A stretch of DNA of 60,341 nucleotides, the filler included, from Globobulimina sp. (taxonomy: Eukaryota), in assembly GCA_003354225.1 (NCBI GenBank). It is 13 parts of 13 records of this genome, joined end to end, with 100 filler letters (N's around TTAATTAATTAA, not from the genome) between each part and the next. Parts side by side here need not be neighbours in the genome. Positions count along the whole stretch, not along the records: positions 9,307 to 13,858 come from PIVH01001127.1; 12 more parts are not named here. The stretch is one strand, 5' to 3'. The translations under genes were made by a program, and so were the position numbers. The notes beneath the pieces are model-generated. The model was given only the letters and a program-made list of their open reading frames with translations. It ran no database searches and had not been told where the DNA came from. Position 1 is the stretch's first letter, and each line of letters opens with the position of its first letter. Shown here piece by piece: positions 1 to 60,341 of this stretch.

Positions 1-2699
1 TATTATTCGAATAAATGCCGATTACATATTTCTTGTTTGCACTATCAATCATTGCCACAGTCTGTGTATTTGGCGAACAAGAATGGCTGAAACGGGAACC
101 AAAATTGCCTTTTTTTATAGGATCAATAAATAGCAAATCATAGCCATCGGGATCGTTGTCATGGCGCTCCAACATAATATTAAAAAAATCGGGTAATTCA
201 GACACATCACTTAGAGCTCGACTGACTTGCTTCTGTAAATCACATTTTTCATACCACCGCCACGCTGGGTACACTTCACCAAAATATTCAATAATAAAGG
301 AATTAATGTCAATGCCTTGGCGGTCAACACAAATCACACCATTTCCTTTTGGATAAATGGGATAAAATTCTTCACAAAAACTACCTTCTAAATCACCCCC
401 AATATCCAACACATTATGTGCTGAATTGTCAATATTCATTCGTTTGGCTGCCAACTTACTAATTTTACTCAGTAAACAGGAGCTCATCTCGGCGTCTTCT
501 TGTTTGATAGCAAAACTATCATAGTTCACATCCTTATGCTTCGACAATATCATTTTCAACACATCGGTCATGAAAAAAGGAGCTGTCCTGCCATTCAATG
601 AGCATTTCTTATAAATTATTTTGCCAGATTTCAGGTGCGGATATTGTTGGCAGTCCAACATAAAAGAATTGAAAGATGGCTGTAATACGTCTTGAATAAA
701 CTTACTGATCTCAGTGGCACCAAAGCCACACTCTTTAATACAGGTTTTGGCGATGCGGCGCCGCGTCGACTGATCTATACCGAACGTAAGTTGTTCGCGT
801 AAATGTTTGCCCATTATCTTCCTGTCACCATTTTGGATGCATCGATTCCGGCACAATTTCGCATTTGCGGCACAACCACATTTGTCACCGCACTCCATAC
901 AATCTTTTCGATCCAGACATTCCGTCTTAAATTGCATTGAGCCGACATCATACGGCCCTGAACAACATAATTTTATATTGTTCAAATATGTGCAGTCACA
1001 TAAATGTTATAAAGCATACCTAATTTGGATAAATCATCGCAATGTTTACCCTCACATTGATTAACTTTATTTGTTTCTAATTTTTTCATAGTTAAAACCT
1101 GTTCATGTTCTGGTTGAACACACGGAATATATTCAAATATCGCCTCATATTTAAATGGATTCTCAAACGTAAACCTCTCTAATTTTTCTAATTTGCTTTG
1201 ATCGCCGCGATATTTAATTTTCTTATAAGGAATCTTCCAAAATCCTTCGATATCCACCGGATCAGAATGTAATTGTTTTTTGTGTTTATGGCGTTTGTGA
1301 TTAATTCGCTTCTGTTTCATCATTTGCTTTAAATGCCACGCCATCGGTTTGTCTTTTGCTCGCTGCACCAATTTCGCATCACTTTTCTCGATCAGAATCT
1401 TCCCAAACTGTAGGAATTTAGCGCATAAATCCACGATCGCTGGATTGGTGCCATAAAACTGTTGGAAACTTTCCGCTAATCTTTCAAAGTCAAACTAAAA
1501 AAAAACTTTCAGCATTTAACTAAAAAAAAACATGTCAACCATGACTTAACTCTAAAGTCAATGCCAATGTTAGCATACGCCTTCATCGACGACACCTTAT
1601 CGATCATAATCGACAAATCAATGGAAATCTCGTTGGATCTGCGTTGCACAAACAAATTATTAAACTTCTTGAACCGATTTAGCAGTCTCAACATTGCTTT
1701 CTCCACAGCAGAGTCAAACGGATATTTCCCAGCATCCGGTGCCAAATTCAATAATTTCAATTGCTTATCATCATTGCTATCCATATCAACACCACTCGAA
1801 TTGTCTGAAAACGCCCCATCTGACTCACTTTCGTCCTTATACCGCTGTAATTTTCTCGACGATTTCTCATCTTTCATCTTTTTGCGCCGCCTGCGTAACA
1901 TCGTCAAATCCAAATTATTCTCTCGCATCACCTGCAAAATGGCGCGCTTTGCTCGCTTTTTTGTGATATTTTGCTGTTGCGTGAAATCCTCCAAAATGGG
2001 CAATTCCTTCTTCATTTCATACGCTTTGCGCGCAGCTTTAATCAGATCCAAATGGCTGCGGGTTGAGGACGACTGTTTCTTGGGGATACGGATTAAATTT
2101 TTGATTTGATTGCGCTTTGCAGCCTCTTTTTGCTGTTTATGTGCAATGCAGTCGTCATCGTCTGAACTTGTGTCAGAAGTGTCATTGTTTACGATGGAAT
2201 TGTTATTTTCGAACAAAATCGCCTCGAATGAGGCTGACGAAGAGCTGGAAGACTCATCCTCTTCGTTGTCGAGGTTGTCGTTAATGATATGAGTCTGTTG
2301 TGTGGTGTGTGCGTTGTTCAGTGAGTGCTGGTTTAGCCGCCTACGTTTGTTGCGTTTGGCCATTTGTTCCCATTCGTCGCGTTCTTCCATGGCCATATCG
2401 GAGATGCGACGATAGCGTTTACGGTAGGAATGGGAATAAGGCGATTTGTAAAATGGTTGGTGGTTATTTATATATTCATTCAGTGCTAAATCATAACTGT
2501 CGTTTATTAGTGACGGGTCATCGATGTCGTTGTCGTGATCGTTTGCGGTGGGATTGTAATCACCAAAATAGTCAATGTCTTCTTCTTTTGCGTCTCCAGT
2601 GTGGTCTGTGCATGTCTTGACGTTGGCGCTGTGATTTGTTTCATCTTTTAATAACTCGTCAAATGAAACTTCCATCATTTCTTGAACTTGAGTTGACAT
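1..2699 (-). CDS. ATXR3: ATXR3/SDG2-like SET-domain histone lysine methyltransferase, 3'-partial; introns 1495-1550 and 958-1019
   Basis: Manual translation of 957..1 gives ECGDKCGC..CRNRCIQ (pre-SET/AWS-like), FGIDQSTR, YPKGNGVIC, FIIEYFGEVYPAWRWYEK, LPDFFNIMLERHDNDPDGYDLLFIDP and GNFGSRFSHSCSPN. These match the plant ATXR3/SDG2 SET signature. Both GT-AG introns join the three ORFs in frame. Confidence 0.85.
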
Positions 2700-2802
2700 T
2701 ATAAATGACTTGGTTACAGTTTTTCAGGTCAGCTCTAAAAAAAAGCTGAAATTATCAGCAAAAACACTAAGAAAGGAAAACAATTGCAATAACCCAGTTA
2801 GT

Positions 2803-4553
2803 ATGATACCCAATCTGAAGAAAAGAAAATTAGATGTCGATGAGCATAATGTTGACATTAATAACAATGATAAGAATGAGCCACATAAAAAAAAGAGAAA
2901 ACTATATACATTCATTTCATCCTACACCTTATTAAAAAAACAAAATTATGAATTAAAACAAGAAAACAATGAATATAAACAAAAATTTAATATTTGTAAA
3001 AAAGAAGCTAATAAATGGAAAACAAAATATATCAAATTACGGTACACTTAAATTTATATTTTGTTTATATTTAATTATAGTTATTTTTATTGATACAGTT
3101 CACAATTAATTGAGTTAAAAGAGAATGACATAGAAATTGAAATTAACGAAACCAATGAAAAAAACGAATCGTCGCCAACACCTCAACCATCAAAATCTTT
3201 CCATAAACCCAGAAATAAAACAATAAATGTTAAATATATTAACAGTTTGGTCAGTATTTAATGCATATTAATATAATTAATCTTATATTTAGAATATCAC
3301 AGCGCAGAGAAATATTATCAAAGCAAAAAATAGCAATAAACCATCATTATCCAACAACATTATCGAGGATGAAGACAAGAACCATAATATTTGCCCTGTT
3401 ATAACTGACGCAGTTAACTAAATATATAAATATATCTTCGGATCCATGTTGTTTCATTCGCAAAATGATAAAAATTAAATAAAGTTACATAAATCCGGAC
3501 AAATAAATAAAGAATTAATGCAATTAATAAATGGGTTAAAACAAAATCTTGACGGAAATGATGTTGATTTAATATACGAAGCATTACGACATTTAAGCAA
3601 TTATTTAAATAATATGACATTGAATATACATGATATCATTGCAATTGTAGACGCAAAAATTATACCAAGAATATTAGCTTCGTATCAGAGGAAGCTCCAC
3701 ATTCAAATAAAGAAATTCAACGTATTTCAGAGGAATGTCTTTCTACAATCTTCGAAAGCAATAAAATTGACTCAAAGGCAGATTCTGTTATTTCCCAAAT
3801 AAAACATGGTTTGAATTCGAAAAATAATAATTTGATATATAACACATTATGTTATATTCCAGCGACAGGAATTATTAAATCTGGATTATTACCAACGATT
3901 ATTCCACTTTTAACACATTCTGATGCAGGGATCAAACGCGACTCATTGAGCTTACTCCACGACATTGTTGATGACATTGATATTGCTCCATTATTCCACG
4001 ACGAAAATGAAATAAAATTAATTGTTGATTGTGGTATAATTTCGACATTGAACATTTTTTTAAAGGCTTGCAGTGATGATAGTTATTCAATTCATGCGTT
4101 AAAATGTTTGCGTGTTATTTCCTCCACAAAATATGGTGCTGCAGCTATTATAAAATCATGTATTCCACGCACAATAATTAAACATTTTAAACCTTTAAAA
4201 CGTGTGGTATTTTGTGATAAAATAACTATGAAAAATGGGAAAATTGAGATTGAAAAAAATGTAAATAGGAAAATTGTAGAAATCGAGAGGATGGATTATA
4301 ATTTAATAAATAGATTTTTTTCTTTAACTTTATTCAGTCCCAACCGTAAAATCACGCAAAATTGTTTACAATGTATAAATAATATATTATGTCAAAAGGC
4401 AAACATTATTTTACAGAACAAAAATTATTATAATTTATTAAACCGTTTACAAGTATTATTATATCATAACAAGGCAGATATTGTTTACTGTGCATGTTCG
4501 ATAATATTAAATATTATTGATACACAGTTGAGAGATATTATTGATGCACAATT
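2803..4553 (+). CDS. Armadillo/importin-alpha-like repeat protein, spliced, with apparent frameshift near 3680; 3'-partial
   Basis: Basic and coiled-coil first exon, short introns near 3042-3098 and about 3250-3291, then ARM-like helices (AIVDAKIIPRIL, GIIKSGLLPTIIPLLTHSDAGIKRDSL, LIVDCGIISTL). The coding frame switches between ORFs 3518 and 3811. Confidence 0.55.
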
Positions 4554-4653
4554 NNNNNNNNNNNNNNNNNNNNNNNNNNNNNNNNNNNNNNNNNNNNTTA
4601 ATTAATTAANNNNNNNNNNNNNNNNNNNNNNNNNNNNNNNNNNNNNNNNNNNN
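4554..4653. other. Artificial contig linker (N44-TTAATTAATTAA-N44); first of 12
   Basis: Identical 100-bp spacers with six-frame stops at 4554-4653, 9207-9306, 13859-13958, 18511-18610, 23163-23262, 27814-27913, 32462-32561, 37110-37209, 41757-41856, 46404-46503, 51050-51149 and 55696-55795. The intervening contigs decrease in length (4553 to 4546 bp). Confidence 0.99.
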
Positions 4654-6597
4654 AATGGAATATCCAAAGCACTCAATAAATCCACGCCGTCGCCCAACAA
4701 CGCAGTCAAATCAGCAACGCCGCCAAATGAGTCATCATCTTCTAACACATTCTTGGTCGATCTTTGATGCGTATTCTTTTTCAAACTCTTACTGTCTTTC
4801 TTGCTACTTTTACCTTTAGTTTTTGCCTTAGATTTCCCTTTGGATTTCCCTTTAGATTTCCCTTTGCTTTTACCCTTCTTCTTATCCTTTTCTTTCATAC
4901 CTTTCCTCCCTTTGCTTTTCACCTTTTCCTCCTTCTTCTTTCCCTTAAAAGATTTATATTTACTTTTCACGGCACTTTCCTTCACTTTTTTGCCTTTACT
5001 CTTCCCTTTGCCCTTAACCTTCCCCTTCCCTTTGCCCTTCTTACTGCTCTTGCCTTTACCCTCTAACTTCTCCAAACTGTCCCTCCGGACCACCACACCC
5101 ACATTCGGCTCAATGTTATACTGTCCGACGGATAGCCTCTTCTTCCTCCCCTGGACCGGCGCAGCCGTTAACAATTTGTTACTTTTGCTCTTTTTGCTCG
5201 ACGCGCCGCTAAACCACGCCGGCGTGGACGAGGGGTATTTCTTATTATACATTTTCTGCGCAGACGCCGACATGCGGCCAAATAACTTGTCACTGCGCTC
5301 ATTCTCGCCAATCACACTCAAAAAATCTAATATCTTGAAGGCGCCTTCGCGCATTAAACGATCTGCGTTGGATAAGCCCTGTTTTAGTCCCTTCTCGATG
5401 CTGTCTAATATATTTGCGGCTATCTTGCCGTCAGACTCTCTGCGTTTGCTCTCCAATGCAATGTAGACATAGTGCCAGCCCTTCTGTTTAGTCGTCTTGT
5501 TCTTAGACGAAGTGGCGTTGCGCATAAACTCTGACAACATTATGATTAATTGTTTCTTGTCCCGAACACCGATCTGTGTCATCATGAGCAATATGACGGT
5601 CTCCACCGCATCCAATGCCTTTTTGTCATTGGCTTTCAATTTCCCGATGTGAGTCATTAAGTATTTGAGGAAATACGTATTCTTTGGCTTATACTGTTTG
5701 TGATAGTGTGTCATCATTATTTCTAAGATGGTGTATAATTGCTTATGGATTTGGAATTTTTTGTCTTTGATTTGTTCGCTGAATACTTTCTTAAATCCAT
5801 CGATGGCATATTTCGAAGTGGGGGCTTCGCATTTTTCGTCGTGGATGATTTCAGTGCAGATCGTTAAGAGTTCGCTGCGTTTTTTGTGAGCTAACTTTGT
5901 GTTGGATAGTTTGGGATATATTAATTGCAATTTTTCAATGCCGGTTATGTCGATTGGCACTATGAAATCTGTACTCTTTTGCTTGGCAGGTTTGGGTGTG
6001 CCGGTATTGAGTCTCTTACCTTTTTCTTTGCCGCCTTTAGCTTTGCTGTCCCTTTTCCCTTTGGTTTTGGATTTTGTTTTTGTTTTTTTCTTGCTGTCAG
6101 TGGTTGGTTTTGGTATAGAGCCATTTTTGAGAGTCTTTGCTTTCTGTTTTTTGGGTGCTTTTCTTTTGTTTTTTGTGGATTGTGGCGTTGGTGGTGTTGC
6201 TGTGGGGGTTATATCTTTTTTTTCATCATCATTTTTGATGGGTTTCTCAGTCAATGCAGTTTTAGTATTTTTATTTATATTTTTTGGCGGTTGTAGTTTT
6301 TGTTTGATTTTGGTGCTTTTTACAAATGTTCCTTTGCCATCGTCGCATTGGAAGAATTCTTCACCATCAAATGTACCGTTATTACCTGTATCGATGGCTT
6401 CATCCAATTCAATTCCAAAACATTTACCAAATGGACCGACGGTGCCTTCAAATCGAATAAAACCTTTTCTTTTTTTACCATGACCAATCAGTCCAATCTC
6501 TGTATTTTGTTGTAAATGCAGATGTGGTATTTTATTTTATAACATGTGAATGAATACACGTACCGACGTAATCACCAACTTTATATTGATCTGCCAT
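4654..6597 (-). CDS. CAP-Gly domain + CLASP-type TOG/HEAT domain + Lys-rich tail protein; intron 6500-6563; 3'-partial
   Basis: The spliced N-terminus MADQYKVGDYVEIG...KGFIRFEGTVGPFGKCFGIELDEAIDTGNNGTFDGEEFFQCDDGKGTFV is CAP-Gly-like. IEKGLKQGLSNADRLMREGAFKIL...ERSDKLFGRMSASAQK resembles the end of a CLASP TOG domain. Confidence 0.75.
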
Positions 6598-6661
6598 GGT
6601 TAAAACTGTTTTTTTTTCTCACTGTTGAACATTCAGATTGCTCTCATCAGTGTCAGTCAAT

Positions 6662-8866
6662 ATGACAACGCTACTTTCCACTCTCAATTATAGAATGACT
6701 GCAAAGGTAAAAACATTATTATTTGTGGTGATGGTGATTGTGTTAATCCTAATATCGCGAGAATATGAAGGTATACAGGAATTGATAAATCTGCCCACAG
6801 CCACTGTGCCGATGCATGAAAGCACACAAAATGTGACACCTAATTCATATAAACCAATATCACCAGTAACATCAGTGCCGTCATTATGGAATTTTTATTT
6901 ATTGAAACTGGAAACATCATCAAAATGTTGTTGTTTTAGTAAAGAAATCTTTTTGTTGTTGTATTATTTGGAGAATCATCCAAAACGATCACTGAATATA
7001 ACAAAGAATACATTGTTTATAATTGCTTATTATGGTGAATTCAATTCAAACCATCAGATATTTGCAGAGAGTGAAACGAAGAAAGTAATGAATGTGAAAA
7101 AATGTAATAATCTACAAAGGGTAAAACAGAGTGGTTATAAAGAGTACATTTCATTATTTAGGAAATTGAAGTTAAACCAAAGCATTTCAAATAATTCTAC
7201 AAAATTATTGCTGTTTACCTATAATCTGAACACATTGTCGCTGTTTGATGGAAATGAATGGCCACTCGATATTGGCAGAATATCATACTACATCACCATC
7301 GATGATGTTAATTACAGATCCAATGTCGACATCAGTTTACCAACAGCGACAGTCAACAATTTCTATAATATTAATAATGTGCGTCGTGATAATGTATCAA
7401 TATTAATGTATAAATATAACATATCATTCCAAGGTCAGATACGGCCAACTTATGGCAGTCATTGGTTTAATAACAAACCAGCGGAATTAGAAAGAAATAG
7501 TGATAGTGACAAAGTATACAATTTGACGCAATTAAAGGTAAAAAATAGAATTTCCAATATTAGATTCAAAATGTTTAAATATTTATATTTAAATGTAAAT
7601 AAAGAAAATCTGAATGATGATTATCGGATTTATATGAAAGAGAGCAAAAATGCAAAATATATTTATAATTTCACAGATCTAATGATCAACAGTCATTTTT
7701 GTTTGTTAATTGGAGGCGACGCACCGTGGAGTTATAGGTTAATGGAAATATTATCAGCGGGATGTGTGCCAATATATATTTATAATGGATGGATCTTACC
7801 ATTTAATAATATTATCAATTGGAACAAATATATTGTATCCATTCCGGAGTTGTACATAAATTATCTCATAAAATATAACTTGTTCAACAATCTGACCACA
7901 TTTAAAATGAATGTCATTTACAATAATAAACAATATATTGATAATATGGACTTATATTACAATAATTCAATAATGAAATGGCATCAAAGTATTTTACATT
8001 TATATGAAAAACACTTTATTAATTATTCGGTTATTACAGAGAATCTGCTTGAAAACATATTGTATGCAGATAATAATAATACAATTTATGCAATGCCACT
8101 GCCAGATATTCCGGATATGCCTGAAATGTCTCATATTTTTACGATCGGATTTCAAGCTTCGGGAACAATGTCATTTCATTCCTTTTTTGAGTTAAATAAC
8201 ATTTCATCCATTCATTGGGATGATAATAATTTATTTGCTGGTATGACAACTAATTATTTTCAACATAAATCCAAAGTGTTGTCAAAGTATGATAATTATA
8301 CTCATATTACTGATTTTGGTGTTGGTCCGATATTAAATCAACAATTCTCTCAATACAATTTGATACATTACAACAACACCAATATTAATGCCACAGAAGC
8401 AGTTCCAGTTTGGTATAAAATATTAGATGAACAATATCCAGGTTCAAAATATATATTAAATGTGCGTCCCATAAATGAATGGTTAATAAGTAGATGGATT
8501 TTGCTTTTCCAATCGAAAAGATTCCAAACTACTGATTTTTATAAGCATGGATTGTATAAAAGATATACAAAGAAAGAAATCTTTGCTTTATGGAGAAAGG
8601 ATTGGTACAATTATAATTGTAATGTGATTGAATATTTTGTGAATAACAATAAAAATAAACAATTATTAGTTTTCGACATTAAGAATGATAATATTTCCAA
8701 ACTTATTCATTTTTTTAAAGATTGGATAGATTTAAATGCAACAAAATGGAGCAACACAAATCATCATACAACAAATGAAAAAGTAACAAATATAAAAATA
8801 TCTGACAATAGCAATAGCACAGAAATTGATAATTTAAAAAGGGAATGTGGTTTTGCTCAGATTTAA
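6662..8866 (+). CDS. Type II membrane exostosin/GT47 glycosyltransferase fused to a sulfotransferase-like domain
   Basis: N-terminal TM anchor. GT47 motif SHFCLLIGGDAPWSYRLMEILSAGCVPIYIYNGWILPF. C-terminal IFTIGFQASGTMSFHSFF (PAPS-binding loop-like) and LDEQYPGSKYILNVRPINEWLIS. Confidence 0.8.
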   Translation: MTTLLSTLNYRMTAKVKTLLFVVMVIVLILISREYEGIQELINLPTATVPMHESTQNVTPNSYKPISPVTSVPSLWNFYLLKLETSSKCCCFSKEIFLLLYYLENHPKRSLNITKNTLFIIAYYGEFNSNHQIFAESETKKVMNVKKCNNLQRVKQSGYKEYISLFRKLKLNQSISNNSTKLLLFTYNLNTLSLFDGNEWPLDIGRISYYITIDDVNYRSNVDISLPTATVNNFYNINNVRRDNVSILMYKYNISFQGQIRPTYGSHWFNNKPAELERNSDSDKVYNLTQLKVKNRISNIRFKMFKYLYLNVNKENLNDDYRIYMKESKNAKYIYNFTDLMINSHFCLLIGGDAPWSYRLMEILSAGCVPIYIYNGWILPFNNIINWNKYIVSIPELYINYLIKYNLFNNLTTFKMNVIYNNKQYIDNMDLYYNNSIMKWHQSILHLYEKHFINYSVITENLLENILYADNNNTIYAMPLPDIPDMPEMSHIFTIGFQASGTMSFHSFFELNNISSIHWDDNNLFAGMTTNYFQHKSKVLSKYDNYTHITDFGVGPILNQQFSQYNLIHYNNTNINATEAVPVWYKILDEQYPGSKYILNVRPINEWLISRWILLFQSKRFQTTDFYKHGLYKRYTKKEIFALWRKDWYNYNCNVIEYFVNNNKNKQLLVFDIKNDNISKLIHFFKDWIDLNATKWSNTNHHTTNEKVTNIKISDNSNSTEIDNLKRECGFAQI

Positions 8867-9442
8867 TGCATATTAATATTTTACACTGACATCGATCATC
8901 TTGAAAATGTTGAAAAATTATTTAAATATTTATATATAACGAATTATATTTTGTTTCCAGATGAACAACAACCTTTTTGTTGTGCCATATTTACTCTCGG
9001 ATTGTTAGAGCCAATCTTGAACTGTCGATCTTAAAAAATCATTGTTTTTTCTCATATAGGTTGTTATTTTTTTACCGTTGTGGATTATACAGTTTACTAA
9101 TAGTCAGTAATAGAAACGTTACTGAAATATATTATGTAATTTACCAAAAAAAACGCAGTAATTTAGAGATAACCGATCAAAAGTACCTCTTTACATCGTC
9201 TAGCACNNNNNNNNNNNNNNNNNNNNNNNNNNNNNNNNNNNNNNNNNNNNTTAATTAATTAANNNNNNNNNNNNNNNNNNNNNNNNNNNNNNNNNNNNNN
9301 NNNNNNGTGTGTTTTTATGATAGTTTAGAACCATACTATAACAATTCTGTGCGTTAAATGAATTGTTCTGGTGCACATCACAGATAGAGGGCCATGTAAA
9401 CTTTAAGGTTTTCTTTTTTCAAAGTCGCTTTTAATTTTGCAA

Positions 9443-12400
9443 ATGAGAGCAGAAACAAAACAAACTGATTCCAATCCTTTTGATAATATAAATTGGAACA
9501 TTAAAATTTCTGCATAAGTCCAGTCAATCAATGTATAAATTCCCAATGTACTGCGCCTCTACATATTGGTTATAAACACAAAAGAAAGAAACCAAACAGT
9601 AAAAAGGCGCATAGCATAAATCTGGATATGAGACGCAAAATATTTGAGGTTTATATTTGACATATCCTCTACATATTTATCCTAATACATATCCTATCAT
9701 ATCCTGTCTATATTTGACATATTTATTATAATATAATATCTTTAATTCCTATCTATTTGTATTATATACAAATAATAACATACAAATAATAACATATTGC
9801 TTTTTATATATTATGTGAGGCTCAAAATATATTCGTAAGCCACAGCCATAGATTTTGTCAAGATTGCCATAAAATTGCTGCCAATAATATCAGTGATCTT
9901 AGATTCAACACCGAAACAATTAAATATCCGTCGTTTGATTGTTTGGATAATTTTTTATCATCAAACCATGAAATTGCAACTGAAACACCAATATGTGAAC
10001 AGGAATCCATTCATGATATTCCTGAAAGCGCCAAACCTCGCAATAAATATCGTAAACGCAAAGGATATGCGTCATTGGATTATAATAAATTATCAGACGC
10101 AGAAATTCAAATCTGTACCGGTTTTAATTTAACTCAGTTGAATCAAATTGTGACCAAAGCGAATGATGAGTTCCTTTCGAGCTATAAGCTTGATTTATTT
10201 AAATTATTTGTTACTTTGACTGTTTGGAGGCATAATTTATCGTATGATATGCAGCAATATTGTTTGGGTTCAGGAGCAAAAGTTCCATTGGAAATATAAT
10301 AAATAATTTTATTGAAAATATGACTGAATATTATGTTCCACATTTTATTGGCTTTCCGGCATGGGATGCAAACAGAATTGACTCTGAAAATCCACATTTT
10401 GTTGATATATTATTTCCCGATATCCGTATTGGTGGTGTTGGTGATGCCACATACATATATTCAGAGAAACCACAAAGAAACTATCAATATCAAAAAAAAA
10501 TATATAGTAATTACAAAAAAAGACATCTTATTAAAATACATGTTATTTGCAATCCCGTTGGGAAGATAATATTAGTTGATGGTCCATTTGATAGTAATGA
10601 TCATAATGGAGATGATAAAATATGGGATTCCCTCATATGTAATTTTAATACAGACACTGAGCATGATATCCATAAAATATTTACTAAAGGTCCGGATGGT
10701 CATCATTTCGTTAACGATCGGGGTTATATGGGATCCAACACACAAGGAATATATTCCATGGAATTCCCAGCGAAATGGTTAAAAGAGACTACCAAACAAT
10801 TAGCAACATTTGAAGCCAACGCTGGAAGGTAAGTTTTGTCCAACTAAATCTTTTGCAAAAAACTATTTTTCCCCGTAACAAAAATGAGCGGAGATCAAAT
10901 TGTTTTCCGTTTGTAAACAAGTATTATTTTTAAACTTATAGATGTGTGACAAAAATCCGTAATGTTATTGAGCGTGTGTTCGCAAGGATTAAAAAATGGA
11001 CAATTTTACGACATACACATTCTATCCAGTATGATCCAGTAAAAATTGTCAATATATTCAAAATAATATCAGCAATGTTAAATCATGTTGCACCAAACCT
11101 ATATTCTGAAGAAAATATCAAAACTATGGAGGTTGATGCACATACTGTAATGAACAGAAAAAATTTGAGACATGACATTGCAGTTAAAGAGGCAGCGGAT
11201 AACAGAGGCTGGCATCAAATAAAACACTGGAATAAGTTGGATGAATTACTTGACACACATGGCATTAAACTCCTCGATATGCCAGCTTTCGACTTATTTA
11301 ATCTCCGCCGTTATTCGACATCGCCATATTTATTGAATGCGTGTAAATATTATGCATTTCATTCAAAAAATATTAGATTTCAATACAATTGTAAATATCC
11401 TAACACCATTAGAGTTTGGGGTGTGACTAGCAAATATTCCAGAAATGATGTAAGCAGCACTAAAGATTATACGCATTATCACCGATTCGATTCACATAAT
11501 TTAGAAGATTCAATATCGTTTTGTGTCTGTCCCAATGGCACGAAAACATCAGGTTGTTGCGTGCATTGCATAGCAAGTTTATATGTTTTGTACCATAAAA
11601 TTCAGAATTTACCACTTCCACCAATCAATCAACGTACCATTGAATATCAAAATCATTGCACTGATTTATATTCATTTGAAGTGCAACACCAGCAATATTT
11701 GGGAGAATTTTCAGATGTCAACCTTGAAGACGCTGACGATATCTCCATCCAATCCAAATTAGAACAATATGGATTGCCACTCACATGTGAAATTGAGCAG
11801 CATGGAGCGTTAACATGTTTACATCATAGTCACCGATTATTTTTAATAGCTGATCCACAGACACCTTCACAATTAATATGGACTACAACAGTACCAACTA
11901 TACAACAAACTTTAATTCAACAAAATATGCCCTGGACATCACAATTGCCACTAGCACAAATTATCAACAGTGCTTCCTGTACTGAGTCCAACAATGAGTC
12001 GAAAAATAATTCTAACAACGAGTCCGACAATAATTCTAACAATCATTCCAACAATCATTCCAACAATGATTCCAACATTGATTCCAACAATGATTCCAAC
12101 AATGATTGCAGCATGAACTATCTCAATCAACCAAACAATGAGTCCACGAATCATCATGTTTATAATACTAGAAGCCATACACAACAAACTCAGACATATT
12201 CAAACAGAAACACAACTCAAAATGCGACACAAAAAAATAATTGCAATCGGACATTCACTAAAAATAGTAGGCGCAGACGCGCACGGAAACGAAGACGACA
12301 ATTTGCATCAAACAGAAGTTCGCGTTCAGCATTGCAGTCAAATTCAATCACAACCTCACTTCGCTCAACAGTTGTCAGTCTGCATAATATTAATCCAGAA

Positions 12401-13744
12401 AGTTATCCACCAACAGGAATTATAAACGTTTGGAATGCTTGTTATATCAATGCAATATTACAAAGCATATATTTCAATGCACCAGTTAGGAATGGATATA
12501 TTAATCGCTACAAATCATTGCCTAATATTTCATTGTCATATAATTGTGGCTATCTCTTTGAACGTATGCTCAATGTACGGGCTAATTATGAGTTAAATAA
12601 AAATAAACGTCGTAGCCAACCAGCACCAATTGTATCTAACCAAAAAGTTGTCAATTGTCTCAATAATAATTTTGGTGGCGATGTAGCATATAATTCTGAG
12701 GATTGCTGGTTATTTTATGTTCAATTTACAAACAAATTAATTGAAGAAGGCCAGCACTGGAGTACTCAAACAGGAAATACATTCAATTGGAATAAAATTT
12801 GTAAAGTGGTGATTGATGGCATAATTAGTGATCTAAACAATTCTGGATTACAAGAACTGCGCTCCGCTGTCAATTATACTGAAGCAGATATTATACCTAA
12901 TATAGATTTGGATATTCCATTTGATAATCTCAATGATAATTTATTATATTTTATTCGTGAGATAGAAACACATAAAGATCACATTACTGGGTATAAACTT
13001 GGAAATGATGGAGAAATTGAGTTGGATGATAATAACCAACCTACGCCAATTGAAGAACGACTTTCATATAAATATTATCCGTGTTTTATATCATTGCCAT
13101 ATTTGCTAATTATTAGGTTAAAAAGATATTCAATTGATCCAGAAACAGGAGCCAGAAAGAAAGATAATAAACGTGTTTATTTTCAAAACAATTTTAATTT
13201 CAACCCATATGTTTATCAAAATAATGGTGTATTATCTGCACCAAATGATAAGTTTCCACATTATCCATTGGATGGGCCATATAAATATAAATTAAAGTTT
13301 GTTATTTGTCATTCTGGAGACGGGAATATTCAACAATTTGCAGGTGCAAATAATTCCCGTCGAATGCGTAGCAATAAAAATAAAGCAGGCGGTCATTATG
13401 TTTGTTTTGTGATTCTTGAAAGTGGTTCGTTTTTATGTAATGATGATTGGATTCGAAACGCACCACAAAATTATTATGATTATATGTATGGAGGTACTGG
13501 TGAGGGAAGTGCATATATATTGGGATATTGCCAGGAAAATATAGTAATTGATCCTTTGTTTAGTATGGATAATATACTAAATATAGCAAATATTGATATT
13601 GATACTACAAACACAAATAATATGGATGCGAATAGTGATGTTGTTGAGGATGCAAATTCGGATATTGATTCAGATGATAATAATTCCATACAGACACATC
13701 CTTATAATCTCAGATCAAGCAATAAGCGACGTAGACTTAATTGA
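9443..13744 (+). CDS. Transposase (HTH + DDE) - SWIM zinc finger - USP/C19 deubiquitinase fusion, about 1340 aa reconstructed; introns 9649-9819 and 10829-10941; two 1-nt frameshifts (about 9503-9506 and 10251)
   Basis: HTH-like region ICTGFNLTQL..LTVWRHNLSYDM/AAILFG. DDE residues in GVGDATYIY, FVNDRGY and (across intron 2) EANAGRCVTKIRNVIERVFARIKKW. SWIM motif CVCPNGTKTSGCCVHC. USP Cys box GIINVWNACYINAILQ, LPYLLIIRLKRY, His box YKLKFVICHSG..GGHYVCFV, CNDDWI and SAYILGY. Confidence 0.85.
11985..12110 (+). repeat. 12-bp coding minisatellite (TCCAACAATGAT-like) encoding an Asn/Ser-rich linker
   Basis: About ten degenerate units encode ESNNESKNNSNNESDNNSNNHSNNHSNNDSNIDSNNDSNND between the SWIM and USP domains. 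Confidence 0.85.
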
Positions 13745-14031
13745 TTTTGTCATGGCTGTTTGTATTTGTTTCTCGAAAACCTCAAATTGACTCTACTTCA
13801 TGGCCTCATTTGAAAGTCTTGTGCACCAGCAAAAGATCTAAGTCTTATTCTGGTAATGNNNNNNNNNNNNNNNNNNNNNNNNNNNNNNNNNNNNNNNNNN
13901 NNTTAATTAATTAANNNNNNNNNNNNNNNNNNNNNNNNNNNNNNNNNNNNNNNNNNNNGGGTTTGTATGAGTATGCATAAGGGTGGATTTTATTTCAGAC
14001 GGTTACTGTTGAGAGTACTTTTAAAAATCTG

Positions 14032-14121
14032 AAAATCTCAAAACTGAACCCTTTGAACCAATCTACAGGGAAAGTATATCTTACCCCAATAAAAATCTGA
14101 CGCTGAAGACCGGATGCTCTT
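14032..14121 (+). repeat. Dispersed intergenic repeat modules shared with contig 5
   Basis: AAAATCTCAAAAC..AACCAATCTACAGGGAAAGTATAT recurs at 19169-19216 and partly at about 19548-19575. CAATAAAAATCTGACGCTGAA..CCGGATGCTCTT recurs inverted at 19085-19123 and in the same orientation at about 20847-20869. Confidence 0.85.
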
Positions 14122-14300
14122 AATTACAAAATTAGTTTCTGAAAATCATGTACAAAACTCGTTTCTGAAAATTTTTTGTGTTTTGTTTTCGTCGTTTTAC
14201 CTTAAAAGGTTAGTACAACAACAATTTATTTTTTTTTGAAACCTAATTTTTTTATTAATTGAATTAATTATGAAATAACGAGAGAAGTTTTTAATTCTGA

Positions 14301-14808
14301 TCAAGGAGACAATGTATGAATAGAATAAAATGATTCTGCATACTTATGACGATTGGATGGTATGTCATGGTCAGAATTTCTATTTTTGTTTTTCGTTTTC
14401 GTTTTCGTATAAACATAATCTGCATCAGATAAGGAAGAGAAAGCTTGTAATATTTTCTTCGAGTCTTTTCTTGCGAATCCCAGTTTCATCAAATCATATT
14501 TGGAACATTCATTTAAGTATTCACCATCAACTTTGTTGTTAAATATTATTTTCCGATACGCTTTTTTGCTACGTTTGGAATCACTTAACAAGGAAACAAA
14601 TACAGCAACTTCTTCCACATTCCATTCAAATAATGGTTTATAGTGCTGTGCATACAAAAGAATCATTCATCGCAAATAACATTCAACATACAACAATTTA
14701 GCATACCTTCTGTTTTTTGTAATCCTTATAAGCGTGTACTCCCATCCAAGAAGCCAATGCACTCGAAAAAATGCCTAGAGCAGCACCTGCTGTGCTAAGT
14801 AAAATCAT
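14301..14808 (-). CDS. Small SAM-domain protein with N-terminal hydrophobic anchor; intron 14646-14706
   Basis: Exon 1 MILLSTAGAALGIFSSALASWMGV splices in frame to EWNVEEVAVFV..YRKIIFNNKVDGEYLNECSKYDLMKLGF (SAM signature). Confidence 0.75.
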
Positions 14809-15089
14809 TTTAACAACTTACTGCCAAGCCAATTATGTTGAACACAGACAGTATAAAAGAAAATGACGCTAAAAATAGGAATTATTTTGTTATTTATAGT
14901 ATACCAATCATGAAATATTTCCGCTGAGAGTACGTCAAATATCTGAAATTGTTAGCGGATTGAGATTTGTTCAGATGATTATCCCTGATATTGCACCATT
15001 GTCCAAGTAGAGTAAAATTGGAAAACTGACTAGAACAATAAATAAAAAGCAAATCTGAACGAAAACAATTATTTGTGTGCAAGGATAGA

Positions 15090-16085
15090 TTAATAATCAG
15101 CATCGTCGTCCTCTGATTTGGACTCAAGTATTTCGCTGTTAGTACTTGTCACTGTGTTGGGGGTCGTATTTGTATTTGTATTTAATGTGTTGTTATTTTT
15201 TAGAAACGGTTTTTTATTTATTTTATATAATCTGCGACTTGACATTTTCCTATCCCTCCTATCAACATTCCGGGTCGCCAACCTATCCACGATCTCATCG
15301 AAAGACTTAAACTGCGCCATAATATATTCCGCGCCGGGCCTACAATCCTCATCGTCGTTGCTCTCCTCATCCTCGTTTGTATCATCTAAACGCGATAAAA
15401 AGCGTTGCAACGCAGTGGAAAATCTTTGAAAAAACTCATCAATCAATTTCTTGGCTAAATTGGTGGCAGTTTCTGGTTTGCAATTTATTCCATAAAATAT
15501 AGCACACACAAACTCGCCGTGGGCGTTATTTTTGTTGCTTTTGTTATTCTGTGCAATATTAATATTTGTTTCCTTTTCTTCACATTCGTCGCCATTGCTG
15601 TCCATTGCCATCGCTTTGGCTTTCTTCAAATATTGTTTTTCTTTTCGGGTTTGGTAATCAATTTGTTTGGTGGCCATAACCATTTCGGTCTGGGCCTGTC
15701 CAAAGACCATGGACGATATTTTCGTATTGATCGCCTTTTTCGGCCGGGCTAAAGTACCAAAATGCGGCGTAAATTTCACTGTAAAGTTACTTTGCCGGTT
15801 TTCTGCTGGTTTTTGAAATGCGGCTTTAAACACTGCGCCAGTATCAATGGAACGCGATATCTGCGAGAATGACTTCAATAATTTGATCAGTTCGTCTCTC
15901 ATCGAACGTTCTTTCTTCGTACCAGACACTGGGAATTTTATATTCATTGCATATGCATCTTCGTCGTATTTTTCGTCACTGCTCATCCATAAGTCTTCGC
16001 AATCGGGACGAATACGATCATATAAACAACGCGATGAATTAATATGAATGACACACACTCGCGAGATGTAATTTCCTCTCGACAT
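15090..16085 (-). CDS. Hypothetical protein (331 aa)
   Basis: Long ATG-started ORF, globular segments separated by acidic/Asn-rich linkers; no family recognised. Confidence 0.65.
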   Translation of the reverse strand: MSRGNYISRVCVIHINSSRCLYDRIRPDCEDLWMSSDEKYDEDAYAMNIKFPVSGTKKERSMRDELIKLLKSFSQISRSIDTGAVFKAAFQKPAENRQSNFTVKFTPHFGTLARPKKAINTKISSMVFGQAQTEMVMATKQIDYQTRKEKQYLKKAKAMAMDSNGDECEEKETNINIAQNNKSNKNNAHGEFVCAIFYGINCKPETATNLAKKLIDEFFQRFSTALQRFLSRLDDTNEDEESNDDEDCRPGAEYIMAQFKSFDEIVDRLATRNVDRRDRKMSSRRLYKINKKPFLKNNNTLNTNTNTTPNTVTSTNSEILESKSEDDDADY

Positions 16086-16170
16086 GACTCAAGTCGAAAG
16101 TTTTCAGATTAATTTCACAGCTTAAATAAACCTTTTTGTCACAGGAATTCAATTATATCTTTAAAAATCG

Positions 16171-17361
16171 TTGGCAGAATCATGTAATCAAAAGAGAAAA
16201 TATGTCAGTGAAGATCAACCACAATCACCACGTCGAAAAAAACAAAAATTTATTACCCAATCAACATCTCTTTTAGCGATTCCTGCTGACAATTTATTCA
16301 TAGTATCAACAGAAAATCGAGATGACGCATATGTTGGTGACATAACATTTAATATAATGGATATTGTCCATACAAAACTAGCTTCATTTACAGCAAAATG
16401 GGATTCTCAATATAGACATATTAAATTTGAAGATAATTTTGATGATGATTCAAATTCTGAGTTTGTAAGCAGATTTTTTAAAACCTATTCTCATTCAATT
16501 GATTCAACTTTAAATGGATTTGTGCAAATTGCATTTTTTAAAGTATTAAATTATATTTTTGATTACAAAAACAAGAGTTTTTCGACTGTTGTATTTCCGT
16601 CAGATTTTATGCAACGTCATCAAATTAAATTGGGTGACAATTATCGTCCATATATTGTTGGAAATGAATATTATTTTCTACGAAATAGAGAAGCCAATCC
16701 ATTATTTAATAAATACAACGTAGAATCATATGAATGTACTCTGTTAATTCGTGAGAGCTCAAATCGAAATAATAAATTTATTTCAAATTTAAATAATTGT
16801 AAACCAGCACTCAAAAATGCAATGAAATCTGAACAGAGATTATGGAATAGTATTGATGGCATTTTAGGTATAATAATGGAGTATATTCCAGATGGGCTGG
16901 AATTTCAAAGGCAATGTATAATTACAAAAACTAGTTGTATGAGTCCTGATGATGGAAAAGTAACGATTTATTTTGATTTTCCGATAACATTCGTTGCGCA
17001 TAACTCCATTCAAATGGATATTCCATTCAAATTGAGAATAAATGGCACCAGTATCACAGGATCGGGCTTTTTCTTTTCCAATGATCACCGTGACGATAAA
17101 TTTAGGCTCAATAAATACGCGGATTCAAATAACAAAGGCCAGTTTTATATTCGTGATCATGACGTGTTAGTTTGGGAAAATTTGCAAACTCGATGGGGTC
17201 CTCAATGTAATTATAGTTATTATGGTTATTTATCTTTTGAAGATAACATTGAAACTTCGAGATCTGGCTTAGAAATAGTAAATATAGAAGATGATAATGT
17301 CGATAATTCGGATAATTCGGATAATTCGGATGATGATTCATCGGACGAAATTAGTATATAA
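16171..17361 (+). CDS. Hypothetical protein (396 aa), apparent TTG start
   Basis: 1.2-kb open frame in AT-rich DNA with an N-terminal NLS-like PRRKKQK and an acidic tail; no family recognised. Confidence 0.6.
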   Translation: MAESCNQKRKYVSEDQPQSPRRKKQKFITQSTSLLAIPADNLFIVSTENRDDAYVGDITFNIMDIVHTKLASFTAKWDSQYRHIKFEDNFDDDSNSEFVSRFFKTYSHSIDSTLNGFVQIAFFKVLNYIFDYKNKSFSTVVFPSDFMQRHQIKLGDNYRPYIVGNEYYFLRNREANPLFNKYNVESYECTLLIRESSNRNNKFISNLNNCKPALKNAMKSEQRLWNSIDGILGIIMEYIPDGLEFQRQCIITKTSCMSPDDGKVTIYFDFPITFVAHNSIQMDIPFKLRINGTSITGSGFFFSNDHRDDKFRLNKYADSNNKGQFYIRDHDVLVWENLQTRWGPQCNYSYYGYLSFEDNIETSRSGLEIVNIEDDNVDNSDNSDNSDDDSSDEISI

Positions 17362-17583
17362 AAGATCAACAAAGAACTAATATGTAGTGTCACTTGTGGT
17401 ATTATTTAAATTTTAAAGTAGCTTTGTTTCACTCTGCTGTGGATTCCATCAAATTTGCCTAGCAATTTTGGTTTGTGCATCGTTCGTGTGTTATTTGTAT
17501 AAAATGAAGAAACAGAGAGCTAGAATTTTCATTATAGTCATTAAGATGAAAAGTTTTGTTTTGTTTGTAATTAAATCATTTAA

Positions 17584-18510
17584 ATGCTTTTAACAATGCA
17601 GTTTCTTGATCCAATTGTGATTGGATTATTATCATGCACAGCTATTTCAATTGTGGTGTTAATTATTTCTATATTTTGTTGTAGAAATATAATTATACCA
17701 AATGCTGAGCATGTTGTGTTGGAATTACGTCGTCCATATTTTGTATCATATGTTATTATAATAATCTCAGTCAATATGTTGTTAAGATCAATTATTGCTT
17801 TATTATTGTACAATTCATTTATCTCAAGGGCCATTTTTCGTGAATTACTTTGGTTTTTAGCTATATTTGGTGAAATGCTGTGTTTGATGCAAAGGTATGC
17901 CTTTATACAGATTAAAAACATACGGTTTATGTGTTATAAAAAAAACACAGAATGTATTTCCTGGCATACGATTTAAAACAGATTAAATACAAAGAAAATA
18001 AATTATTCTCCAAATATTTGCAACGAGGCAATGATATCAAACAAACATTAAGTTTAATGAGTCAATATACACAAAAAAAACTAAAGTCAACATCGCCGTC
18101 ACTACCTCCCACTTCGTACAATTTATCATTAAAAAAACATAAGACAGCAAATATACTGAACAATGATATTCAATTTGATGTGAAATCTGCCTCCTTTTCT
18201 GAGAAAATCTTGTATTTTAATCAATACTTTGGCAATATCAAAATAATGACATTAATATTGTTCTCAATATTGGTATTTATTACATTTTTGCCTGGCTCAT
18301 TTGTGTGTATTTTCAACCAAATCGAAGATACGTGTTATAATTTTCAAGTTTATACAACCAGCATATTGGCATTAGGCTTAATAATTTCATACTCATTTTT
18401 TATAATCGGTATAAATTATACTAAATCGAATGAAGAAACTGTTTGTAATTCAAAAGAAAAACAGAACATTAATTGTGAAAGCACGCATTTATCAAATTAC
18501 GACGATTATT
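17584..18510 (+). CDS. Multi-pass membrane protein (GPCR-like topology possible); intron 17895-17950; 3'-partial
   Basis: At least five hydrophobic helices. The GT-AG intron joins LMQR to MYFLAYDLK in frame. Confidence 0.6.
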
Positions 18511-18900
18511 NNNNNNNNNNNNNNNNNNNNNNNNNNNNNNNNNNNNNNNNNNNNTTAATTAATTAANNNNNNNNNNNNNNNNNNNNNNNNNNNNNNNNNN
18601 NNNNNNNNNNTGTTTAATAATTTTTGGAATTTTGTTGCATGAGCTTTTTTAGATCGTTTTTTTGCTATTTATTATGTACATTTTATACGTTTTTTTTGAA
18701 ATAGTATTCTTAAGACAAATTTAACCAAGACCAGTACCATAAAACAGATATAATTGACAATACATACTACCAAATGTTCCAAGATATCGCAGTAAGTGGA
18801 AGTGAAAATAAGTCACAGCAAAAGATAACAGAAATACTACTAGGAACACACATAGACCCTGACCTCAAAAAATGAGCGATACATTTTTTTCAATTATCTG

Positions 18901-18985
18901 AGAAACGGTTTGCTATAGATTTGCTTGGATTTGCACTTGGTTTATTATAACTTTGTCTTGGGTTTGCAAATCCAGCACAAAGTCA
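18901..18985 (-). repeat. Copy of a palindromic dispersed element also found at 56241-56321
   Basis: AGAAACGGTTTGCTATAG..TTATAACTTTGTCTTGGGTTTGCAAATCCAGCACAAAGT aligns to the reverse complement of 56241-56321. Confidence 0.8.
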
Positions 18986-19615
18986 AAACAAATTGATAAT
19001 TGAATTTTCGGTATACAAAGGGCTGGGGTTATCTTTTTAATATATCGTCACTCTTTTTCAATTTTTGTGCCGTCGCGCTTTTTCAAGAGCATCCGGCCGG
19101 TTTTCAGCGTCAGATTTTTATTGTTTCTGAGAAAACCGGATACACCGCATACAACTAATTAACATAACAAAATCTCAAAACCAATCCTTCCAAACCAATC
19201 TACAGGGAAAGTATATATAAATTATAAAATACTTAGAACGTTAACAAAACACAACAAACCAATTACAAAGAACGTTATCAAATATTCAAATTAATAATAA
19301 AAAGATAAAAAAAAAATAAAAATAATAAAAAAAAAACATTCGGATTTAAAAAAAAAGCATTAAAAAAATCATAAGTACACACATAATAATAAAAAGGATT
19401 CAATACACAATAAAAGATAAAAAAAAGGCATTATTAAAAAAAGTCATAAGTACACACACAAACTGAAACAATAATAATCGTTTTCACACAAATACAAGGC
19501 ATAATACTAAGCGTTTTCACACATTCACACAAACCACAATCACTCCAAACCAATCTACAGGAAAAGGGAAAGTATTGTTACATCGGACTCAAAACGAGAG
19601 GAATCGGCCAATAAT

Positions 19616-20662
19616 TTATTTATTACAATTGGTATATCTTTCTGCCACATAATACCAATTGATATGATATGAAATAAAAGCATGATAAGTATGAATCCAT
19701 CGATCAATGGGCTTGGAATAACTGTGATAAAACGATGTGGATTTTAATTCTTTTTCTAATCGATGACTTTGGCGAAATAAATCATTGCAAAAATCAATTG
19801 TATGGTTTACAGTATCTTGCAATGGCGATTGCGGATATTTTTCTTCATGTTGCAACATAATGAAATTGAGGCCAGTATTTTCTTCAATATCTTTGTTAAA
19901 ACCCAATATATCATTGACCAAAACCGCGTGTTTACAGCATAAGGATTTCATTTCATTCATTATTTCATTTTCATTGATTAAAGATACAACTGACGGTTTC
20001 TTAAAAGTATCATTGAATTCGGGATATAATTGGTACATAATACTCAATAATGACATGAGTCCGATATCAGATTCTCTAATTTGTAAATATTCGTCAGATT
20101 GCAATCGAAAATGTGTACATGCTCTATTTTTATTTGTATGTTTATTAGATTTTTTATTTTTAGTTTTATTTTTTATACCATTCATACATTTCAGTCCACC
20201 TAAATACGATTCAACATCAACTAAAAATTGATTATTTATGGCGACATTATTTTGCTTAAAAATATCTTTGTAAAAATCATGAAACATATCAACTGCAAAA
20301 TATTCTCCTTTTTCTGTATTAACGCCGGTTTTAATAATATTTGATAATATTTCTGCTTGAGATTCACAAAAATCATTATCGAGCATATCATCAAATTGAT
20401 CATCAAAATAGAAAAACCATATATAATATTTTAATGCTGACAATACTTTTTCATCGGATAATTCTGTAAATACGTGTTCATTCGCTATGTAACTGCTATT
20501 TTTAGCACACACATCGATATTATTTGTAAATCGCGCGGCCCAGTTTGCGGTTAAAGCACCAAATAAACCATTTCTTCTTAAACTTTCATTTGTTGTTAAA
20601 TTCAATTTTTTAGGAAGCCAGAAAGCACTTTTCAACGGTTGTGCAATTTTCTGAAATTTCAT
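19616..20662 (-). CDS. Class I microbial-type terpene synthase (single alpha domain), intronless
   Basis: FFYFDDQFDD (DDxxD), YLQIRESDIG (pyrophosphate-sensor Arg), LVNDILGFNKDIEE (NSE/DTE variant) and WYYVAERY (WxxxxxRY). First ATG at 20662 (MKFQKIAQP), about 348 aa. Confidence 0.88.
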   Translation of the reverse strand: MKFQKIAQPLKSAFWLPKKLNLTTNESLRRNGLFGALTANWAARFTNNIDVCAKNSSYIANEHVFTELSDEKVLSALKYYIWFFYFDDQFDDMLDNDFCESQAEILSNIIKTGVNTEKGEYFAVDMFHDFYKDIFKQNNVAINNQFLVDVESYLGGLKCMNGIKNKTKNKKSNKHTNKNRACTHFRLQSDEYLQIRESDIGLMSLLSIMYQLYPEFNDTFKKPSVVSLINENEIMNEMKSLCCKHAVLVNDILGFNKDIEENTGLNFIMLQHEEKYPQSPLQDTVNHTIDFCNDLFRQSHRLEKELKSTSFYHSYSKPIDRWIHTYHAFISYHINWYYVAERYTNCNK

Positions 20663-20900
20663 ATACAATGAAACGTTGTTTAGGTCTTGGATAGGAATGA
20701 AGAATAGAAGAAGTTGGAGTAAAGTTTTCAAAGTTTTGAAGTTACGGACTGTATCTGCTACAGCTTTGTGTTGTTGTTTTGATATAGAGCATCCTGTCAA
20801 AGCAAACCGTTTCTGGTGACTGGCAAATGTAAAAATTATATAGGTTTGACGCTGAAAACCGGATGCTCTGTATATACCAAATCAGGTCTTGGACCATTAT

Positions 20901-20972
20901 AGTTTTTGCTTTTAGTTCATTTAATGAATCAACATTTAAATTTTCTATTTTCACTAACATTTGACTGCTTCA
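20901..20972 (-). repeat. About 72-bp dispersed repeat; other copies at 27914-27984 (+) and partial 21351-21373 (+)
   Basis: TGAAGCA(G/C)TCAAATGTTAGT(G/A)AAAATAGAAAATTTAAATGTTGATT..AAATGAACTAAAAGCAAAAAC is near-identical in two different contigs. Confidence 0.9.
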
Positions 20973-21042
20973 CTTTCTAAGTAACAATGTGCGATCAATG
21001 GCACCTAATATTATATACTTTAGAATAGGACGTGTTAGAAAG

Positions 21043-21127
21043 TATCGCTTAGCTCAAGAAGAGCACTGGAATGCCAGGAATGGATGGATATATCCAGTAG
21101 ATTCAGGTTCAAATCCTGAAGCGATCC
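21043..21127 (+). pseudogene. tRNA-like sequence (intron-containing tRNA pseudogene or SINE head); isotype unclear
   Basis: Acceptor stem ATCGCT/AGCGAT, D stem GCTC/GAGC with a shortened loop lacking GG, anticodon stem CTGGA/TCCAG interrupted by about 15 extra nt, and a perfect T arm TCAGG-TTCAAAT-CCTGA (B box). Confidence 0.7.
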
Positions 21128-21439
21128 CAAACCAAGCAATTAAAAACAGAGACGATATTGTGTGGATTTAAATAATTAAAATGTATTTGGTGGTAATAAT
21201 CAGCCATCAAATACCAACAAAGAAAGAATATGATGATGGCCTTGGCGACGATTGGTGAGGTTAATGGGTGAAGGCCATGCTCGCTAACTATTAATTTACA
21301 GATAAATTACAAAAGTTTTTTTTTCTTTAATTATCAAAGCGTTCATTGATGAAATGAACTAAAAGCAAAAACTCTATTATATACTTTCATGGGGATTTCA
21401 GTGACAGCGTATTAACAAAATGTGTTTCCGGATTGTCGA

Positions 21440-22675
21440 CTAACTTGCAAGAAGCAGTATATTCTCCAAAGTAATTGTATCGCAACAATATTTTATAAGT
21501 TTAACATCATTAAATCCGTTTTTTATTAAAAATTGTACTCTTCCTTCGTCCATTAATCGCCTACAAATAGATCCAATTTTATTTCTTTTCTCGTTATTTT
21601 GATTGTCAATGCCCCATTGGCTCATCTTTTTCAACATATCAAATTCATATTTATTTTCTATTAATTTAATATCATTCAATAAGTAATCTATATTACAATA
21701 TGTCTCATATGAACATAATGTCCGGCAACAAAGTGCAATGCCAATCAGTTTGCATTTGAACTTGGAATTATTTTTATGATTATTAGCAACAATACATCGT
21801 AGACCAAAATCCGTTGCATTGCCACATAAATGTTTACTAAATGCAATGTATTCGTGTCCAATGTCTTTGATCTCCAATTTATTTAAGTTTAAATGTTGTA
21901 ATCCACATTGAATTCGTTGCTTATTTTTTAAGCGATTGTCCTCCTTTGCTTTGCATTTATTATTAATGTCAATGATTACTAAGAATTTATCAATAAACCG
22001 ATGGAACATTGCGCCCAAACTTGCTTTTCCTGCACCTAATTCAAACAAAAAATAGTTATCTTTTGAGAAATTTATTCTTTTTAATCTGTTACAAATGTAA
22101 TAAATAATTAATTCGATTTGTTTACAATGCTTCATTTTTTTTTTATTTTTGTGGGTCTTTAAATATATTACTTTTATTTCATTAAAAGATTCTATTTTCC
22201 CAATATTTATTCTACGCAATCTAGCTTTTATTTCATTGTATTTTATTAATAATTTTTCAATGAATTTATTTTCTGTTACATGTATTTTTAATTTGTTTTC
22301 AGTGAAGTTATAATTTGAATAATCACCGAAAAAATTAATGTTTTTATCATAAAATAGTTGATTTGTAACCATATCCTGTTGTTTTTTGGTTGAACATTTA
22401 GTTAAATGTTTTTCTTTATGATATAATAAAATTGTTGCTTTGCAATATTCACATTGGATTTTCGTAAAATTCTTTTTCTTTTGCTGCATTGTACAGTGTT
22501 TATGAACCTTATGGTGAATATTAAAAATTATGTCAAAAAACGGTTGAAATACCTTCTTTTTTTGATTGTAATTTTTCGGTTTTGTTTTCTTTGTTGATGT
22601 GAACGCTAAATAGATTAAAGTCGCTGAACCGATTGTAAGTAAACTCACTATTACTTGACAAACGCACCAAAGCAT
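21440..22675 (-). CDS. TRM13: tRNA:m4X 2'-O-methyltransferase TRM13-like
   Basis: CHHC-type Zn knuckle CEYCKATILLYHKEKHLTKC, KHCKQIELI, FELGAGKASLG, SKHLCGNATDFGLRC, IGIALCC, IGSICRRLMDEGRVQFL and ITLENILLLA. The 5' exon structure is uncertain. Confidence 0.85.
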   Translation of the reverse strand: MLWCVCQVIVSLLTIGSATLIYLAFTSTKKTKPKNYNQKKKVFQPFFDIIFNIHHKVHKHCTMQQKKKNFTKIQCEYCKATILLYHKEKHLTKCSTKKQQDMVTNQLFYDKNINFFGDYSNYNFTENKLKIHVTENKFIEKLLIKYNEIKARLRRINIGKIESFNEIKVIYLKTHKNKKKMKHCKQIELIIYYICNRLKRINFSKDNYFLFELGAGKASLGAMFHRFIDKFLVIIDINNKCKAKEDNRLKNKQRIQCGLQHLNLNKLEIKDIGHEYIAFSKHLCGNATDFGLRCIVANNHKNNSKFKCKLIGIALCCRTLCSYETYCNIDYLLNDIKLIENKYEFDMLKKMSQWGIDNQNNEKRNKIGSICRRLMDEGRVQFLIKNGFNDVKLIKYCCDTITLENILLLAS

Positions 22676-23273
22676 TCCACGAGGTAGTACCTAAAGTGTT
22701 GTGTTATGTATCTGAATATATTATGAAAAAAAAAAGTTAAGTAAAAAAAAAAAAGTTAAACATGTCAGTCACTTGTAATCTCGATACAAAATTGGTTGAT
22801 GACGGATCAGTTTTATCACCAGCAATGCTACAACGTAACAGTCGTAACCACACCACGAACAATGTAATTACGACCTCAACGTAACAGTCGTACTTACATT
22901 GAGGATCTGAGCAATAACAATAGAAATAAAATCCAATCATTCCCTTTCCATACACAATACAATAAACAACAAATATATTATTGCTAGAAATTACATCGCA
23001 ACATTCAAAGTTGCGTTTATTTTGCAAACAAACATAGCTGCGACACAGTTATGATATTTAATGCCGAAAGAATTGTGGAAAGGGAATGTTTTTTTGTATT
23101 GTTATGGCATCAGTTATCAGCATTTACTTCGTTCGACAATGTGTTGTCGTTACACTTAGCACNNNNNNNNNNNNNNNNNNNNNNNNNNNNNNNNNNNNNN
23201 NNNNNNTTAATTAATTAANNNNNNNNNNNNNNNNNNNNNNNNNNNNNNNNNNNNNNNNNNNNTCACATAACAT

Positions 23274-24375
23274 TTAGATGAATGATGTGTAAATATTATA
23301 CATACCATTATCATCATCAATATCTGGATCTGAATCTTGCTCTGAATCATTAGGTTTCCCCTTCACCATTAAATAGATCCGGTACAAGCAATAAACAGAA
23401 TACAATCCAGCAAAAAACAAAGTTCCTAACGAAATATATTCAAAAGCGTCCATTAAACTATGTATTAAATATTAAATAATATATGAATAACAACAAAACA
23501 GAAATACAATATAATAAAATATATCTTAATTGCTACTTTGAATATTCTTTTTCATCAAATGTCCAATGAATAATCCATCGGCTACTTTTAAATGCATTCG
23601 GAAACCTCCAAAATACCAAAATTGCTGTTGTGTCAATTCGTGCAAATGCCCATAAATCGTTCCTACAAAATAACACTGCTCTGACATACGCCACAATAAT
23701 TATCAATGAATGAACAGTCAATGCCTCCGGGATTTCGAAAGCAATAAACGATGGCTGCCATAATGAAAACAATGTAATCCAACCCAAATCTAAATTGTAT
23801 ACAGCATCATGATAATGTCCCTCATCAACATATGCGATATTTTTTGTTATTTTCGCGATGGGGAAATATAATGCCAAACTAACACATAAAATGGCACCGC
23901 TAATTACATTATAAGAGTAGTATTCATTTGCGGCAAATTCATAATATGTAGCAACTAAGATATTTGCCAATAATATGATATAACAAAACCAGGCCAAAAA
24001 AACAGCGCCACATTTATTATCGAATATTTTATTTGATATCCAACGTAACCAAAAATGGAAGGATTTTAAATGAGGCTCAATCGAGTCATCTTTTGCAATG
24101 ACACTAATTCGCGCCAATAATATAATAATAAATGAACCAGCAATAAGAGGAAATTTCATCAGATGAAAGCTTGTTTGATGGCCATATTCAAGAATATAAA
24201 TCAAAACCACACATACAAGAAATGTGATTATGACTAATGATGTATTAATGTAAATAAACCTGGGTAAACGATGAAATTCCACGATTCCATATAAAATGGA
24301 CCCGCAAACTATGAATTCCAACAAAAGCCAGTACCACGTATCATCATCTACTGAGTCAGTCGCTGTGTTTGCCAT
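23274..24375 (-). CDS. Multi-pass membrane protein, DUF5692-like; intron 23458-23536
   Basis: Eight or more TM helices. LLANILVATYYEF, YNVISGAIL, LGWITLFSLWQPSF and DLWAFARIDT recall DUF5692 motif spacing (from memory, not searched). Confidence 0.55.
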
Positions 24376-24474
24376 TCTAAGTTCAAGACGAAAACAGAAA
24401 CGTTTTTACTAATTTGAAAAACAGAAATGTGAAAAACTTCTAAAGTTTTGTGTCACAAACAGTCAAACAGTGAG

Positions 24475-26625
24475 ATGGCAACAGACAGTGAGACATCAGG
24501 TGAAGTAGCAATAAAATATGAACCGTTACGTTTTTGTGGTGCTTCATTAGATTCAGTATTAGTGGCACATGCTTATCGTAAGTACGTTCGTACAAATCCA
24601 AACTCACTGTCACAAGTATCAGGACATGGTGGTACCTCAAAATATGCCCAATGGAAATTGCATGCAATGAGTAAAAATATATTTAAATTACAAAATTTGC
24701 AATCTGGTAAATATTTACGTATAATTAACGGTGGCCAGACCGTAGACGTTGGTGGTACAGGTGGCAAATTTACGTTATTTAAAGCAGCTCAACAGAATCC
24801 AATTTCAAATAATATGGTACAACCTCACCAAATACAATTAGAATCCGTTCAATTTCCTGCATATTTCCTCGCTGTTAATGGCCAATGCAATGTATATTCA
24901 CTTAACGCAAATAATTGTGCTAAAAATACAAATAAAAATGATATCAATTTGTACTTATATGCACGGCCACAAATTCATAACAATTGTGAAGAAAAACAAG
25001 CAGAGTCAGCAAATGTATTAAAACCTGGCATTGTTGTTATCCAACACGCATTGAATAAACATTTACGAGTTCAGCCAGCAAACGAAAACAATGCAAACGG
25101 TATGGCCAATCCGTAGAAAATAGAAACGTTCCTCAACGCAAAAACTCACATTATTTTAGGTAATGGAGGACGCGGCGAATTCGCCCGTTGGGAATTAGAG
25201 ATTCATGGATTGAATTTAGTAAAATTCAAAAGTACGAAAAGTGGGAAGTATTTGCGGATAATTAAGAATGGCAAAGTTTGCAACGTCGGCGGCAACGGCG
25301 GTATTTATACATTATTCAAATACGACCCAACCGCAAAAACATTAGAATCGAATAAGTTTCCCGGCGTTTACTTGGCAATGAATAAACACAACACATCCGA
25401 GGTGTTTTCAGTGCGTAAAGAGCTGAAAAATAGCGATTATGTGTATGAATTTAATATTATTCCTCTACGGATGGTTGTGGTGCAACATGCATTTGGCAAA
25501 TGTTTGCGTGTCACTCCAGGCAAAGAAGTGGAGATCAATGGAGATGGCGGCAATGGTAAATTTGCGCGATGGATGGTTGAGTATTTTGACAATTTCGATG
25601 AGAGCAAAATTAAATTGAAATCGCACAAATCGGGGCGATATTTGAGGATAATTCGACATGGCACGGTGGTTAATGTTGGAGGTTCTGGTGGGAAATTTAC
25701 AGTGTTTAAATGGGATAAAAATGAACAGACTTTAGAATCAAATCACTTTCCGGGTGTTTTTTTGGCTGTGAATCAGATGAATAATACGGTGCAATGTGTG
25801 CAGCGACAATCTGTGATGAATAATATGCACATTTCGATGAGGTTTGATATCGTTGATTTGGAGCATGTGCACGTTGCACATAACTGCAACAAAGCTGGCA
25901 AGCAGAAATTGGGTGCATTCAATGCAAAATATAGATTCTCGAATGGTTCTGCTGCAGCGGCGGTGGTGGTGGTTCGCTCTGAAAGCAATGGCAAATCGTT
26001 GAGGGTGAAACCGGGCAATGTGGAGGTCTCCAATTGTTTGGGTGGTTGCGGTGGTTTTGCTCGTTGGAAAATATCACATCATGGCGGTGATGTGTATAAA
26101 TTGCAAAGTATGCACTCGCGGAAATTTATACGTGTTGCGCCAAAGCAGAATGGCTCAGAGGTGGATGTACGTGGCGGCGGTGGTAAATATACGCAATGGA
26201 GAGCGCATATGGTCAGTGGTGGCAATGTGGTTACTTTTGAGAGTGTGGTGTTTGCAAATAAATATTTGGGCTGTGATCAGAAAGGGAATGTATATGTTTC
26301 TGATGGTAATTGTAAGGACTGTATGTTTGCGGTGTGGACGCAATTTGGAAGGAATAATAATGGGGATATTGGTGGGGATGTAATTAAAAACCAACAAGCT
26401 TTGATTGAACAACAGAAAGCATTTATTGATCAGTTACAAAGTACGGTTGTTAGCCAGCAACAGATTATTAATAATTTGAGGGGGAATAATAATGGATATG
26501 GACAACAGAATATGTATCCTGTGTTACAGTCGAATGTAAATCAAAATGGCAACGGTACACAAACCAACGATGGTGAACATGATGGATTTGAATATGTTTC
26601 GGATCCTGGCAGTACAAAAAAATAA
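24475..26625 (+). CDS. Protein with four tandem beta-trefoil-like (fascin/ricin-B-like) units and a Gln-rich coiled-coil tail; intron 25100-25159
   Basis: The unit KxLRVxP..GxGGxGxFARW..KLxSxxSGKYLRI..VxVGGxGGKFTxFK..ESxxFPxxYLA occurs four times. The intron joins ORFs 24448 and 25210 in frame. Confidence 0.75.
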
Positions 26626-26851
26626 ATAAAATGCATATATACATAAATAATGTGTCTAGATCTATTTATCAATTCCTGTTTTTGATCGTCAAATGAAATA
26701 TTTGAAAAGAGTTTTTCGAGAGTTAAGCCTGTCAACTTTCGCATCATCACAAAATCCACAAACTGCTTAAACATTGATACAGGTGAATAATCAACAAAGT
26801 CTTGCTTGCTTTTCCGACATTGGAGCTCCCCAAACACAAATTTGATTTACA

Positions 26852-27424
26852 ATGACGCATCAACCAGAAATATTAAATGATGTTGAACTGGACAGTGATT
26901 ACAGTGAATCACCAAACATTGAACAAAAACAAGCCACGGAATTAAAAGAAAAAGAAGAAGAGCACTCAGCAGAGACATGGTGGAATACGGCATATAAAGT
27001 TGGCGAGAACGTGTTATTTGTGGTAGATTTTTTAGGTGAAGTATTTGCAGAGTTTTTTGGAATGACACAATCGAGATATCAATGGGCAATCGATGCACAT
27101 GAACGGCAACAGCGATGGGAGAGAGAGGACCAAAAAAAGGAGGAAATTCATAAAAAAATGTTAATAGACCAATATAAAAAAAATAAAAGACATAAAAAAG
27201 AAATAAGCACTAATAATGACTGTGAATTTGAAGATGTTGATATTAATCCAAATAATCTTTCATTGTCAATAAAGAACAGAAACAATGTAATCATCGATGA
27301 GGAGGAACTAAGAATGAATTATATGGCAACAAATAAGCTGGAAGATGATGGTAAAGAGGAAGAAGAAAATGAGCCGGAGATAATGGAAGGAAATAATGAA
27401 AATGATCCGGTTGAAGTCAGTTGA
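26852..27424 (+). CDS. FAM177: FAM177-family protein
   Basis: VLFVVDFLGEVFAEFFGMTQSRYQWAIDAHER matches the FAM177 core motif (DFLGExxAxxxGITxPKYQYAID), followed by a charged coiled coil. Confidence 0.75.
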   Translation: MTHQPEILNDVELDSDYSESPNIEQKQATELKEKEEEHSAETWWNTAYKVGENVLFVVDFLGEVFAEFFGMTQSRYQWAIDAHERQQRWEREDQKKEEIHKKMLIDQYKKNKRHKKEISTNNDCEFEDVDINPNNLSLSIKNRNNVIIDEEELRMNYMATNKLEDDGKEEEENEPEIMEGNNENDPVEVS

Positions 27425-28171
27425 ATATAATAATATTTGTGTTTGAGTGATTTATTTATTTATTTTTTGAATGCATTATCTATTTACACAAAACAAGGAA
27501 ATAAAACTTGGGTTTTTAATGTTTGTTAACTAGTTTGTTTATATGGCTATCCACTGCGCACTAAGCGCCGCAGGCATATCGGATTTCAACTTTTGCACTG
27601 ATGGGATTTCTATTTTTCTAACTAGTGACGTAATTTATTGTGGGATTTGTGGTGATCATTCAACGGCAAACGGTACAATATCAGAAACTGTTATTGAGTC
27701 ATAGATCCAGCTAAAAAGTGACTCTAAAAAGTGAGAAAACTAGCTGACTCTAAAAAGTGACACTATTCAATTATAGCAAATAGTGAATAAAAAAAGTGAG
27801 CCAAAACCTCAAANNNNNNNNNNNNNNNNNNNNNNNNNNNNNNNNNNNNNNNNNNNNTTAATTAATTAANNNNNNNNNNNNNNNNNNNNNNNNNNNNNNN
27901 NNNNNNNNNNNNNTGAAGCACTCAAATGTTAGTAAAAATAGAAAATTTAAATGTTGATTGAAGAAATGAACTAAAAGCAAAAACCCTATTGTAATTGCAA
28001 GTGAGTGAACAAATTTAAAACACTATTAAAATTAAAAACGCTAACACTAAAAAACAACAGTAAAAAAAAACGTTATTAAATTCGCGTTTATTCGTGCAAA
28101 GATACAAATATACGTACAACGAAAATAACTAAAAATAATAACATATATTATACGAAATGATCTTGTATTAA

Positions 28172-29679
28172 TCATTTAAATTGTTGAATTCCGTGCATTG
28201 TACATAGCTCGCTTTTATGAATACAAGTACCCGATGAATCTCTCCATGTTTGCAAACATTTAAAACAAAATTCATGTGGACAACCAAGACATGTCATATG
28301 TTTACATGCTTCTGTGAACTCAATTAACTGTGCATTTTATCAATATGTTTACATAAAAAAATTTCAATAAATCATATCTTAACTGTCAAACATTTAGGAC
28401 ATGCTCTCATATCCGGCATTTTGTCTTCCTCTTTAACCCAACGTGATTTTTTTGGATCAATATAAGTTTCCTGTGACAAAACTAAATTTAATTTCTCTCC
28501 TAAACAACCATCATTGCCACAAATTGCTCCATAACCACACCCTTTCCATATTTGAAGACAATGCCAACACCAATCAGCTTTATTACACTGCGTACACCGC
28601 ACTCTCCATATTCGTAAATTTGGCGGTCTTTCAGTGACACAACCACACTGTGGACAACTTTTGGAGCCGGATTTACGATTATTTATTACTTTCGAATATC
28701 GATTAATTTCATTTCGTGATAAATCAGAGACAATAAATACGAGTTTCAAATCCCATAACCTTTCACCATCTGTACCTTTACATTTATCCTTTGGTACCGG
28801 ACAATATACATTTACTGCTTTCATATCTTTTTCAAAGGTACTTTTTAAATATCTCCACATTGTATCGGATGCAATGGAACAACCACAGGGCATTTGCGCT
28901 CGTTTAATACCATCGCGATCTGTATAACCCATAATGCAGTCTGGCTGTTTCGATAAGATTATATTTTTATACTTTCTATATCGCAACTTTCGTTTTCTAA
29001 ATCTGTCTTTATCATTTCCATCATATTGTAATTCCTTTTCTGTGCCATGCTCATATTTGTTTTGTACTTTTTCTTCCGCACCACCCTTAACCCTAAAAAC
29101 GACACAAATGGGCAACAATCCATCGGTGCAGTCATAATCTTGCAATGTTTTATCATTTGCCATTGGTTTTGCGTTATATTTGAACGATATTTTCTCTTTT
29201 TCATTAGCACCCCATTTAGCGCTGGCATATTTATGTGCGGATGTTTCGTCGCCATATTCAATTAAATATAATGATTTCACTTCTTTGATTTTCATCGTTT
29301 TTTCAATGTGTTTAATATTAATGGATTGGACATTCGCGCCAATGAAATTCAATGTAAATCTATCATTTCTATTATCGTTATCCTGCCTATTGCCACCACC
29401 ACCATTTCTATTCAATTTATCATCAAATTCAGCCTCTAATTTATCCTCAATCGCAGCCAATAATTTACCTGCTTTAATGCCGTCAATACCGCACATTTCT
29501 TTTAAATCCTCTTTTTCTGCTTCGCTTAAATCCTTTCCAGTCACCGGCATTTCATTATCTTCAGAATATTGTGTAATACCCGCAATTATTTGTTGCCTCA
29601 CCTTATCGCTCAATGTTGAAATGGTACCAATCCAGTTCTCAACTTCCTCTTGATCCCAATCTTTCATTTCTTCGCCCAT
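28172..29679 (-). CDS. SAM + ubiquitin-like + RBR (RING1-IBR-RING2) E3 ubiquitin ligase; intron 28328-28383
   Basis: SAM motif KDWDQEEVENWI..VTGKDL. UBL ends VVFRVKGG. RING1 MPCGCSI..CP. IBR CPQCG..RVRCTQC..WCWHCLQIW. Spliced RING2 RACPKCLT/LIEFTEACKHMTCLGCPHEFCFKCL carries the catalytic Cys. Confidence 0.88.
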
Positions 29680-29881
29680 TGTTTTTTTTGTCCTTTTTTT
29701 CTAGATCTTCTGTGAAGGTAATTATGATGTATTTGTTGTGAATAATGTATATATATAATACACATATGTACCTCAAAAAGAAAATGTGATAAATTTCAAA
29801 TCTACAAACAACAAAATGAGAGAAATAGTAAGGTTGTTGGGTTATTGATGAAAAACAGATTTTAAAACTTCTTAATTTAGT

Positions 29882-31186
29882 TTAGGGCAATTCAAATCCA
29901 AATAAATACCTAACAATAAACTGAGACTGCGATAACGAAAATAAATGCAAATCAATGCATAATTTACCAGTAATTTTATCATATGTTTGATATCCAATCA
30001 ATTGTTTACTTATCAACCATTCAAAAACATTTACAATTTGGATTGGATCATGTGACTCATATAAAAATATGGCACCATCTAATTGTATTTTGGCAATGTT
30101 TTGCGAAACAGATAAGCCATAAAACTTTAATTCAGAATATATCACCTTTTTCAATCTCAAATATAGTTTATATTTCTCATTAAAACTTAATAAATTATTA
30201 TCAATCATTTGTGCCAATGCTATGCACTTCAAACTCATCATTGTAACATTTGGCTTATTGCCATTATCCATCCATTCTTGTATTATATGTATGCATTGTT
30301 TGTATTCCTTTGCCATTATACATCCTCTCATAATATCAGCCATTGTGTTCTCTGTTAATTTTAATCCATATTTCATAAATAAATTAACAACATTCTGCAT
30401 TCCATTCAGATCACCGCAACGACTGAAACCATTCAAATATGCATTAAATATAACCACATCCGCTTCAACCTCATTATTCTGTATTGTATCAATATATTGA
30501 TTGAATATTTTGGTGGCATGCTCTGTTTTCTTAGCGCGAGAATACGTTGATATCATCTCACAATATACGATATTATGCGGACATAATTTATATTTTTCAG
30601 TCATTAGTTTCCAATATGTTTCAGCTTGTTTGTAGTTTGTTTGTCGTCTCAATGATTTGATGATTGATGAAAACGTTATAACATCGGGTGTTATGCCATA
30701 TTTTTCTGTCATAATATTAAAATATTTGATACATATTTCGGGTGAATCTGATAATGCCATATTATTAATAAATATATTAAATGAAACAAGATCAGGTTTA
30801 ATGTATTCGTTTGATATTAATAATCTCATTATTTTATGGATAGAATTCCAATCTTGGAGCATTCCACATTTTTGCATTGCTTTGTTATAAATACAATTAT
30901 GAATCATATCATGTTTATTATTTATAATAATATGTAATAACTGTGCTCCATTTGTTTGTTCATCAATCATATCAATTATTTTTTTATTACATACACCAAT
31001 TGGAAAAGCAATAGGATCTCTCACAAAGCTTTGAGCTGTATTAATCCATTCATTTCTTACTGAATCTGATAATTGATTGAGATGCACATTTTGGGAGTGA
31101 CCGGTGATTGTACGGTTAAATCGCATCGATACAAATTTAAAACCATTCAACGTACATAATCTAACAGATTTAACTGAATGCGACAT
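29882..31186 (-). CDS. Pentatricopeptide-repeat protein with the start of an Smr-like domain; likely mitochondrial
   Basis: PPR motifs IKPDLVSFNIFI, GITPDVITFSSII, EADVVIFNAYL and NKPNVTMMS. C-terminal CIDLHLFS. Basic, acid-free N-terminus. Confidence 0.85.
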   Translation of the reverse strand: MSHSVKSVRLCTLNGFKFVSMRFNRTITGHSQNVHLNQLSDSVRNEWINTAQSFVRDPIAFPIGVCNKKIIDMIDEQTNGAQLLHIIINNKHDMIHNCIYNKAMQKCGMLQDWNSIHKIMRLLISNEYIKPDLVSFNIFINNMALSDSPEICIKYFNIMTEKYGITPDVITFSSIIKSLRRQTNYKQAETYWKLMTEKYKLCPHNIVYCEMISTYSRAKKTEHATKIFNQYIDTIQNNEVEADVVIFNAYLNGFSRCGDLNGMQNVVNLFMKYGLKLTENTMADIMRGCIMAKEYKQCIHIIQEWMDNGNKPNVTMMSLKCIALAQMIDNNLLSFNEKYKLYLRLKKVIYSELKFYGLSVSQNIAKIQLDGAIFLYESHDPIQIVNVFEWLISKQLIGYQTYDKITGKLCIDLHLFSLSQSQFIVRYLFGFELP

Positions 31187-31243
31187 GATTTTGTTTATTA
31201 AAATGGAAATCTACTCAGGTAAAAAAAAATGTTATTCAAAATC

Positions 31244-32084
31244 TCATTTTCCTTTTGAATATTTGTGATAGATTTGTAAACAGTCTTTTTCCAAACGATA
31301 AATCTGATCAAATTGGGCTTTAGTTTCAGGCATCGCATAAATGCCTTTGTTGATATCAGATTCATTTGGATGTCTTACTGAATGAAGCTCATTTAAGAAT
31401 TTTATGGATGTCACACTATCCATTCCATACATTTCTTGTAATAATAAACTTGAAATCAATCCAGTTCGCCCATGTCCTATATATTAGATTTAAATGCAAC
31501 GAGAACTGTATATATCACCCAAACAAATGAAAAAAAACATCTTTTTGTAGACCAGAAAAACAATGCATATAAATCATATGACGCATTGTGTTTTGCGCAC
31601 TGAAATCTTTATTCATTGTCAATATATTCTGTGTTAATTCATCTATAAATGTGACTGTTTCTGTATCACCAACAATGGCATAATCATCGATAGTGAATGC
31701 AATCAATTCAATATTATCTATATTCTCACAACAAGTTTCTATATCATTTTGATATAATTCATGTTTCCATTCATATAAAGATATGAATTTTGTGATTCCA
31801 TCTTGAATTAACTGAGGAATAAAACTTGAGGGATCTTGACCAATCAACAATGTATATGGCATTACCCAATGAGCAGATGTTTGAAGCGATGTGTATTGAT
31901 ATTGTTCAATAAATACAAGGTCATTTAAATTTGTCAATGATAATGAAGGAATTATATCTGAATTGATTGATTCATAATCTGTTTTTATATCTTTTGCATT
32001 GTACCAAGCATTGCTTGCAGTTCTGACCAAATTTGGTTGTTGTTTAGTTGAAATTGATCGTACAGCACGTGTTATCTGCCACAT
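31244..32084 (-). CDS. Cys-based protein tyrosine/dual-specificity phosphatase-like protein; intron 31477-31552
   Basis: Splicing creates the CX5R motif YMHCFSG/HGRTGL. Also FTIDDYAI (general acid loop) and MPETKAQ. Confidence 0.85.
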
Positions 32085-32254
32085 CAGAAATCAAATTTCT
32101 TAATTTGAAAGTGCAAAAACTCTTGCTTGCAGCGAGTGAAATTCTTAATTCGAAAAATTGCCATTTTTGAAAGGAAGCTTTATTTTAAGACTTGTTTGAT
32201 CATCCACCATGAAAAAACTAGTAATTAATAAATACATGAGATATTTATATAAAA

Positions 32255-32461
32255 CTAAATCTGCCCTTTTCCATTACAACTCACACAAGTTACCATTTTA
32301 GTTCTGTATTTTGTTTCAAGTGTTCCTTTTCCACCAACACAAACAGGACACACTGCAGATTCATAATAATAATTTGTTGTTGTTTGAAATTTGGTTCCCT
32401 GACAATAACCACAATTATGTGAATTTGCAATACACGTCGGACAATCATCAGTTCTTCCCGT
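32255..32461 (-). CDS. C-terminal fragment with DnaJ-type CxxCxGxG zinc-finger repeats; 5'-partial
   Basis: Manual translation: CGYCQGTK..CPVCVGGKG..CVSCNGKGQI*. Confidence 0.6.
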   Translation of the reverse strand, partial: TGRTDDCPTCIANSHNCGYCQGTKFQTTTNYYYESAVCPVCVGGKGTLETKYRTKMVTCVSCNGKGQI

Positions 32462-32561
32462 NNNNNNNNNNNNNNNNNNNNNNNNNNNNNNNNNNNNNNN
32501 NNNNNTTAATTAATTAANNNNNNNNNNNNNNNNNNNNNNNNNNNNNNNNNNNNNNNNNNNN

Positions 32562-33000
32562 TTTTTTCTTTTTTTCTTTTTTCTATTCAATCCGTAGTGG
32601 TTTATCACCACCAATTCTTTCCTTCCTTTTTTCCAATTTTTACAACATTATCCTCAACATAATCAGAATTAGGTTCCAATCTTTCTAGTGATGCTTGCCA
32701 ATCCGACAATGGCCGTAATGTCAGCGGGATGTGGCTATAAAATCCTAGACAATTCTGCTTATCATAGATCTTATATAAATGTTGACGGGTTAATGTAAAC
32801 GTTGGTGCTGTGATTCCTTTCTTTTCATATCTTCTACGTTGTGATAATTTTGCGTGTGATATTAATTTTCGAAAGTATCCAGTTTTGGTGCATCTAAACT
32901 GATAATCCTTTTCTCTTCGATCTGCATTGTTTGCACCACTTCTAATATAGAATCCGGAAATTGGTTGATAGAGTTGGCATTTCGTGCATTGATACTGCAT
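32562..33000 (-). CDS. HNH/His-Me-finger endonuclease-like protein fragment; 3'-partial
   Basis: CTKC zinc knuckle, then FTLTRQHLYKIYDKQNCLGFYSHIPL..WQASLERLEPNSDYVEDNV, similar to the SLDRIDxxxGYxxxNV motif. A probable intron donor near 32643 runs to the contig end. Confidence 0.55.
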
Positions 33001-33165
33001 AGTACTGCTTCTTCTCGGATGAAGCAACCATAAAAAGCATTTTGACTTGACTTAACTTATTTGGTTTTTGGAAACATTTTTTAAAACACGATAAATGGAA
33101 ATATATCCGCCATGATGCATTAATTGTCATATTAAAAAGAAGTTTGTATATTGTCTCAATCAGTT

Positions 33166-34398
33166 TTATCTTTGATGCAGATACTGTAACCACGGAAAAG
33201 ATTTGGATATATCGCGTATTGGAACTGGTTTTGTAATAATACCAAACTGTTCCCACTCATTTCTATTCACTTGGATGCCCTCTTCATTTACAACCCGAAC
33301 AATCTCAATTTGTATACTTATTACTATGATTTCTCCGTTCTTTACATTTCTCAAATCCGTTATTTTAAAGTGCTCACTTCCTGGCCATGCCGCACAATTA
33401 TCCCTATAATGCATAGTTTGACCCATTTGTTGGTGCATAATCTCCTTTAATGGCAATGGCAAATGACACTTCATTGTAAAATTTATTTCAATCTCTTTAA
33501 TTTTCGGAGGTAAGTTTAATAAAACAATGCCAATATAAACTTTATCATTCATACAATAATTATAACCATGCGGTGCCACATACAAACACCACGCAAAGTT
33601 ATCTCCATTTTCTTCGTTTCCGTCCAATCCAAAATTCGGAGAATACCAATATTTGCCAAAGTGACTGCGTTTAAATTCTTGCAATAAATGGTTTATGTTC
33701 CATGAATACTTGATTTGTGAGTACATTGTAATGGGTCTAAAATGAGTATTTCTTAAAATATACAATGACAATGACTCATATTTAGGTTTATCATTAATGA
33801 ATGGATTTATTTTACCGTTTTTGCGAATGGATTTCTTGTAATTTATTTTAAAAATATCCACATAAATATCAAATGAAAACGAGTGCAAATTAATGCATTC
33901 TTTCACTCGCAAATTATAAGCCGGCCACGACATTTCATCACCGATTTCATTTAATATTTTGGTATCTTTTTCAGACGAATGTGTTTCATGGCAACTTACC
34001 TCGTAATATGCTATAATGGATTGAATGTTGTCTCTGTGGCTTTGATGCATTGCTTTTAAGCGTATTTGAAATTGAATAAATTGTCCGCCAGACACAGAGT
34101 TTACAGACGCAATATTGCACTCAAACTGTAATCCGCGAATTGTAAATATTGGTCCTGGTAATATTTCATTATCATAATTCCAAGCATCTGCACTCTGACT
34201 CTGTTCCGCTTTATTTTGAAATAACATAAATTCGTTATGGCTTATTTTCCATGTTATTGAGTCTTTGGAGTAATTATAAAATAATTGCATTATCTCATGT
34301 GGCATATGTGGAGGATATGTTTGATGAATATAACCAAATACCAACATCTTACGGGAACTCAATGCGTTCTTATCCTGTTGAATAAAAGCAAACGACAT
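33166..34398 (-). CDS. Protein with an N-terminal LVxGY motif and two MATH/TRAF-like beta-sandwich domains
   Basis: MLVFGYIH..MPHEIMQLFYNY, then ITWKIS..GPIFTIRGLQF and YSWNIN..YSPNFG..WCLYVAPHG..VYIGIVL. Confidence 0.65.
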   Translation of the reverse strand: MSFAFIQQDKNALSSRKMLVFGYIHQTYPPHMPHEIMQLFYNYSKDSITWKISHNEFMLFQNKAEQSQSADAWNYDNEILPGPIFTIRGLQFECNIASVNSVSGGQFIQFQIRLKAMHQSHRDNIQSIIAYYEVSCHETHSSEKDTKILNEIGDEMSWPAYNLRVKECINLHSFSFDIYVDIFKINYKKSIRKNGKINPFINDKPKYESLSLYILRNTHFRPITMYSQIKYSWNINHLLQEFKRSHFGKYWYSPNFGLDGNEENGDNFAWCLYVAPHGYNYCMNDKVYIGIVLLNLPPKIKEIEINFTMKCHLPLPLKEIMHQQMGQTMHYRDNCAAWPGSEHFKITDLRNVKNGEIIVISIQIEIVRVVNEEGIQVNRNEWEQFGIITKPVPIRDISKSFPWLQYLHQR

Positions 34399-34454
34399 TT
34401 GATTTAACGTGTAATACTAAACTGAAAAAAAAAACTTTTCAAACCTGGTCGAAC

Positions 34455-35967
34455 ATGGCGCTCAAACGGACACTTGATGCGTTTTTGGAGTCTGATAATG
34501 GTACATTACATACTTTTGTTTATATAAATGATTTGTTGTAATTTGCATATTTATATAGATAATGATGACGATGATGCACCCCTTCATAAAAAAAGCAAGA
34601 TTGAAAATAAATTGTACATTGTGCATATTGGACCATTTGCTTTGTCAACGTCGGAAGCAGATATTCGAAGATTTGTATTCCGTAATAAATCGTACATGCC
34701 ATGCGATGTCGTGATGCAAATCAGAAAGAAACAAATATTTGCCTTTATTGCTTATAAATCTTTGTCAAATGCACTGGGAATAGCCAATAATTATAAATTG
34801 AAAAGAAAAAAGGTTTGCGAACTGGTTGGAAATGATTATAACAAATATTGCAAATTATTGTATGATCGCTCATTATTTTCAGATAAAACACATTGGATTC
34901 AATTATTTGGCATAACACAAAAGAATTTGACAAATAAAGAGGAACAAAATTGGATTACAAAGTTATTGAAATGGGAGTATAATAAGACTGATTTCAATAT
35001 TTTGAATATAAGAACCTTTCACAATGTTCGATATCCGGCAATGTCCGGTTTTGCATTCATTCAAATTGAAAACAATGGCAATTATCAAACCACTCAAGAA
35101 TTAATCACTCATTTTCGAGACAAATGGATAAATGACACACAATTTAAATATTGGCTCGATTTTGCAAACCCAAAAACTAATTTTATTATCACAGTAAATG
35201 GCGATTCGAATTCGAATCAAGTTTCAAAACAATTAATTTTTAGCAATTTATATTGGAAAACAAGCAAAACGTTGCTTGGCAAACATATTTGTTGTTTGTT
35301 GGGGAATGATTTTAATAATTTGCAATGTGTAAAAATCAAAGTGAATGCGACGGCGAATGGATATCCCAACGGAAATGGCATTGTTTCATTTGAGTCAATC
35401 GATGATGCAAAATTAGTGCAAACTGTTTGTGATGGAACGCAGTTATTCGATCAAGTAATTTCAGTCAGATTTTATGCAGAGGAGACAATGAAAGTTGTTT
35501 GCACCGAAAAGAAAGTCACATTTGTCGCTGATATCGATAATGAGGTCGATGTCGACAGTGATATGGACAGTGAGATCGAGGAAGATGTTCAAACACAGAT
35601 TCATGATCAGACCGACAGTGAGTATGAGAGTGAGAGTGATATGGAGAATGAGAGTGAGTTTGAGAGTGACTTTGAGAGTGAGAGTGACTTTGAAAGTGAG
35701 GAAGAGTCAGGAATTGGATTAAAAGATAGAGATATTTTAAGTTTATGGAAATGGAACAATCCAAACAGGAAAATACCGCATGGTTTGTTATCTAAAAAAG
35801 AAAGGGGACCGAAAGCAAAGAGGAAAGAGAATTGGTTGACCGGATGGAAGAAAAGAGAGAGAATCGCAGGAAAGGATAAATTCTGGATACGTTCAGGCAA
35901 ATTAGTCCATGCGTCACAAAGATGGAGAGATAGAGCACAAAAGAAAAGTCAGAAAATAAAGTTTTAA
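34455..35967 (+). CDS. Multi-RRM RNA-binding protein with acidic and basic tail; intron 34501-34558
   Basis: Exon 1 MALKRTLDAFLESDN. RNP-like motifs VHIGPF..FAFIAY, SGFAFIQI and LIFSNL..GNGIVSFESIDDA. ESEF/ESDF acidic repeat, K/R-rich end. Confidence 0.8.
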
Positions 35968-36041
35968 AATGTTGATTTTCTGTAGTCAGACAATGTTTTT
36001 TAGGCTAAAGTACATGGCGTTACTTCAATATTCTTAAAAAA

Positions 36042-37109
36042 TCACTTCAAATGCTCCAATATAAAATCAGCACCCCGCACAGCACAATAATGAGCTTCAA
36101 CATAGCACCTTTGAAATAAGCACCAGGTGTGCATCATATTTGGCTCAATATCAACTCTCACACTAACACCGGCTTCATGCGCTTTAGTGGCGGCAGTTAT
36201 TGTATCCTGAAACAACATTTCTGTGGCACCCACCATAAAATACAATGGACATAAACCGTTCCAATTTCCATACAATGCTGAATATATTTTATTTTTTAAA
36301 TCGTTATTATTCCCCGTTATATTTCCATCAATATCCATATTACCCACATTTAATTGCGACTGACTCTCCGTTGGATCCCATGTCAGCAACGCATCATAAT
36401 CGCTGTTCCGTTGCCATGATTCATATTTATTTTCCAAGTTAGTCCACGGCGAATTAACCTAAAACCCACACAATAAAATAAATTGCCAACCAATTAACAC
36501 AAAACATTCATACCCAACAACTTGACGGCAACGCAATGTTATTCTCATTCAGATTTTGAAGCATCAACAACGCCAAACCTCCTCCAGCACTCTCGCCCAT
36601 TACACACATTTTCGAAGGTGATACTCGTAAGTCAGTGAGCAAATATTTATAAACAGCAACGACATCTTCCACAGCTGCAGGCAATGGATTTTCTGGACAC
36701 AAACGATAATCAATACTCAAACAGACACAGCCAGTCAGCTTTGATAACAATGAGCATAACGCATATTGCATTGGTGGCGAACCAGCGGTAAATCCACCAC
36801 CATGGAGGCCAATGATGAGTCCATTTTCTATGCAAGAGCCATAATATTCGATCCAATGACATTTGATTTTATCAGGTGTCAGTTCTTCAATTTTAATGAT
36901 TGTATAATCAGGGTATTGTGGAGTAGTCACAACGCAGGCATTATCACAGAGTTTCCGAAAACTTGTTACTCTCTTTGATGAATATGGTTTGAGAAACCGT
37001 TTTTTAGTCCGTTCCTTAGCACCAAATATTAATGAATCATACACAATGTATCGATTGGTTGGTTTTGTATGGGGCAACATACGAATAAATGGATATAATT
37101 TTTTATTTG
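36042..37109 (-). CDS. Hormone-sensitive-lipase family alpha/beta hydrolase; intron 36459-36513; probably 5'-partial
   Basis: LHGGGF, IDYRLCPENPLPAAVED, GESAGG, spliced CW/VNSPWTNL, VGATEML and NMMHTW. Confidence 0.92.
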
Positions 37110-37209
37110 NNNNNNNNNNNNNNNNNNNNNNNNNNNNNNNNNNNNNNNNNNNNTTAATTAATTAANNNNNNNNNNNNNNNNNNNNNNNNNNNNNNNNNNN
37201 NNNNNNNNN

Positions 37210-40200
37210 ACTATGTCATCTACATTGTCCATATGCAGGTCCATTTGCGCCTGTATCTTGTGGTCCCAGAAGAAAGTGTACGGTTCTGCATAACATGGAT
37301 ACGGTTGATGAGAGAGCTTTACGGGGTCTTCTTTAGAGAAGAATGCGCGAATGTTGGACGAATTTGATAAGTTTTATAAGCAGAAATATTGCACGAAAAT
37401 CCATCAACAAGTCCTGGATATTATTAATGCGTTGGGCAGCTTTGTAGGCGACGGGAATGCCGAAGCGGTGCGATATGCGCTGTTAAGTGGCAAAAGTGAG
37501 GAGGATGACGACGACGATGATATGTACGCCACGTGGCGGGATTTGATCTTTGAAAATGTGGAAAAAGAGGTGAAATTATTGCTGACTGAACATGCCAACG
37601 GGATTTTAAAAATTAAGGAAGAGACCCGGAAGAAATTAATCACAGCGGATAGTGCGGCTGATAAAAATGACGCGATTTCGAAAGTTAACGCGGAGGAAGA
37701 AATTGAAACTCGTCAGCAGCAGAATAAGACTATTGAAGCGTGGTATGATTTGTACATCGAGTCGTTGCGGGAGTATAAACAAGATATTTATGGATTTTCG
37801 TCCATGTCAAGTCGGAAGACCACGAAACGGCAGGCTCAGAGGGTATGTTATGTGTGCCATGGTTTTTAAATGTTTTTTTTTTTACTTAAGTGAAGGCTTA
37901 CTTTGCATTGTAATGTCGCAAAATGTTTATTTAAGCCGTTTGGTGCTGATATATGATGTTTTATGTGTTTTTTTAACAGCAAATACGGGATAAATTTGAT
38001 TTGGAAAAGCAACAATTAGGCGAAGAATTAGCAGGTAAAATTGCGGCGCAGCAAGACAAGAAAGATAAGAATAAAATGAGCAGTATCACTTTGTCCAAAT
38101 ATAAGTATACCAAAAACATATTACTCTCGAAAAAAAAAGAAGAATTTTATTACATTACCTACTTAATTCCAGTCATAATTCCACCGAGTTATTATTTACA
38201 ATTTACCAGCATCGATTTACCAGATTTCGACCAAAATATCCGTACTTCAATTATGCGAAACATGCAATATGAAATCGCACAAACTGAAGACATAATATTC
38301 CATGAAATGTTGAGTAGCGGCGAGACCATAATGTTCATACAATCGCTCAACGAAGAAACCAAACAATCCGAGACCAAAATCATCGCTTCCAATTCGCGTA
38401 TATTATCCTTTGAAACTTCGCCATTGAAAGTCTTGAAAAAAAAGAAAGTGATTTTGGTGGCTTTCTGCGAGGCGCAGAAGATTTTTTGCATTCTGTTTCA
38501 AGGCCACTTGGCTTTTTGCGTATTTCAAGATGGCGGACGCATATCGTTCACGAATAAGATGTGCGATTTGCATGACTTAGCGTGGTATAACAAAACCGTT
38601 AATTTCCGCGCATTGTTAATGGCTGAAATCAATAAGAATTTATTCGTGTATTTGATTGACGAGTACAACAAAGTTCGTGTGTTTGACTATGACGCGAATT
38701 GTTGGGACACCGCCAAGCAATTCGAGTTGGACAAACCGTACAAACGGTACATAATCCCGCCAACGGGCTCGTTTTTGTTGTGCATGAAGCCAGAATATGG
38801 CAGCAATAATTACGACTTTGATGAGGATTTTGATACGGACTCTGACGCTGAGTATAAATCCGACGATGAGAAAGTATCTGATATCGAACAAGCCAAATTG
38901 GATTTAATTACGCTGAAAACGTGCATGGATTCGGTGAAATTGTCGCAACCGAAAGTATTTACCGGCACCGCCGGCTACAAATCGATATTTTCGTTCACCG
39001 ACTCACGAGATACCGAATGGAGTTTGGTTACGTATGTGAATAAAGTCAATGAGTTGGTTCGGGTCATGATTGAATATAAAAACGCCAAGAAAAACGCGGC
39101 GACCGTCACCTTGGCGTTCCATGATTGGCCAAAGTTGTACGGCAAGCTACGACACGATAAGTTGAAGGACATCCAGACTCCGAGTGGCAGGGTCGAAGTG
39201 CATGCGTTTTTATTGAGTGAGCGGAGGAAATTGGAGTACACAGTGACGGATAAATCGATGACCGGCTATGAAATGGATCAGAATCAGAAGGGCAAGACGG
39301 TGGACAATACGTTGTTGCCGACGAGTTTTAGCATTTATAATATGGACTTAAATCGCATCAAGTTTCAGGAGATCAAGAAAGGACAACTCACCGTCTGTTG
39401 TATCGATATCCACAATCAACTATATTACCATTTATTGGATGTGCAAATCTCGGAAGCCAGGTATTTTCCGCATTTTTTGTGTGCAGTCCGGTGTTAAAAA
39501 GCAAAAACAAACAGAATGAAGATCCAACATCAAAAAAAGGCGAGCGCCAAACGCAAAATTACGAAATTGGATTATATGTAATATATGATTGAAAAATTTG
39601 GGTCCCGCGCCGCTGTGCACTTTCCTGTCGACGCCATATTGGCGTTGCATACAACATATATCCTAAAAGACGACGACTATGCGAGCAATGGCGAGGATTT
39701 GCAGGCGTTATGCAACAACATTGCCGATACCATTTGCGAGTCGTTGATTGAGAAAGAAAGCAAAGATTTCAAATTCTTCAATTGGCAGTGCAATGCATTG
39801 AAATTCGGCGACACCACCTCGGCCGTTGACATCCTAAAAGCGATCGGCAATAAACAGCAATCCTTTGCCGGCGACGCCTTCATCCAAAGTCTGATCACGC
39901 AGCTCCCCATTCAGATCGCGCGCGGCGCCAACAACAAATTCCAACTCCAATACAATGGCTCCGACGACCAGACCAATTACATCAAAGCCAACGACGCCTA
40001 CGAGCTATGTAAGGAGATCCGGTGGGGAGCGTACGACGGATTGATCAAGTCCTGGGAGGGCAGCATCAAAATCGTGACCTCGATGGGCAAGCAATCCACG
40101 GGAAAGTCGTATATGTTGAACCATTTATTTGGCACAAAATTCGACATTTCTGGCGGACGCTGCACCGACGGCTCGTGGCTGTCGTGCAAGATCATCAAGG

Positions 40201-41756
40201 ACACTCTGTTCATAATCTGCGATTTCGAGGGTCTGGGCTCATTCGAGCGGTCGGCGCAGGAAGACATGTTATTGGCCACTTTCAACTCGGCGGTGAGTAA
40301 CTGCACCATCTTCAAATGCGACAACCGCTTCGACCGCACCGTGGAAGACATGTTCAATAAGTTCCAGTCCGGCGTGAAAATAATGAGTGGCTCCGCCTTG
40401 TGCTTCCAGGGCGAGCTGTTGTTAGTGATCAAGGACGTGGTGGAAACTGGCGCAGAGGCGGCGGTGGCGGACTTTAATCGGCATATCGAGCGCTTGGCGC
40501 AAGAGTCGGATGTGATTATCAATGACCGCGGCAAGAAGGAGTCGTCCTTTTTCGTGACGCAAATGTACAAAAACGGCTTGTCGTTGGTGCCCTATCCGCC
40601 GTTGGCCAATGACGCCTTTTTCACGGAGATGCAGTTGACTTTGAAGCCGGCCTTCGACGACATCGAGGTGCTGCATTCCGGCGGGAAGCAGTTCTTGGAC
40701 CACGTCAAGCTGATCATGGCCAAGTTGAACATCGGAGACTGGAGCGCCATGAGCGGCGAACAAGCGCGGATTCGGGCAAACGAAATCCGCGCAAACCTGC
40801 AAAACGCAGTGGAAGCGGGCTGCATTATACAACCAACGACGTCCGATTACGGCGTCACTTTCGAGGTGGACGACGACCAAAACTTGCTGCTGTTGGACGG
40901 CAACAAAGTGATTGGCATCGAGTTGAAGGCCGACATTCTGCCCCAAATCAAAAACTATCAGGAAGTGATGGATGAGTACAGCTCGGTGGTCGGCGACGAG
41001 AAAGTGGAGGCGAAGTTGCTTGATATCATCGACGGGCTCTCCGACGCCGGCTTGATTTTGGGCAAAGTGGAGTCGCTAAAGTTTTTATGGCAGCAATTCA
41101 GCTCAAAGATCAAGCGCAAGCACAGCAATTCCAAGCTGTTGACCAATTTATACCAGCTCTTCTTGGACGTGATGTTGGTTCGCAGGAAGGTGCGCGTCGG
41201 CAAATACATCGTGGACAACACCGACAAGTTCGGCGACGTGGACGAGACCGACTCGTTACGCGAGGCTGCCGACAGCCGTTTGAATGTGATCCGCGACAAA
41301 ATGAAGTTGTGCCGCGCCAAATGCGCCGACTGTTTCTACCTTTGTCTGCTGTGCAAGAACCACGAGGACGACGAGGAGGAGAAAGCGAGCCACCATTCTT
41401 GTAATCAGAGCAACCATTCGTGTCGCGAGTATTGCACGTACTGTTTGGCGGAGAGCGGCCATCGCATTTCGTGTGGCGACAAATGCGGACATGCGGGGAA
41501 GCACAACTGCAGGAAACAAAAGCATGCCTGCGGCAAAACGTGCTCTTTGGCCAAGTACGGTGGCTGCCAAACTCACTGCAATCTCGCGTTCGGACACAAC
41601 AAAAATCAGCAGCCCTGTAAGTGTGCCGCCGCCGCGCATTTTTGCGTCGAAAAGTGCGCGATTGCAATGTGCCACAATGGCTGCCAGATGCCGTACAATC
41701 AGAAGCATGGCGCGCATCTTTGTGTGCAGTCGTACTGTCCGTATAAGTGCGAGGTG
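37210..41756 (+). CDS. Very large VLIG-type P-loop GTPase with a Cys/His-rich repeat region; introns 37843-37979 and 39461-39514; in-frame TAA at 39579-39581; partial at both ends
   Basis: G1 SMGKQSTGKSYMLNHLFGTKF, G2 GGRCTDG and G3 DFEGLGSFERSAQED. Downstream C-x3-C / GHxGxH repeats (NFX1-like). Splicing puts ORFs 37351, 38001 and 39585 in one reading frame apart from the single stop. Confidence 0.8.
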
Positions 41757-41856
41757 NNNNNNNNNNNNNNNNNNNNNNNNNNNNNNNNNNNNNNNNNNNN
41801 TTAATTAATTAANNNNNNNNNNNNNNNNNNNNNNNNNNNNNNNNNNNNNNNNNNNN

Positions 41857-43100
41857 GACCTGTGGCATAGATCTGCAACAATTTAAAAATAAACTAAAAA
41901 AACCAAAAGGAGTTAGTATAGGTTTATTATGTCAATTTGGCATATTGCCAGTCTCATCATTTTTAGTTGCTTTATTCTTGGATGATTTATTTGAGGCATT
42001 CACCCAGCCACAAGGTGTTGCATTGATAATATTAGGATCATGCCCTGGTGGCAATGTATCAAATATATTTTGCTTTTTATGGAATGCGGATTTATCATTA
42101 AGGTATTACATGAAGTAAACACTGGAATGTATATACATGATAATACGGAATAGATTCCATTGTTTAATTCCTGTACCACCTTATAAGCATTGCCATGACC
42201 ACCGCCAGCTCCATTCTTTCATTTGCTTTTCTCACTGCAAACTGCGCCATTTATATACCGATATATTCGAAAGGTACAATATATTTTAATATGTTTCCAA
42301 TGTTATTCTATTACGCATACACAGGAGACACTGCAACCATCGATTATGTAAGTTTGGCATTCTCCGTAGCTATGGTAATAAGTGGTATTTGTGTTGGTTT
42401 TCTAGCGGCATATTACGAGAATAAAAGAATGAAAAAAATACTGGGTGTGGCTGGTTTCGTGGCAACCGGTTATATGATATGGCAGGCACTATTTGGAAAT
42501 GCTACGGGTTCCGCACCAATTTGGGTGTTGTCTTGGCAAATATGGATGGCGCCAATAATATTATGTAGCATTGCATGGATATTGTCATTAGTGATCTCGA
42601 TAATATTCAAATTGCCGAAGAAATCTGTACTAACTGTTTGCTTTGAAAGTGCAAATCAAAACAGTGTGCTATCGGCAGCCATAATATATTTAAGTTTAGA
42701 TGAATATGCTGATTCTGACATCGATTTAGCGATTGGAATACCGATAATGTACACCATTGTTGCTATATTGTTTAATGGTTTGTGTGGTCTCATATCGTGT
42801 CAATTAAAATGGGTCAATTGTAAGCCACCGGATCATGCGGACAATGAGGAAACTAATGGAGAGGATGATAGTTCATTAACATTAAGTGTTTTTATTTATA
42901 AATATCGGCAATGGAGAGCAAACAAGCGAGCTACGAAATTATTGAGCGGTCCGAAATTATTAAGTGAAGAGGATATTGATTATGGTGGCATGCGGATGCG
43001 CACAAATGGGAGTATTGTGATGACATTGGAACATGCAAAGTCTAGTCTTGATAATGAAATAGAGAAAAGTAGTGATGAGAAAATAATTCAGAGCCTGTGA
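41857..43100 (+). CDS. Bile acid:sodium symporter (SLC10/BASS) family transporter; introns 42103-42187 and 42274-42324; 5'-partial
   Basis: KKPKGVSIGLLCQFGILP, GSCPGGNVSNIF, ADLSLS/IAMTTASS and TVCFESANQN. Confidence 0.9.
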
Positions 43101-43186
43101 TAATTAATGTTTTGTGTTATAGTCTGACCACAGTACCTTTTTTATCGAGCTTGTTGAAAAACACTTTTTATATTTTCTACGCCTGA

Positions 43187-44677
43187 ATGTCATACGCAGC
43201 TTCCAAACGTCGGGCAATTATCATACTCTTATTGTCAGTCTGGACAGTAATAATATTAATATTACAAATAACTAGAAAAGCGTCGAGTGTATGGAGAAAT
43301 GGAAAAGCGTTGGAGAAGCCTATCAAAGCTAGTAATGAAGAAACTGTAGTCAATCTTCACGCAATTCTTGATATTTATATGGACAAATTCTCTCAATTGA
43401 TACTAAAAAATAACGCTAACTGGCATGCGCGAGATGGTGATGATAACAATCTCAATAAATACGAATATAAACGTATTTCAAAACAATTTATTATTGATAC
43501 AATGTCAAACAAAAGAATATTATTTTTTGGTGATTCTCAGAATTATTATTTGGCAGCATACATTATTCATGTTTTATATCTTTGCATCGAGAAAGCATAC
43601 ATAGTCTTTGACAATGATACATTGTGTCCTTCATTTTGCACGCATTTAAATTTAAATCAACCATCCATGGTTTTAACACCTTGTGTTATCTCTATGTTAA
43701 ACCAACGAAAAGTATTCGTTCAAATACTTTCCAATATAAATAATACGGAGTCTGTTTTATTATACAATAATTTTGGAGTCGGAGTGAAAAATTCAACCAT
43801 TGTTTTTGAGAAATATAATCTGACCATATCACTGTATTACATGTGGTCCCAATTGTATTCGCATGCTCATTCAGTACATTATAGGCTTACAGATTTGGAG
43901 CAGTTTACAATTAATAACAATTATTCATATGATATTATCATAAATAATTTGCTTATCACACATTTAATTTTTAAAGATCTACCAAAATGTGGTTCAAATT
44001 GTAATTTTGGATTATCTGTACAACACAACTTGGAATATATTTTGGAGGCAATGATCAAAACCAAAAACGATGATCAATGTTATTTGTTCGGTCCAGTAAA
44101 TCCGCGGTATAGCGGCAGCGCTGAATCATTGTGTCGAGGTTTTTGTGCTCTGCAGAAGCAATTACTCGATTTCCTCAATATAAGCACACAAATGATAGCC
44201 AACAAAAGAGATATCGCATCGCCTTATATTGGAAGTGCCTGGCTCGCAAATATGAAATATATGAATGAACAGGTTTTACTTTCGCAAAATAGTAAATTGT
44301 TGAATAAAATCAAAGAGATATCGATGGATGACATTGAAAGTAAAACATTGCCGCTGTATAAAATAGATAAATGCATTAGAAATATAAGGGATAATTTAAA
44401 AATAATAGGTGAAAATAGAAACGTTAGTTTAAAATATGCTGCATTTTCATGTATTATGTATCAAGAAGAACTGCAATGGAATTTGTATTCAAATAGAATT
44501 CAACACTTTATTCAACATATGGTGCCAAACAAAAAAATATATTACCTTAATCAGTATAAATTATATTGGACCATAGCTAGACACAATATTTCTCAATTTG
44601 GTGATACAACACATTTGCAAGGATTGATTCCGGTGGCTTGGACAAACATTCTCAATAAAATTGACAAAGGTTGTTGA
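43187..44677 (+). CDS. Type II membrane SGNH/PC-esterase-like protein (putative glycan O-acyltransferase or esterase)
   Basis: N-terminal TM anchor, KRILFFGDS motif and C-terminal GDTTH (DxxH). Confidence 0.65.
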   Translation: MSYAASKRRAIIILLLSVWTVIILILQITRKASSVWRNGKALEKPIKASNEETVVNLHAILDIYMDKFSQLILKNNANWHARDGDDNNLNKYEYKRISKQFIIDTMSNKRILFFGDSQNYYLAAYIIHVLYLCIEKAYIVFDNDTLCPSFCTHLNLNQPSMVLTPCVISMLNQRKVFVQILSNINNTESVLLYNNFGVGVKNSTIVFEKYNLTISLYYMWSQLYSHAHSVHYRLTDLEQFTINNNYSYDIIINNLLITHLIFKDLPKCGSNCNFGLSVQHNLEYILEAMIKTKNDDQCYLFGPVNPRYSGSAESLCRGFCALQKQLLDFLNISTQMIANKRDIASPYIGSAWLANMKYMNEQVLLSQNSKLLNKIKEISMDDIESKTLPLYKIDKCIRNIRDNLKIIGENRNVSLKYAAFSCIMYQEELQWNLYSNRIQHFIQHMVPNKKIYYLNQYKLYWTIARHNISQFGDTTHLQGLIPVAWTNILNKIDKGC

Positions 44678-44740
44678 CTTACTAGCTCACTTCAAGAAAA
44701 TCTTAAAATCAGAGTTCTCATCTCAGTCAAATTTATTATC

Positions 44741-46403
44741 ATGGCACTCAACATCAAGAAATACAATCAAATGATAGTTTTCTCATTGCTGATTGGAAGT
44801 GTTATTGTTATGTTTTTCTTAATATTATTTCATGAGGGAGATGATCCAGATATCAATGCAAATAATATTGATATTCGTGTGATGAGACTGAATGAGATCA
44901 ACCAAACCAAAAACCAATTAATGACAAAATTCACTAAACGTGTTGATGAATTGCAAAAGATGTACAATGCAAATTATACGCAAATTATAAAAGAAAAAGG
45001 AAAATTAAAACAATTAAATAAACAAAACGAAGCATTACAAATCGAATTGGATCATTATAAAAATATGTATTTATCATTGAAATATCCATCGATATCATTA
45101 CAAGAGTTGAATGAGCAGCAATTTTGTTGGGCAAACATGCAAAGCTCCAGCAACCAACGCAAATTATTGCAATATATTCATGAGCGTCAATTCAAACCAA
45201 ATTGTGATCTTAATTCAAACAAATATCTGATTTATGACATTTATCTAGAAAAAGGCTCGGGTTTGGGAGCTTCAATGATGGGCAAATTATCCAGTTATTT
45301 TACTATTGCTTTGCAATTAAATCGCACGTTTTTGTTGTCGGGAAAGTTGGATTGGACCATCGATACTCATTACTGTCAGCATAAAATGGCGATGGAATGC
45401 TATTTCCTGCCATTGTCCAACTGCAATGCAACAGAATTATTACTAAATATAAACAAAACTGATGGCCGAATGTACCATGGAGGCAAAATACCCACTGACT
45501 GTGCGTTTGGAGGCAATGATCTTTTTCATAACTTATCCCAATGTGAATATAAAATCATTCACATTTCGCAAAAAGCAGGCAAACCCATTTTAGAACGACC
45601 CATGGAAAGATTCAGCAGAACTATGTTTGATATGCGTTTGTTTGGATATTATTCAATGTTGACATCATTTATGATGCGGCCACAAGTTTCCGTGAGAAAT
45701 ATTATTGAGAATAAGATCAAAGTATCAATACAAAAATCGTTGGGCTCCAGCGTCACCAGCAACGATTTGGATCCTTCAGCAATTATTTCGCTGCCAATCC
45801 GAGCATCGGATAAATGTTTGAATATCAATAATATCACAGATAAAAAGTATAGCCATCGAGCGGAGATAACATGTTTTACTCCGCTCGAATATGTTTTGCT
45901 TATGAATGCGATTAAATATTTCACAGATTCGCAGATTAGTGCTGTCATTCTGACCTCTGAAGATAACGTGTTTCTGCAGAAAGTGGTAACTCTGATGAAA
46001 GATGACTCGGTTTCCAATGTTACAGAATGGAAAGTAATACGGAATACGGAGGATTTCAGTGTTGGTGAAGGCACAACGACGTATATACAGACTATAAAGA
46101 GAGTGAATGGAAGCATTGATGAAAAGGTTGGCAGTTCGCTGGAAACTGATCATGTGATTTCTGCATTGTCCTCGTTAATTTTACAAATTCATTTGGAAAC
46201 TCAATATATGGTTTATTTGCAATCATCATCGTGGACCAAATTAATGTGGCATTGGCTTGGTACTTTGCAGTGTAATCATGAAAATGGTCAAATTCAAAGC
46301 AAAGGTGAAAATAATAAATGCATTGCGTTGATAACGCCGGGATACATAGGACCCACAAACAAGAAATATGTTCGATTTTCAAAGGATATTTGGCAAAGAC
46401 TGC
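44741..46403 (+). CDS. FUT8/GT23-like alpha-1,6-fucosyltransferase; 3'-partial
   Basis: TM anchor, coiled coil, YIHERQFKPNC, SGLGAS, ALQLNRTFLL, CYFLPLSNC, LPIRASDK (HVRRTDK-like), LTSED and SSSWTKL. Confidence 0.75.
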
Positions 46404-46503
46404 NNNNNNNNNNNNNNNNNNNNNNNNNNNNNNNNNNNNNNNNNNNNTTAATTAATTAANNNNNNNNNNNNNNNNNNNNNNNNNNNNNNNNNNNNNNNNN
46501 NNN

Positions 46504-49500
46504 AGATATCGTTTGGCATATTCCCAATAGGGATATGACCATAACTCGCAAATTGCTTCTTTTGCTGCAATTGATTGGGAATTAATAACCAGTTTTGCAG
46601 CATTTCTTGCGTTGCGAATTGATACCATTGCAATGCCGGATACCTATTATCCAATTCATTGAAATGGAAGGGTATAATTGGGAAACTATCACAAATCATT
46701 GGTATTTTGGAATAAATATCATTTAAATTTAATGTAGTTTGTAATAGTAATATAGATGGACCATTTAATAGCAATTTATATTCATTTAAAAACTTATTAC
46801 ATTCCGCATATCCTTTGTTGATACTTTTAACTTTAACCTCTTTCACATTCAGTTCAATGTCGTTATAATGATTTAATTTGTAATGATTAATTAATTCGCG
46901 CGCTTGTTTTGGTAATGAACTGGCCACATTTGCTAACTTATGTTTTTTATTCGGATTAACTGCAATGATTCGACACTGATATTCATTGTATCCCTCCCGC
47001 TTCAGTTGGTAAATAAATGCAAATATCGCTCGTATTTCATCACATGAATGATAAAAATAAATATATTTTATGCAGTCTCTGCTTAATGTCTCATCATCGT
47101 TATGTTCTAAGCGCAACATATCAAATTTGGCTGCTTGCATATAACTTTGTTGTGCAGTGGATCGGAACTCCAACTCTTTCAAATCAAAACCTAGCGTAGA
47201 ATGCGAATTTTGCATATTTGTCGTGGCAGAAACTGCACTGCAACAACCTAAATACGATATAATTCGAAATATTAATGGCACATTGGTCTCATACACCCCT
47301 TCTACACACGGATGCGTTAAAAACGTGCTAATTTCTTGCTGATCGCGTTGATATTCATCTTCTGCCATCTCCAACTGCACCAAATCCAAACACAACCGCG
47401 AACGCGGCAGATTTCGTGTCACCAACTTCCCTCTCGATTGTAGCTTGGGGAAACTTTCAATTTTGCTCACATTGATATAAAATGGACGCTTTACATTCAA
47501 TTTAACTCTCCGCAGCCGATTATTGACATAGATCCATAATACAAACTTTCCAGCGGAGTCCACCGACACAATCTGTACAATTTGCCAGGAATTATTATAT
47601 AGCTCATCCAGGCGTTGTTGTAATCGAAAGTATCCATCAGCACCGCCATTATTATCATTATTGTTGCTGACTCGCCGCCTTTTATTGCGTCCGTCATCCG
47701 CTGCTCCCATATCCTGTCGGCCCCGCTTTCTTTTCTTCTTTTTAATTCGCGATTTGCTGTCTTGTTGTTGTTGCCATAACGCTTTGCTTTGTTGCAGCCA
47801 ATTTGAGAAATCACCGTCAAAATCAGCGTCTACATTAACTTTCTCCTCTATCACATTCATATTGCTCTGATTCAAAGTCGTATTGACAGTGGATTGAGAG
47901 TCAATATTCATGCCTGAAATTTGTAACTCCGAGTCCTGTAATTCGGAGTCTTGCAACATTGAGTGGTTCAGCAGCATGACAGTATCATTGGGATTCCGTT
48001 TGCTTGCTTGGTTTCGTTTTCGTTGCGCAGACATAAATGACAATGGCGTTGGTTTAGAAGCACAATCTTCAATATCCATCATATTCGTATTGGATCTATT
48101 ATGCTGTTTCGGTGCTGGTTTACTGTTATTAGGCTTATTCTTGCCGCCTTGATTGAAGAATTGAGTGATTTTCCGCTGTTGGAACTTGTCATTTTTCTCT
48201 GCCAATTTCTTATGCAACCAACCAGGATGCACCAAATTGGGCAATGGATTGACAATATCTTGCATCGCAGCAGGAATAGTAATGATTTTCTGGATATTGG
48301 CTCCAATCCGTTTCCTATAATATGCCCAATCCAAAATAGAGCGAATATCAAAATCGCACATATTGGAATCTTTCGTCCATTTTTTCAAATATTGCTTCAT
48401 CACTGCCCGTTCGCATTTGAATATTTCCACCGGCACAGCCCGCGAAGATACGGGCGAATCGATGGGCTTTGCGGATATTATAAACTTACACGATAACTTA
48501 CCACCACTTAACACAGAATCACCTGTCAAACACACACAAAATACATTGCCTAACAAAGAAAAAAATACAGTATCTATACCTAAAAAGGCAGCTAATCGCT
48601 TCGCACAAGTAATCGAAGTCGACTTTGAGTCGCCATATTCCGCCAAAGCTTTGCTCATATTTTTATTCTCTGTAATATAATCAAACAGATCCTCATCCGT
48701 CAATTCCTTGGCTTTCGTGTCCAAAATATCCAACCAACGCTTCCCCACTGCCGCGACTGCGGCATACACCTCACTCAAACTATTCCCTTTCAGGAATGTG
48801 GGGAACACTGCTTCTTGGAAAATCTTAATCATTTGCAACTCACCGCGTCGCTTAATTTCAAAGCCTTTCAACTCCTCCAAACTGCCGTCATGGTTGAACA
48901 CAGCATACCGTTTCTTCAATTTTCTGCCTTCCTCAGTGGAGGCCGGTAATATCATACATCGATACGGCCCATCCACCTCAAAGAAAATACTGCATTCCTC
49001 GCGAATCTCATACTGTAATTTGGCGTCGTCGATCAGTTCGTGATGCTGCGTATTTGTAAACCTTTGATGTGTGCGAATATTCAACATCGAACCGGGATAT
49101 TCCATCTCCAAATGTTTCTCGCTGTCTTTTAATTTGATCTTAAATATTTCCGGGAAACCTGACGGCAACAACGTCCATATACCGTCGGTGTCCAATTCCA
49201 GCGGGATGCCGATATTATTAATCAGCTCATGCGCATCGCGAATAATTTGCCCGCCAATATGCGTGGTGATGGCAGCCATATCCATATTATACCAACGCGA
49301 GCCTCTCCGCATGACATAGCCATAAAACGAGTTCAAAATACAATTGTGAGCCAATTGGATGCTGTCGTACATAATCGCATATTTATCCGCATTGTTCTTA
49401 TCCACAGCGGACGTACTTTTCTTCCCTTTGCTCTTCCACTGCGACTTCAGCCGCTTATAATGATACCGCCGATCGCGGAAACTGCGCACGGTGTCCACAT

Positions 49501-51049
49501 AAAAGCCATTCTCCCGTTGACAGACACAAGATTCCCGCTCCTCCTCTGTGGTCACAGTGGCTTTCCGATACACTTTCTGAGAGTAGATCTTTATCCGTGC
49601 TTTTAATAATTCGTTCTGTTGATCAGCAGTCAAGTCCGCGAAGTTGAACTTGGAGCTCTCTTGTTTCTTTTGCCAGTAATTGAGCTGTGACAATTTGTTA
49701 ATGACCTTCGCATCGAACGATTCGTACTCGATTTGGGCGCGTAACTGGTTATACTCGCCTTTGCTGGACGGGAAGTACTTTCCTCTCCAACGCCATGGCA
49801 GGAAACGTTGACATTGCTTTCCAGGCCGGTTGAAGTCGCACGAGGCACAAATCTCGGAATTCACAATGGCCACTGGCTGCAGTCGGTTAGTTAGGATTAT
49901 ATTGGGATACATAGAGGCCACATCCAAATGATATATCAACGGCTCACGGATGAAATACCCGTCGTTCTCTTTCAAAGCAGACAACTGTGATATGATCGCA
50001 GCAGCGGTCTCTTGCACGGACACAGTGTCCACATCGCTCATTTTTTTCAGTTTTTCAGATTGTATGAAGAATTTGATAGTGTCTGGAACCGCGGCGATCA
50101 ATTTGTCAATGGTATCACCATCGATTTTGAATTTGTACTTGAGATCACAGCGAAACACGCCGCTCTCGAATGCTTCCACTGTGCCACCAATATAAGTCTC
50201 AGAATCCAACACGTGGCCCTTATGAAATTTGAGTCCTCCGTCGCGCTGTTTGTTGGGAGCGACGATGTTTTTGTCGTACGCCTTCACCATCAATAAGGCC
50301 TCGCATAATGTACCAGTGCCTTTACGCAGTACATGGCCGGAGGTGAGCGGTACAATTTGACAGAGAGAAAAGATGAAATCCTGCACGTATTGCTTGAATA
50401 AATAGTACGTGGCCACTGCGTCGGATACGGAGTATGTGGCCAATTCGGCCGGTTTGTTATAAGCGTACGGAAGCATTAACTCTGGGTCCAATTCGACCGG
50501 ATTGTATTTCAACTTTTTCCTCGTCACAGCCTTCAAATTCTGCGAACCTTTTGGTTAGCGGTGGTATACAAATAATATGCTTTGGAATATATATTTGAAA
50601 CGTACCTTGTGGCAAATACGAATCTCGTGAAACCCAGGCATAGCAATCGATATTCACCACAAATCGGCCAATGTAGACATCCGATTTGCTGTCTTTATAT
50701 ATGCCAATCTCGCGACTAATATCGAGGCCGTAATGAAAGGCTCGTTTCTCAATAAAAGGCCAATCGAAAAAATCGCCGTTGTAATGTACATAGCAATGCG
50801 GCCGTTCATCGCGAATATGCTCAAAGAATCGCTGTAACAGCGCACGCTCATTGGCTTCGTTGAAGATAGTAAACACGCCAACTAACTCTGGCTTTGGTGT
50901 GTACTCAAAATCTTCAATGTCTTGGCTGACAATCTCGCGATTTACAATCAAATATCCGTCCGTATCGATCATGTACGAGATCATTATGATGCGGTCATGG
51001 TCGGCATTGGGGAACTTTAGCGGCGCTTTTTCAGTCTCAATATCAAAGG
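46504..51049 (-). CDS. POLE: DNA polymerase epsilon catalytic subunit; introns 50548-50605 and 48523-48579; partial at both ends
   Basis: Exonuclease motifs [22 protein letters not shown] and [11 protein letters not shown]. Polymerase motifs [41 protein letters not shown] and [13 protein letters not shown]. Confidence 0.97.
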
Positions 51050-51149
51050 NNNNNNNNNNNNNNNNNNNNNNNNNNNNNNNNNNNNNNNNNNNNTTAATTA
51101 ATTAANNNNNNNNNNNNNNNNNNNNNNNNNNNNNNNNNNNNNNNNNNNN

Positions 51150-51253
51150 ATATCAACATCTGAAATGATAATATCCACGTCTGCCTGTTGTTTTAGGTAG
51201 TTCCATGCAACAGCTCCATTTTCAAATGTTTGAACCTCACGATTCACACAATA
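51150..51253 (-). other. Fragment encoding a bacterial-type response-regulator receiver segment
   Basis: The minus strand reads YCVNREVQTFENGAVAWNYLKQQADVDIIISDVD, in a different frame from the TUT-like ORF it overlaps. Confidence 0.6.
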
Positions 51254-53192
51254 TTTTATAAGCCCGATGGAATTCGTCGCTTATCCGCTTTAACGTGGTC
51301 GGATTCACATTTTGCGTCAAATTTGTTTTCGAATTGAATGGATTTTCCACGCACAAGCAATGTTTATCCGGCTCCAGATTCCATTTCTTTTCCGCTTTCA
51401 TCAAATAAGTGCCAGTCCGCACAGACACGACATCTTTCTCAAAATCGAATTTATGCGAGTAAAAGTAAAAGAAATTCACCAATAATTTGGAATGCGGCTC
51501 CTCATTCTTGCTGGCAAAGTCCCTGTACTTCTGCTCATTAATTTGATAGTCGTCCTGCGTGCTCCACGGCGACAGACCGCTCTCTCGGTCAAAGATCATG
51601 ATGGACAGCGTGGGCAACACGCGGCGTAATTGCAGGAAATTGATCACCATCAACACCAAGGCGTACGTCGACAGTGTGCCCGCAATGTGATCATTGATCT
51701 TCCTCTGCCGCGACCAGTATTTCACCACTCGACACAACAACGCAAAGCGCGGATCGATGGACTCGTAGGCGGCGAAAAAGCGCGAAGAGCCGATCTCTGG
51801 CAAGTTATTCAACACTAAATCCACAAAACAGTGCGATTTCTTGTCAAAAAAGGAGAGATGCGCGACATTGCTCATATAGCTGCCATGCACACTCTTGTTC
51901 ATATCGTCGATCACGCGGGTTTTGCCAAACTCGCTCCTATGTCTGTCCTCTCTCAATGTGGCGGCAATGAACTCAATCCCCTCCACATGCGACATGCCCA
52001 ATTTCTTGCACCGTATACAAAAATCAAAGTCGCTGTAATCTTTGATGAAGAGCTTGTGTTTGGACGAGCCGTAACTGACAATATCAAAGCCTTTGAACCG
52101 GTCTTCTTTCTTCAATATGTCCGACAAGGCGTTCATGATTCGGCTCTGATTGGCCGCCACCTCGCCTTCGGAGATGGCGATCTGTGATATCAACTGACTC
52201 ATTCTACTGCCGATGTACACGTAGCCCATCGGAGGGATATCGCCCGGGCTCTGCTTCTTCTTTTGAGCGTGGTTCATATGCTCCGCTTTGCGGGCCACGT
52301 CCAGGCGCGGCGTCTGCGGCTTGTTGAGCCCGTTCTTCTTCATTTGCTGCGAATAGGCCCCTTTGGTCCAATTGAACTTCCGGTCGGGAATGGCCGTGGT
52401 GGACTGCGCCTGGCGGTAATTCTGTTTGTACACATTGGCCTGCTGCTGCTGCTGCGGTTGCTGGTTGTAATAATAATGGTGATTGCCGTGGTTGCCCCGC
52501 GGGGTCACGCTGTTATATAATTGCTGATGATGGGCTTGGATGTAATTTTGATTCTGGTTTTGCTTATAATCCGAGAATAGATTTAGATTTCGGACGCGGC
52601 GTCGATGGGTGTACGGCGTCTGCGGCACTTCGTATTTGTTCGCATTGTTGCTCGCATATTTCCTCTCTTGTTTCTCTTTCAATATTTGCTGCTGTTCGCC
52701 AAAAGTGATTAAATGGTGTTGCGTGGAGGCGAATTGATCGTAATATCGCTGGAATTTGTCGAATTGAGACCGTGTGTTCATATCCAAGATGTATTTGTAT
52801 TTGGCGTCCAAACTGCGCTTCATTTTGGTGAATTGCTCGTAAATACCAATGATTAGACCTTGGAGCGTGCTCGACATACTATAGTACGACGCCTGTATGC
52901 TATTGTAGCCGTGCTGATATTTCAACATATCCATGTTGCTATGACCGCTGTTGTACTCAGACTGCAAGTTTTGTAAAGTGATATGTAATTGTTGTTGCTC
53001 GCCGTATACCCGCCTATATTCCGCATGTAATATATCCAATTTATCTGCAAAATACGCCACTTGGTTTAAGGTGGTATGGATCACCATGGGGTCACTGATC
53101 CGCGGCGGCGACGTTGCCGGCGTTCGGGGCTGAAATGTAGACACAAAACAATATGTAGCTGCGGTGCATTGGCATTGGCGATAATTAAGCAA
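51237..53192 (-). CDS. Cid1/TUT/GLD-2-like non-canonical poly(A)/poly(U) polymerase with a Gln/Asn-rich N-terminus
   Basis: YGSS..SDFDFC, VDLVLNN, DPRFALLCRVVKYWSRQRKIND..GTLSTYALVLMVINFLQ and PAP-associated LCVENPFNSKTNLT. Start uncertain (first in-frame ATG at 53087). Confidence 0.9.
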   Translation of the reverse strand: MLNYRQCQCTAATYCFVSTFQPRTPATSPPRISDPMVIHTTLNQVAYFADKLDILHAEYRRVYGEQQQLHITLQNLQSEYNSGHSNMDMLKYQHGYNSIQASYYSMSSTLQGLIIGIYEQFTKMKRSLDAKYKYILDMNTRSQFDKFQRYYDQFASTQHHLITFGEQQQILKEKQERKYASNNANKYEVPQTPYTHRRRVRNLNLFSDYKQNQNQNYIQAHHQQLYNSVTPRGNHGNHHYYYNQQPQQQQQANVYKQNYRQAQSTTAIPDRKFNWTKGAYSQQMKKNGLNKPQTPRLDVARKAEHMNHAQKKKQSPGDIPPMGYVYIGSRMSQLISQIAISEGEVAANQSRIMNALSDILKKEDRFKGFDIVSYGSSKHKLFIKDYSDFDFCIRCKKLGMSHVEGIEFIAATLREDRHRSEFGKTRVIDDMNKSVHGSYMSNVAHLSFFDKKSHCFVDLVLNNLPEIGSSRFFAAYESIDPRFALLCRVVKYWSRQRKINDHIAGTLSTYALVLMVINFLQLRRVLPTLSIMIFDRESGLSPWSTQDDYQINEQKYRDFASKNEEPHSKLLVNFFYFYSHKFDFEKDVVSVRTGTYLMKAEKKWNLEPDKHCLCVENPFNSKTNLTQNVNPTTLKRISDEFHRAYKILCES

Positions 53193-53257
53193 ATTCGCAA
53201 CATTTGCTATAATCTACCGAACTTTCTCCGCATTTGTAATCAGAAACGTTTGTCCAA

Positions 53258-53642
53258 ATGGAGAATGAAGCAACGCATCAACAATTGTTAGGGATACAGG
53301 TCGTTGCAAAGCCACCCAAAGCCAGAGGACGATACGTGACAAACTTAGAGGAGGACGACAAATATCAGAGACGTAAGGAACAGAACCGTGCGGCACAAAG
53401 ACGGTCAAGACAGCGAACCGCAAATGCAATTGCTAAAATACATCAATTTCAACATGTTATTGCGCAGTTAAGCAAACAATTAAAAGTTGAGTCATTACGT
53501 ACAATGGTTTGACTGTTGAAACTGCACTGTTTGCCTTTTTAACGCATTGTTTCTCAAAACATCTACACAAAATAAACAGGAAAAAGACGCGATTATAACA
53601 CAATTAAAAGCAGAGAATCAAAGATTAAAAGCACAGCATTGA
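53258..53642 (+). CDS. Small bZIP transcription factor; intron 53507-53579
   Basis: Basic region KYQRRKEQNRAAQRRSRQR. The zipper continues after splicing as EKDAIITQLKAENQRLKAQH*. Confidence 0.8.
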
Positions 53643-53698
53643 GAGGTGGCACGTTGTACTTGTTTGTGTGAGTGTGAGTGTCATTGTATTTATGTAAA

Positions 53699-54577
53699 CT
53701 AAACTTGATTGTTCCTCGGGGACTGCTCCCATTGAAAGGGAAACTCGCGCGGCGTCGGCGCACTCTTATAATCAGTATGAGGATGTTGTGGGACATGTCC
53801 ATTGTACAGGGTATGCTGCGTAGAATGTCCATTGGAAGAGACAGGGATATTATATTGCACTTCACTGTCATCAGTTAAATCTATGCGAGGTGGCGCCATG
53901 CCAATTGTTAACGGGACGCCTGCCTCTTCGTACTCGTACTCACTGTGTGTAATGTATTACATTTATAGCTCTGATTTCAGACAGGACATAAACACTAAAC
54001 TCGTAGATTGGTACTGGTGCAGTTTGCGTAGTAGTTGCTGTGACATTGGCGGCGGTGGTAAGTGCTTTATGTTTGGTGTGATTGGGTTGTTGTTGTTGTT
54101 GTGGATGAATGTTGGTTTGTGTGGTGATTTTCTTTTTAAGTGTGGTTTTTTTCTCGATGGCTTCTTTCATTTTTTTCTGGAAATCGTTTGCCAATTTATT
54201 TGGCTGTGATGGTGGTTGCGAGGATGGTAATATGTGTGGGTAGAGAGTGAATTTGGCAGTGATGGGATTCGGCGAGTTTGCTGCGGATAAATCCATAGTG
54301 GCTTGCGAGATTGGCACGGAGTCTCCGAAGGTGTTGATGGATATTAAGTCGTCGAAAGGGGTCAATGGAGTTTCGAGGTCGAAGTTCAAATCTGGCGGGG
54401 ACTTATTTATAATTATATGGTTTGTGGTCGATTTGTAGTGAATTGAGATGGACATACATCGACATTAAGTAATGGAGGATCAGCGGGTGTTGGTTGTTGG
54501 TTAAATGGCGGTGTTTGTGACTGATAGGAATATGTGAAATTTGTTGGATGGTCGATGCGATTTTGAATGTTCGCCAT
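53699..54577 (-). CDS. Low-complexity Pro/Gln/Thr-rich hypothetical protein, spliced; 3' end uncertain
   Basis: Exon starting MANIQNRIDHP at 54577, donor near 54457, continuing into ORF 53940-54455 and probably a further exon. Confidence 0.4.
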
Positions 54578-54797
54578 TCTCTCTGTTTATAAAAGTATTA
54601 TTATTATTTTGTTTTTTTTTTTGGGATAAAAATGCTAAACAAAAATGGTGCTTTTGCTGTCTTCGAACAATATGTAATTAAATGTGTGCGATTGGAAGGT
54701 CAACAAGTAATTTATAAGTTTCCTTGTTCTTTTTTTTATTTATTTACTATATAAAATGTAATCTAATTCAGTATGGATTTTATATCATGTATCTTGA

Positions 54798-55334
54798 CTA
54801 AGTCAACTGAGGGATGCTTGAATATACAGATATTAAGCGTTTTTTTAGTGGAAGTTTTTGTTCGGTGTCTCCGTTTTTTGTTTGGTAGCACATGTTGTTT
54901 ATCAGATATATACAAAAATACAAATTAAATTTACTGTGGAAACCTTCTGTGTTGGAAATTAATATACGTACTGAACTTATTGGTATATCCGCAGAACATT
55001 CATTGATATGAATATGCATCATATTATCAGCTTGACTTTGTTTCTTCGATTGAATAACATCCATCACAATATTTGAAAATTCAGTTTTATCTTTCATTTT
55101 TATTGTAACATTAATATCCTCATTATCATCAATTTGCTGTTCAATTACTTTTTGAATTTCCTCTTTGTTATTTAAGGAAAATAGTTGAGATAATGTAAAA
55201 TGGCATTTTTCTAACAATAAACTTAATATATATCCTAATTTTTTTGCTCGTAATTTATCTTTTAACACTTTCCCATAATCCAGATCCAGTGAATTAATAA
55301 TCATCTCTGTCAATGATGGAATGGATGATGTCAT
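54798..55334 (-). CDS. Hypothetical protein
   Basis: ATG-started 178-aa ORF in AT-rich DNA; possible intron near the 3' end; no family recognised. Confidence 0.45.
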   Translation of the reverse strand: MTSSIPSLTEMIINSLDLDYGKVLKDKLRAKKLGYILSLLLEKCHFTLSQLFSLNNKEEIQKVIEQQIDDNEDINVTIKMKDKTEFSNIVMDVIQSKKQSQADNMMHIHINECSADIPISSVRILISNTEGFHSKFNLYFCIYLINNMCYQTKNGDTEQKLPLKKRLISVYSSIPQLT

Positions 55335-55856
55335 TCTTTATTAATAAGTTGCGATAATTTATATCGCAAATGATACTGACTTATAGTATTCTTAATTTCT
55401 TTTGGTTATATAGATTGTTGATGGCTCGTAATATTAATATTTTATATAAGCTGATAATGAAAGATTTGGACAAATTCAAATATTTTTGTGTTTCAAGTTA
55501 CTTAAAGTTTTGAAGTACTTCAACTGCAATGGAAGTTATGGAAACAGTTCCAACGTAAAAGGCTGACTAATGGTGATTTTGACGGCCATTTGGTAGTATC
55601 GTATACGAATCAATTTAAATTGGAATGGTCGACCCGCGGCGTGATCGAATCGAGTGGCTATCAATGCAGTATTTGGTCGCCAAAGTTGGGCGCCANNNNN
55701 NNNNNNNNNNNNNNNNNNNNNNNNNNNNNNNNNNNNNNNTTAATTAATTAANNNNNNNNNNNNNNNNNNNNNNNNNNNNNNNNNNNNNNNNNNNNCAATC
55801 TGGTCTATTAGCAGAGAGCAAACAGAAGAAAAAATAACTTAATTAAGCTATCTGCA

Positions 55857-56198
55857 ATGACCTCAAGGTACTGGGCATTGCATGCGTGTTTTGCAAAGCC
55901 ATTGAATGGGATTGGCACAATAATTGGAACCTTTGTTTTAGAAAATGCTGGCTATACAGGCGGCGGTGATTGGCATGATTTGAGTGATGAGACACAATTA
56001 AATGTACAATATTCGTTGTTTCATTTGTTAGTATGGTTTATATTTCCCACTGCCTGTTTGCAATATGTTGTATTTAGATTCTACGATTTAGAAAATGAGA
56101 AATTAAAAGATATTGAAAATACTGTTGCGACATATCAAAAAAAGAAAAATCGAAAAATTCCAAATGATACACAATATGGTGCCACAATTACTGAATAA
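55857..56198 (+). CDS. Last exon of an MFS (MFS_2/MFSD13A-like) transporter; 5'-partial
   Basis: YWALHACFAKPLNGIGTIIGTFVLENAGY..LFHLLVWFIFPTACLQYVVFRFYDL fits TM11-12 of MFS_2-type carriers. Confidence 0.65.
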   Translation: MTSRYWALHACFAKPLNGIGTIIGTFVLENAGYTGGGDWHDLSDETQLNVQYSLFHLLVWFIFPTACLQYVVFRFYDLENEKLKDIENTVATYQKKKNRKIPNDTQYGATITE

Positions 56199-56240
56199 AT
56201 AATGATTATTTATATTGTCTTTTATTTAAGTTTCAAGTAT

Positions 56241-56321
56241 TTGTTATAACTTTGTACTGTATTTGCAAACCAAAGACAAAGTTATAACAAAGCCAACACA
56301 AAGCTATAGCAAACCGTTTCT
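56241..56321 (+). repeat. Palindromic dispersed element
   Basis: 15-bp perfect inverted repeat TTGTTATAACTTTGT/ACAAAGTTATAACAA (56241-56290) followed by GCTATAGCAAACCGTTTCT. Homologous to 18901-18985; the last motif also occurs at about 20800. Confidence 0.8.
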
Positions 56322-57110
56322 GTATGTAACAGTGGTTATCTTTTTAATAGCATCCTTAAACTAAAAGAAGTCAATCCGACCATGGATTCAAACATCAGTC
56401 GAAGAATGATGTAATATCTAATGTTAATGTTTATGAAGATAAATTGTTGGAATTCATGCGCATATAAACTGTTTATTATATCTATGAACATGATTGAAAA
56501 ACGAGATGTGATTCGATCGATTTATTTAATTCGATATGAAAAAGCTTATTGAGATGTAGCGATATTAAACAATATATCAGCTACTTGTTGACGAAACCAC
56601 TGCTGTTCATCTGTTGGAACCAAAACCAAATTATCGAAAACTACCATTGTATGCATATCAAATCCATTAATTATTAGATTTTTTGTATGTACTTCCATGC
56701 ATTTGTCCATTAGGGAACATTTTGACAAATATATTTAAATCTAATCCGCGGATTTCCATACATTCAATACCTTATCGTTACTGAAGATAGAGTGATATCT
56801 ATTGCATCAATTATTTAATTATTAAAATGATATCAGATATTCTGTTACGAGAGTTACGACGGGCAAATGATCATAATTTACAGTTTTGAGTTTTGTATCC
56901 TTGCACTGGTTGAGTTTAATGGCAAATTTCATACAATGAATAATGAATACATTAATTATATACATCTAGCTACAAATGTACAAACTGCAAAGTAATTGCA
57001 AATTCTGTCTCATGTATGTTGTATTTTTATACTGTATTTGTATGATATTTGTATCATATCATATACATATACCATGTCACCAACATAACCAATGCCATAT
57101 TTTTATATAT

Positions 57111-57671
57111 TTAATGAATTTCATTGTCTGATTCCGATAACCAATAAAAATATTTAGTAGCAGCATTTTTATCATCACTGAGTTTTCTTCTTTTTTGTGC
57201 CGGACTATGGCTGAATTGTTCCCTTTTTCTTTTACTGTTTTTATTCTCATAGTTTGATTTTAATTCTTTTAGTTTTGCGAATATTCCGTCCGTCATTTCT
57301 CTTTTTCTGCCGCATTGTCCTTTTGATCCAATTTTCGACTTAATATCTCGTAATCTGTTCGTTGATTGTTTTGCTAAAAATTCTTTGCAAACAGATGTGT
57401 TATAATTTTTTGTTAATCTTAAAACGTCACTGTAAACTGCTAAATGTTGTTGGTAGCCGTATAAGTTTACAGTAATATTTATTCCTTTTACAATTCCCAA
57501 CTTAGTGCATATTTCTTCCATTTTATTTATATCTTTAGTTTTCTCAATTGTATAATTTGTATTTGTATTTTTCTTTTTCTTCTGGCTTTTATTTTTCTTT
57601 TTGCTATGAGTCATATTATCAGAAAAATCAGAACTTGAGCCACCATCTGACTCATCAAAATTTGTTGGCAC
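57111..57671 (-). CDS. Hypothetical basic protein exon (possible remnant)
   Basis: Open frame with NLS-like Lys/Arg clusters. Upstream exons could not be resolved. Confidence 0.35.
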   Translation of the reverse strand: MPTNFDESDGGSSSDFSDNMTHSKKKNKSQKKKKNTNTNYTIEKTKDINKMEEICTKLGIVKGINITVNLYGYQQHLAVYSDVLRLTKNYNTSVCKEFLAKQSTNRLRDIKSKIGSKGQCGRKREMTDGIFAKLKELKSNYENKNSKRKREQFSHSPAQKRRKLSDDKNAATKYFYWLSESDNEIH

Positions 57672-58824
57672 TTTAAGATTTAAACCGTTTGGTATAGCGT
57701 ACCATATAATTGGTGCTGTTTTGTAAAGTATAAACGTATCATTTAACGCTGATAATTGAGTGGATAATTGTTGACATACTTTTCTTGTTGAGTTTCATGC
57801 CTAGAATAATAAAAAATGAAGCGCAAGGATATGAGGCACTTTTTTTACGGAACAGAATTGGAGAGTTTTTGCTATGTTTTATGGAACAACCATTGCGGAA
57901 ATGTCAAAGTGCAAAGTAGTGATTTCGCGGAACAGTTTTTAGAAGTTAGGAAACCAATGCGGATAATATATGCAGCTCCGCAAAATGGTTTTATTATGGC
58001 ACATAGGGCGGCGACGAAGCTTCACCGATCGATAGATTTATTATGACGGAGTCGCCTCATCGATGCATACGAATTTATTATACTACTTTAACTATATAAT
58101 AAACATGTAATAGGGGGCAATAGAGTTGCATTGTGGAGCGATAGACCCAGAGGCAAGGTAGACACAGATGAAAGAGGTCAGGGTGCAAGACGGATTGTTG
58201 CATTTTTGCCTACTTATTTTTTAATTTTTATCCTTGCACTGAATATTTTTTTGTTGGAAAATGGTGATTTTATATAAAATTTTTTTGTTGGAAAATTGTT
58301 GTTGATCTGACAATTAACTGTCAGATCTTATTCTTGCACAAACAAAATATCCTTTTCATAAATGGTCCCTTTAAAACCACTCCGTTTCATAAATATCCCT
58401 CTCGAAAACATATACAAACGATTCTTGGAGGGACCATTTATCATAAATGTCCCTCTAAAAGTACACAAAGCAAAAATACACACAAAAAAATAAAAAAAAA
58501 CTGATTGAGATTTGAACCCAAAATCACAAAAAAATGCTATGCTCTCTCGTATATACAGCATCGATAAATCGTGCTACGACACCTTGTAAAATACCGCATC
58601 GATGGATGCTTAATGCTTTTCTCTCTCTCAAATATGGCATCGATATCGGTGCTATGGCACCTCGCAAAATACCATAAAATACGACATTGATGATTCCAGA
58701 TGAATTCCAAGTGGATATACATAGATTGTAAAAAAATAGTTGTCCATACGAAATCCATTATATTAAGCTGTAGCTGTAGCGGCAGTTGCGATTATGAAAT
58801 AATTAATCTAAAATACAAAATAAC

Positions 58825-59496
58825 ATGATGAATGGGCAGATGTGTTTTGCAGGTTCATCCATTTTGAATCGCCAAATCCAAAATCAGCGAAGGATAAGAT
58901 GCTCTGTTACTGCACCACAGTGGCGTTTTGTTGTGCCAACCCCAGAATTGGAACAGAAAGGATTAACATCATCCACATTACGAGCAATTATCAATGACAT
59001 TAATGAAATGGCGGACGCTGCTTTTAGAGATAATTATAAGTCAAATTGTAGCTATTTTTTTGCATTACCTGCTGTTCTGCTTATAGTTGGTTTCATAATT
59101 TTCATTGCAGGAGGAATCAATTTAAACACAGAAGTTGTCATTTCAGGATTTATTTTATTTGGAGCGGGAATGGCTTCTTTATTTGTAGTTGGAGTAACAA
59201 TATCACGTATGTACAACAAAGCAATTCAAGTGGTAATCGACGATGTTAAACAACGGGTTGAAGTGGTACTAAACGAGCAATATCAAAATTCACATGGCAT
59301 TAGGTGGTCTGTGATTCCTCAGCAAACAATGTCAACATATGGTTCCACTTACGATAATCAACGACTGATGGTTAGGACATGGTATGATATCAATATAACC
59401 TCATTGCCAAATAATATCAACAATCAAACAAAAGCAGTGATCCCAAGACAACATTATGATGAAGGAGGTACTAATAGGCATGTAATCTACAACTAA
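58825..59496 (+). CDS. Two-TM protein with weak Erf4/GOLGA7-like features
   Basis: PELEQKGLTSSTLRAIINDINE, two TM helices, then LNEQYQNSHGIRWSV. Confidence 0.55.
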   Translation: MMNGQMCFAGSSILNRQIQNQRRIRCSVTAPQWRFVVPTPELEQKGLTSSTLRAIINDINEMADAAFRDNYKSNCSYFFALPAVLLIVGFIIFIAGGINLNTEVVISGFILFGAGMASLFVVGVTISRMYNKAIQVVIDDVKQRVEVVLNEQYQNSHGIRWSVIPQQTMSTYGSTYDNQRLMVRTWYDINITSLPNNINNQTKAVIPRQHYDEGGTNRHVIYN

Positions 59497-59966
59497 CACA
59501 CTGTAAAATTAAATTGAATAAAGTTGCTAGATAATATTTTGATATTTTGTTCTTTGAAGTAAATCGCTGAAGTGTCGTAGCCCATGATAAAACTACAGTG
59601 GTGTTCCGGATAAAACTACAGTGGTGTTATAGTTTTAAAACTGTTTGATTTAACTTCAACGCTAATCATAAACAAAGAAGATTTACATTTTTGTTCGGCT
59701 TCGAGGTCAATTAACCAACGAGAATCTGTATGTTTCTGTTGTTTCCCTCTATAAAACAACAATGCCACTAAATCTTCACAGGTAAATTGAAAGCTTTAAC
59801 ATTATATTTTTAACCTATTTTCCTTGAATTCCTTCCAAATTACACCTAGGTGGGTCTTGATTTATTGTTGTATTGAGCTTCGTGACATTTATGCACATAC
59901 ACACTACCCAACTGTGTTTTCTACTCTTAACTCACTTAAAAAACAAACCGAAAACGTTGACAGAAA

Positions 59967-60341
59967 ATGAACAATGCTGTCCGGAAAAGACGATCCCAAT
60001 TATTAGTAAGTGGATACGTTAGAAACTGTAGCACTCCATACATCCATACAGATATTATTAGTATTATTCATGCGTTCCATTATTATATTTTATTGATATT
60101 ACATTCTATTGGTAACAACAGATATGGACAACAAGGTAATGGCGGAAATGAAGACCTTGGAACAATAACAAAAATAAAAACATTTGAAAAAGAAATAAAA
60201 AATATTGTTACTTGTGATGATGCCGCATATATTTTATTTGATGATGAAACATATGAATGTTGCGGTTATAATGGATATGGTGTATTAGGTGTTGGGCATT
60301 ATAATAATATTAATATATGGCATCAAATGAAAGATATGAAA
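59967..60341 (+). CDS. RCC1-repeat protein with an N-terminal LVxGY motif; 3'-partial (not in ORF track)
   Basis: Manual translation: MNNAVRKRRSQLLVSGYVRNCSTPYIHTDIISIIHAF..HSIGNNRYGQQGNG..ECCGYNGYGVLGVG. The frame is open to the window end. Confidence 0.8.
   Translation, partial: MNNAVRKRRSQLLVSGYVRNCSTPYIHTDIISIIHAFHYYILLILHSIGNNRYGQQGNGGNEDLGTITKIKTFEKEIKNIVTCDDAAYILFDDETYECCGYNGYGVLGVGHYNNINIWHQMKDMK

Follow-up and report, generated by a model that had tools for sequence, protein, structure and literature searches.

The gene described here lies on a 4552-nt contig (9307-13858, unstranded) within a window of 60,341 nt, which consists of 13 unrelated contigs, each of about 4.55 kb, glued via N linkers. 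Because these linkers (N44-TTAATTAATTAA-N44), which flank the contig on both sides, separate unrelated contigs, the genomic context of the gene is 9307-13858 alone; with a single 4.55-kb contig as context, TIRs, TSDs and copy number are not settled from the window. The source is an AT-rich eukaryote, and no copy of its transposase half or its USP half was found in the other 12 contigs of the window. The predicted product, encoded on the plus strand like all features given below, would run from N-terminal Cys knuckles and an HTH-like region through a DDE core and a helical region to a SWIM finger, followed by a low-complexity tail with a conserved basic end motif.

The core of the gene model is an uninterrupted stop-to-stop ORF of 936 aa (10934-13744) that includes the third DDE motif, the SWIM finger and a full-length USP/C19 domain; this frame has no stop in 936 codons, against 38 and 127 in the two alternative frames over that interval. 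An HMM of the family, made from nine full-length relatives, covers four ORF pieces in colinear order (HMM positions 18-55, 55-173, 173-354 and 354-596). The exon piece at 9505-9648 encodes an N-terminal Cys-knuckle (zinc-ribbon-like) region (HMM 18-55, E 0.003) and is followed by a putative intron of 171 nt with GT..AG ends (9649-9819), placed from the sequence and the HMM, position 55 of which is both the match end on ORF 9505-9657 and the match start on ORF 9793-10296. A second Cys knuckle, together with the HTH-like region and two thirds of DDE_Tnp_4 (the N-terminal part), is encoded by the exon at 9820-10828, in two frames (HMM 55-173, E 1e-10; HMM 173-354, E 1e-52). A second intron (10829-10941; 113 nt, GT..AG) separates the second Asp from the Glu motif. 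The initial annotation had this intron splitting the DDE_Tnp_4 domain, and colinear homology supports it: HMM position 354 is where the match stops ahead of the intron and where it starts again behind it, and the Pfam DDE_Tnp_4 profile is covered at 2-88 before and 114-158 after. The last exon (10942-13744) is a single ORF that comprises the RNVIER Glu motif (E 10970-2), a helical middle, the SWIM finger, a low-complexity linker, the USP, the tail and a TGA stop, so the catalytic Glu, SWIM finger and USP do share one exon as had been claimed. The Asn/Ser/Asp/His-rich linker includes a coding repeat with a 12-nt period (11966-12145, repeat family D2), and translation of the ORF gives a basic cluster, RRRRARKRRRQ (12269-12301), that might act as an NLS. 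No other ORF above 85 aa was found outside the transposase frames on either strand of the 4.55-kb contig, minus-strand ORFs being at most 85 aa long.

The 5' end of the model fared less well. The 1339-aa protein of the initial annotation begins at ATG 9443, which is in another frame in the window and not in phase with the homologous exon that follows; an in-frame TAA (9502-4) stands directly before the exon piece 9505-9648, three codons before the first conserved Cys; and the reading frame is broken by 1 nt in the window at 10245/6. In run X1 the Logan contigs lack this break, an extra C following 10245 there (depth 16.3 of 16.3); a 19-nt insertion variant after 9499 is also seen in Logan contigs. 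Because of the 1-nt indel in the window and the lack of an established start codon, the 5' end is not reproducible as modelled, and in this copy it may be broken or misassembled. A ciliate code (TAA/TAG = Gln), considered for the TAA at 9502, was rejected, as the 936-codon ORF is free of TAA and TAG.

By its Pfam score, which exceeds the gathering threshold, and its conserved D/D/E residues, the predicted protein is a DDE_Tnp_4 (PIF/Harbinger-type) transposase. DDE_Tnp_4 (PF13359) matches ORF 10248-10832 at 31.7 bits (cutoff 24.8), and a second matching segment comes from the start of the long exon, its first 47 aa (E 0.001, 19.1 bits); relatives of the protein score 35-87 bits. The catalytic residues (D 10443-5, D 10716-8 and E 10970-2) lie in the motifs GVGDATYIY, FVNDRGYMG and RNVIERVF, which align with the family consensus at all three positions. 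PF01609 also gives a score in P0001, P0029 and P0086, three of the relatives. The DDE_Tnp_4 match, the DDE triad and an HTH_Tnp_4-like region that is present in relatives are features common to PIF/Harbinger and ISL2EU transposases, and the element may belong to the ISL2EU branch. It differs from these transposases in possessing a SWIM finger and a USP. Classical PIF/Harbinger elements have a second, Myb/SANT-like ORF, whereas none is found on the 4.55-kb contig, beyond whose ends such an ORF may lie.

The SWIM finger (11513-11590), which had been proposed at about 11522-11570, is borne out by a CxCx9CxH signature formed by C197, C199, C209 and H211 (11522-11566) and by a SWIM-like fold match, although the Pfam SWIM profile (PF04434) gives only 13.9-16.1 bits for this protein, below its cutoff of 19.6. 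At the homologous site of the relatives P0086 and P0077 the profile scores above cutoff (20.1 and 21.3), and it reaches E<=0.01 in 9 of 51 family members. The C, C, G, C and H of the finger are nearly invariant in the 51 family sequences, and CxCxnCxH occurs in 65 of the 102 retrieved proteins. An AF2 model of the region (pLDDT 87.1) has the SWIM region of ZSWIM8 as its top structural match (PDB 9rwz chain M; Z 7.7, rmsd 3.0 A over 94 residues; the next match has Z 4.4), with the SWIM protein Shu2 also among the structural matches listed. Model residues 112-222 superpose on ZSWIM8 112-213 and both share CxCxnCxH, but the two are only 16% identical and the protein contexts are unrelated; with Z below 8, the predicted likeness is supportive, not decisive. 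A Foldseek search with the DDE-C/SWIM model returned nothing at E<=0.001.

Behind the SWIM finger, a USP/peptidase C19 domain extends from 12413 to 13528 (aa 494-865). The Pfam UCH model (PF00443) matches over its full length (profile 1-254 of 254; E 1.7e-19, 70.9 bits), in agreement with the complete domain previously assigned to about 12410-13535, and the catalytic residues Asn498, Cys503 (12440-2), His821 (13394-6) and Asp837/838 are all present. The Cys box INVWNACYINAILQ, the His box AGGHYVCFV and the motif CNDDW align with USP47, with the database protein P0002 and with the rest of the USP clade; the Cys box is kept in all five clade sequences that cover it, and the GHY His and the Asp are kept in C-terminal fragments. 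The best PDB sequence matches are USP47, USP12 and USP46 (E 3e-4 to 9e-4). The AF2 model of this domain is weak (mean pLDDT 58.6, pTM 0.40); all Foldseek matches listed for it are USP catalytic domains (E from 4e-10), with TM scores of only 0.24-0.36. USP47, USP7, USP12 and USP46, the best matches in the PDB sequence and Foldseek searches, have the same layout of Cys box and His box, but they are only 15-22% identical over the aligned parts. Unlike them, the domain has a clade-specific segment before the His box (N.N.YVY..G....N..YPHY..GPY.Y.L) and does not keep the second CxxC pair of the fingers. A word-based search with P0002 residues 380-1120 returned P0002 alone; ESM Atlas gave no usable match for this protein or P0002, no relative was confirmed among JGI metagenome contigs by USP or transposase alignment, and none was found among IMG/VR viral contigs.

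We infer that the USP is an active thiol isopeptidase. It could instead be that a real fusion has lost its function, in this copy alone or for the USP module at large, and is a decaying copy or a pseudo-enzyme. The frame break at 10245/6, the TAA at 9502-4 and the uncertain start would fit such decay, as would the low AF2 confidence of the USP and its divergence, which is such that none of 5097 candidates scored in a word-based search. Since the frame break is confined to the window copy and not found in the run X1 contigs, the 2.8-kb exon is intact, and the catalytic Asn, Cys, His and Asp are all present and kept across the clade, we regard loss of function as unlikely.

The fusion of DDE_Tnp_4, SWIM and USP, asserted in the initial annotation not to be a gene-model artefact, is indeed encoded in one in-frame ORF with UCH and DDE_Tnp_4 matches and a colinear family HMM, and it recurs in a second protein. 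P0002, a database protein of 1120 aa from another source, has the same order of DDE_Tnp_4 (268-435, E 1.8e-10), SWIM and UCH (732-1052, E 8.4e-32); its identity to the present protein is 37% across 240 aa of the DDE-C/SWIM part and 25% across 393 aa that span the whole USP. In a tree of the transposase region (42 rows), P0002 is sister to the present protein plus P0004 (SH-aLRT 86), and these three are nested in a 12-row clade with support 99. P0002 is the only other protein with both domains recognised among 101 matches from a search of 1.84 billion representatives, 27 of the 101 having been analysed with Pfam. P0047, which shows a Cys-box-like and an LP..L..L-like stretch after its SWIM finger, was rejected as a further USP carrier (Pfam E 0.25, BLASTP E 0.05, hhalign probability 1%).

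The end of the protein places the insertion more precisely. The C-terminal tail YNLRSSNKRRRLN and its stop (13703-13744) are common to the USP-less family members P0025, P0014 and P0044: the C-terminus QTHPYNLRSSNKRRRLN matches the C-termini of P0025 and P0014, both of which bear SWIM fingers, and P0044 shares only the terminal basic NKRRRLN part. This sequence comparison puts the USP insertion in the transposase tail, after the SWIM finger and ahead of the terminal motif. In other family members a PHD finger occupies this tail position, and in P0026 and P0091 the same USP clade stands behind unrelated N-terminal regions. The closest named relatives are foraminiferal entries (Nonionella stella and Bolivina argentea, 41-68% identity), and the source eukaryote is most likely a foraminifer.

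The joint between the two halves was where the initial annotation had looked to spanning reads for proof. Among the Logan contigs listed for run X1, none bridges 12403-12455, and the reads do not decide on the junction either way. An assembler might have joined a transposase gene and a separate USP gene at a repeat shared near 12403-12455: the Logan contigs break exactly there, one of 2044 nt ending at 12402, 10 nt before the USP homology; their depth rises from 14.4 upstream to about 25 downstream, the USP part thus being roughly twice as deep; GC3 falls from 0.28 in the DDE-C/SWIM part to 0.20 in the USP part; and one contig enters at 12444 out of 201 nt of unlike sequence, which puts the USP part in an alternative context. 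Because a protein encoded by this last contig would be without the Cys box, the contig looks like a truncated or rearranged copy, not a native gene. A chimera would also leave unexplained a frame that stays open through the joint for all its codons, and it is very unlikely because P0002, related in sequence in both halves, repeats the architecture and groups with the present protein in the transposase tree, and because the transposase family's own tail motif follows the USP.

The claim that the gene belongs to a DNA transposon is supported in part. The DDE triad is complete. Of the 49 Logan contigs from run X1 that could be placed on the gene, 24 are at least 99% identical to the window copy; the remaining 25 lie below 99% (15 at 95-99%, six at 90-95% and four below 90%) and may represent diverged copies. 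The gene stretch is present in run X1 and next to absent from X2 and X3 of the same sample, and no RNA run among the sequencing runs listed contains it. At the contig ends, a candidate subterminal inverted repeat pairs two blocks at 9368-9396 (a 10-mer, 9368-9377, and a 7-mer, 9390-9396) with an inverted two-block match at 13799-13829, a pattern chosen post hoc that was reached in 4 of 3000 shuffles. Local alignment of the ends of the 4.55-kb contig, outside which the element ends may lie, did not score above shuffles, and no identical flanking trinucleotide (TSD) was found beside the candidate repeat. TIRs and TSDs are accordingly not demonstrable on this contig.

Such a lack of ends on the contig would also be expected of a domesticated host gene, no longer mobile, whose DDE/SWIM part directs a USP deubiquitinase to DNA or chromatin. 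The introns, the USP catalytic residues kept between forms only 25% identical, and the relatives in foraminiferal EukProt datasets, which we take to be transcriptomes, are consistent with this alternative. We nevertheless consider it improbable, given that all three DDE residues are kept, that several diverged variants occur in one run and that the 5' part of this copy contains both a premature stop and a broken frame; the same tail in USP-less close relatives and the patchy, fragmentary distribution of the family across sources fit a proliferating element better. The locus is probably a copy of a single-ORF PIF/Harbinger-type (DDE_Tnp_4) DNA transposon with a complete USP in the tail of its transposase. 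Judged by sequence, three things are established: how the domains are arranged, that this arrangement recurs in a diverged relative, and that the USP catalytic residues are kept throughout the clade.

For the function of this transposon-encoded fusion, it is proposed that, because the USP is inserted into the transposase tail, transposase and deubiquitinase would be made as one polypeptide, which the basic clusters may take to the nucleus. There the USP would act locally, most plausibly by keeping the transposase or transpososome free of ubiquitin, or alternatively by deubiquitinating chromatin or repair factors where excision and insertion take place. More speculatively, it is possible, if rather doubtful, that Foraminifera harbour a Harbinger-type lineage that gained an active USP independently of Trichomonas. 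In that case the USP would serve as an anti-ubiquitin module, portable from one mobile element to another, because its clade also stands behind unrelated N-terminal regions, and the tail a slot for chromatin-directed accessories, because other members carry a PHD finger there; the USP would counter ubiquitin-based host control of transposition, with histone H2A/H2B ubiquitin and transposase turnover as candidate targets.

Ubiquitin/SUMO-system proteases have been picked up repeatedly by transposons, and to our knowledge nobody has shown the role of the Ulp1, OTU or VTD proteases in transposition. Examples described in two papers include Ulp1 (C48) in Ginger1 and MULEs, OTU in Ginger1 and Helitrons, and VTD in Helentrons (PMC2836005; PMC9741609). 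These are likewise papain-like deubiquitinases or deSUMOylases within the transposase or Rep ORF, usually at its C-terminal end, and the roles suggested for them there, shielding of transposition proteins from degradation or modulation of repair, are the same as proposed here (PMC2836005; PMC9741609). Compared with the carriers as described, the protease class in the present case is USP/C19, the carrier is a DDE_Tnp_4 transposase, and the domain is located inside the tail, not at its end. The novelty first claimed for a transposase-USP fusion does not stand: the Discussion of Bao, Kapitonov & Jurka 2010 (PMC2836005) mentions, citing Gladyshev & Arkhipova 2009, a Trichomonas vaginalis protein, XP_001314237.1, with pfam01609 (transposase_11) and Peptidase C19. 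By that description it resembles the present protein as an IS4/IS5-type DDE transposase with a USP/C19 domain in a protist, but its host is a parabasalid, as against a probable foraminifer here; it was not recognisable among the 101 protein matches of our search of 1.84 billion representatives. A literature search of article texts found no DDE_Tnp_4 plus UCH protein, no Harbinger transposase with a deubiquitinase and no ISL2EU element with SWIM or ubiquitin, and for transposase plus peptidase C19 the Ginger paper was the sole relevant one. The fusion is therefore less novel than first claimed.

Because the domain pair already has a one-sentence precedent in print, the value of the finding is that of a better-documented, testable example and not of a new principle. 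It adds to the transposon-borne proteases a USP-class example that lies inside the transposase polypeptide and is conserved between two forms only 25-37% identical. Foraminiferal genomes are barely known, and the element is one of the first DNA-transposon families described for them. Its USP-less close relatives offer a natural with/without comparison for asking whether deubiquitination protects the transposase or prepares the chromatin.

Rather than a single locus, the 60-kb window is a string of 13 contigs of about 4.55 kb, apparently ordered by length and separated by 12 N44-TTAATTAATTAA-N44 linkers (between 4554 and 55795); adjoining sequence is therefore not genomic context for any finding in the window. 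All that is seen of the transposase-USP gene lies inside a single piece, 9307-13858, and flank-dependent features (TIRs, TSDs, a second ORF, the insertion site) are bounded by this 4552-nt contig. No relative of the gene was found in the other 12 pieces at the protein or DNA level. The neighbouring contig holds a 745-aa open frame (6629-8866), part of which presumably resembles an exostosin-type glycosyltransferase motif.

The stretch 10934-13744 is open from stop to stop over 936 codons, with 38 and 127 stops in the other two frames. Pfam places in this long exon a UCH domain (PF00443, aa 494-865, entire profile covered, E = 1.7e-19), and the first 47 residues match the final third of the DDE_Tnp_4 profile (positions 114-158, E = 0.001), an earlier portion of which (positions 2-88, 31.7 bits against a 24.8-bit cutoff) is matched by the ORF 10248-10832. 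The two portions are separated by a 113-nt GT..AG intron at 10829-10941, which bears out the initial annotation: the second Asp and the Glu motif lie on either side of it. A family HMM made from nine full-length relatives and run against the contig covers it colinearly in four pieces: 9505-9657 (HMM positions 18-55, E = 0.003), 9793-10296 (55-173, E = 1e-10), 10248-10829 (173-354, E = 1e-52) and 10934-13741 (354-596, E = 5e-61). The tiling calls for a second GT..AG intron as well, at about 9649-9819. The DDE triad falls within conserved motifs (D at 10443-5, D at 10716-8, E at 10970-2), and the catalytic USP positions claimed earlier are indeed present in the usual boxes: the oxyanion Asn, Cys503, His821 and Asp837/838, numbered along the 936-codon ORF.

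The 5' end of the earlier gene model could not be reproduced. Between the HMM pieces 9793-10296 and 10248-10829 the reading frame changes, hence a 1-nt frame break in the window at 10245/6; in Logan contigs of the sequencing run X1 an additional C at this point (depth 16.3/16.3) restores the frame, so that the break is probably an error of this assembly. ATG 9443, previously taken as the start of a 1339-aa protein, is doubtful in that role, and so is the length: in the window it and the first homologous exon are in different frames, and the Logan majority variant, with a 19-nt insertion after 9499 (15.4/20.1 of the depth, missing from the window contig), brings it into frame but meets a TAA that precedes the first conserved Cys by three codons. 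The insertion marks a difference in the 5' region between assemblies or between copies.

Independent support for the fusion comes from P0002, a 1120-aa relative from a different source, encoded on a 7.9-kb contig and retrieved by a search of 1.84 billion representatives; its DDE_Tnp_4 domain spans 268-435 and its UCH domain 732-1052. Identity to our protein is 37% across 240 aa in the DDE-C/SWIM part and 25% across 393 aa comprising the entire USP, and both proteins share the clade-specific segment NDK(F/Y)PHY...G.Y.Y.LK. A transposase-region tree (42 rows, 221 columns) joins P0002 to our protein plus the relative P0004 as their sister (SH-aLRT 86), and a USP-less group stands apart from these three with a support of 96. 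Past the USP, our ORF ends in QTHPYNLRSSNKRRRLN; the ends of family members are QTHNTHYNLRSNNKRRK... in P0025, which has a SWIM finger and no USP, HRYNLRSRKKRKTD in P0014 and NKRRRLNS in P0044. Since the tail of USP-less relatives is present after our USP, the USP lies between the SWIM finger and the family C-terminal tail. A mis-join of the transposase to a foreign USP gene during assembly would not place the USP inside the family tail, and in view also of P0002 and the tree grouping we regard such a chimera as highly improbable.

Reads across the SWIM-USP junction had been proposed as a refuting check. The evidence is from one run only (X1, probably the source sample), as contigs, and among the Logan contigs listed the junction is neither bridged nor broken. 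A 2044-nt contig covers 10359-12402, including the intron, Glu motif, SWIM finger and linker, and ends 10 nt short of the start of USP homology; the next piece among those listed starts at 12455. Depth is 14.4 upstream of the junction versus about 25 downstream, a T/G variant occurs at 12403, and one contig reaches 12444 out of 201 nt of unlike sequence. The contigs show that the USP part is present in at least one other context. A coding repeat of 12-nt period (11966-12145) specifies an Asn/Ser/Asp/His-rich linker; a higher-depth Logan contig aligning here, with deletions of 4 nt at 12074 and 1 nt at 12081, is probably unrelated low-complexity sequence. Two other runs of the same sample, X2 and X3, contain almost none of the contig's words, indicating that the three libraries differ strongly in content or coverage.

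The SWIM finger of the initial annotation scores under the Pfam cutoff in our protein, but its C, C, G, C and H hardly vary among 51 aligned members and two relatives exceed the cutoff at the same site. The AF2 model of exon residues 4-256 is confident (pLDDT 87.1, pTM 0.79), and of 48,161 chains compared with it the SWIM region of ZSWIM8 matches best (Z 7.7, rmsd 3.0 Å, 94 residues), followed by a row at Z 4.4. For the USP the model is poor (pLDDT 58.6); the Foldseek matches listed for it are all USP catalytic domains, USP47 and USP7 first, in agreement with a PDB sequence search.

Of 101 matches among the representatives, 82 are best to the transposase/SWIM part and 19 to the USP or linker plus USP. 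The named sources include the foraminifera Nonionella stella and Bolivina argentea; foraminiferal relatives match the transposase part (P0015, 62%; P0007, 46%; P0013, 44%) and the USP part (P0003, 68%; also P0026, P0030 and P0038). As the nearest named relatives are foraminiferal, the window's host is probably a foraminifer. A parasitoid-wasp protein belongs to an outlying clade, and the EukProt entries among the relatives we take to be transcriptomes. In P0026 (B. argentea) and P0091 (1647 aa), a same-clade USP follows N-terminal regions without transposase similarity or Pfam match; these could be the host donor of the USP or other carriers. In P0047 (601 aa), the SWIM finger and basic cluster are followed, in the order of a USP, by NLSNTLCHINASVNLLLQS, which resembles a Cys box, and by LDLPYFLFVSL; none of the tests for a USP after this SWIM finger was significant, and the region may be a degenerate USP.

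Transposon status is supported by the transposase family with its intact DDE triad, the patchy spread over sources, 25 of 49 Logan contigs of one run being <99% identical to the window, and near relatives both with and without a USP. No TIR or TSD was found on the 4552-nt contig; the sole inverted-match candidate, in two blocks (9368-9377/13820-13829 and 9390-9396/13799-13805), was equalled in 4 of 3000 shuffles, a post hoc figure for a pattern first spotted by eye. The contig also lacks a Myb-like second ORF, so the element, to which we presumptively apply the label ISL2EU, is not, as far as the contig reaches, a classical two-gene Harbinger.

DNA transposons with proteases are well known: PMC2836005 and PMC9741609 describe Ulp1 in MULEs and Ginger1, OTU in Ginger1 and Helitrons, and VTD in Helentrons. 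The novelty first claimed for the transposase plus C19 pair is superseded, as one sentence of Bao et al. (PMC2836005) already gives it for a Trichomonas vaginalis protein with a pfam01609 transposase domain, crediting a 2009 paper. Our literature search found no description of a foraminiferal transposase-USP family, the SWIM-USP arrangement or functional work.

A single polypeptide unites the DNA-cleaving DDE core, SWIM finger and USP, whose catalytic residues are kept at divergence down to 25% identity. Basic clusters (12269-12301 and the tail) may serve as nuclear-localisation signals, and the USP would be active, working in cis or locally. Our tentative first choice is that it keeps the transposase or transpososome from being turned over through ubiquitin, the role proposed for Helitron VTD and OTU domains in PMC9741609. 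The second choice, which we hold rather doubtful, is that it strips chromatin or repair factors of ubiquitin at the break, a role that Bao et al. (PMC2836005) suggest for Ulp1/OTU. Two relatives have a PHD finger (PF00628) after SWIM, at the tail position that the USP takes in our protein (P0064, 26.0 bits, above the 24-bit cutoff; P0077, 21.3 bits, under it), which mildly favours a chromatin-directed role.
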